This document shows, one piece after another, positions 1-64,000 of a stretch of DNA of 64,000 nucleotides. Every line of letters begins with the position of its first letter. Position 1 is the first letter of the stretch. Both the position numbers and the translations under genes were made by a program. The notes under the pieces were generated by a model. The model was not told where the DNA came from. It saw only the letters and a program-made list of their open reading frames with translations, and searched no databases. Where the stretch lies: NCBI GenBank assembly GCA_037379345.1, contig CM074519.1, positions 36,792,103-36,856,102 of the forward strand. Reading direction: 5' to 3'. The stretch is from Perna viridis (taxonomy: Eukaryota).

Positions 1-40
1 GTTCCATTTTATCTACTTTATTATTTATTTATCAGCTTAC

Positions 41-1729
41 CAGGGGTCGACACACATCCCTTAGTTGCATCACAAGTCTGGTTTCTTGTACAGTTACATT
101 TATCTCGGCATTTAATACCATATCTTCCTGGTAAACATGAAAAATTGCAATTCTTACCATAATACCCAGGTGGACAAGCTTAAAATATAAGAAAGCATCA
201 AATTATGATATGTATTTTTCGTGCGTTAATAATATAAGTGTTATTTAATAAACCTTGTCAGTTGCCACAGTTTGTCTCGCGATACAGCGTGCTGACTCAT
301 ATGTGAAAGGTCGTTGGTTCGATCCACATCAGAGTAATATAAAGGCTTCAAAAGTCTCTGCAGCACAAGTGGAGATAACATTGGCTCGAGCTCGGAGTCA
401 AAATAATGTGACAGGAATTTCATACCTACATGTGGACTATTTCTTCTATGAGTTACATTTAAGCACATTAAAGATTAGGCTCAGAGTGTCAGACAAATAC
501 AAAGCCCGGCTTATCGATTGATAAAATGTTTTCGTCCTTAAATACGTTAAAATATTTACCATAGGATTTTTACACAAAAATGTAAGCAAGCTGTGATTGA
601 TTCGAGAATAGTAGAATCATTCGAGTCACAGGTAGAAAGTATCAGTATGTAACTAAAATGAAATCGATCTTCGTATCAAAAACATCTGAATTGTAACCAT
701 AACTGTTGAAATATCCACATTTATTTCATCGTATCGTAATAAGTTTTTTTCCGAACTGTTACGAGAAATAAAACAAATGAAGAATTCAGTATTTTTGAAA
801 TATAATGAAATAAAAATAAAAGTCATGTTATAAATCGTACCTATACAGGACTTGTTTACTTCATGAAAATCAGCACAGCAATAGAATTTTAGTACGTAAA
901 CTACCGTGCTGAAATAATAATATTTGAAATTATTACATGTAAACAGCTAAGATTATTGGAAGCATATTTCATCTTTTTTTTTGTCAAATGCTTTGCATTG
1001 ACAAGGCGCGACTTTTTGTACCAAGTCATTAACTTTTTCTAACATGGTAGATTTAATTTATATTTTATATTTTTGTACTAGGATAATACCTTTGTATGAT
1101 GGAATAAACTCATGCGATCATGTAGTTGCATGAACATTGTTTATTCCAATAACTGCATACGATTGTCGATATCGAGCATCATATGAGTTTAGAATTTTAA
1201 CAATTACCAGAGTGGTTTCAGGCTAAAAGTTTCATGGTATGATACCTAGCAAATTTGTTAGTCAGAAGAATCGTTAGTACTAAGAATTAAGTTCAAGGTT
1301 AAAATTTTCCTCTAAATTTAAAACTTTAGCGTTCGTTCTTTAAATGTCGAAAATTAAAACATATGCTTTAATTTAAGTATTTTCGGCGTGCATAACGCGT
1401 TTGTCAATTTCATTAGTTTAATAAAACAAATGGGAAAATATCAATCTTCTTATGGAGTTAATTCTTTAATCAATTTAGGAGAAATGAAAAAAAAATGGCA
1501 TTATGCACTTAGGTTATACACTGAACAAATACAAATGGCATTTGATCTAAAACGTACGATTCAACAATAATCTTCATTGTGTTAGTAATAAATTGTCTTA
1601 CCCATTCTGTAGAGTTAGTTTTTCTTTTTTCGGGCATGCATTACTTGATCTGTTCTGAGAAATAGATGTACACAATGCAATTTTAAAAGAAACGCAAATG
1701 AACATGTAGATATATATCCAATATCTCAT
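41..1729 (-). CDS. EMI/EGF (MEGF10/SCARF/CED-1-like) small receptor, copy A; exons 1602-1729, 841-908, 41-178; continues off the left edge
   Basis: GT-AG exons with compatible phases (2,1,1). Translation: signal peptide MRYWIYIYMFICVSFKIALCTS..., then CCADFHEVNKSCI, then ACPPGYYGKNCNFSCLPGRYGIKCRDKCNCTRNQTCDATKGC (laminin-type EGF repeats). Confidence 0.85.
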
Positions 1730-3103
1730 TTTCCGTCATATTTCGTGCTACATAGACATTTGTGTAGTAATGTTTCCGCATCACATACATGTAGTATTTG
1801 GGTACTTGTTAAGGTCGAAAGTAATTTCGAATTGATTTCTCTTATATAGTTTAGACAGGATGTGACGATGCTTAATAATCAGGGAAATACTTTGATAAAA
1901 AGCATGAAAGGATGAAAGAAATATTTGACAAAAATGTACAATTATGTGAATGTCTGAAAGGTACCTTATACACTGTATATGAGCGCATTATTATGAAACT
2001 TAAAGTACACATTTTCACTGTCACCATATAAAGTCCTATCTCCTGCTGTATACTCGCTTAGACGCTATTTATCAGTTTTCGACTCTCCCACAAACAGCAA
2101 TAAGCACACGCATCCCTTACTGCAAATAATAATAATAATAATAATAAAAAACATGCGCGTTGGAAAGAGCTTCGAGGATTTGTAATGATTATTGCTTTTG
2201 CCATGTGAAAATTTTAGCAGTCTTTTTTTTTTTAAGAAATCATTAGAATTAGAGCCCGAAGAACTAATTTACAGATGTCGTGGCCTGAGACGTATTGTGA
2301 TATTTTTTTCTTTTTAAGAGATAATACATGAGTGAGGTAACTTAAAGAGTAGTTAGGGTTGCATTTATTCAATTGGTTTCATACAGTAAAGTTCAAATAA
2401 ATATTTGCTAGAGTCGCTTTATACCGTAAAATGCGAAGAATACAAAAACGAAAAAGGAGAAAAGGCCTATATTTATATAAATCCACAAGCCGTAACGTTC
2501 TGTCTCATATTATTTTTACTGAACTATACGTTGTCATGATATTGGAAAAAAATACTTTGTACATGTTCTAGATTTCATCCAGTACGGACTTATTACATGT
2601 ATACGACACATTTAGCATAAACTATTTCCTCTGTGTGTGTGTTTTTTTTTTAATGACGCATTGATTTCCGGTTACGCGGATGTTTGTGAGAACATTTTAC
2701 ATCAAATTATAGTTAGTGATCTGCCCTCAATGACATTTTTTTGTTGTTTTGTTTTGTTTTGTTTTGTTTTTTATTTTTAGGTCCTAAAGTTTATGAATGT
2801 CAATTGCTGGTGGTGTAATGTTTTTTTTTTCTTTATTTTCCCTATTTTTGAATTAATCTTTGCAAAACAATTACATTGAGTGAACACTTTCTATTTCTGC
2901 CCCATGCCTAGAAACTACACCTAAAAGGCTTCAATTCATCTACTGTTGATGAAGATACATGTACTGTATGGTCCATTTAGCTATTGGTGTGACAATTTGG
3001 GAAATTCCATGTGTAAAAATGTATTTATCGATGCCCTTATGCATGAAAACAAATTCTTGAAGCAAAATACACTGAGTAATTTTCCATTGTTGTTACACTC
3101 TTT

Positions 3104-3512
3104 AAGGCGTTTAGGTTTCCCCCACGCACAATACCCAAACGCACGATAAACAAACGCTTCTATCGTGCGTTTAAACAAGCGCTCCTCTCGTACGTTTAAA
3201 CGCACGATAAACGAGCGCTCCCAGCGTGCGTTTAAACGCACGATAAACGAACGCTCATATCGTGAGATATCGTGTAAAAATAATAATATTGACATATAAT
3301 GAAGACAGAAAAAATAGAAAATAAAATTAATGAAATCATATGAATGATAGCAAAAAATATAGAAATAACAGCTAAATCAAGGAAATAATAGAAGTACAAA
3401 AATAAACGAACGCTTCTATCGTGCGTTTATCGTGCTTTTAAACGAACGCAAAACGATGTGAAAACGCACGATAAATGATGCACGGTCGCTAAAATGGGAA
3501 ACGTGAACGTGT
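3104..3512. mobile_element. Palindrome-rich MITE/foldback-like element (second copy ~10708-11115)
   Basis: Array of alternately oriented AAACGCACGATAAACG / ATCGTGCGTTT units. Imperfect terminal inverted match cgtttaggtttccc / gggaaacgtgaacg. Confidence 0.5.
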
Positions 3513-3819
3513 CCAGGAGTGTAGGCCCCGCTTAATCTTGTTGAATAATTGTACATGGACATGTTCCTTCCAACTTTGACATAAAAATACCCCATCACCG
3601 CAGGGTATCATGATAAGATGTGTCACCAACAATGTTTTACAAACCGTCGTAAAATTAGGCCCTTTCCTCTCCCGCGGCATTACAACCAACGGTAGTACGC
3701 TTAGCGAAGGAGAAGGGGTACCATGCTGCTAGTGTCCCCTCACTGACAGGTTTCCGCTCAAGTACAAACAAAATGTACGAACTTTGTTGTGAGAGTCATC
3801 TGGTCTCACTGAATAGAGT

Positions 3820-3975
3820 GTCTAATGTCTTGATACTAGTACCCTTAACTCAGTTTCAGGCCATCTTATTTTACGAACTCCAATGAACTTGATTTTGTAC
3901 TGCTTGATTTTCCTTACTAGTTTAGCGAATTTCTGAGTTTGGTAAAGGGTCTGCATGTTCAAGCAGCTCATTTGT
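3820..3975 (-). pseudogene. Degenerate RTE-type LINE endonuclease N-terminal fragment (copy ~11425-11578)
   Basis: CLNMQTLYQTQKFAKLVRKIKQYKIKFIGVRKIRW resembles the APE start consensus WNVRTLxxxGKxxxLxxEMxxYxIxxLGxSExRW. Confidence 0.6.
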
Positions 3976-4235
3976 CGAAGTATCTCTTCTTTCGAGGTGA
4001 AAACAAAATACCCATCATTCTTCCATCGTATTGTGTGGTATCTATCTTTCTTCAATCATGTATATTCAATAGCTGGAACTCATTTTTAAAGTGAACAAAT
4101 GATACTGAACCAACAAACAACCAGGCATATAAAACAAGGATTGAGGTAGTACACATGTATCAACAAATATCGTATCAATTTGAGAACACAGCTAACATAG
4201 TTATTACGCAAATACATGTGTGTCTACTTCATCGT

Positions 4236-4327
4236 ATTCGGTTAATATCTTTACAAATTATGAATATTCGGTTAATATCTTTACAAATTATAAATATTCG
4301 GTTAATATCTTTACAAATTATGAATAT
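4236..4327 (+). repeat. 3x 30-bp minisatellite (copy ~11839-11930)
   Basis: attcggttaatatctttacaaattatgaat repeated three times. Confidence 0.9.
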
Positions 4328-4942
4328 ATGAGCTATAAATCGCCAATTTATTTTGCCGTTGATTCAAACATCTTACACGAAAAATGACAAGTTGAAGGTG
4401 CAGGTCTTATTTGGTAGGTGGGGCAGAAAATATGATAAAGTCATGTCATTTGCGGAACTATTTCAATTAGTTCTTTTAAGTTAAATTACACGTTAGTATT
4501 GCATTGTCATAGACATAAGCTAATTTTTCTATCTCTGTAATATTATACTTCGACTACATCCGTAATTAGCACACTACAACCATTTCATCTACAAGTTTTT
4601 TTAATACATAGATAGACACCTTTAAGATATCCACATAAAAAATAAATAATTTCAACATACTTACAAAAAACCAACTTTATGAAGTGTCAAAATTTAACGC
4701 TTTTTCTGACATTTATGAGTATCTTATATTATGTACATACATTCATACATACACGTTTAACAGTGAAAGTTTTGATTTTTGTATACTTTTTACTTTATCT
4801 GTTCATGTTAAAATAATATCCTGATAACTTCGAAACTATCCATTTTCTCATTGAAATGATAATTGTACAATAACGTTTCAGAAAAGTTAATCATTTGAAT
4901 TGTTCACAATTTTACAATATGGCACATGAAGAATCAATAGTA

Positions 4943-5443
4943 TTAACTATCACCGTTTTTAACTCCACTAGAAGCATCCAAATAACTATATCTTTGTGTT
5001 GCTGTGTTTTTGTCTTGATGTTGTTTCTGTTCAGTTTTTGAATGACGACCGAACTTATACTTATTTTTATTTTGCTGTTCTACCGTGAATTGTTCTTGTG
5101 GAATAGTTTGAGATAGAGGTCTGTCATGGCTACTATTCCAATCATTGTGATAGTTTGTCTTATCGGGCAACTCTCTGTGAGCTTCATGATTAGGTTTTTG
5201 TGACTCGTTGTTTGAGTAATTATTCATCGAATGCGATGCCAATGATTGGTATTTATTCCTCCCATGTGTTTTAATCTGTAAATCGTTTTGTAATTGGTCA
5301 TAACCATTGTTTGGAGATTGTGGACCTAGAGGAAGATATTTATCCGTTTCGTGTCCGTTCGTCTGTTTTAATTGATCATATTGTTCTCGACGTTCTTTTT
5401 CACCAAGATATTCATAATATCTGTCTTCTATTTCATCGTAGAC
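4943..5443 (-). pseudogene. 5'-truncated duplicate of the MS4A-like terminal (Tyr-rich) exon
   Basis: Matches 12547-13050 but lacks the splice acceptor and the first ~60 nt. Several Tyr motifs are altered (YLSL to YLPL/YQSL, YREL to HREL). Confidence 0.85.
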
Positions 5444-6800
5444 GTTTGGTCAAGTCAATTAACTGGCTATTTAAATCTCACCACTTACTACAACGCAGGT
5501 AGGTCGTCCTGCCACAAATGAATGAATCAAAATTGATCTTCATAATCATTTTGTATTACATCATTTTAAACTCGGTGAACTGGTGAATGCCAAATATTAT
5601 GTATAAAGTCATTTATTTTCTTTACAAAATCATAATTGGAATTTGGTAATGACACAAGAAATCAAAATTTATACCCAATTGTTTAAATGCTGTAGCAACC
5701 CGTGAAAGATTTTGTTCAGAACACAGAATCTTAGTACTATTTTATTGACTATCAATGCAAATAACTTGTGTCTTAGAGCAGCTAATTATTAGGCGAGATA
5801 CGTAACAAAACATATGTGTAATATGATAAAGACTAATATATAGAAATACAGTTTAATAAAAATGTGCATCAGCGTTAAGTTGACAATTCAAAACCAATCT
5901 AAATCTCTGATAGGTTCCCTCAGTGACTCATCTGATCCATTCATAAGTAGTGTTGTATCGTCAGCAAATTGAGAAAGTGTATGTTCTACTTGAGTGATTA
6001 CTAATATTTTATCATTTTCTCGAGTCTTCTAGCTCTATAGATTCGAGAAAATGGTCAGAAAAGCAGATAAAATAAAAAGGTGAGGTGAGAAAGGATCTCC
6101 CTGCCTACATCCTCTTTCAATGTTGAAAAAAGATGAAATTAACCGTCTTGAAAAATTGATATTTCTAGCCAGTTATTTGTGGAAGTATAGTTACTTTTAA
6201 AATTAATCAAAAATCCTATTTTTGAAGGATTCGCTAAGGAGTGGTATTCTTTCTGTTTACGATATTGTTGATGAAAGGCCTTTTATAAAATTTATGAACA
6301 TTTGTGTGATAGATATAATACAAACATAAATGTTTTGGAGTATAATGGTATCGTATCCATGTTATGTAAAATAAAAAAAAAAAGTTTCATCTCAGGATTT
6401 TAAGTGATCTCTACCATTATATCTATTATACAAACTATTTTGAAAGTCATAGATTGTAACATGATATGTTTGAGGTGTGTGTTAAAAAATGATACTGTAT
6501 TCCTACTGGAAATGTCAAGTACGAAATTTTATTAAATTTAAACAACCATATAGACTGTGAAAAGGTCAGTAAAATGTCTTTTATTAATACAAAGAATCCC
6601 AAGTTACAGTGGTTACAATACATGATTTTAACCACGAACAAGTTTTTATATGGGATTAATAAGGTCTCCAACTCTTTTTGTGTTTTTCGTAAAAATGAAA
6701 ATGAAATGATAGATTATTTATTATGGGTATTTGAAAATTGTACAGAACAATGTTTTACTATGGATCAAACATCAAACTCATGTAGAATTTGTTGATTTAG
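5444..6800. mobile_element. Decayed L1/Tx1-type LINE ORF2 fragment with internal inversion
   Basis: Minus strand ~6150-5450 encodes FFNIERGCRQGDP, SQFADDTT, QLGINF and IQNDYED..INFDSFICG. Plus strand ~6160-6800 encodes a KNP(F/W)KD-like segment and the zf-RVT-like KLQWLQYMILTTNKFLY...FC...IDYLLW. Confidence 0.8.
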
Positions 6801-6848
6801 ATAATACGTGAAACATATTTATTCATTGAATATCTCCATCCGTGCGTA

Positions 6849-9333
6849 TTAAATTTCCACCACGTTCGCATTTAGTACCTCGGCATAGCCTGGATCGTAC
6901 GCCACGCTGACAGAACGATTAGTTCTGATAGAGGATGCCCGAATCTGACTGTTTCTGTATCGTTTTAACTTTTCTGTCATCATCTGTTTAAGATGGAGGA
7001 AGAGAGTTGAGATGAAAACGAGGGCTATGAGAACTGCAGCTATTCCGATATATGCATGTATAAGATGAATGTTACTGTCGTCTATAATAGTACGAACAAA
7101 GGTATATCAAAACCATGTTTATTCGACTTAAATATAAGACAGAACAAAAATAATCTTTCTTGAATGTGTTCATTATAACAGATACAAGTTTCTGGCTTAA
7201 TTGTGATGCTATATCCCATTCTATTAACACTGATTGAGGACAGTGAGATCTCATAGGAGCCACTTGAAACGGATACACCAGTTCTGTTGTCACATGTCAA
7301 TTCCTCTGTAGAACAATCTACGTAAAAAGTACACAAAAGATACTAAATTTGGTTCAAGAGCTAATGGATATACAATATCGCATAAAATCTCATGATATTT
7401 CTTTTTCTTTAATTATTTAAAATATATGTACTTATGTAATTAACTCATCAAGCATTTTGGAAGTTCATGTTTTTCACATCAACGCGTGAATGAAAACTAC
7501 TCTGATTGATTTTTGTCAGCGCTGGCCTTTCCAAAGTCGTATGTATCAGCTATAGACGTGAAACTTTATTTAATACATTAGATATCGTTCCATTTTATCT
7601 ACTTTAATTATTTATTTATCAGCTTACCAGGGGTCGACACACATCCCTTAGTTGCATCACAAATCTGGTTTCTTGTACAGTTACATTTATCTCGGCATTT
7701 AATACCATATCTTCCTGGTAAACATGAAAAATTGCAATTCTTACCATAATACCCAGGTGGACAAGCTTAAAATATAAGAAAGCATCAAATTATGATATGT
7801 ATTTTTCGTGCGTTAATAATATAAGTGTTATTTAATAAACCTTGTCAGTTGCCACAGTTTGTCTCGCGATACAGCGTGCTGACTCATATATGAAAGGTCG
7901 TTGGTTCGATCCACATCAGAGTAATATAAAGACTTCAAATGTCTCTGCAGCACAAGCGGAGATAACATTGGCTCGAGCTCGGAGTCAAAATAATGTGAGA
8001 GGGATGTCATACCTACATGTGGACTATTTCTTCTATGAGTTACATTTAAGCACATTAAAGATTAGGCTCAGAGTGTCAGACAAATACAAAGCCCGGCTTA
8101 TCGATTGATAAAATGTTTTCGTCCTTAAATACGTTAAAATATTTACCATAGGATTTTTACACAAAAATGTAAGCAAGCTGTGATTGATTCGAGAATAGTA
8201 GAATCATTCGAGTCACAGGTAGAAAGTATCAGTATGTAACTAAAATGAAATCGATCTTCGTATCAAAAACATCTGAATTGTAACCATAACTGTTGAAATA
8301 TCCATATTTATTTCATCGTATCGTAATAAGTTTTTTTCCGTTCTGTTACGAGAAATAAAACAAATGAAGAATTCAGTATTTTTGAAATATAATGAAATAA
8401 AAATAAAAGTCATGTTATAAATCGTACCTATACAGGACTTGTTTACTTCATGAAAATCAGCACAGCAATAGAATTTTAGTACGTGAACTACCGCGCTGCA
8501 ATAATAATATTTGCAATTATTACATGTAAACAGCGAAGATTATTGAAAGCATATTTCATCTCCTTTTTGTCAAATGCTTTGCATTGACAAGGCGCGACTT
8601 TTTGTACCAAGTCATTAACTTTTTCTAACATGGTAGATTTAATTTATATTTTATATTTTTATACTAGGATAATACATGTGTATGATGGAATAAACTCATG
8701 CGATCATGTAGTTGCATGAACATTGTTTATTCCAATAACTGCATACGATTGTCGATATCGAGCATCATATGAGTTTAGAATTTTAACAATTACCAGAGTG
8801 GTTTTAGGCTAAAAGTTTCATGGTATGATGCCTAGCATCTTTGACACCCTATTCTTTACATGACATAGTCAGCAAATTTGTTAGTCAGAAGAATCGTTAG
8901 TACTAAGAATTAAGTTCAAGGTTAAAATTTTCCTCTAAATTTAAAACTTTAGCGTTCGTTCTTTAAATGTCGAAAATTAGAACATATGCTTTAATTTAAG
9001 TATTTTCGGCGTGCATAACGAGTTCGTCAATTTCATTAGTTTAATAAAACAAATGGGAAAATATCAATCTTCTTATGGAGTTTATTCTTCAATCAATTTA
9101 GGAGAAATGCACTTAGGTTATACACTGAACAAATACAAATGGCATTTGATCTAAAACGTACGATTCAACAATAATCTTCATTGTGTTAGTAATAAATTGC
9201 CTTACCCATTCTGTAGAGTTAGTTTTTCTTTTCTCGGGCATGCATTACTTGATCTGTTCTGAGAAATAGATGTACACAATGCAATTTTAAAAGAAACGCA
9301 AATGAACATGTAGATATATATCCAATATCTCAT
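6849..9333 (-). CDS. EMI/EGF (MEGF10/SCARF-like) single-pass receptor, copy B, ~201 aa; exons 9206-9333, 8428-8495, 7628-7765, 7279-7317, 6849-7081
   Basis: Phase-consistent exons total 606 nt: signal peptide, CCxxF motif, EGF repeats, linker DCSTEELTCDNRT, TM AYIGIAAVLIALVFISTLFLHL, and a tail with YDPG/YAEV. An AATAAA lies ~30 nt past the stop. The exon-4 donor (GTGTAT) is less certain. Confidence 0.8.
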
Positions 9334-12300
9334 TTTCCGTCATATTTCGTGCTACATAGATAATTGTGTAGTAATGTTTCCGCATCACACACATGTAGTA
9401 TTGGGTACTTGTTAAGGTCGAAAGTCATTTCGATTTGATTTCTCTTATATAGTTTAGACAGGATGTGACGATGCTTAATAATCAGGGAAATACTTTGATA
9501 AAAAGCATGAAAGGATGAAAGAAATATTTGACAAAAATGTACAATTATGTGAATGTCTGAAAGGTACCTTGTACACTGTATATGAGCGCATTATTATGAA
9601 ACTTAAAGTACACATTTTCACTGTCACCATATAAAATCCTATCTCCTGCTGTATACTCGCTTAGACGCTATTTATCAGTTTTCGACTCTCCCACAAACAG
9701 CAATAAGCACACGCACCCCTTACTGCAAATAATAATAATAATAATAAAAATAAACATGCGCGTTGGAAAGAGCTTCGAGGATTTGTTATGATTATTGCTT
9801 TTGCCATGTGAAAATTTTAGCAGTCTTTTTTTTTAAGAAATCATTAGAATTAGAGCCGGAAGAACTAATTTACAGATGTCGTGGCCTGAGACGTATTGTG
9901 ATATTTTTTTTCTTTTTAAAAGATAATACATGAGTGAGGTAACTTAAAGAGTAGTTAGGGTTGCATTTATTCAATTGGTTTCATACAGTAAAGTTCAAAT
10001 AAATATTTACTAGAGTCGCTTTATACCGTAAAATGCGAAGAATACAAAAACGAAAAAGGAGAAAAGGCCTATATCCTATATTTATATAAATCCACAAGCC
10101 GTAACGTTCTGTCTCATATTATTTTTTCTGAACTATACGATGTCATGATATTGGAAAAGAAACACTTTGCACATGTTCTAGATTTCATCCAGTACGGACT
10201 TATTACATGTATACGACACATTTAGCATAAACTATTCTTCTGTGTGTGTATGGTTTTTTTTTAATGACGGATTGATTTCCGGTTACGCGGATGTTTGTGC
10301 GAACATTTTACATCAAATTATAGTTAGTGATCTGCCCTCAATGACATTTTTTTGTTGTTGTTGTTGTTTTGTTTTGTTTTTTATTTTTAGGTCCTAAAGT
10401 TTATGAATGTCAATTGCTGGTGGTGTAATGTTTTTCTTTTCTTTATTTTCCCTATTTTTGAATTAATCTTTGCAAAACAATTACATTGAGTGAACACTTT
10501 CTATTTCTGCCCCATGCCTAGAAACTACACCTAAAAGGCTTCAATCCATCTACTGTTGATGAAGATACTGTATGGTCAATTTAGCTATTGGTGTGACAAT
10601 TTGGGAAATTCCATGTGTAAACATGTATTTATCGATGCGCTTATGCATGAAAACAAATTCTTGAAGCAAAATACACTGACTAATTTTGTATTGTTGTTAC
10701 ACTCTTTAAGGCGTTTAGGTTTCCCGCACGCACAATACCCAAACGCACGATAAACAAACGCTTCTATCGTGCGTTTAAAAAGCGCTCCTCTCGTACGTTT
10801 AAACGCACGGTAAACGAGCGCTCCCAGCGTGCGTTTAAACGCACGATAAACGAACGCTCATATCGTGAGATATCGTGTAAAAACAATAATATTGACATAT
10901 AATGAAGACAGAAAAAATAGAAAATAAAATTAATGAAATCATATGAATGATAGCAAAAAATATAGAAATAACAGCTAAATCAAGGAAATAACAGAAGTAC
11001 AAAAATAAACGAATGCTTCTATCGTGCGTTTGTCGTGCTTTTAAACGAACGGAAAACGATGTGTAAACGCACGATAAACGATGCACGAACGCTAAAATGG
11101 GAAACGTGAACGTGTCCAGGGGTGTAGACCCCGCTTAATCTTGTTAAATAATCGTACATGTACATGTTCCTTCCAACTTTGACATAAAAATACCCCATCA
11201 TCGCAGGGTATCATGATAAGATGTGTCACCAACAATGTTTTACAAACCGTCGTAAAATTAGGCCCTTTCCTCTCCCGCGGCATTACAACCAACGGTAGTA
11301 CGCTTAGCGAAGGAGAAGGGGTACCATGCTGCTAGTGTCCCCTCACTGACAGGTTTCCGCCCAAGTACAAACAAAATGTACGAACTTTGTTGTGAGGGTC
11401 ATCTGGTCTCAGTGAATAGAGTGTCTAATGTCTTGATACTAGTACCCTTAACTCAGTTTCAGGTCATTTTATTTTACGAACTCCAATGAACTTGATTTTG
11501 TACTGCTTGATTTTTCTTACTAGTTTAGCGAATTTCTGAGTTTGGTAAAGGGTCTGCATGTTCAAGCAGCCCATTTGTCGAAGTATCTCTTCTTTCGAGG
11601 TGAAAACAAAATACCCATCATTCTTCCATCGTATTGTGTGGTATCTATCTTTCTTCAATCATGTATATTCAATAGCTGGAACTAATTTTTAAAGTGGACA
11701 AATGATACTGAACCAACAAACAACCAGGCATATAAAACAAGGATTGAGGTAATACACATGTATCAACAAATATCGTATCAATTTGAGAACACAGCTAACA
11801 TAGTTATTACGCAAATACATGTGTGTCTACTCCATCGCATTCGGTTAATATCTTTACAAATTATGAATATTCGGTTAATATCTTTACAAATTATGAATAT
11901 TCGGTTAATATCTATACAAATTATGAATATATGAGCTATAAATCGCCAATTTATTTTGCCGTTGATTCAAAGATCTTACACGAAAAATGACAAGTTGAAG
12001 GTGCAGGTCTTATTTGGTAGGTGGGGGCAGAAAATATGATAAAGTCATGTCATTTGCGGAACTATTTCAATTAGTTCTTTTAAGTTAAATTACACGTTAG
12101 TATTGCATTGTCATAGACATAAGCTAATTTTTCTATCTTGGTAATATTATACTTCGACTACATCCGTAATTAGCACACTACAACCATTTCATCTGCAAGT
12201 TTTTTTAATACATAGATAGACACCTTTAAGATATCCACATAAAAAATAAATAATTTCAACATACTTACAAACAACCAACTTTATGAAGTGTCAAAATTTA

Positions 12301-12546
12301 ACGCTTTTTCTGACATTTATGAGTATCTTCTATTATGTACATACATTCATACATACACGTTTAACAGTGAAAGTTTTGATTTTTGTATAATTTTTACTTT
12401 ATCTGTTCATGTTAAAATAATATCCTGATAACTTCGAAACTATCCATTTTCTCATTGAAATGATAATTGTACAATAACGTTTCAGAAAAGTTAATCATTT
12501 GAATTGTACACAATTTTACAATATGGCACATGAAGAATCAATAGTA

Positions 12547-15500
12547 TTAACTATCACCGTTTTTAACTCCACTAGAAGCATCCAAATAACTATATCTTTG
12601 TGTTACTGTGTTTTTGTCTTGATGTTGTTTCTGTTCAGTTTTTGAATGACGACCGAATTTGTCATACTTATTTTTATTTTGCTGTTCTACCGTGAATGGT
12701 TCTTTTGGAATAGTTTGAGATAGAGGTCTATCATGGCTACTATTCCAATCATTGTGATAGTTGGTCTTATCGGGCAACTCTCTGTAAGCTTCATGATTAG
12801 GTTTTTGTGACTCGTTGTTTGAGTAATTACTCATCGAATGCGATGCCAATGATAGGTATTTATTCCTCCCATGTGTTTTAATCTGTAAATCGTTTTGTAA
12901 TTGGTCATAACTATTGTTTGGAGATTGTGGACCTAGAGAAAGATATTTATCCGTTTCGTGTCCGTTCGTCTGTTTTAATTGATCATATTGTTCTCGACTT
13001 TCTTTTTCACCAAGAGATTCATAATATCTGTCTTCTATTTCATCGTAGACATCCGAGTGATTAATTGGTTCTTCGTAGCTTAAAGCAGTGATTTGATCAG
13101 TCGGATCATCTCTGAAAAAAAGAAAATACTGTTGCCTGTACCTTGTTTTTGCTATTTCTTTTTTTTTTCAGAAATGAAATATTACTCTTGCATATTTGTA
13201 CTTAAGTTATTAATTGAGATAATAATTGCTGGCTTCTTATAAAGCTATTCCAGAACTGTCAGAAAAATGACAGTAATAAGACAGATTAGAACAGTTCTAC
13301 GAAAGATCTAGAAACAGCTTTTAGTTCACCTCTTGTAGGGAATTAAAGCTCTAGAACGTTTCTAACTCAGTCATATATTGTAGAAATGCAGCTTTACGAG
13401 AAATGTTGCTGTATAATGCAGGTATTGTTATAATAAATCAGTTTTGAGCTATCTGTACTAGAGCTGTCAGAAGAACCCAATCTAGAACTATGACACTTGA
13501 AGAAAGATTCGAAAGGCGATTTCCTTACAGATTATCTGAAAGATCAGAATTTTATCTCCTTTGAGCCTATAACCAGGACAGATTTCCTAATATCTGGTTT
13601 TAGTCGAGTTGATTTTATGACTCACTTTTTGTAAATCCATGTATTTAAAACGACTTCACACTTTACGCAGAACATTAATATATAATATTCAGAAAGAATC
13701 TACAACGTAAAAAAAAATTGAGNNNNNNNNNNNNNNNNNNNNNNNNNNNNNNNNNNNNNNNNNNNNNNNNNNNNNNNNNNNNNNNNNNNNNNNNNNNNNN
13801 NNNNNNNNNNNNNNNNNNNNNNNNNNNNNNNNNNNNNNNNNNNNNNNNNNNNNNNNNNNNNNNNNNNNNNNNNNNNNNNNNNNNNNNNNNNNNNCACTGT
13901 CATTTTATTCCACATTGTCATAAATAGATAATGTCTTGGAATAGAAAAAAACAACGTATATTTACCTAGTTACGTGGTCATTGTTAACCTGTGATTCTTG
14001 TACAGGTGGAGCTTCTGTTTCCGACCGTTTAATCTAGAGGTAATATCATAAGGTAGCTTGCTCATATGTAGTTGGTTAAATGATCACAAAAAAACAATGG
14101 AGTTTAGTCGTTCTTAACGTGTAAACGTCTTGATGAAAAATATATATAGGCTAAATTCATGCCAATGAGATAATGAAGGTTCAAAAACGCCTTGCGATGA
14201 TATGTAACAAGAGAACTAAAAATGGGGCTTTTGACTTGGATAAATATGATAATAAATTAACACGGCTCGCATTTTTTGGCATTTCTAAGCTTCATATATA
14301 AATCTATTTTATGTCTATAACAAACAACTGCATCTATATATCCATAAAACAAAACAAAAAGAACTAGTTATGGGATGAAAACAGTTAAGGACATCATGAC
14401 ACAAATATATACTTTGAGATGTCTTAAGATAGCAACCATTTGATTTTTTTGGGGGTTAGGATGGGGGTTGGATCAAATTTTTCGTCCTGCATATTTTTTG
14501 TATTAAGACTATCATGAATTAATTCTAGCTCCTCTCTAATAAAAATCAAATGGTTGCTCCCTTTTGTTATCTTCATTGATAAAGCACGTATACATATTGC
14601 ATAACCACCTTAGCTTAGCGTAATTAATTAGTGGAACTATTGTAAGAGATCGAAAATCAGGAAATATAAAGCTGGTCATCTTTAATTGATTAAGTACCCT
14701 GTAATCATCCAACGACGAACAACAGCAGCACACTGAAGCCGATATAACAGCAATGATGAATTCTAATGTAGAAAAACTCATTATTACTACCTGTAGGGCT
14801 ACTTGTGGATCAGAGTCTCGCGATAGGGATATCTGAAATTATCATCAATATTAAAAGTACATTTAACAATACATACAGATATAGAATTAATGAGATTTTG
14901 CTTCATAAAATAAATTAATGTGAATATTTTTTTCATTTAAAAGATGAAATGAATTGGTATTCTCTTGTCAAAGTTACATGTGATTTGTTCTTCTAGTGCC
15001 ACATTTCACTTTAGCAATGTTTAAAAGTAGGAGACACTCGGGAACATGATCATTCGTTTATGATGTATAGGAAGTCGGAGTCACTCAAATTCGCTTATTG
15101 TTTCTAATGTAGTTATTTCAATTGTTGGTTGTTTCTGTGCATTTGGTATCACATTTCGTCAATATAATAAATCAAGGAGTACACTGAAAGACCGACCTCA
15201 GGCTGAACTTGACCATTTTATTTATTTATTTTATTTTTTTTGGTCTATGAGGAAATAATTCAATCTCGTGGTGCACACTAAATAATTTGTGTAGCAGGTT
15301 ATTTTCAAGTGTGCACCACGGGCTTTGAGGTTATTTCAATTAGAATGAAAAATACGAAAGCCATTCCTTAAATTAATCATAGTACCAAAACTCGTCGAGA
15401 AAATCAATAAAAAGTTGATGAAGACATATTTACATTACAAAATTTCGTCTATGTGGTGATGGACAAATTTTACTAAAATCAGAAAGCGTGATGCTTTTGA

Positions 15501-17364
15501 AATTAAATTATATGAACTACTTAGTAACTAAAATGTATTTCTTACCGCTATCAAAATTATCAGTTCCATTATAATAATGGCAGGTACAAATAATGCCGCT
15601 CCAAGAATACTGAAAACCATGAAAGCTATTTTCTGTAATAGAACAGAGAAATTAATCTTCAATTTTGTTTTGGTTTTACAAACATTTGTGGCACAAACCC
15701 TCAATGCTTCATTTTGTTGTGGTCTTGAAACTTTTTGAGAAGATATCGATCTGTCCCGGAACTTTTTTAAAGGATACCAATTTGCCCGGTGGCAGTTTTG
15801 TGCTGCCTTTTTGTATTGCGATATACCGGTACCAACTAATCGTCAAGGTAGAGGGAGGTGTAACGCACTGTAAAACCTTATTTAACCAAATATTTCGGAA
15901 ATGCCTGTACCAAGTCATGATCATTGCGGTCGTTCCCAACGTTTCAGTATTTGATATCTTCAATTGTTTCAATGTACATGGAAATGTCCTTCTTTTACAT
16001 CTGCTTGAAATAGAGTGATTCCTATTTCAGTGTAAATCTATGTAGGTTACTGAGTAATATAAATAGCTCTCTAGATAGAAATCTGCTCTATATTATACTA
16101 ATGTGTCCTACTTAACTACCACATAATACCTATGCGATCTTTTGCTTTTTAAGTATGAATAGCATTAACATACCTGGATTTGTATTGAAATTGGAGTAAC
16201 TCCTATCCAATCTGCTGTAACTATTCCTTTTAACCATTGCCTGGAGAGTTAATTTTGTTATGTCACCGGTTGCGTGGGATTCTGTCAGTGTGTGTGTGTT
16301 ATTTTGGTTTCTAATTAAATCATATTCCCTTTTCTTTTCGTAGGATTCTCGGTCATTTCATTTTCGTTTTTCTTATCAAACCTGGCGTGTATCTGGTATC
16401 AATAAAGAAGATTCATCGCCGTACCGATAAAAGTACAATTCAAAGAATCTTCCATGCAAGATAAAAACGGTACAATATGAAGATAAAATGCCAATAATTA
16501 TGTCACAATACATGGTGACTTCCTTACCAATCCTTTCCAAACAGATCTGCGGGACTCGGACATGAAAAGAGGAAATATGCCCGTCAGAATAAACTGTAAT
16601 ATAAGATAAACATGTAATGTAACGTAGTGATATAATTTTAAACCTACAATACGGGTACATTTGTACTTGTATTGTACATGTACATATCGTAGCAAGGTTC
16701 TTTTTTTTTCAACAACTGTGATTTCTTATCCGTCAAGCAAAAATATGCAAAATAAAGAATAGAACGGAAAGCTAATATAAAATTGATAATATAGATTTGA
16801 CAAAAAAAGAATCCAGCTTTAATATACTTTTTTTCAGACGGCTTATATGCATCTTTGCACAAGTACAGGTAGACAAAAAGTTAAAATGGTGGCCCTTGTG
16901 TGATATAGCCTATTAAGGAGTCTAGTGTTGACACGGTATGTGATACAGATTTTGACGTAATATTCAGTATATATTGAACTCTGGTGAAAAGGTATGCGTT
17001 CAGTATGTTGTGTGTACTAGAGAAACTTACATTGTACATGTACATGTAGCATGATTAAACCTGTGGCATATTGTAACAAAATTAGGTCAGTTGGCAAACT
17101 ATTCAAATCAAAATATACTATATTTTAAATATTTACCCAAAAGGACAATGTAAGGCTGCCAGCATCAAGTCCAGTAACTCCTAGTGTAGACATGTGATTC
17201 GACAGACTAATACTGTTTGATATTACACATGTCAAGCCAATAGCACAATGAATCCCCCCAAGCACCCTGAGCACTGGGATACGATGGGGTTGAACATGTG
17301 TGTTACCTGCTACTATAACGACTTGTTTTCCGTTTAACACCACGACATTTTCGCTAGACGCCAT
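12547..17364 (-). CDS. MS4A/CD20-family tetraspan protein with long tyrosine-motif tail, ~382 aa; exons 17137-17364, 16528-16593, 15546-15632, 14698-14832, 13966-14033, 12547-13111
   Basis: All junctions are GT-AG and in frame (1149 nt). MS4A-like features: VLGGIHCAIGLTCVIS (TM1), SFW/FILTGIFPL (TM2), KIAFMVFSILGAALF (TM3), STLEFIIAVISASVCCCC (TM4 plus Cys cluster). The N-gap lies in intron 5. Confidence 0.88.
13723..13894. other. Assembly gap (N run)
   Basis: Run of N characters. Confidence 1.
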
Positions 17365-18527
17365 TTTTTCATTAACATATATACAATAGATGGTGAGTTC
17401 TGAAATGTAAAGCATTCTTGGGGCTCTTAAGCGTCTTAGGAAATCTGCAGTACAAAATGTAACAATATGGAGGTTGTTTTAATGTCACAACAAACGAAAA
17501 CTACACCATAGGACTAACGAACTGTCAGATTATCATTAATGCGGATTAATTGTTTTAATGGTGTACACTGGAATTTATAGTGAATAAACCCTGAGTTTTG
17601 CATGTAAATATCTCATTTTTAACTACTCGTGGAATGGCAGGGTAGTTAAAATAAGTGTTAAGATATCTTTAAATTTTGCTGACTAAAGAATACGAAATAG
17701 GAATTCCACATTTAAGTAAGATTATACGGTTGTTTAATTTTTAAACAAAATATTGTTAGTCCTTTCCACTTCTCTGCGCTAACAGTCTTTTGCTGAAGTG
17801 GATTCGGACTTACGGAATGGGCTTGAATTCCCCGACATCCAAATTTTCTAAACTTCACAAACTAATGGTGTATTTTCCACCCCTTTTTAATGCTAACTTT
17901 ACATTACTCGCCATTTTGCAGTAGCGGGTTCAGAGATTTAATAAAAATTTGTCCTCAAGAAAATAGTAAAAGCATTTTGCGTTCATAATATAATCCTAAA
18001 TAAAGAAATAACAAATCGCTTGATTAATTTGATTATCATGTGCAATTGTTGTCGGTGTAATATTTTTTAAAGATTTAAACATAAAAATTATAATAAAAAA
18101 GAAAACTGTATTCATAATAGGGTTCGGGCATCGCGGGACTCCCGTTGTTTCCGCCTATGGTTTTGCTATCACTTGTACACAATACACACTAATAATAAGG
18201 TACTCTCCTTCTGTTATTAAACGATTCATAGAATTAAGATTAAGTTATCATAATAATATAATGACTTGAAAAATATGAATATGTAAAGGATAGAGTATCA
18301 TATTAAACTTTTATCTTACCATCATCATTCTGTAGCCATTTCCAATCCCACAAACAACATAATACCCCGGATGTGATGAAACATCTTACCGTAAGTGAAC
18401 ACATCCTGTTGTCACCTTTATATCAACATTTTTTTTCCACTCGAACGAGCCTGATTTCCAGATTACATATCCACCCACAATTAACATTTTATTCGTTTTT
18501 TATATCTTTTTTATAGCATAATGTCTA

Positions 18528-18853
18528 ATTGTTTTGGGAGTTTAATTAATTTCTTGTGCTTTTTGTACTGATTTTAGGTGTGTTTAATTGTGTGATATCT
18601 TCCTACAGCGGTCAGATTTAAAATAGGGGGGGGTGATCACACCAAAGTACCTTAACCCTGCCGCATTTTTTGTGCCTGTCCCAAGTCAGGAATTTCTGGC
18701 CTCTGTCTTGTTTTGTTTTCACTTTCAGTTTTCTGTTGGAGTCTGTAATGACAACTATTTCGTTGAACTAGTGTATAATGTTGTTTCGGGGCCCAGGTGC
18801 AGCCTGCACTCTGGTGGGAGGATTTCCGCGTCGTTCACTAAACAATGGATGAC
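18528..18853 (+). repeat. ~325-bp interspersed repeat; inverted copy at ~22301-22634
   Basis: Near-identical reverse complements with the same boundaries. Contains the core tgcctgtcccaagtcagga, with a variant near 15903. Confidence 0.9.
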
Positions 18854-20111
18854 ATTTTTCATTCCGGTAGTGTTGCTGTTGCTTTGACATATTCACCATA
18901 TGCATTATCGTTGTATACATGCAGATGTTTACTTTTTGCAAACAAGTTTCCATTTTTGCTACATGAAAGTATCTCTTAACAAGGAACATTTTAATTTGTT
19001 TCATGCCCTTAATCTGTTGCTAAATCAAGCCTTAGACTATGTTTTGATCTTTACAAACTATTGACTCATTGTAAATCAATGGATCACTCTCAATTTTAAT
19101 TTGTCTCGTTCAAAATAATCCTTCCATTTGTTTGTTCGATTGATTGTTTTTATGCTTTTGTTTTGTTTTGTTGTTTTTTTTCGTTTTTTTCTTTTCGTTC
19201 CTTTCTTTTAGTTCTGTTTTGTTTGTACGTGTAAAAGATCCATACCACACACACATAAAAACTAGAATTTAGTACTGATATTCTTAAAAGAAAAAAACAT
19301 GTTCCAATAAGTTGGCTGAACATGGATAGGTATTTATTATTATTATTATTATTATTTTGGTAGGTTAATGTACATTTTTTGGACAAAAGCAATTTGTCAA
19401 AATTACACAATCCAATCCACTACTTACTCTAACATATACCTTGGCAACTGTAAAGTATATGGGTAAAAATGATTGCTAGTTATTCATAACATATTATGCG
19501 AATCTATATTATTGGTATTGTATTATAGTCTAACAACTTTAATGGATATAATTCATTCAGTAGTGATTTGACAGAAATGAACTAAGTATTAAGCACATGA
19601 TACAGCAAAATTCATCCATAGATAATGAAAATGTAGATGTAAAACTACACAAAATAAAAAAAAATGGTAGCAAGGCAATAACATAATTATATCATTCCCA
19701 TATTAAGGTAAGATACTTAAGTACTTCTCAGTCTACGAATCAGGCAAAATGTGCATAGGGTGTGGCACATGAAGAAAAAAACCAGAGATTTTATATCATT
19801 GTCCAAGTATTCATACCTCATAACCTCCAGAAATAATCATCAAAGTGTTTGTAAAGTTTGTATTTTTAAGATATTTTTTGATTGGCTAAATTTTGTTGAA
19901 ATGCACTATAATAGATAAATGGCGGGAACATTTCCATCACTTTTTCCCAATATAAGCAGTCAACAAACTATCTATTTCATAGATGCTTCAGAATTAATTA
20001 AAGTACTTTTTTCGATTGTTATCTAGATGTATTGAATGTATTTGAGGCATTAAAGACGAAATTGGGAAAATGATGTGCCAAATATTGCCTGATTTTTACA
20101 CTGAATATTAC

Positions 20112-21767
20112 TTAATATTGTGCTTTTACACAGACTTTGAGCTTAGAGTCGAAAACCTGCTCGGCGGAATTTTCTTCATAAGAACACTTTCCTTGGAATA
20201 CTACTCTCTGTGATCGACAGATGGCAAAATAAGGTGACCCTTCCCTTCCCGACCATGGGTTTAGGCCATCCGGAAGTCCTCGGCATGATGGATAACGGAT
20301 GTTACAAGGTATACAGTGTGATTTTGAGCAGTGATTCTCCGAGTATTCACCTGTAGTGACGAAATAACACAATGCATGTATACCAGGCTGATTAACATGT
20401 AAAAAGATGAGGTAATAAACCAGTCTGTGAGAGAGGATAAGGTTGGAGAATGATACGGTTAATTGCTGCAATTACCAAGCCAGATATTACTGAAATGGCT
20501 TGTCTTAATTGAGAAAACAATTGAATTACTTAATTGCAGAACTGATTTTATGAGAATACGAATTAAGATGGCAGCTTTCTTCCTTTGTAAACGCAGAGTT
20601 TTATGTTTTGTCATGAGAAAGTAAATAAAAAAAATAACTACTCACATGGATCTAGTGGTTCGTATCTTGTTCCACACTTGACAACACCTGGCATCTCACA
20701 CTTTAGTGTCTCAGTATTAAAGAGCTTAGGGTAAGGGCATTCAAGGGAAGATGCTGTGAGCATTGGTGAACACAAGATGTGTCTAGCGCAATTACTAGAA
20801 ACTGGATACAGTCCTGGCTTCCGGCAGTGTATTATGGGTGTTGTTGGTGTTTGGACGGTAGTAGGTTGTGTGGTCGGCATCAATTGATTTACAATACCCT
20901 TTGTAATATTTTGCTTATGTGAACCTAGAAATATAATGGAAACATAAAAAGGCATACATGTGTTACTATATCTATACAGTTCATCTATTTGTACCAAATC
21001 TAATACAAATGTACATATCGGGTCAGGTCTGGAGCGGATCCAGAATTTCAGGTTAAAAAAGGTCGTAAATAGAATTAAAAGTCGAGCAAAGCGAGGAAAG
21101 AAAACTATGGGAGTAGAGTATTAGAAAAATCAACATTTCACGCATGTCTTTTTTCTCAATATTACGAGGGGTCATACGTAAGGTCCCGTCCCATTTGAAT
21201 ACACACCTGGTTGCACTGTTATTTATTTTGAATAAACTGCGTCAAGTTGTAAATTTACTGGGTATCAACGTCTTTATATTATGCTTGTTTGTAACTATTT
21301 ATACAAATGTCAACACATAATATATCATAGTAAAATTTAGGAATTAAAAAAAAGATCATTTTAGACTTATTTTATTTTCCTTTGCTTTAGTTAAAGATGT
21401 AAGTTCGTTATAATTCCAGTTCAAAATTCAAATTTAATAAATCTTATTTTGGCTTTTAAATGTTTAATCTCCATAACGCTATAAGATGAACATCATGCAC
21501 CATTGGATAAAACATTAATAACTTCACCAAAAATTTATACTCACAACTGTCAATAGATGTTCCAGCCTTTACACATAGTCTGTACTGTATATTAGCCACC
21601 GTTCCAGCCTGGCATACATACTTCAACCTTTCACCTTCAGAACACAGGTAGAAGACTTTACAGTCTTTAGGGTCGGGTATCCATTCTGACGGGGAGTCGG
21701 TACAAAGTGAATAAGTAACAAGTATGTGTGATGATACTAATAGTAAAAAGAGTGATGTCCGAACCAT
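20112..21767 (-). CDS. Secreted chitin-binding type-2 (peritrophin-like) protein, ~246 aa; exons 21545-21767, 20646-20924, 20112-20350
   Basis: Signal peptide MVRTSLFLLLVSSHILVTYS. ChtBD2-like Cys patterns (DPKDCKVFYLC...VCQAGTV; CARHILC...CPYPKLFN...C), a Thr/Pro linker and PSCRGLPDGLNPW. Phase-1 introns each rebuild a TGT codon; total 741 nt. Confidence 0.9.
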
Positions 21768-22300
21768 TATTTTGTTATTGTAAATTTTAACAATTAGTAA
21801 TTCACATATAAATTAAACTCTTGTAGTATTTTAAAGCCTAAGACGTTATTCCTTATGCGGTGTGCTTTACAATACAATTATTCCAATTGAATTATCTTCT
21901 ACGGCTGAATTTATAAACAAAATTATGTTGATCAATTTCAGCATTTGTTTATATTTAGTCAGTTCGGATTACTTAAACCAAACAAATGATAAACTTAGCA
22001 GATTACGACCTACGTCCTAATGATTGTTGACATCGTCCGCTAATTTGGAACTCAAGTCCATATCAATTCAGGAATTAGGTGGTCAAGCCCCCAAGAATCA
22101 ATGACTACTTTGTTAGAACATTGTTAGGTGACCAAGTTGTTCATGTCATTACTTCCAAGTTCAAAATAAAATCTGAAAAATTAAGGAAGGAGACGTCTGC
22201 TGTACTATTCTACTCAGACTTTGACGTTAGGATTGTCAACGCATATTTATTCCAAATGGAAACAATGTTATAATAATGTATGTTCTGCAGTATTATATTT

Positions 22301-22634
22301 GGCCATCCATTGTTTAATGAACGACGAGGAAACCCTCCCACCAGAGTGCAGGCTGCAGCTGGACCCCGAAACAACATTATACACAAGTTCAACGAAATAG
22401 TTGTCCTTACAGACTCCCAAAGAAAACTGAAAGTGAAAACAAAACAAGACAGAGGCCAGAAATTCCTGACTTGGGACAGGCGCAAAAATGCAGCAGGCTA
22501 AAGTAGTTTGGTGTGATCACAACCCCCCCCCCCTTATTTTAAATCTGACAACTGAAGGAAAATATCACACAATTAAACACACCTGAAATCAGTACAAAAA
22601 GTACAAGAAAATTCCTTAAACTCCCAAAACAATT
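22301..22634 (-). repeat. Inverted copy of the 18528-18853 repeat
   Basis: Reverse-complement match; flanked by a possible 8-bp direct repeat ttatattt. Confidence 0.9.
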
Positions 22635-25002
22635 TATATTTTATTATTGGATCTTGACTGTCCTAACTATTAGTTATAATGCTACTGATGAGATTTTATT
22701 CCTTGAAACACGAGAACACAATAGCGAATTTGCAATATTGATTGGATAGGTATTTTGGTAAAATTTGCAATATTATTGCAAGGTAAAAACTTATTTGATT
22801 TTGTAAAAACTATTGCATATGAAATATCTTTACTGCTGACGCCTAAGTTCATAAATACAATATGATCATAACGTAGTTTTCTACTTCCAATTTCTGATCG
22901 ATTTTTTTGGCATAGAATATTCTAATATTTTCAGTGTAGAGGTCTTTGTGTGTACAGAATAAGTTTCAGTTCCAGTAATTCAAGTAACATTTTTTTGCGG
23001 CATCATGTGCTAGTTTTAAAATACATGTATAACTAGAACTTTGTCGTGTTACAGTCTACATTGTGTATGTAAACTACAAGTATACACCTCTCTAGCGCAT
23101 TCAATGATCGCTTGGTTGGTATTTATGTTTAACGACATTATAATAACTACTATTTACATGACGACTTGTTTCCTTTCCAAGAATGATACCATGTCTGGAC
23201 CTGCGTCACCATTAATGAATTGCCAGTATTTTTCCCCGTAATGATAGGTACATATCTTCAGTATGTGTACGAACTATGTACAAAGTTTGAATGATGATGG
23301 TTCAATGATTTTGAAGAATCGTGACGAACATATTTGAACGGTTTCTACACCTGCTTTCGCCGTTGGTATTCAAACGGAGGTAAAACGTATGATGTATATG
23401 TATGCTTCAAATTTAAATTTAAATTTTAAATTGTATGAACAGTCATGCACCCGAGTACCTCATAAACTTTACATATACCACCAGGTAATTTCTGCGTTAG
23501 CAGCATATGCCTATCCAAATTTTTTGAAATATTGTACACAATACATGTATGTTAATAAATATGTAATTTCATATTGACCTTGTTATAGGTTTGAGTTGGT
23601 TTTTGATACAAATATGATATCCTATGTCCGTTTGTTTGTTCGTCACACTTTTGGTTTCTGAACGATATTTAAAAATCAAGCTCAACGGCTAGCTATTTTC
23701 ACATTTTGATATATTGCTATGAAAAATACATTTCAGGTCTAGGTCGATTTCATTATTGTATTTTGTGTTGTCAGTTTACAGCCATACAGGATGCAGCTCT
23801 TTTATGGAGTTTTTCTTTTTTTTTCAGAATTAAGTATTGGATATATTTGTATTTATTATTACATATTAACAATCTGTTAAAAGTTTTTTTTTATCAGTCA
23901 AGTCAATCGATAAGCGTCATCCCTTTTTCCGAACGAACATACCGTTCAACCTTTAATTTCAAGTTGGCACTAATGTGCCTCGACGAAGAAAGATAAAAAA
24001 ATGTACAAAATCGTCAATTTTATCAAATTGACACGGTGCCTTAAGGTACATGTATTACATTTTTATTAGGAACACCTCACTGCCAAACAATTTCACCACT
24101 GATTTTTAACATGGCGGGTTGCCAATACTCTAGAATTTCCACTTTACATATTATGTGACAAACAAACAAACAAACAAAAAAGACGAAAAACGCCTACTAA
24201 GTCACTATATGTAGAATTAATTGGAAAGTTTTCAAAGAAACAAATGTATAAAATGTCAAAGTGTGTATATTTTTAATTTTTGACTTGTTTCTTTGGTTTT
24301 TGGTTTTTTTGTTTTAGTAGGGAAATCTTTGGCTTGTCAGTCTCGTCGTAAGTAAAAAGACAAAATTCCATTGAATTCATTGATGCCACTTTCAAGGAGA
24401 AATACGTATAAAACTAGTGTGTATTACATGCTAAGATGCATGGACCCCTTCCTTCCGAAAAACCCACTCCTCAACCAAATATAATGACTGGGGTAAACGG
24501 TGGATTTTGCAAGCACTTCGTCTAGAGCTACATTTTTTACAAGTTAAGAAAATTATGAATAAACAGGTACGTCGGTCATCGTAGAGGGGGAGCTTCCCAT
24601 TGAGGGTTTCTTATTGTACCTGTGTATACATTTGTTTACATTGCATCACTGCGATTTATACTGATGTTAATGATCTGTTTTATTGATTTAGAAAGAGTAA
24701 CCAAGGGAAATAAGATTTTAGCGGAAATCAAAGGTATGTAAATCAGGGACAAAGACCAGACATGTAAAACAGATAAACACAACAAAGAACATAAAGTAAC
24801 TAAATTCACACGAAGACACAGAAGTAAATGAGCAACTCGGACTCCACTAAAAACTGGGAGCATGGACCAGATACACCGGTAGGGTAAGCATCCTCAGCTA
24901 GTTACACAACCAGTTTGTGACAATTTAGATCAATGCTATCATAATACATGAAATAATAGTTCCTCAATACATTTATTACTGTCGTGTTAAACTATGTATC
25001 AT

Positions 25003-26175
25003 TCACACTGGTGTTTCCTTTGAAATGCATAACATGTTCTTAAAAGCGTTACTACTTATCGTTTTTATTGTCGATTTTTCATTGCTGTTTCCCTTGCCGA
25101 AACTACATTCATCTCCCGTAATAGATTCAGGCCGTACCTTTTTCCGGATAAGCCCTTCGGGAATTGGATATTTACTTATGATTTTCTTGTCTATTTGGAA
25201 TTTTTTCTCGGCTAGCCAGGAGGGAGAACGCTGAAATGATGTATTATATACGTAGTTTCTTAAAGGACCATTACCTCCCAGTATTATCAAAGGGTTCAGC
25301 ATACGTAACATAACACATAGAACCCAGATAGATCTATTAATGTGAACTGGTGTTCTGATGTACTGGAATAGTACACGTAACATTAAATCTACAAAGACGC
25401 TTGTTGTCAATAACACAACACTAAGAACGGCCTTGACGAACCTGCCAATAAAGTCACCATCCATTAAATCAAGGGTAAATCCAGGATGTTGTGGAACGTG
25501 ACAGCGATTGTAACATAGATTGACTAAGATACTTGCATGACTAAGTACTATGATTATGATAAAAAGCACTGGGATGACCCAGAATATATGTCTAATAGCT
25601 ATACTTCCGGTGTGAAAGCAGTAGAACATTGACAATGTGTTTGATATATAATGTACATGATATTCTACGTGAATTCCAATACAGTATAATCCAGTTGGTA
25701 TGGTACATAAGCAAATGTAGAAAATAGTCTTTTTTACGCTGAAAAAACTCAAATGTTTAAATGGAAATTTCGTATATAGAACTTTTTCTAGAGTCATCAC
25801 GGTTAGGCAGAGGAAGTTAAATATTCCGAAAAAAGCATTCAGAAAAGCTTCCATTTCACCCAGAGTCATATATATCCACAATTTTTCCTTGATTAACACA
25901 ACACAAGCAAAGAAAGCATGATGGCATATATGAATCAGATCACTTACAAGGAATGCAAATATAGCAACGTTCGCCGAAGTTTGGAGTTGATCTTTAGAAA
26001 GGATCTCATAAAATATCCTGAAGTCGATCGTTAGCCTGAAGCTTACTTTTATACTATATAACACAAGTTGTAGAATTTTAAACAATAGAAATCTATCAAA
26101 TTCTTCACCCTCAATCAAAAAATAATTCTCACCATCTTTAAGTGTAAGGTCCGTTATATTTGTACAAGGAATCAT
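25003..26175 (-). CDS. Intronless orphan class-A (rhodopsin-like) GPCR, 390 aa
   Basis: Multiple hydrophobic segments; motifs AFLVSDL (TM2), MTLEKVLYTKFPFKH (DRY position) and LNPLII (NPxxY position). Confidence 0.82.
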   Translation of the reverse strand: MIPCTNITDLTLKDGENYFLIEGEEFDRFLLFKILQLVLYSIKVSFRLTIDFRIFYEILSKDQLQTSANVAIFAFLVSDLIHICHHAFFACVVLIKEKLWIYMTLGEMEAFLNAFFGIFNFLCLTVMTLEKVLYTKFPFKHLSFFSVKKTIFYICLCTIPTGLYCIGIHVEYHVHYISNTLSMFYCFHTGSIAIRHIFWVIPVLFIIIIVLSHASILVNLCYNRCHVPQHPGFTLDLMDGDFIGRFVKAVLSVVLLTTSVFVDLMLRVLFQYIRTPVHINRSIWVLCVMLRMLNPLIILGGNGPLRNYVYNTSFQRSPSWLAEKKFQIDKKIISKYPIPEGLIRKKVRPESITGDECSFGKGNSNEKSTIKTISSNAFKNMLCISKETPV

Positions 26176-26663
26176 CGTTTCACAGTGTTACACAACAGCT
26201 TCTAATATCACCAGACTTTGAAAGTAATTACCAGCTCATGTAAAAGTTCCACAGATCCTTATGACCAATACACAATAAATTAACTAACTACCCCATCAGA
26301 GGTATGTGTTTACCTGAGAAATGAAATAGAACAGACAGCTGTTTGGAGTGCATTGCAATCACTGCTATTTCAGGTAACAATGAAACACATAACTACTGAT
26401 TAATCATCTTCACAATGATTCCCTGCCTGAAGTATGTGAAGTTCTTATACGTTCACCTTATTTTCTTATTCGTCATTATTGCGACCACAAATGAGTAATT
26501 GGATTACTTGGCAGAGAAATAAAGTATATTCTTCAAATAATATTTGTACAATGTTAACATAAATATTCGATCGGGAATCCAGAATATTTTTTTTAAATAT
26601 AGACTTAACAGACAAATGTAATTGATGTATTTTGAGTACAGTAGTATATGACTATATATTTAG

Positions 26664-27053
26664 TTTGTTTGGTTGGTTGTTGGGGTTTAACGTCCAAGCT
26701 TAATTGGGTCGATAAATTTTGATTGCCACTAGAAAAGGGGGGATGGGTGAGCCTCCTATGGCGGAGCGCAAAGGTTCCTACTCCTATCGAATTCCACAGC
26801 AGGGTTCTTTATCGTGCGAGGAACGTGACATCTTTCCCAACACGGTGCACCATTATGGTTTGCGGTCAGGGTTTTCGTATTATAGCCTGACAATCCCAGC
26901 ATGTAACATACCAGGGTACCCCATTCCACCACCTGGGGCACACATCTCAGTTGCTCTGTGGGCAGAGCGCCTAGCCCCTGGCTAGGTTTCTGAGCCCTAT
27001 TTAGCTTAGCGCTGCTGCATGCCTATTCTTTTAACACCCGGACCTGCACGGGC
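26664..27053 (-). mobile_element. SINE-like retroposon, copy 1 (internally deleted)
   Basis: Homologous to 39730-40247 and 43798-44306. (CAAA/CCAA)n tail after GGACGTTAAACCCC. 14-bp TSD gactatatatttag (26650-26663 / 27054-27067). Confidence 0.9.
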
Positions 27054-29609
27054 GACTATATATTTAGAGACGATCAATGCGAATTCTACCATATCATTGC
27101 TCATTTTTGCCTGAATTTTGTTCAATTTCTACAAAGATATAACGGAATAAAAGATGGTGGAGTTCAAACTTTAACAAGATGAACAACTTCAAAGAAAAAA
27201 ATGGTATAGTCCAAAAATAATTGCTTTCAGAAGCTGGTTTTAATCTGCAGCTAAGGGCATTTGGTGAAATTACAGTTTTTGTCAGTTGTCTCTACCTCTT
27301 GTAAGACTCCTGTGTATTGCTATGAGAGAACAATATATGTAAAGTGTAAAAGAAACCATGATTTCCCATTCTTATGCATATTCAATGAATAAATGTGCCA
27401 CTTTGACTTATTAATAAACTCCTACTGAGTTTTCGAAAAAACAGTTAATTGTTTTGGAGCACATCATACACTAAAGAGCCTAAAAGCAAAAAAAACCTGA
27501 CCTGATATGAAAAAGAAACATAAGTTCTATGCATAGGTACCACATAAGCATCAAAACATGCATTTCAAAATATCTGTTGACTATTTTTTAGAAGGGGCAA
27601 AAACTTGCACTTAGTTTAACAACCCTAATTTTGGCTTGGTTTGTATGACCTCATTTAATATTTTACTCTACTCTACTGAAGGACTTACATATTTCTGTCT
27701 TTAAACAGATGAAAATATGACTAGCTGGTGGTTTCTTCTTCAGGAACATGCTATATCAAGGAAATGAACAAAGTGAGAACAATCAATCAAATAAATTAAT
27801 TAGAGGACACTTCTATACCCTATCTACAAAAAGTTAAGTTGAGACATACACCAAAATTTGCCATAAATCATCTATTTTTCAACAAATTTATGTAAAATTT
27901 TGCAGTTACCCTCAAAATTGAATTAGTTTTCCACAATTGAAGCACTTTTTGAGCTTCAAACATATAAGTCAATCTATTTTTGAAAAACACGCTACAACTG
28001 ATAATATGTAATTATATTTATTAGAGGAATATGCTAAGTATAAGGGCTTATTTGTTATTACATTGAGTTTGTGGCAATGTCCCATGCACAACTTAATGAA
28101 AGACCTTCAGGTCCCATGGAAATTGTTCTTTAGGAAAAGTACGTATCCTATGCCAATTTACACCGGTCTTCTTATGCCTTGATTAATTTTGACTAGTCCT
28201 TTATGCAATTGCAATTTTGAATTAAAGATACATAGAAGTCCCGTTAAAAACATTTATTCTACATGTGAATATTTCCAACTTTTCCTTCTGACTGTTTTCT
28301 CTCTGTTACATATACCTGAGTCTCTCTGCAGTAAGGTGTGGTTTCTCTGTATAAAGCTGTTTCAGTGCAATGAACGACCTGTTTGGCATCACCCACTTAC
28401 AATGTATGACTGATTTTTTTTTATTATAATCAGTGTCCAATTCGTTACTATCAAAGTCATTTTTGCCGATCGGTTGGCACTAGAGCTCGTACTAAGCCTC
28501 AGTGACGATATATTAAGCGAACAAACCCATCCGGAACTTTCACTAAGCCAAGAGATATATGTATATTTCGGCCCGATCTGCTCATTGACTTTGAACGTCT
28601 GTTTGATGGTGGTATTGCCGTAAGTGGTCTAGGTCGGGCTATTTTACTTTTTTGTTGATTTGCTATCACTGTATTACGAGCTATCACCCCTTTTCTTGTC
28701 TCTTTTCCACCATAATACATGATTGTATTATCTGGTAATATTTGTCATGGAATGAACACAGATGGCCATCCGATTAAATAATATATTTTCAGTTAAATAT
28801 AATTTGAAATACATGTATATTAGGTTTTGCACTGCAAAATATACAAGATTTTTTTATTTGGCATTTCTGATTTTTTTTGTCACAGCTCATTAAACAGAGG
28901 TATGGTACATGTATTAGGTAAAAATGTAGCACATTTTCACATTTTGTCTACATAAGCAATGGAAATTGCCAACAAAATCATTTATCAATTATGTTTCAAA
29001 AGTTTTTTTTAAACTTAAAGAGTAATACTTAAAACTTCTATATCTTATAAACATATTCATAAGGAGCCTAGCTAACTTATACAATGGGTTTGCATTGAAA
29101 ATAATTGGAGTTTCGTTTTTTGCTGAACTTATTCCCATTTTGCCGTTTTATTGCAAGTATTAGCGAATGCAAATATTGTCAAACGTGATTTAATTTAAAA
29201 AATTTTCCAGATTAATTTGAATGGAAAAATGTGTCATCATTTTCAATTTGTAAATGCTCTAAAAACAGATTATATTCATTGGAAGTAAGAGATCTAAATA
29301 GTGAAATGGTCATTTTAACTGAAACAATTTTATCAGCAGCAAAAATGTCACTTAAGAAGAAGAAAAAGGATAATTTTAGACATCTAGATGAAAAAGTTGC
29401 ATTCACTTTCTTTGAAAAAAAAATGCGCATACATGTATCTTTAGAAGTACAAAAATACCAGTTTTATATACATGGGTCTATTGTAAATTTCGATATGCCG
29501 TACACGTGTTTCAAGGACTAACCTCTCAGCAGTATTAAAATCAAATATGTAGGAAGATCATAATCAAAATATTAGTTGTATACAAGAAGTACTCATAACT
29601 AAATCTATC

Positions 29610-30560
29610 GAAAGAGGAAATATCATTATGATCCATATATTAGGGGGAATTTTTATCACTGTATGTATAGCAAAATGTGTAATTTAGAATACCGGAAATT
29701 CATAAAATGTTTGATAGAACGGCTAAATGGTTTTTGCGGAAAAGACCCGGGTTCATACTGGAGGCTTTTGAATGAACTGAAAAAAAAATCATCAGAATTT
29801 TGCTATAGAATTCAATGCATGAGCAAGGCCTTTTGAATTTTTAAACAAGGTTCCTGAAAAATTTAATGAACAAAATACAGAACATTCTGTTAAATATCAA
29901 CAGCAGTACCTTTTCAACTACTAACCTTGATTACTTACTAGTAATTACTAAGTCAGAAATATTGAAAGCATAAAAAAGCCACTGGGTTATATTACTTTTA
30001 AATGAAATGTTGAAGTTTTGTGATTCTTCTATTTTGCACTGCCTATATTAATTGTTTGATAAGGTACTCACGAATGGTTCACATCCTTCAATGTGGAAGG
30101 AATATTGATATATATCACCTGTATATAAGAAGAGTGGAAATAGTTCTGTTACCAATAACTATGTAGCCTAAGATATAACAATTTTGAATAGTGCAGCAAA
30201 ACTTATTAATACTGCATTGAATAATTATATAATCAGTCATACACAACTCTGTTTAAAAAAAAAACAAGTCTAGACCATCTAGTTATATGTTTATACTGAG
30301 AACAAATTTTAAAAAAATATACAAAGGGGATGAAATAAAAAAAAATCATGCTTTGTTGATCTTCGAAAAGTGTTACATGAAACACTCTTTTTGAAATTAT
30401 CAAAAAATGGTATTAGTGGACATTCTTATCGAATGGTAAAGAGTTACTTATAACAAGATCATTCATCTCTGCCATGGGTGTACGACAGGGTGCTACATTA
30501 AGACAGATTTGTTGATTAATTTAATTAATGATCTTCCTAAGTATTTCGATAATAAATATA
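29610..30560 (+). pseudogene. Heavily decayed LINE RT fragment
   Basis: Remnants LNEMLKF, SPVYKK.GN...NNY, CFVDLRKV, GVRQGATL and INDLPKYFD across frameshifts. Confidence 0.75.
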
Positions 30561-31650
30561 CATGTAAAAGCACTAGTTTATGATACTGAGTATCAACTTG
30601 AAAATGCAAAACTAGAACTTGAGCGACAATGTCTTAACCAAGAACATGAATTACGGATAAAACAACTTGAATTTGAAATAGCAAAAGTAAAACCACAATG
30701 CCATTCAAGATCAAATTACAAACATACAGTCACAAATCAAAGGAAGACATTCTGTCTTACTTATCTGGTACTGAAACAGTATCCTCACAAGCGACTACGA
30801 CAGAAACAATGAAAATCCTACTGTTAAGAACACTGTTTACTGGTGAAGCAAGAAATATCGTACAGCAGTAAAAAAAGGACCAATCGAAACGAATATTGGG
30901 CAAAAATAGATTAATGCTTCTAGGTTCGTACATTCTAGAAAAGCAATTTTGATTGCTTCAAAGAAGTATTCTTTCTTCGAGCATTACCCGTTAAACAGAA
31001 AAAAAGCAAGGTAACAGGAAACCAGCCATTTTGTCGCGGCAGAAAATGATATTCCTCCAAAGCAAGGAAGTGATCCGATAAGCCCCACACATACTTTTCC
31101 AAAACCGAAAGAATATGGTAAACAACGGAAAAGTACTGTCCGTTGTCATGCCTGTACAAAATGTAGTAAACTAGGCCACAAGGTTTGCAACTGTACAAAC
31201 AAGCAGCTGAAAGAGAACTTTAGTGGCTTCGTACATGTATCTAGTCAGACCGATGATGGGTACAAGATTAATATCAGTACCGGCCACCATTGCTGGGAAG
31301 GAATTGCTGTTTGTAAAAGATATCGGGGCAGACGTTACTCTAATAAAAGAAGATTTAGTTGACGGAAGTTATATTATAGAGGGTAGAAACTTTGTAAACA
31401 GCGATTGGTCAATCTTTTACAGCTTAGATGGCAGTGGGGAATATGAAGACTCCATCTGACAAGGACCACAAGAGAATTGCATAATCACAAACCTTGCCAG
31501 AAAATGTTTAATTGGAACGGACATATAAAGTCATAGTAACGTGCATGTTGTGACAAGGTCACATCAAATGACGGTTAGAGAAGAGGAAAATAGGGTCGAA
31601 AACTTGGAAATGGTGGCCTTGATGTTGACTATAGTGATTGTAAAGATGAA

Positions 31651-32263
31651 TTAGAGGCTGTAAAGGGCCTGAATCGCTCACTTGTTCGATATGCAACATT
31701 CTATTTTTCCAAAAGCGACTATGTTTTTTTCATGGATAAAAACTACTAATGCTCATGGCTAAGGAACAATCATACCAAGTTTTCTTTATTCTGTCCAATA
31801 GTTTCTAAGAAGAACGTTTATTTTAAGCAATAACATTAAAAATAGCAAAAGGATGTTGGAGAAGGGCAACAACTCCATGGCTAAACCGATTTACATGGAA
31901 ATTTGACCACAAAAAGATCTTATCATCCTGAACATTTCATCATATCAGAAATAAGGCTGACCTATAAGTTTTGGTGCAGAATTTAGGTTGACCTAACAGT
32001 TTTTGAGCAGATTAATCTAACAGTTTTGGAGATGTCTGCCTGGCCGCATGTTTAATTTATAGTAACAGCAGCCATATTTTTCGACGTATCAACAACCCCC
32101 ACAATAGTTTTATGCAGAAATCCCATAGAAATATTTGTATCATGTTTGGTTCCAATTGGTCAAGTAGCGTCAGAGGAGAAGAGTTTTTAACAATGTGTTA
32201 AAGACAACGGACGCCAAGTGATGGCAATAGCTCACATGTCCCTTTGAGGTAGAGAAGCTAAAA
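31651..32263 (+). mobile_element. Non-autonomous Helentron/DINE-like interspersed element inserted in the gypsy
   Basis: Interrupts gypsy pol. 5' gaggc...gggcctgaatcgctcac; 3' ggacgccaagtgatggcaatagctcacatg...agctaaaa stem-loop end; AT-rich flanks. Confidence 0.6.
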
Positions 32264-33083
32264 AGAGGTTGACACACCATTTCACACTGAACATTTAGTT
32301 AGGTTGCAACAAGCTGACGAGTCACTGGAAAATGCTAGGACTAAAGCTTTAGCTTGTGCTGAAGTCGCAGAAACCATAAAGAGGACTTCTGCTGGGACAA
32401 CGACATTTTGCGAAGAAAGTGGAGTAATCATGTTGGAACAAAGTCTGGTTGTCATGTGGTATTGCCAGTTGAATTTCGGGAAATGGCAATGAGAAGTTAT
32501 GGCATGCACACCCCTAGCAGGTCACAAAGGGGTCTGTAAAATCAAGATAAGAATCATTGCATCATTTTAATTTCTGGCCAGGAATGTTTGAAGACCGACA
32601 AAGTTACTGCTTAACATGTGACACTTGTCTGCGAACTGTCAAAAGAAAAGGTAACGAACGGCAAACAATGGTAAATCCACCTGTTGTAAAAGAACAAATT
32701 AGCAATATTTAGTTAAAACTTAATGTTAAAGATCAAGTACTGATCTTTTTCCCGTCTGTCACTTCAAAGATGAAGGCGCAATGGAACGATCCATTTTGTG
32801 TCATAAGAAAGATTAATTAGGGTAGGTATAAGACATTTATATGGTTACATACCATATAAATCGGTTGAGATTTTATCACAGATCTGTGCTTTTCGTAAGT
32901 GAACCAAATGAAACAAATATATATAAACGTAGATTATACAAGCAATAAAACTATGCAATGAATTTACAGACGTACTAATAGGAGTCTTTCAATACAACAT
33001 TGATCGATTACACAATCCAAACAAATACTGATAGTCCGTTTATGTGCAAACCGTAGAGAATACCGTACAATTTGCGTGATGAA

Positions 33084-33089
33084 TAAATA

Positions 33090-33120
<31 letters not shown>

Positions 33121-33310
33121 GCTTTATTTAGAGTCGGCACATTACAAAATCAAAGACAACATAAGCTCGAATGAGCTTTTAACCGACATAAACAAATTAC
33201 ATGCAGTTGAAACAGTAAATAACTTACAAAGACATAAGCTCATGAAGACAGATAAACCATAAAGTATATGCAGCACGACACACACACATAATAACGTCCA
33301 AGTTATAGCA
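33084..33310 (-). mobile_element. 3' tail fragment of a non-LTR element with (TTTA)n tail, inserted in the gypsy
   Basis: (aaat)n run followed by unrelated sequence that separates PYNLRDE from KEAIDKMLKEGII of the gypsy RT. Confidence 0.6.
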
Positions 33311-33782
33311 GAAAAAATCAAAGAAGCTATAGATAAAATGTTGAAAGAAGGAATTATAAGTCCTTCTACAGGTCCCTACACTACGATGCACCTCTTGTTC
33401 ATGTGAGAAAACGTGATGGAAGTTTGAGAATATGTATCGATTACAGATCAATGAGTTTACAATATTTGACAGTCATCCAACTCCTCGCATCGATGAAATT
33501 TTCGAAAAAGTTGGACATTCTAAATTCCTAAGTAGTATCGATCTTACCGAAGGCTTCTTTGAAGTTCCACTCCCAATGAAAGCAAAGAAAATCGGCATCT
33601 GTCACTCCGTTTGGAACTTTTCAAATGCATGTGATGCCGTTTGGATTAAAGATATCGATTTATTTATAATAACATTTGGAATTAACATTTGGAAAACATT
33701 CAGTGTGCACTTGAGCGATTGAGATCATTGGACATTACTGCACTACTAAGGGCGGGGGAGGGGGGGTCCTTGACTCCCATGA

Positions 33783-33940
33783 TGACGTCACAAAGTACAG
33801 TATATCACAAAATGATGACGTCACAAAATACATTACATCACAAAATGATGACGCTATTTCATACATTGCGTCATAAATATATGACGTCATTTATTAGTCA
33901 CAAAATACGAATGATAACGTCATTATCATATCACGTCAAT
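33783..33940. promoter_or_regulatory. Cluster of CRE/ATF palindromes (TGACGTCA) at the Maverick terminus (mirrored at ~54380-54535)
   Basis: Perfect TGACGTCA at 33783, 33816 and 33882, plus variants (TGACGC, TGCGTCA, AACGTCA, CACGTCA). Confidence 0.6.
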
Positions 33941-36315
33941 TCGTAATTGTGAATGTCCTCCCATTTTAATATTTATATTACGTACGAACAATATTGAATA
34001 GGATTAAAATCATATTTTTCAGCTGTTGCATTTCCCTCGAAGCATGAACAAAATGATAAAAAATGCTGAAATCGCAAAATTTAAAGTTAACACCCATTTT
34101 GACGCTATTTTACATCGCCAGTAGCTGTTTGTCGATATCAAGGTCTAAATATTGAAATAGTCAATTCACTAAAAATGGAAAATAGGGCCAAATGAAAAGA
34201 AATGTGAACATTTTGTATTTATTAATATTATTTGTTTTAGTTTTTGGCTAAATCGTCCAGCCTATTTTTCTAATGTGTCAACAAAGTATCTTTCTTCTTC
34301 GCCTTTTTTGATTCCTCTATTTTTGAATCTAGCCTTTCAATTCTTCTCTTTGCCAGCGTAATTATTACTCTTGTACAATCCAATTCTCTGAAAAAAGGTA
34401 ATTATTTATGGAAGGACAAAGAAAACAATTTTTTTTCAGTTAATGCCGAGTATTAAAAATTATATTTTGTATACATACTGTATATGTAGAACATTTGGTA
34501 TGAATTCTCATAAAATCTTTGAAAAATGTCGATCATGCAGCACTGACCAAGATCCATCCTCCCCAACTGATAGACAGATATACACCTTGTAAACCCGCTT
34601 CAAAAAAAACAAAACAACATTGCATTTGAAAAAAAAATAATTGGAGCGATTTTATAACTTTCCTTGATCCTTGTGCATGTTTTCTTTCTAAATAGATGTA
34701 CTTTTTATTCAAGAAAAATAAAGATATCATATATTTTGACTTTCAATTGAAAATAATCGGCATCCAGCATAGAAAGTTTTCGAGAGAGGATCTCGATAAG
34801 TTATGTCCAATCCCGTTATTGACATTGTAGCAAATAAATATGTTTAAACTAAGAAATGAAAGAAATGTGTTTGACTGCAGAGAAACAAGTACTTATCAAT
34901 ATAATTTTTCGGTTCATTTAACATTTCTGGCCTTATCATATAATTCCATCTGATTTTCACAACCTTATCAGATATTAAGAAGCATGAAAAAAGTGACATT
35001 TTCCAGCGGCTTATCCCTATCATGAAGCATATGGGAAGTGACCTTCCCCCTTTAGAAAAGAACATATGAAAAAACTTACTGAATTACATTCCTATCCGTT
35101 CTATTCTCATGGTCATCTTCAAGTTCACTTTTTAAGATAACTTTCCTCTCATGGTTGCTATAAAAGATAAATCACTAAAAATTCCCAATTCTTAGAAATA
35201 ATTTGGTTTAGGTGCACTTCTTTTTTAGTAATTTAGGCGTATGTGCACAGGCTCTGTAAATAATTTGGTTTAGGTGCAGCTCTGTAAATAATTTGGTTTA
35301 GGTGCACTTCTTTTTTAGTAATTTAGGCGTATGTGCACAGGCTCTGTATCCGCCCTGCAACTTCTTCATATAATTTAGAAAAAAAAATAACACAATTTCA
35401 TTTGTCACAATATTAACAACTGACGGTGTATAATATATTGGGAAAAACGTAAAATAGGTACATACGTCAAGTTCATAAGTTTTTTTTCAACAATATTTTT
35501 TATATAGGTCTATTAAATCAAGTCTTTTTTTCCTAAATTAGAAAAATGATAGCCCTTCAAATTTGTCTACGTTTTTAAAATTTTACTAACAGTCGTGACT
35601 GAAAAATAAAAAAAAGATATAAGATTACATACTTTTTCCTATCATACCTCTGGTAAAATCAGGGACAGTATAATATGGTCCCTGGGTAAAATATATAATT
35701 AGTGAAACAGCTGGACTATATATGGATACCAAATTTTTGTAATTTAAAAAAAAACGAAAATAGATGTGACATGATGCTCATGAATGATATATGGCTAGAT
35801 CTTTATGAGTATTGAGATCAAATAAAAATTCTAAATTATTAAACGAAAATATACGCGAGGCACGTAACTTTGACATGAAATTGCCGGGGGAAATAGCATC
35901 ATAAAACAAATCAGCATATAGTTCAAGGTTTTAAAATGACATGTAGGGCAATGCCAATTTATTTGAAAATAGTTTATTGTTTATTCTTATTAAATTATGC
36001 TTTTATGAATTTCCATGAATTTATATATAGATTTAAGGTCCTTTACTTTACACCTCACCCCCTTTTTTGTATGAATCTTCTTGAGAAAGCCGTATGGTAT
36101 TCGGAATCCATTAATACCATATATGCATTTTTTTCTATTTCAATAAATTGTGTTTTTCTATTATCAGTAAATGCGCATAAGTGATGTGATGTTTTAGCGA
36201 TCTCCCCCTCCCAAATGTATAATAATTAAAATCATTAATATATTTTCTGTGTTTTGATGGAATTGAATGTATCCGTACGGTTCTTCGTCATGAAAAAAAA
36301 CCGAGAAAAATCACC

Positions 36316-36603
36316 ATGTTGGTTGACACGTGTTTGAAGATTATTATTTGTTATCTTGTGTTTGTAAAAGAGAGAATACATGCGTGTCCATATCAGCAAA
36401 CAATAGCCGAATGTATTTGCGAATTTGCAATTCCAATAACCTTGATAAGACCAGTAATCGACGTAAAAATTAATGGAGGATGTGACTGCCAAATCAATCT
36501 TGCTACGGAACAGAACCCGGTTATTGTTAGTTTAGATGACGATTCGTGCCAGTGTATGTGTAGAAATATTATTATGTGTGGTAAGTTTGAACTAAAGAAT
36601 TAA
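36316..36603 (+). CDS. Putative small secreted Cys-rich protein encoded in the TIR (frameshifted mirror copy at ~52120-52412, minus)
   Basis: Good ATG context (tcaccATG), hydrophobic N-terminus, then CPYQQTIAECIC...CDC...CQCMC...C. Confidence 0.5.
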   Translation: MLVDTCLKIIICYLVFVKERIHACPYQQTIAECICEFAIPITLIRPVIDVKINGGCDCQINLATEQNPVIVSLDDDSCQCMCRNIIMCGKFELKN

Positions 36604-36999
36604 ACAGCTTTCGGCAATATTTCATCTATAATAGGCGTTAGTTTTAATGGTAAAAAACAAAAAATGAATAGTGCATATACAATTCTGAATAACAAACACA
36701 TTGGTATGTCTTAACAAATCGTTCAAACCCCAAGACGGCGCCTATAATGAATATATTTGGTTAATAAAATCCATCTTATTTATATACTTTTTCGTAGCCT
36801 AAAACCATTCATGAACCAAGCTCGTGGGGGAATTTACAGTAATAGCTTGGTAATGAATCTTGATCAAATACATGGGAGTTAACAAAAAAAATCTAGAAAA
36901 CGGGTGATGGATGTTTCATTAAAAATATAATTTTTTTTGCATTGTCAAACAGACAGGAAGGAGTTGATCACACTAATTTAACTGATATAATCAGTACGA

Positions 37000-49560: not shown

Positions 49561-50696
49561 AAGTGATTTACTCCTGTCCGCTACGTTTCTTTTCTTCCAT
49601 ATATACATGTCACTTTGTCTTTGTATGTTTGATATGTTGTATGTTGTAACGTTTGTTTGCTCATGTTGCACACTGTGCCTGAGCTTTTCTAAATAAAATC
49701 TTGAAAATCTTGTAACCTTGTATAAAAAAAAAACTAATGAGAAATACTGACCAAAAATGTCACAATTTCAAATAACTTATCAATTATGTAAAAGCAAAAT
49801 CAGATTTAAAGATTTAAGGACCTTTAAAATATATAGCAGATTGAAATGATTTCTAAAAAATACTTGAGATCTGACTTTTGATCAGTTAAACAAGGAAAAA
49901 ACAACATGTATTGCTGTAATGAATCAATACACAAAAAAGGTGTATTTATTCATAGTAAAATTGAATACAGATGAAAATGTTCATAAATCCAAAGAGAGCA
50001 TATAATAACAGTACCCCTAGGAGTTAAATAAGCTGTTAAAAAACCCAACAAAATTGTCTGACTAGCAATTGAAAAACATCTTGTTTATGAATTTCACCAA
50101 AAAAATTCCTATGTAATTAAAAATCTGAATATAAATTTAAAAATTCTGGGATTTTACAAGTATTATATGCATTTCTAATCAAAAATGTTTTATGACCAAC
50201 TTATAAAATGAGTATATAAATGTATCTGAAATATAACTTGGAATAATGTACATAACAACTTGTAAAAAAACCACCTTTCAACCCTAAGTGTAACATATAA
50301 TCAGATTCTAAGATACACTATACTTGTAACTATGAAAAAATTATATGAACTACAAACTAATATCTTCTACTGACTGAAAATGTCACCACTTTGAATAATA
50401 TATCCATCTTCATGTAATAGCACTAATCATATCTAAAGTTTAAGGACCTTTGGCTTAAAAAAATGAAGATTAATATGAATATTACTTTCTATGATCAGTT
50501 AACATACACATGGAAAAAATACATACATGAATGGAATACACAAAAAAGGTGTATTTACTCGAAGTTGAATACTGATGGAGATGTTAATGAGTCCATAGGA
50601 AATTGACCCAAAACAAACAAAAAAAAACACAACTATGGGCTACATGTATTAATACATATTTGACTAGGTTGCCATAGATGAAAAAAAAAATACAAA

Positions 50697-51527
50697 TCAA
50701 ACGTCTTCCTCAAAGTTCAATTTCCTTTTGGATCTTGTCCTGCTAGCAACTGGTGGAGATACACTGGGTGTCACCGGTTCAGGGACTGTTGCCATTGGTG
50801 GAGTATGATCAAGAGATTCAGGTGTTGCAGGGGGAGTATGACCCCGATATTCATGACTTGCTGGTGGTGATGGCGTTAACGTGTACAAGTCAACTTCTGA
50901 TAGTGCTACACTTGAGTTTCTTCCTGCTATCTGCTCATATTGTCTCCTTTTTTTACAGTAGCACATTATACACACAGGAACAGCAATGATTGCTAATATA
51001 CTGGTGACCACAATAGCCCCGACAAGAAGACCTGAAATATATATACATGTATATATTAATATAAATAAAATCACTTTCAATTTTTATGAAGTAAAAACAC
51101 AAAACTGCTTGGAGCTTTCGGCCACACTAATAAAATACATGTATTTGTACATATATATTAATATTAAATAAAATATATATTATATTATTTTTTTTTTTCA
51201 AAACTAATATTTTTAAGTCTATAATATACAATGTATACAGGTACAAATCATGCACTATGTGTACATAAACAGTTTAATCTGTCTGAATTAATAATTCTAA
51301 TTCAAAAACCTTTACAATTGTAAACAAAACCAAAAGTAAATAGGCAAACAGAATTTATGTGCTCCTGCACATTGTGAGAAAAATATAACTACCTGATTCT
51401 TAAGCTGGTTCTGCTGTTGTCAAAGCCGCGTCTGTTGTGGTAGCTGTTGTAGCCGTTGTCCTTGTTGTGGCGGTTGTCTGAGCTGCTGCTGTAGTGGTGG
51501 TTGTAGTTGTGGGTTGGTCCACTGGTA
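50697..51527 (-). pseudogene. Maverick-borne spliced type-I membrane protein: Thr-rich mucin stalk exon 51393-51527 plus TM/cytoplasmic exon 50697-51031
   Basis: AG/GT-bounded phase-1 exons: PVDQPTTTTTTTAAAQTTATT...EPA*ES|GLLVGAIVVTSILAIIAVPVCIMCYCKKRRQYEQI...SRTRSKRKLNFEEDV. One in-frame TAA; 5' exons not resolved. Confidence 0.72.
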
Positions 51528-52065
51528 CTGAAAAGATGAAGAAAATCATATCAAAACTCAAGGGAGTACAATACAGTAAGGATGTACAACTGATTTTTCT
51601 TACTAATTTTCCATAGTGGTAGTTTTATTATTGTTCTCTCAAAATATGCAAAGAAAAGTATAGGTCTATGTACTACTTTTATTAAGATATTAAATATTGA
51701 AAAAACACAAATTTCATGAAAATTCAGAAAAATATGAGTTTTTTTTTTAGTTCTTAACTGTAAAAGTTACATGTTATAATGGCAGATAATGGAGAATTTA
51801 AATAGTATATAGCGTTAGAAGAAAAAAATCATGTCTTGCTTTGATGCACCATGCAAATATACAAAATCAAATTGTGAAAAAAGACAATTATATATCCCGA
51901 TTAGGCATTTTCCAAACCTTAATATATCTGAGAGTAGTTGTACTAGGGTCCCCGAATAGTAAATAATTCACATGTAAGAAAAAGACGATATATGAAAAGG
52001 GAAAACAAATGACATATTTTCCCGCAAAAAAGTTTTGAGCAACGAAATTATCTCCCCTGTAATTA

Positions 52066-54562
52066 GTTTTTTACCATTAAAACTAACGCCTATTATAGAT
52101 GAAACATTACCGAAAGCTGTTAATTCTTTAGTTCAAACTTACCACACATAATATTTCTACACATCCACTGCCACGAATCGTCATCTAAAGTAACAATAAC
52201 CGGGTTCTGTTCCGTACGACCGTAGCGAGATTGATTTGGCAGTCACATTCTCCATTAATTTTTACGGCGATTACTGGTCTTATCAAGGTTATTAGAGTTG
52301 CAAATTCGCAAATACATTCGGCTATTGTTTGCTGATATGTACATGCATGTATTCTCTCTTTTACAAACATGAAATAACAAGTAATAATCTTCAAACACCT
52401 GTCAACCAACATGTGATTTTTCCCGGCTTTTTTTAATGACAAAGAACCGTACGGATATATTCAATTCCATCAAAACACACAAAATATATTAGTGATTTTA
52501 ATTATTATACATTTGGAAGGGGGAGATCGCTAAAAAAATCACATCACAAATTCGCATTTACTAATGATAGAAAAACGCAATTTATTGAAATAGAAAAAAA
52601 TGCATATATGGTATTAATGGATTCCGAATACCATACGGCTTTCTCAAGAAGATTCATACGAAAAAGAGGGGTGAGGTGTAAAGTAAAGGACCTTAAATCT
52701 ATATATAAATTCATGGAAATTCATAAAAGCATAATTTAATAAGAAGAACAATAAAACAATAAACTATTTTCAAATAAATTGGCATTGCCCTAACTGTCAT
52801 TTTAAAACCTTGAACTATATGCTGATTTGTTTTTATGATGCTATTTCCCCCGGCAATTTCATGTCAAAGTTACATGCCTCGCGTATATTTTCGTTTAATA
52901 ATTTAGAATTTTTATTTGATCTCAATACTCATAAAGATTTAGCCATATATCATTTATGAGCATCATGTCACATGTATTTTCGATTTTTTTAAATTACAAA
53001 AATTTGGTATCCATATTATAGTCCAACTGTTTCACTAATTATATATTTTACCCAGGGACCATATTATACTGTCCCTGATTGAACCAGAGGTATGATAGGA
53101 AAAAGTATGTAATCTTATATCTTTTTTATTTTTCAGTGTAATTTTTTCTGTTTACCGATTTTAAGATGTCACGACTGTAAGTAAAATTTTAAAAACAAAT
53201 TTGAAGGGCTATCATTTTTCTAATTGAGGAAAAAAAAGACTTGATTTAATAGACCTATATAAATAATATCGTTGAAAAAATACTTATGAACTTGACGTAT
53301 GTACCTATGATACGTTTTTTTCCCAATATATTATACACCGTCAGTTGTTAATATTGTGACAAATGAAATTGTGTTATTTTTTTTTCTAAATTATATGAAG
53401 AGGTTGCAGGGCGGATACAGAGCCTGTGCACATACGCCTAATTACTTAAAAAGAAGTGCACCTAAACCAAATTATTTCTAAGAATTGGGAATTTTTAGTG
53501 ATTTATCTTTTATAGCAACCATGAGAGGAAAGTTATCTTAAAAAGTGAACTTGAAGATGACCATGAGAATAGAACGGATAGGAATGTAATTCAGTAAGTT
53601 TTTTCATATGTTCTTTTCTAAAGGGGGAAGGTCACTTCCCATATGCTTCATGATAGGGATAAGCCGCTGGAAAATATCACTTTTTTCATTTTTGTTTTTG
53701 TTTTTTTTATTGAAGCGGGTTTACATGGTGTATAACTGTCTATCAGTTAGGGAGGGTGGATCTTGGTCAGTGCTGCATGATCGACATTTTTCAAAGATTT
53801 TATGAGAATTTATACCAAATGTTCTACTTATAATACTATATGTATACAAAATATAATTTTTGATACTCGGCATTAATTGAAAAAAATGTTGTTTTCTTTG
53901 TCCTTCCATAAATAATTACCTTTTTTTTTTCAGAGAATTGGATTGTACAAGAGTAATAATTACGCTGGCAAAGAGAAGAATTGAAAGGCTAGATTCAGAA
54001 ATAGAGGAATCAAATAAGGCGAAGAAGAAAGAGACTTTGTTGACACATTAGAAGAAAAGACTGGACGATTTAGCCAAAAACTAAAACAAATAATAATAAT
54101 AAATGCAAAATGTTCACATTTCTTTTCATTTGGCCCTATTTTCCATTTTTAGTGAATTGACTATTTCAATATTTAGACCTTGATATCGACAAACAGCTAC
54201 TGGCGATATAAAATAGCGTCAAAATGGGTGTTAACTTAAAATTTTGCGATTTCAGCATTTTTTATCATTTTGTTCATGCTTCGAGGGAAATGCAACAGCT
54301 GAAAAATATGATTTTAATCCTATTCAATATTGTTGTTTTGTAAATATTAAAATGGCAGGACATTCACAATTACGAATTGACGTGATATGATAATGACGTA
54401 ATGCATACCGTGACGTTATCATTCGTATTTTGTGACTAATAAATGACGTCATATATTTATGACGCAATGTATGAAATGGCGTCATCATTTTGTGACGTCA
54501 TCATTTTGTGACGTACTGTACTTTGTGACGTCATAGGAGTCAAGAAAACCCCCCTTAGTAGT
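52066..54562 (-). repeat. Right terminal inverted repeat of the Maverick (~2.5 kb)
   Basis: Reverse complement of 33742-36658. Confidence 0.95.
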
Positions 54563-55284
54563 TACTGCAAGACCATCAAAGTGTAAACTCGGCGGTAGTA
54601 AGTTCGTATTCCGGGACATATAATTGGAAAAGGTCAATTGAAAACTGACAATGCTAAGATAAAGGCTATGTTTGGTTTTCCGCTGCCGATGACTAAGAAG
54701 GATATCCGATCTTTCTTATGAATGACTGGATATTACAGGAAGTTCATTAAAGACTTTGCAAAAATATCAGCACCGTTAACAGCCCTCCGTTAATTGGAAT
54801 GACGAAGCCGTCAACTCATTTAATAAACTTCCGTATCCGTTTTGGCAAATCAAGACTTGAACAAATAATTCATATTACATAAAGACGTTAGTGACAATGC
54901 AATCCGTTCTGTTCTTGTTCAACTTACCGACAATGGTGATGAACATCAAATTGCATATTAAAGCCGGAAATTGCTACTGTACTTAGAGAACAGAACTATA
55001 GTGTAGTTGAAAAAGCAATCATTTGGGTTGTTGAAGCTTTGAAATATTGTCTTTAAGGTGCGAAGTTTGTCGTAGAAACTGACCATAATCTGCTGGTATG
55101 GTTATATCGACTGAAAGATAAGAATCAAACACTATTGCGTTGGGCTATGGCTCTCCAACCGTATGAATTCGACATTCTATAGAATAGGATTTCAAAACGC
55201 TAATGTTGATGGACTATCTAGGTGCTGATTGTTTATGAATGTGTACACTGAACTATAATTGAGGTTTTGTTTTATAAGGAGAAA

Positions 55285-55900
55285 TGTATGGATAAGTTTC
55301 ATATGTTTAATTCCATTAAGGTGGATTGTGACTGTAGACTGTAATTATTCTTATTCCATTATTAATCAATGCCGATTTTATTTATTATAGTAGCGACAAT
55401 TAAGTTAATGCAGTTTATTTCGTAATGATTGTGATATAATCTCTCCAGTGAACAGTTTTTATTTTTGTGACACAATTTAAATATTCTAGAAATATGTTTT
55501 TATCAATTTAGATCGAAGATCAGAATAGATATAGCAGTCGCTAGAGCTTTTAGATTTATAAAGCCTATTAGCATTTGCAATTGTCTTACACTACGGAAGG
55601 AAAATAGTCCCATCGGCATACACCATTAAGGCTCAAATGCAGATTGTTAAGTCCATTTTATAGATATTTCTGATATATCAAATTTAATTCTATATTATTT
55701 ATGCCAACAGACAAACCCAGTAAACAATTTTTACTGTGATCTAAATATGCTGATTGATTTGGTTTGTATTAAAGAATAGTTAACCTCTTATCAGCACCTG
55801 TTCATTGTTGTGCATTTACCCGAATAAACAAGTCGTTCATTAATAATATCCCTAATTGCGTTCCCTTTTTGAGGTTTCAATATCTACGTTTATAAGTCTT
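55285..55900 (+). repeat. Possible 3' LTR of the gypsy element
   Basis: Purine tract aaggagaaa followed by TG just after the pol stop; AATAAA near 55823. No 5' LTR to confirm it, and the end is uncertain. Confidence 0.35.
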
Positions 55901-56114
55901 TGTAAGTCTTATTTTCTTTTCAATATTTTTTTTTGTGTACAAATTCAGATCAAAATCTCTGTACGGAGGAAATGAAGGAATGAAGGAATTAATCTATTCC
56001 ATTTTGAATGCACGAGCGAATGGCTATCGATAAATACGCTTTTTTTTTCTGTAATGATTTCGATCATTATACGAGAAAAAATATTTAAAGAATGTAAAAT
56101 TACATTGAGCAAGA

Positions 56115-59100
56115 CGTATATATATATATATCATCGTTCATCAATATAAAATTCCTCTGGGAAACACATGGTTTTCAAAGTATATAAAATTTTATTTCTG
56201 TGAATAAAAATATCAACAATTTTCATTAACATCATTGTGCGTAAGAAATCAATCTCCGTGAATGAGTCGTAATAAATCTAGTTCCAGAGTAAAATATGAC
56301 ATAAAAAACAAATACTATCATTTTCAGTAAAAAGTACTAATTAAGAATACTGTGACGAAAGTTAAAAAAATCTACAAGATACATTCTACAATAGACATCA
56401 TATGACAAACCAACATCATCGCTAAAAGCATAACCTATATCACCAAGAAGAAATAAAATTTGGCACTTGGAGACAGTTCACTGAAATTCAAGCCAGTATT
56501 CACAACCGCGTTGAAAACTTATTATATTTTGACCGTATATGATCGAGTGCTGGCCACATAAGTAAAAATGTTCTAAATCCTCAGCGCTATCCGAATCGCA
56601 TAGCGGACACCGATCATTTTCAAATATATGCATTCTAATGAGATTCTTATTTAGACTTAAGCAGTTCGTTCTGGCAAGCAGTTTTAGCCGTGATGATCTA
56701 AAGTCGATAGTGTCATTTAGGTACATCTGCATTTCAGTTTTGATATTGCAGTGCTGGTAGAATCCAAGACAACTCTTCGATGCAATATCAAGAAATAGTC
56801 TCTGTCTTGTGACACTGCCATACAGCCGACTGAAATTTTCCAGACAGGTTTCACCCATTATCGTGTTAATCTCATCAAAATAGTTAAAAAAATTTCGTTC
56901 CGACGAATCGTTTTGTTTAATACCCGCTTGCACAGTCTGTCATTCGGTAGGTCAACAAGACGTTTAAAGTATGCAACTTTTTTGGCGTTTTACGGAAGCG
57001 CTGACTGGCTCCCATCCTAGTTCGAGAAAAAGAGCATTCCCTGGGATGATCATGTATTCATGACTATCTTGTCGACGTGGAACTGACAACTGTCTAATAG
57101 GTCTTCATTTGTGGCTGACAGTGGCATCCAAACGGAGCATGCATGTGCTAGAGATGGCCGTACAACCGAATTCCACAAAACGTTTCCGAAGCTTACTCGG
57201 TTAAAATCTCCATGCTCTCCGAGTAAACATACAAGGTAATTCCGCATGTAATCCATTTTATCTTTCAGGAAATTATTTACGCGGAAATTCGACTTCTACT
57301 CATGTAAAAGCCCCAGTACTTGTATTCATTTACCTCATTGATTTTGCCAACCCAAGGATCCAGTTACAATCGGGATTTATTCGCTTACCGAAAACCAGAA
57401 CTTGGGATTTCTTATGGCTGAATTGCGTTGCAAAATCGTAAGATATACGAAGTAACGTTTGAAGTTCCTGTGGTGATTTAGTAATGAGGAAAACGTCGTC
57501 TGCAAACATAACAAAACTATAAATGTTTTCACTAGACGCCAGACTTTACCTTGTATACCGCTTTGCCATAATTTGACAAATAGACCGTCTCGCCACAATT
57601 TATAGAATGCATTCGATAGGTCTAGAAAAGCTAAATATAAGGGCTATTTAGCGGAACGTGACACGGCACACATGCCCTGCAGAGCAAACTTTGGTCTTCT
57701 ATTCGTCTGTCTGCTCGGAAAGCACCTTGACTCTCGCCAAGAACGTTATTTTTTCTCGAGATAGTCAACAATAACCGATTCCAACGTTTCGGAAAACAAT
57801 TTATAAACATCGGACGAAATAGTCACGCCTCGATAATTATCTAAGTTATCATTATATCTCCGCCATATCTCAACAACTCGTTAGGAATTTCATCAAAACC
57901 GGGTGCCTTTCCTTTTTAGCTAACGTAGAGCACTTTCTATTGATTTGCGTGAAAAAGTAACGGTTAAAATATTCTCGTCCCGACCGCGGTTTTTCACAAT
58001 TTTAGATAACTGATCAGTAACTTGTGATCTGAAAACGGGATTGACATTTGTGTCTTTACCTATTTTACCAAAGTGCGAGCTGAGGCAGTTAATTTACAGT
58101 TCATTTGAACTTCATCCTCTATATAGTCTTCCATGTTATTAGGATCGACTATTCGACTCGGGTTTGTGTCATCCCGTGGTCCTCTCAGCAATATCCAAAA
58201 TTGCTTCGTATTCGTGTTCTGTCGAATATTCTTTACGGACAGGCTTTTAGCTACTTCCGCTTAATCGCTTTGTGTAACGTGTTCTTACGTTTTTTATAAA
58301 CCTCCGATAGGTGTCTGCCGAGCTGACTATCATGCTGCCGTGTTTTAGTATGTATTCGTTGTAATCTATTCGCGACACGCCTCTCCTTAAGCAGTCGATC
58401 GAGATCTTTGTCCCAAAATGATCTATAGTTTTTCACCACCGGAACCCTTTTTATGACTGTTTCAGCGGCAGAATTTACATTTGACTTCCAAATATCCCAG
58501 ATTTTATCTACATCGTTAGATGTTTCGTGCCAGTTTTCACTGAAAATCTGACATAGGTTCCTTTTGAAAAGTTCCCAGTCAACACCTTCAGTTTTCCACA
58601 TGAAGCGTTTTGGGTTCTGTTTCTTTGGGGCACCATCAAATGTTTCACAAAGCTGGACACGCAACATAACATGATCACTGGAGGTTTAAAGAGCCTATCT
58701 CATCTACGAAAACAGATTTCACGCCATCGCATAGTCCGTCCGAAAGTAAAACGTAATCAATGGCCGATTTCTGGTCAATTTATATTCTGGTATAGAAACC
58801 ATCGCAACATTCGAAAAGGTTTATAAGTTTTAAGCCAGTAGCTTCTTTAAACTGATTAAGTCTAGTTCCGTTGTAGCTTTGCTTTCCGTCATTGGCTATC
58901 GTTTTGCCAGTAGACTCGCATTTCCTGACACACCTGCTATTGAAATAACCAATTTCGTATCCAAGACTGTTAAATAAAGAACCATTATCGAGGAGTTCGA
59001 AAAACAATTTATCAGTAGTAGGCTTATCTACTCCGTCGTTTGGGAAGTAGACAACGTCCAAAGCCGTTTTAACGTTATTTAAGCGACATAAAATCCAAAG

Positions 59101-61200
59101 CCGTTCTAGATCATCATTCTTACTGCCAACGAGATTATCGTCAAGAATTTTCAATTTAGAACTAGCACAAATGCCTAAACCACCCTTCTCTTTTGAATCA
59201 GTTGGACATTTACCGACCCAAATTTAATTGTGCAAGTCGCGGGGTTTATAGTTTTACGAAAGGAAAGTCTCCACTAAACACAAGGCATCAGGGGTATACT
59301 CATTCAAATACTTGTTTACCTCGTGGATTTTACTCCTGATGCCCCTTATGTTTAGGAAATCAACCGACGATTTTGTAGGTTGTCGTTTATTTTTTCCGAC
59401 CTCTATGGTGACGTCGTTTACCAGGAGGTATTTTCGTCGATACAGGATCTACGTAATCTGAACTGTCGCCATGTACGGCACTAATATCATGGCCAATAAC
59501 CTAATAACTACAGTGTTTTGCTTTATGACCATATATAGAGCATGTGTTACATTGTATATAGTCATCATACATACAGTTAGAGATGTGATTGTCTTCATTA
59601 CATAACTTACACCTACGCCCACCATTGTTTACATTTTGACGCCCATCATTACTCATACTATGACGGCCACCTTTGTTGTTTACCTTTTGACGTCTGTAGT
59701 CTGGGTGCACCTGCTCATCGTTGTGGAAATCATTCTGCGGGGGGGGAGGGGGACGCTGTTTTCATTTGATGCAATTTTACTGAGTATTACATTACCACGT
59801 CTAATGTTGCCACAAATGTCATCCATGGGGAAGATAGATACAATTACAACGTTTATTCTGCGTTGTCTGAACAAGAGTTTGATAGTCATCAGGGAAAATT
59901 TCCTCATCGAACTCAGCACTGGTACAATCGTTGCTACCAATCTGTAATATGATGTTCTCATGCTATTCATCATTTAGTTTACTAAGGAGTTCTGCTGTGA
60001 TATCCGACACTATACCTCCGCGAACGCAAAGTGGTTCGCGTCCAATTGAAAGGCAGTCTTTTTTATATCACGAATCATGGAACTTCCGGCAAGTAGTGTT
60101 TCACCTTTAGATGTATCAGGTTTCGTGTGATCGACAGTAAGATTCGCTGTGCTATCGTCATCGTTGTTTACATTTACATCTGTCTTTTTCTCGCTTGATT
60201 TTCGCGTTTCAGTTTTATCTAGTCTGTCTCGAAGGCGGATATTTTCCTGCTGAAGAGTTTCTAATTCCTGTGATTTCTTCTCAAGTTTTACTTCGACCTC
60301 ATTGCATCGAATAATAAAACGTTTTAATATTGATTCAATGTTTTGAACTCTTGATGGAAGGAGTCTGCAGCCTAGACAGACCCATAAACCTACATCGGTA
60401 TCGTTTTTGCCTAGAACGCAGACAGAATGGAACCAAATTTGGAAAAAGTTGCCTCTTACCATATCGATGTCTGACTTATTTTCATTGCATATACACTGGC
60501 ACTGATTACTGATGGCTGGTTTATCAGTGTTTTGTGATTGATTTCTTTCTTCTCCGAGGCCTTGATTTTGTCTCTGATTTGTCTGAATCTTCAGCTGATT
60601 TTCCTGTTACTGACGCTTCAACGGTTTCGTTGGCGACCGTCTTAGTAGTGATGCTGTCATCAGCGGATTCGGACACATCGGAATTATGTGATGGTTTACT
60701 TTCATACAAAGGTTTGTTTTGTGTGATGAAGAGGTCGTTCATCAACCACTTGATTTCCACTTGTTGGTGATGTTTTCTTTGTTTCTGTGGTGTTCTTTTC
60801 CGCAGTTTTCCTAGTTTTTTCTCGGAGATGTTACGCCTGCTCTTCTTCGCCTACCTAATTCACCCTGACATTCATTATTAAGAGCGTTCAAAGCATAATG
60901 ACAACGTTCTTTGAGTATGTCTAATGATACAGTATACTCTATGACTTGGTTGATTTCTACTTCCATCAAGTCTCTGTATTTGAATTTATCAAATTTCTTT
61001 AGTTCAGTTAAGGTGAGAGAACACACGACGTTTAGATATTTTTCTTTCAATTCATTTTCTGCTTTCACCAGACGTTCCTGGATCGGTGGACTTAGTTTTT
61101 ACACTTCCATAATTGCGATTTGCCGTTAATATAGCTTCAGGCTAACAGAAAACATGAACAAAGTCCAAAGTCCAACACGACTGAATTAAACGATCTCACG
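56115..61200 (-). mobile_element. Decayed full-span RTE-X-like LINE (ORF1 with PHD, SGNH-like and CCHC knuckles; ORF2 APE-RT)
   Basis: WFHSVCV...WVCLGCR (PHD); LLAGSSMIRDI; CKLCNEDNH..CNTCSIYGHKAKHC; FLNIRGI..CLVETF; AFLDLSNAF.WRDGLF; FADDV after an internal deletion; C-terminal CPLC...EDLEHFYLC. Confidence 0.88.
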
Positions 61201-62825
61201 GCTAGTAATAGATCAATACACCCTTAGTGAGATGTTTTCATCGGTTTGTCGTGTATTATATTTTTGTATGTTCATAAATCATCGATATAGACAAAAATAT
61301 GGACTCACTTTTCTGAAATTAATATCTCCAATAATCATTTAACATCTATGCGACAAACTTTTATATAAACAGAGAGCTTACACTTTCTTATATACATTTA
61401 GGTTCATGAGGTTGTTTGTACGCACGATTCAAATGCACGAAAAAAAAACGCTCATACTGGACGAACGCAAGATAATCGAACTCACGATTTATAAATGAAC
61501 GTTTTAACTAGTAAGTAAGTAATTATAAGTAAATTCTTTATTTAAAGAGGGTAACCCAATTGGGGCTCTAAAACACAAGGAAAATTCAAACAATTATACA
61601 ACATACATGTAATTACAATAATATATATTCTATACATTTATATGAATAGACATGCAGTTTCTAAATAAAATTTTGCGACGATGAAATAAAATGTTGAATA
61701 TAATGTTGAAAGCAATTATATTTCTTATATAAATCTAAGATTTAAAACATGTTATGGCTGCTGGCAGTTCAATCTAATTAAGTTATGACAGCCGGGATAT
61801 GGAAAGATCTTCTGTAAAAAAAAATGTATTAGATCTAAGTAGAAATATGTCATTCCTTGTGAAGACCTTAGACTGTAAGGTTGACATTGATCGTGCAACA
61901 CTAAATAGTCGGGACACTAATTCATTAACATACATTAGTATAGCTTTTTGGTCATTGTTTATACATGACAGTAGTGAGGAAACTACTAATTGATTTTTAC
62001 GCAGACGGCTAGGTTGAAATTTGAAATAGAAAAGTAGACGGCAAAATAGCCCATACAGTTAAAACGAAAGGGTAGTATATGTATAAATTATTGTCCTAAG
62101 TATCATTTGTTTATATTAAAAAAGAAAAGGGGTAGATTTGTTTACTTGTTTCTTGTCCAGCTATGAAGTCGACATTTTAATTCAGCTACTAAAATGACTT
62201 ATTGGCATAAGTTGTTCTTGCTGTTGTTTTTTTGTTGTTTGTTTGTTTGTTTGTTTTGTTTTGTTTTTGTTTTTGTTTTTTGTTTTTTGTTTTTATTTAG
62301 TAATATCTTTGATATAGGAAGACTTGCATATATATAACTGCATCTCTATTGCGTCTTCAGTTGTTTAGTTTTGCAGTCTTAAGATCCTTTATTTCTTAAG
62401 CACGCATACATATCAACAAAGCAGAAATAAACCCAGGGGCCAAGATGTTTTTTTCAAAGTTATTAACATTTTTTTTTTAAATTTGTAACCCCAAATTTCA
62501 CAGTGGTGAGCTTGAATTACCTCTCTCGCTTTGCATCTGCTTACTTATAGTGTAAGGATTTTCTTATTACTGAACTTAATTCAAGTGTTTTGTCATAACT
62601 GCTCGTACGAGCCGACATGTACATTTTTGTACAGTTTCAATTGTACTATGTAGATTTGTATTATTCAATAAAAAAAAAATTAAACATGTTTTTCGTTTCT
62701 TCTATTTCTTGCAACTTTCGTTTCTAAATAAAGTATCGATTACCAGGAAGTTAAATGATAACAATTAGAATTGACAAGTAGTACAGAGTTCATGCCTGAA
62801 TTCAGAAAAGTAGACAATTCAAAGC

Positions 62826-64000
62826 ATGGAACAAAAGCAACACTGTCAACCGTGTAAACGTTGTGACAATATTGTTACGCCTGCAGTTATTTGGTGTAGT
62901 AACTGTTTTGAGGCCCTCTGTCGCACTTGTGCCGATACCCACAAACGGTTCAAGATCACTGAGCTGAGAAGAAACATAAGGGAAACAGATTTCTTAAATG
63001 AACAAATGAGCAATAGCGTGTTCTGCAGTGTGCACAAGGACAAGCCAGTTGAGACTGTTTGTTTTGACCATGGTGTTATTTGTTGCGTTTCATGTATAAC
63101 TAAAAGCCATAGAAAATGTATGAATGTCCTTTGTTTTGATGATATGGAGGAAATAAAATCTGAAAATATTGAAAATCTACGTATATACATTAATAATATT
63201 ACTCAACTGGCACGTAGAATGAATGACCGCATTTTGAAAAATAGGATATCCTCGGGAAAATCCATAAAGACATTCTGCAAAAGAGCGCAGGCATTTGCAG
63301 TTGAAATAAAGAAAAAAATCGACGATGCTTGCGAAAGAGCAAACTATATCCAGAATGTGCTTGAGAACGATTTGGATAGAGCATCATATGAATTAGACAA
63401 GGTTTCTTATGTATCAGAAAGCTTATACCCAAACCTGAAAACCACACTGGAATATGGTTCTAAATTGAAGATATTTGAAAAGGTTACGCAGTTAAAACAA
63501 GAGTCGTTAGAGCTGGAAAAAAGACTTCGAGTAATTTTAGACAATGAAGTTTTAATTTCATATTATATGGGAAATGCTGAATCATTTAATATGAAAAACA
63601 ACTTAGGTGAGGTAAAATTTGTTATTCAATCAATGGAAATTGAAAAGGAAACTTATCTCGGAAGCCTCTCAAGATGCTATGGTATGAAACCGTTTTTGTT
63701 TGAATCGCTTAACATGAAGTTGAAATTAGAAAGAACTCTCCAAATGAAAGGTGATAAAATTCTTGATTGCGTGCACTTAAATCCTGATATTTTAGCCGTG
63801 TTGTATCCTAGAACAGTTTCCTTGGTCAACATAAGGAATGGCAGGAGTATCAGCGTATTCAATAATCCACAATTCACCATGGCAAAACGAATATGTAACG
63901 ATACATATAATTCTACACTGTATGTAGCCTGCCATGCCGGGATTGTTTGGAGATTACCTACAAATGGCTATCAATTTGAAGATTCTTGGATCAGATATAA
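62826..64000 (+). CDS. RING-less B-box (TRIM-like) protein, 5' part; ORF runs off the window end
   Basis: MEQKQHCQPC...WCSNCFEALCRTCADTH (B-box 1), CSVHKDKPVETVCFDHGVICCVSCITKSHRKC (B-box 2), coiled coil, then a probable beta-propeller start. Open for 391 codons. Confidence 0.88.
   Translation, partial: MEQKQHCQPCKRCDNIVTPAVIWCSNCFEALCRTCADTHKRFKITELRRNIRETDFLNEQMSNSVFCSVHKDKPVETVCFDHGVICCVSCITKSHRKCMNVLCFDDMEEIKSENIENLRIYINNITQLARRMNDRILKNRISSGKSIKTFCKRAQAFAVEIKKKIDDACERANYIQNVLENDLDRASYELDKVSYVSESLYPNLKTTLEYGSKLKIFEKVTQLKQESLELEKRLRVILDNEVLISYYMGNAESFNMKNNLGEVKFVIQSMEIEKETYLGSLSRCYGMKPFLFESLNMKLKLERTLQMKGDKILDCVHLNPDILAVLYPRTVSLVNIRNGRSISVFNNPQFTMAKRICNDTYNSTLYVACHAGIVWRLPTNGYQFEDSWIRY

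Follow-up and report, generated by a model that had tools for sequence, protein, structure and literature searches.

A transcribed four-pass membrane protein of Perna viridis with a tyrosine-rich tail carrying tandem ITAM-like units

The proteins CD3-zeta, FcR-gamma, and DAP12 have almost no ectodomain and contain an acidic residue within the membrane. The several tandem ITAMs of CD3-zeta multiply the docking of Syk/ZAP-70. MS4A2 bears a C-terminal ITAM (PMC11663944), and in a survey of 2010 invertebrates yielded no clear MS4A genes (PMC2826416). The ITAM DYTELGQCDPETPYEKL of CgIgR from the oyster Crassostrea gigas has been reported to recruit CgSyk and to activate ERK (PMC6994640). Bivalve ITAM-Syk signalling has been shown for a single-pass Ig receptor. 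Here we describe a gene for a four-pass protein with ITAM-like units on the minus strand of a 64,000-nucleotide stretch of Perna viridis DNA (contig CM074519.1, positions 36,792,103 to 36,856,102), hereafter the window. A search of the literature returned no description of an invertebrate multi-pass ITAM adaptor, and we know of none.

Minus-strand translation with exact exon placement joins six coding exons between positions 17364 and 12547 into one frame of 382 codons (Table 1). The coding sequence amounts to 1149 nt with a sole stop at its 3' end, and every intron has GT..AG borders. RNA contigs and stranded reads from four runs confirm four of the five coding junctions. The joints 13111/13966, 14033/14698, 14832/15546, and 15632/16528 are all present in one 1084-nt contig of run X2, and subsets of them recur in a contig of run X1 and in raw reads of runs X21 and X22. 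The first mate maps to the plus strand in all reads, which fits RNA made from the minus strand. The preliminary description of a splice-consistent gene thus holds, with six GT-AG exons in a single, transcribed frame; RNA mapping of its junctions, including the one into exon 6, bears it out everywhere except between exons 1 and 2.

The predicted joint 17137/16593 between exons 1 and 2 is not listed in any of the four RNA runs, and the X2 contig connects exon 2 to 17307 (depth 18.7), not to 17137. Judged from the sequence, splicing from donor 17307 deletes helix 1 and puts the reading out of frame, so that translation stops in exon 4; this frame-breaking form dominates in run X2. The long form of exon 1 is backed by a contiguous X1 contig covering 17158-17360, where run X1 has no intron cover, by the identical exon boundary after W in paralogues from the same genome, and by the contiguous ..SGW-YVVTG.. 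of annotated Mytilus proteins.

The 30 letters that follow 17400 in RNA match only 18321-18350 within the window, and this untranslated 5' exon is absent from the exon list of the preliminary description. The 3' UTR downstream of exon 6 reaches at least position 12200. The assembly gap in intron 5 (13112-13965) has no effect on the reading frame because RNA joins 13966 directly to 13111. A candidate exon of 67 nt at 16174-16240 was rejected: including it disrupts the frame, and in RNA 15632 is spliced straight to 16528.

Table 1. Positions of the features of the four-pass gene and of the second copy of its tail exon in the window.
Feature	Position	Strand	Remarks
Untranslated 5' exon, 3' end	18321..18350	-	Reads and a contig ending at 17400 continue with these 30 letters
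Exon 1, first coding exon	17137..17400	-	Acceptor 17400, ATG 17364, predicted donor after 17137; coding part 17364-17137
Alternative inner donor	17305..17307	-	Exon end 17307, GT 17306-17305; joint 16593/17307 in X2 contig
Exon 2	16528..16593	-	Remainder of helix 2 and basic inner loop FILTGIFPLFMSESRRSVWKGL; joint 15632/16528
Exon 3	15546..15632	-	Helix 3; joints 14832/15546 and 15632/16528
Exon 4	14698..14832	-	Short outer loop 2 and helix 4; conserved Glu, motif ..SASVCCCCSS
Exon 5	13966..14033	-	Start of predicted cytoplasmic tail, ends in phase 2; joints 14033/14698 and 13111/13966
Assembly gap	13723..13894	.	Within intron 5; bridged by RNA contigs X1 and X2 (joint 13966 to 13111)
Exon 6	12547..13111	-	187 codons of tyrosine-rich tail and stop codon
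ITAM-like unit 1	12976..13023	-	YESLGEKESREQYDQL, D-R-Y ahead of it; kept in P0002 (x9 spacing) and paralogue L011
ITAM-like unit 2	12898..12945	-	YLSLGPQSPNNSYDQL; Y, L, Y, Q, L invariant across five aligned tails
Shortened second copy of tail exon	4946..5449	-	No usable acceptor; in-frame stops just upstream

The protein contains four hydrophobic stretches, one per exon region, and helix 4 ends in CCCC, in agreement with the four-pass protein ending in CCCC that had been proposed. Exon 1 covers the protein from its N-terminus through helix 1 and short outer loop 1 into the beginning of helix 2. The inner loop SESRRSVWKGLK is basic, and both outer loops, of about 13 residues each, are almost free of positive charge. 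According to the positive-inside rule, both termini are predicted to be cytoplasmic and connected through short loops, which would place the tail in the cytoplasm. Because the outer loops are so short, the protein could hardly bind a ligand alone. The cysteine cluster after helix 4 is a likely palmitoylation site. Helix 4 carries a glutamate throughout the family; members without ITAMs have it too, and it therefore does not mark out the signalling subfamily.

The gene belongs to a mytilid family of four-pass proteins with a CCCC cluster, as indicated by colinear exons, common exon boundaries, and the motif AS(V/F)CCCC. The exon type encoding helix 4 has at least 21 copies in the genome, which share the same exon layout and are tandemly clustered at C3:17.1-17.3 Mb, C5:27.5 Mb, C5:41.9-42.1 Mb, and C9:40.33-40.35 Mb. 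The family comprises at least 20 genes here, all left as 'uncharacterized' in Mytilus annotations. The Mytilus 'uncharacterized protein' family (for example LOC143079541, LOC127703081; P0006, P0016) contains true homologues of the four-pass core. The core exons align colinearly to the Mytilus protein profile, at positions 30-57 (exon 1, E = 2.6e-4), 116-137 (exon 2, 2e-3), 138-162 (exon 3, 1.8e-6), and 175-205 (exon 4, 3.8e-8), where the E-values refer to a six-sequence search. The Mytilus proteins and this gene have in common the exon boundaries, FxLTGxxPxCM, KxxFMVxSIxGA, the glutamate of helix 4, and AS(V/F)CCCC. The Mytilus outer loop 1 is longer than that found here and is rich in Cys and Tyr. 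Unlike the tail studied here, the Mytilus tails are rich in Gln and Pro, have PPAY or PPSY at their ends, and are without ITAM-spaced pairs.

The relationship of this family to CD20/MS4A proteins is suggested rather than established. The Pfam CD20 model PF04103, with a curated threshold of 27.9 bits, gave no match at E <= 10 in an exon-by-exon search of the six exons or with the four exon ORFs of the nearest paralogues, L004 and L005, and a six-frame search of the whole genome found nothing at this locus. Three weak PF04103 matches elsewhere in the genome have no tblastn similarity to the family and were set aside. Full-length Mytilus homologues score 7-10 bits, under the cut-off, and weak in-register CD20 matches are present in four of ten Mytilus proteins. 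The top CD20 score in the family, 16.4 bits (E = 0.009), is below threshold and belongs to exon 1 of paralogue L025, aligned to PF04103 positions 1-41. Weak MARVEL matches, comparable in strength at 15-18 bits, are out of register. Searches of the PDB by phmmer with exon 1 and with the family profile gave chance matches only, and no CD20. In a protein-language-model atlas queried with a Mytilus homologue, not with this protein, the nearest named clusters are CD20 (0.88 and 0.87; 181 and 173 shared features), and ten of the ten best family-bearing matches agree; the atlas query with exon 1 alone gave nothing above 0.75. The AlphaFold model built from the Mytilus alignment has a pLDDT of 37.7 and is unusable. 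Tandem clustering of the genes is suggestive of CD20/MS4A, but does not define that family. The 'MS4A-like' label given to the protein earlier fits the four-pass layout, the atlas neighbours, and the weak in-register matches, but no score with the CD20 family model reached 27.9 bits. These comparisons suggest that the family is a strongly diverged offshoot of the CD20-like (MS4A/TMEM176) superfamily; if related at all, the protein would be CD20-like at a distance, and not an MS4A of the vertebrate type.

The tail, about 210 residues long, has an acidic, polar composition and contains 14 tyrosines. It includes all the motifs listed in the preliminary description, YEEP, VYDEI, YESL-x8-YDQL, YLSL-x8-YDQL, a second YLSL, YREL, YDKF, and YSYL, together with two YxN sites, YSN and YHN. 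The proposed pair of ITAM-spaced motifs built from an internal YDQL...KYLSL repeat was found at 12976-13023 and 12898-12945; because both derive from that repeat, the two units are not independent events. The segments DRYYESL-x8-YDQL and YLSL-x8-YDQL agree with the ITAM consensus (D/E)xxYxxL/I - x6-8 (up to 12) - YxxL/I, as quoted in PMC6994640 and PMC11663944, with the acidic residue of unit 2 being D at -2, not -3. A YxxL/I context surrounds 8 of the 14 tail tyrosines, a number reached in none of 100,000 shuffles (P < 1e-5), and at least two ITAM-spaced pairs occur in 0.05% of shuffles (P = 5e-4). An ITIM reading was rejected, as the tail is without any (I/V/L/S)xYxx(L/V/I) context.

The ITAM-like tail is carried by only three genes in this genome, all of them chromosome-9 members of the family, and one of the three is probably a pseudogene (paralogue L011, with stops in exons 1 and 2). 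The repeated unit of this subfamily has the form YxxL-G-x7-YxxL, with two units here and three in P0002. A search with the tail against 1.84 billion representative proteins and a word-indexed library matched only P0001 and P0002, and the tail was not found in the annotated Mytilus proteomes. P0001 is the ORF of the duplicated tail copy from another assembly, and P0002 is one foreign sequence. The tail copy at 4946-5449 is contained in a 2.55-kb duplication, in which 10500-13050 matches 2890-5443 at 97.3%. The possibility that it serves as a tail for the EGF-type gene next to it was rejected, since it has no acceptor and stops occur in all phases just upstream.

P0002 is distant and orthologue-like: its best match in this genome is exon 6 of this gene, and the two share the acceptor position and phase of the tail exon. 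All 11 aligned tyrosines are kept in P0002, against 31% identity elsewhere (Fisher p = 9e-6), a contrast somewhat inflated by the tendency of aligners to favour Y-Y pairing; 7 of 9 leucines are kept, and the overall identity is 37.5%. The tyrosines are thus far more conserved than their flanks, which settles in its favour a point on which the preliminary description had made its reading depend. The only invariant columns in the alignment of five tails, a small sample of four independent sequences, are the motif positions Y30, L45, Y56, L59, Y68, Q70, and L71. L011, L014, and P0002 retain the x8 spacing, apart from one P0002 unit with x9, and x8 units in these independent sequences read YETL-x8-YDHL, YLEL-x8-YDQL, YEGL-x8-YTQL, and YEKL-x8-YEHL.

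Natural variants in the four runs spare all four Y/L positions of either unit, and four of the nine observed substitutions leave the amino acid unchanged. In run X22, 15 of 20 reads have a 1-nt deletion at 12959, after which the protein ends eight residues on with only unit 1 left, and a 9-nt indel of the X22 allele stays in frame. The tyrosine of YREL is His in every run. The frameshift, this His, and the pseudogene-like tail-bearing paralogue count against a strongly constrained array.

A plausible reading of these features, offered tentatively and from sequence, is that the gene encodes an immune-type signalling adaptor: a transcribed four-pass protein, probably a distant CD20/MS4A relative, with a tail of tandem ITAM-spaced units. 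Its most likely mode of action would be as a signalling subunit of another surface receptor. Clustering would allow Src-type kinases to phosphorylate the paired tyrosines, each doubly phosphorylated unit would dock a Syk-type kinase by way of the kinase's tandem SH2 domains, and several units would amplify the signal. The same scheme is the working mode of Fc-epsilon-RI beta (MS4A2) and CD3-zeta. Coupling of this tail to Src- and Syk-type (Shark) kinases, as proposed in the preliminary description, may be expected by analogy with oyster CgIgR. It is possible, albeit doubtful, that the protein is, by independent origin or deep ancestry, the bivalve counterpart of the Fc-receptor beta chain: a CD20-like palmitoylated adaptor that links a haemocyte receptor to Syk through two to three tandem ITAMs, built like MS4A2 and equipped, like CD3-zeta, with multiple ITAMs.

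YxxL doubles as a sorting signal, and each unit also matches YxxPhi. The tail might accordingly be read by the mu subunits of clathrin adaptors and steer endocytosis or lysosomal delivery of the four-pass scaffold without recruiting kinases, which we consider improbable. The trafficking-type PPAY/PPSY ends of the sister subfamilies in Mytilus suggest that tails can be exchanged within the family, each bringing short motifs of the sorting or adaptor type, and the shortened X22 allele retains several YxxL motifs. However, sorting does not need a fixed x8 pairing, yet the paralogues and P0002 preserve the tyrosine pairs together with their spacing; the tyrosines are preceded by acidic residues, as in ITAMs; and Syk binding has been reported for the oyster ITAM, which has this same shape. 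Sorting and signalling roles are mutually compatible. The preservation of x8 spacing in independent sequences would also be unexpected if single sites alone mattered, as they would in a LAT-like phosphotyrosine scaffold for single-SH2 proteins (Src, Crk, Grb2, phosphatases), in which the ITAM spacing is a by-product of the repeat and there is no Syk-type reader. Such a scaffold is unlikely, although both units come from one duplicated segment, YDQL...KYLSL, and all 11 aligned tyrosines are conserved, beyond those of the ITAM-like units. The tail also contains YDEI and YEEP, which are near Src- and Crk-type preferences, and the Grb2-type YxN sites YSN and YHN.

Several observations are of the kind expected from a young, lineage-restricted, low-complexity extension under weak constraint, whose motifs have no dedicated function and whose gene is perhaps being lost: the expression of the frameshifted allele, the dominance of the frame-breaking splice form in run X2, the stops in L011, the shortened duplicate of the tail exon nearby, a Tyr109/His polymorphism, and the scarcity of relatives among the 1.84 billion proteins. 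Nevertheless, this reading is very unlikely, given that P0002 retains 11 of 11 tyrosines although its overall identity is 37.5%, the splice phase has been preserved, the 9-nt indel of X22 is in frame, and the nine substitutions include four synonymous ones and none at Y or L of a unit.

The family is a sizeable unannotated group with swappable tails, PPxY-containing in some members and ITAM-like in others. If the tail docks Syk, the gene would offer a testable case of the origin of a signal-amplifying subunit, with a modular tyrosine tail fitted onto a tetraspan scaffold, and a handle on the partner receptors of bivalve haemocytes.

Among the known systems that resemble it, CgIgR is also a bivalve protein, in which the tested ITAM, YTELG-x7-YEKL, shares the YxxLG-x7-YxxL shape and the x8 spacing with this tail. 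However, CgIgR is single-pass, with five Ig domains and one ITAM, whereas the protein described here has no ectodomain and several units. It resembles CD3-zeta, FcR-gamma, and DAP12 in its minimal ectodomain and acidic residue in the membrane, and CD3-zeta in its several tandem units. In contrast to this four-pass protein, these three are single-pass disulfide-linked dimers, and there is no sequence relationship. MS4A2, a member of PF04103, shares with it the four passes with both ends predicted inside, the small outer loops, the tandem gene clusters, and the C-terminal, putatively cytoplasmic ITAM tail; by analogy, its presumed role would likewise be that of a signal-amplifying subunit and not of a ligand binder. 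The two differ in that the similarity to PF04103 is below threshold, that the bivalve family characteristically has CCCC following helix 4, and that MS4A2 has one ITAM, whereas two ITAM-spaced units are present here and three in P0002.

The predicted protein is encoded on the minus strand by six coding exons, the model of which was built from three-frame translation of this strand and exact placement of the exon ends. Every intron has GT..AG termini, the phases (0, 0, 0, 0, 2) are consistent, and the coding total of 1149 nt corresponds to 382 codons with a sole, terminal stop. Exons 1–4 encode four hydrophobic helices, with outer loops of ~13 residues each, and the C-terminal end of helix 4 reads ..LEFIIAVISASVCCCCSS. 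The ~210 residues beyond helix 4 are polar and acidic. The splice-consistent four-helix protein with CCCC after helix 4, put forward in the preliminary description, is thus found.

Coordinates of the gene and of neighboring features in the window
Feature	Position	Strand	Content
Exon 1	17364-17137	-	N-terminus, helix 1, outer loop 1, start of helix 2
Exon 2	16593-16528	-	remainder of helix 2, basic inner loop
Exon 3	15632-15546	-	helix 3
Exon 4	14832-14698	-	outer loop 2, helix 4, CCCC
Exon 5	14033-13966	-	tail start
Exon 6	13111-12547	-	tail and stop codon
ITAM-spaced unit 1	12976-13023	-	YESLGEKESREQYDQL
ITAM-spaced unit 2	12898-12945	-	YLSLGPQSPNNSYDQL
Assembly gap	13723-13894		within intron 5
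High RNA depth, intron 3	15277-15340		depth on both strands
High RNA depth, intron 2	16092-16122		
Direct segmental duplication	2890-5443 and 10500-13050		2.55 kb, 97.3% identity
Tail-exon copy	4946-5449		ORF without acceptor
Reverse-transcriptase-like ORF fragments	5891-6172	-	..RGCRQGDPFSP..FADD..
Exon adjoining EGF-type exon	6852-7106	-	single hydrophobic helix, then basic stretch
EGF-type exon	7611-7766	-	weak PEAR1/MEGF-like EGF match (E = 0.004)
30-nt tandem repeat	11839-11930 and 4235-4327		three copies; ..IFIICKDINR.. string in one frame

Transcription of the gene was followed in two sets of Logan contigs (X1 and X2), the RNA nature of which is a guess, and in two stranded raw RNA runs (X21 and X22). 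A 1084-nt contig of X2 joins exons 6, 5, 4, 3, and 2 precisely at the predicted sites. X1 contains the joint of exons 6 and 5, the loose end of its contig matches exon 4, and three of the joints are seen again in the raw reads. The first mates of all reads of the gene lie on the plus strand, indicating minus-strand RNA, as expected of common stranded libraries. Since the RNA joins 13966 straight to 13111 across the assembly gap, no obligatory exon is hidden there and the frame is unaffected. In introns 3 and 2, the short stretches of high RNA depth are flanked on each side by loose ends in several runs; they resemble fragments of an abundant repeat or of a transcript made elsewhere rather than exons of the gene.

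The first junction is the weak point of the gene model. Whereas the proposed joints of exons 2–6 are seen in RNA, the predicted joint of exons 1 and 2 (17137/16593) is absent from the joints listed for all four runs. In the X2 contig, exon 2 is spliced to a GT donor at 17307, just 58 nt past the ATG. This form loses helix 1, is shifted in frame, and terminates within exon 4; read in the frame required to keep exons 2–6, it has two TAG codons immediately before the junction. The long exon 1 is supported by an X1 contig that covers 17158–17360 contiguously, with intron-1 cover absent from X1, and by X21 reads that begin in the upstream exon and must pass 17307, where no joint or loose end is reported. 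It is also supported by the end of exon 1 after the same Trp in paralogues from the same genome, and by matching ..SGW-YVVTG.. sequence across the exon 1–2 boundary in annotated Mytilus proteins. Reads ending at 17400 run on in letters matching only 18321–18350, indicating that the gene has an untranslated 5' exon. Among annotated Mytilus isoforms of the family (P0013 and P0015 versus P0014 and P0016), P0015 lacks exon 2 and P0013 lacks exons 2 and 3, so that one or two helices are lost. These isoforms and the 17307 donor suggest that helix-skipping splice forms are common in the family.

Membership of the gene in a bivalve four-pass family is secure, because a profile built from full-length Mytilus proteins matches the window exons one at a time and in order (exon 1 at profile positions 30–57, exon 2 at 116–137, exon 3 at 138–162, and exon 4 at 175–205), with the exon 2/3 boundary precisely between positions 137 and 138. 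A genome search with the helix-4 exon yields 21 matches, which form tandem clusters on contigs C3, C5, and C9, and the paralogues have the same exon layout. The family shares the strings F(I/L)LTGxxPxCM....W(R)CL, K(I/T)xFMVxSIxGA, and (L/V)ExxxA(I/V)xxAS(V/Y)CCCC, and the helix-4 glutamate is conserved throughout. The full-length Mytilus proteins were retrieved with the long first-exon ORF of one paralogue; all carry the annotation "uncharacterized" and lack a precomputed Pfam domain. With ~60% identity to Mytilus proteins, the window genome probably belongs to a mytilid relative. Three paralogous loci (L024, L027, and L032; C5:27.49–27.59 Mb) form a subfamily quite different from the window gene; their first exon encodes a long N-terminal region in which ..NMNTTP.. 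is repeated, as well as an outer loop 1 of ~40 residues rich in Cys and Tyr.

The preliminary description had called the protein MS4A-like. Clear MS4A genes are reported to be lacking in invertebrates (PMC2826416). The CD20/MS4A profile (PF04103) matches neither the exons of the gene searched singly nor the exon ORFs of its closest paralogues, and its six-frame search of the whole genome does not find the locus. None of ten full-length Mytilus homologues exceeds 9.8 bits, where the cut-off is 27.9, and out-of-register MARVEL matches of 15–18 bits occur beside these scores. Sequence and profile searches of solved structures did not find CD20, and a structure model from a shallow alignment is unusable (mean pLDDT 37.7). 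However, CD20 is the sole match (E = 0.009, profile positions 1–41) of exon 1 of L025 (..LKTLGSIQIGIGG..SPVWCGIW), the most distant paralogue, and the weak CD20 matches in four Mytilus proteins share a common register, with helix 1 to helix 2 on positions 1–76. In the ESM Atlas, all ten best family-bearing matches are CD20, and the nearest family-named clusters are CD20 proteins of echinoderms and cnidarians (0.88 and 0.87, with 181 and 173 shared features). The topology, loop sizes, and tandem gene clusters are compatible with a CD20-like family. Distant membership of the CD20-like superfamily is therefore probable, with every score below the Pfam cut-off; orthology to a vertebrate MS4A gene can be dismissed with certainty.

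Exon 6 by itself has 187 codons and 14 tyrosines. All motifs named previously are present, including the two ITAM-spaced units. As had been proposed, both units derive from one internal repeat and are therefore not independent events. A scan of the 3.3–7.9 kb of sequence that follows the helix-4 exon in 20 paralogous loci found ITAM-like tails at only two, both at C9:40.33–40.35 Mb: L011 (YSEI-x8-YETL-x8-YDHL...YLEL-x8-YDQL) and L014 (YLEL-x8-YDQL). L011, whose exon 1 and exon 2 alignments contain stops, is probably a pseudogene. A tail-profile search of the genome found nothing beyond these tails. Among 1.84 billion representative proteins, the tail matches only two sequences, P0001 and P0002. 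P0002, an ORF of 139 residues found on two ENA metagenome contigs, has the window exon as its best match in this genome (E = 2.8e-11) and a splice acceptor of the same position and phase as that of exon 6 (..CCAG|A GAT..), and DNA similarity is confined to 49 nt; it is therefore a distant orthologue or old paralogue from another species. Its motifs are YEEP, YDEI, and three units, YESL-x9-YQRL, YEGL-x8-YTQL, and YEKL-x8-YEHL. The tails of Mytilus family proteins are Gln/Pro-rich, end in PPAY or PPSY, and are quite unlike the window tail. Given such differing tails in sister subfamilies, the family seems to combine a constant four-pass core with motif-bearing tails that can be exchanged.

P0001 is the ORF of the tail-exon copy in another public assembly, with TGG replacing the upstream TGA. 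The duplicated segment takes in the 3' four-fifths of the tail exon plus the downstream flank, which includes the tandem repeat. The reverse-transcriptase-like fragments lie directly upstream of the truncated copy, and the boundary of the duplication may be marked by the insertion of a retroelement. The EGF-type exon and its neighbor probably belong to a MEGF/PEAR1-like receptor gene between the two tail copies.

It is possible that the YxxL motifs are tyrosine-based sorting signals, or that the tail is a scaffold for single-SH2 proteins. Eight of the 14 tail tyrosines have a YxxL/I context, a count reached in none of 100,000 tail shuffles, and at least two pairs with 6–8 spacing occur in 0.05% of shuffles. 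Across five aligned tails, invariant columns are limited to two residues of unit 1 (Y and L) and five of unit 2 (Y, L, Y, Q, and L). The tail may also be young and weakly constrained, and the ITAM-like tail is restricted to a narrow lineage. The X22 run expresses mainly another allele, with an in-frame insertion of nine nucleotides where exon 6 begins and, in 15 of 20 reads, a 1-nt deletion at 12959, after which the protein stops eight residues on, following unit 1. This allele and the probable pseudogene paralogue show that not every individual requires the distal tail. The tyrosines are nevertheless conserved above background, contrary to a refuting condition set in the preliminary description, since the window tail and P0002 are identical at 11/11 aligned tyrosines and 7/9 leucines versus 31% of non-tyrosine residues (Fisher p = 9e-6; aligners favor Y-Y pairs, but this alignment has few gaps). 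None of nine exon 6 substitutions in four runs, four of them synonymous, alters a Y or L of units 1 and 2. S58P changes YLSL to YLPL, and the YREL tyrosine Y109 is His in every run, which makes the reference allele the odd one.

The short outer loops argue against ligand binding by the protein itself. Together with the helix-4 glutamate, the CCCC at the cytoplasmic end, and the ITAM-shaped units, they fit a membrane-raft adaptor paired with another receptor. The units would be phosphorylated by Src-type kinases and would then dock a tandem-SH2 Syk-type kinase; phosphorylation and every later step are inferred. The earlier sequence observation is confirmed and its interpretation partly supported. 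As far as we found, no invertebrate protein has been described that joins two to three conserved ITAM-like units to a four-pass core of probable CD20-like type. The likeness to Fc-epsilon-RI beta and CD3-zeta is attractive and open to direct testing; set against it are the narrow lineage of the tail, one unconfirmed junction, below-threshold family membership, and a signaling role that is a prediction. MS4A2, which carries an ITAM at its C-terminus (PMC11663944), is a precedent for such an adaptor, and the ITAM of the oyster receptor CgIgR (YTELG-x7-YEKL), which is reported to recruit CgSyk and activate ERK (PMC6994640), has exactly the same shape as the units in the window tail.
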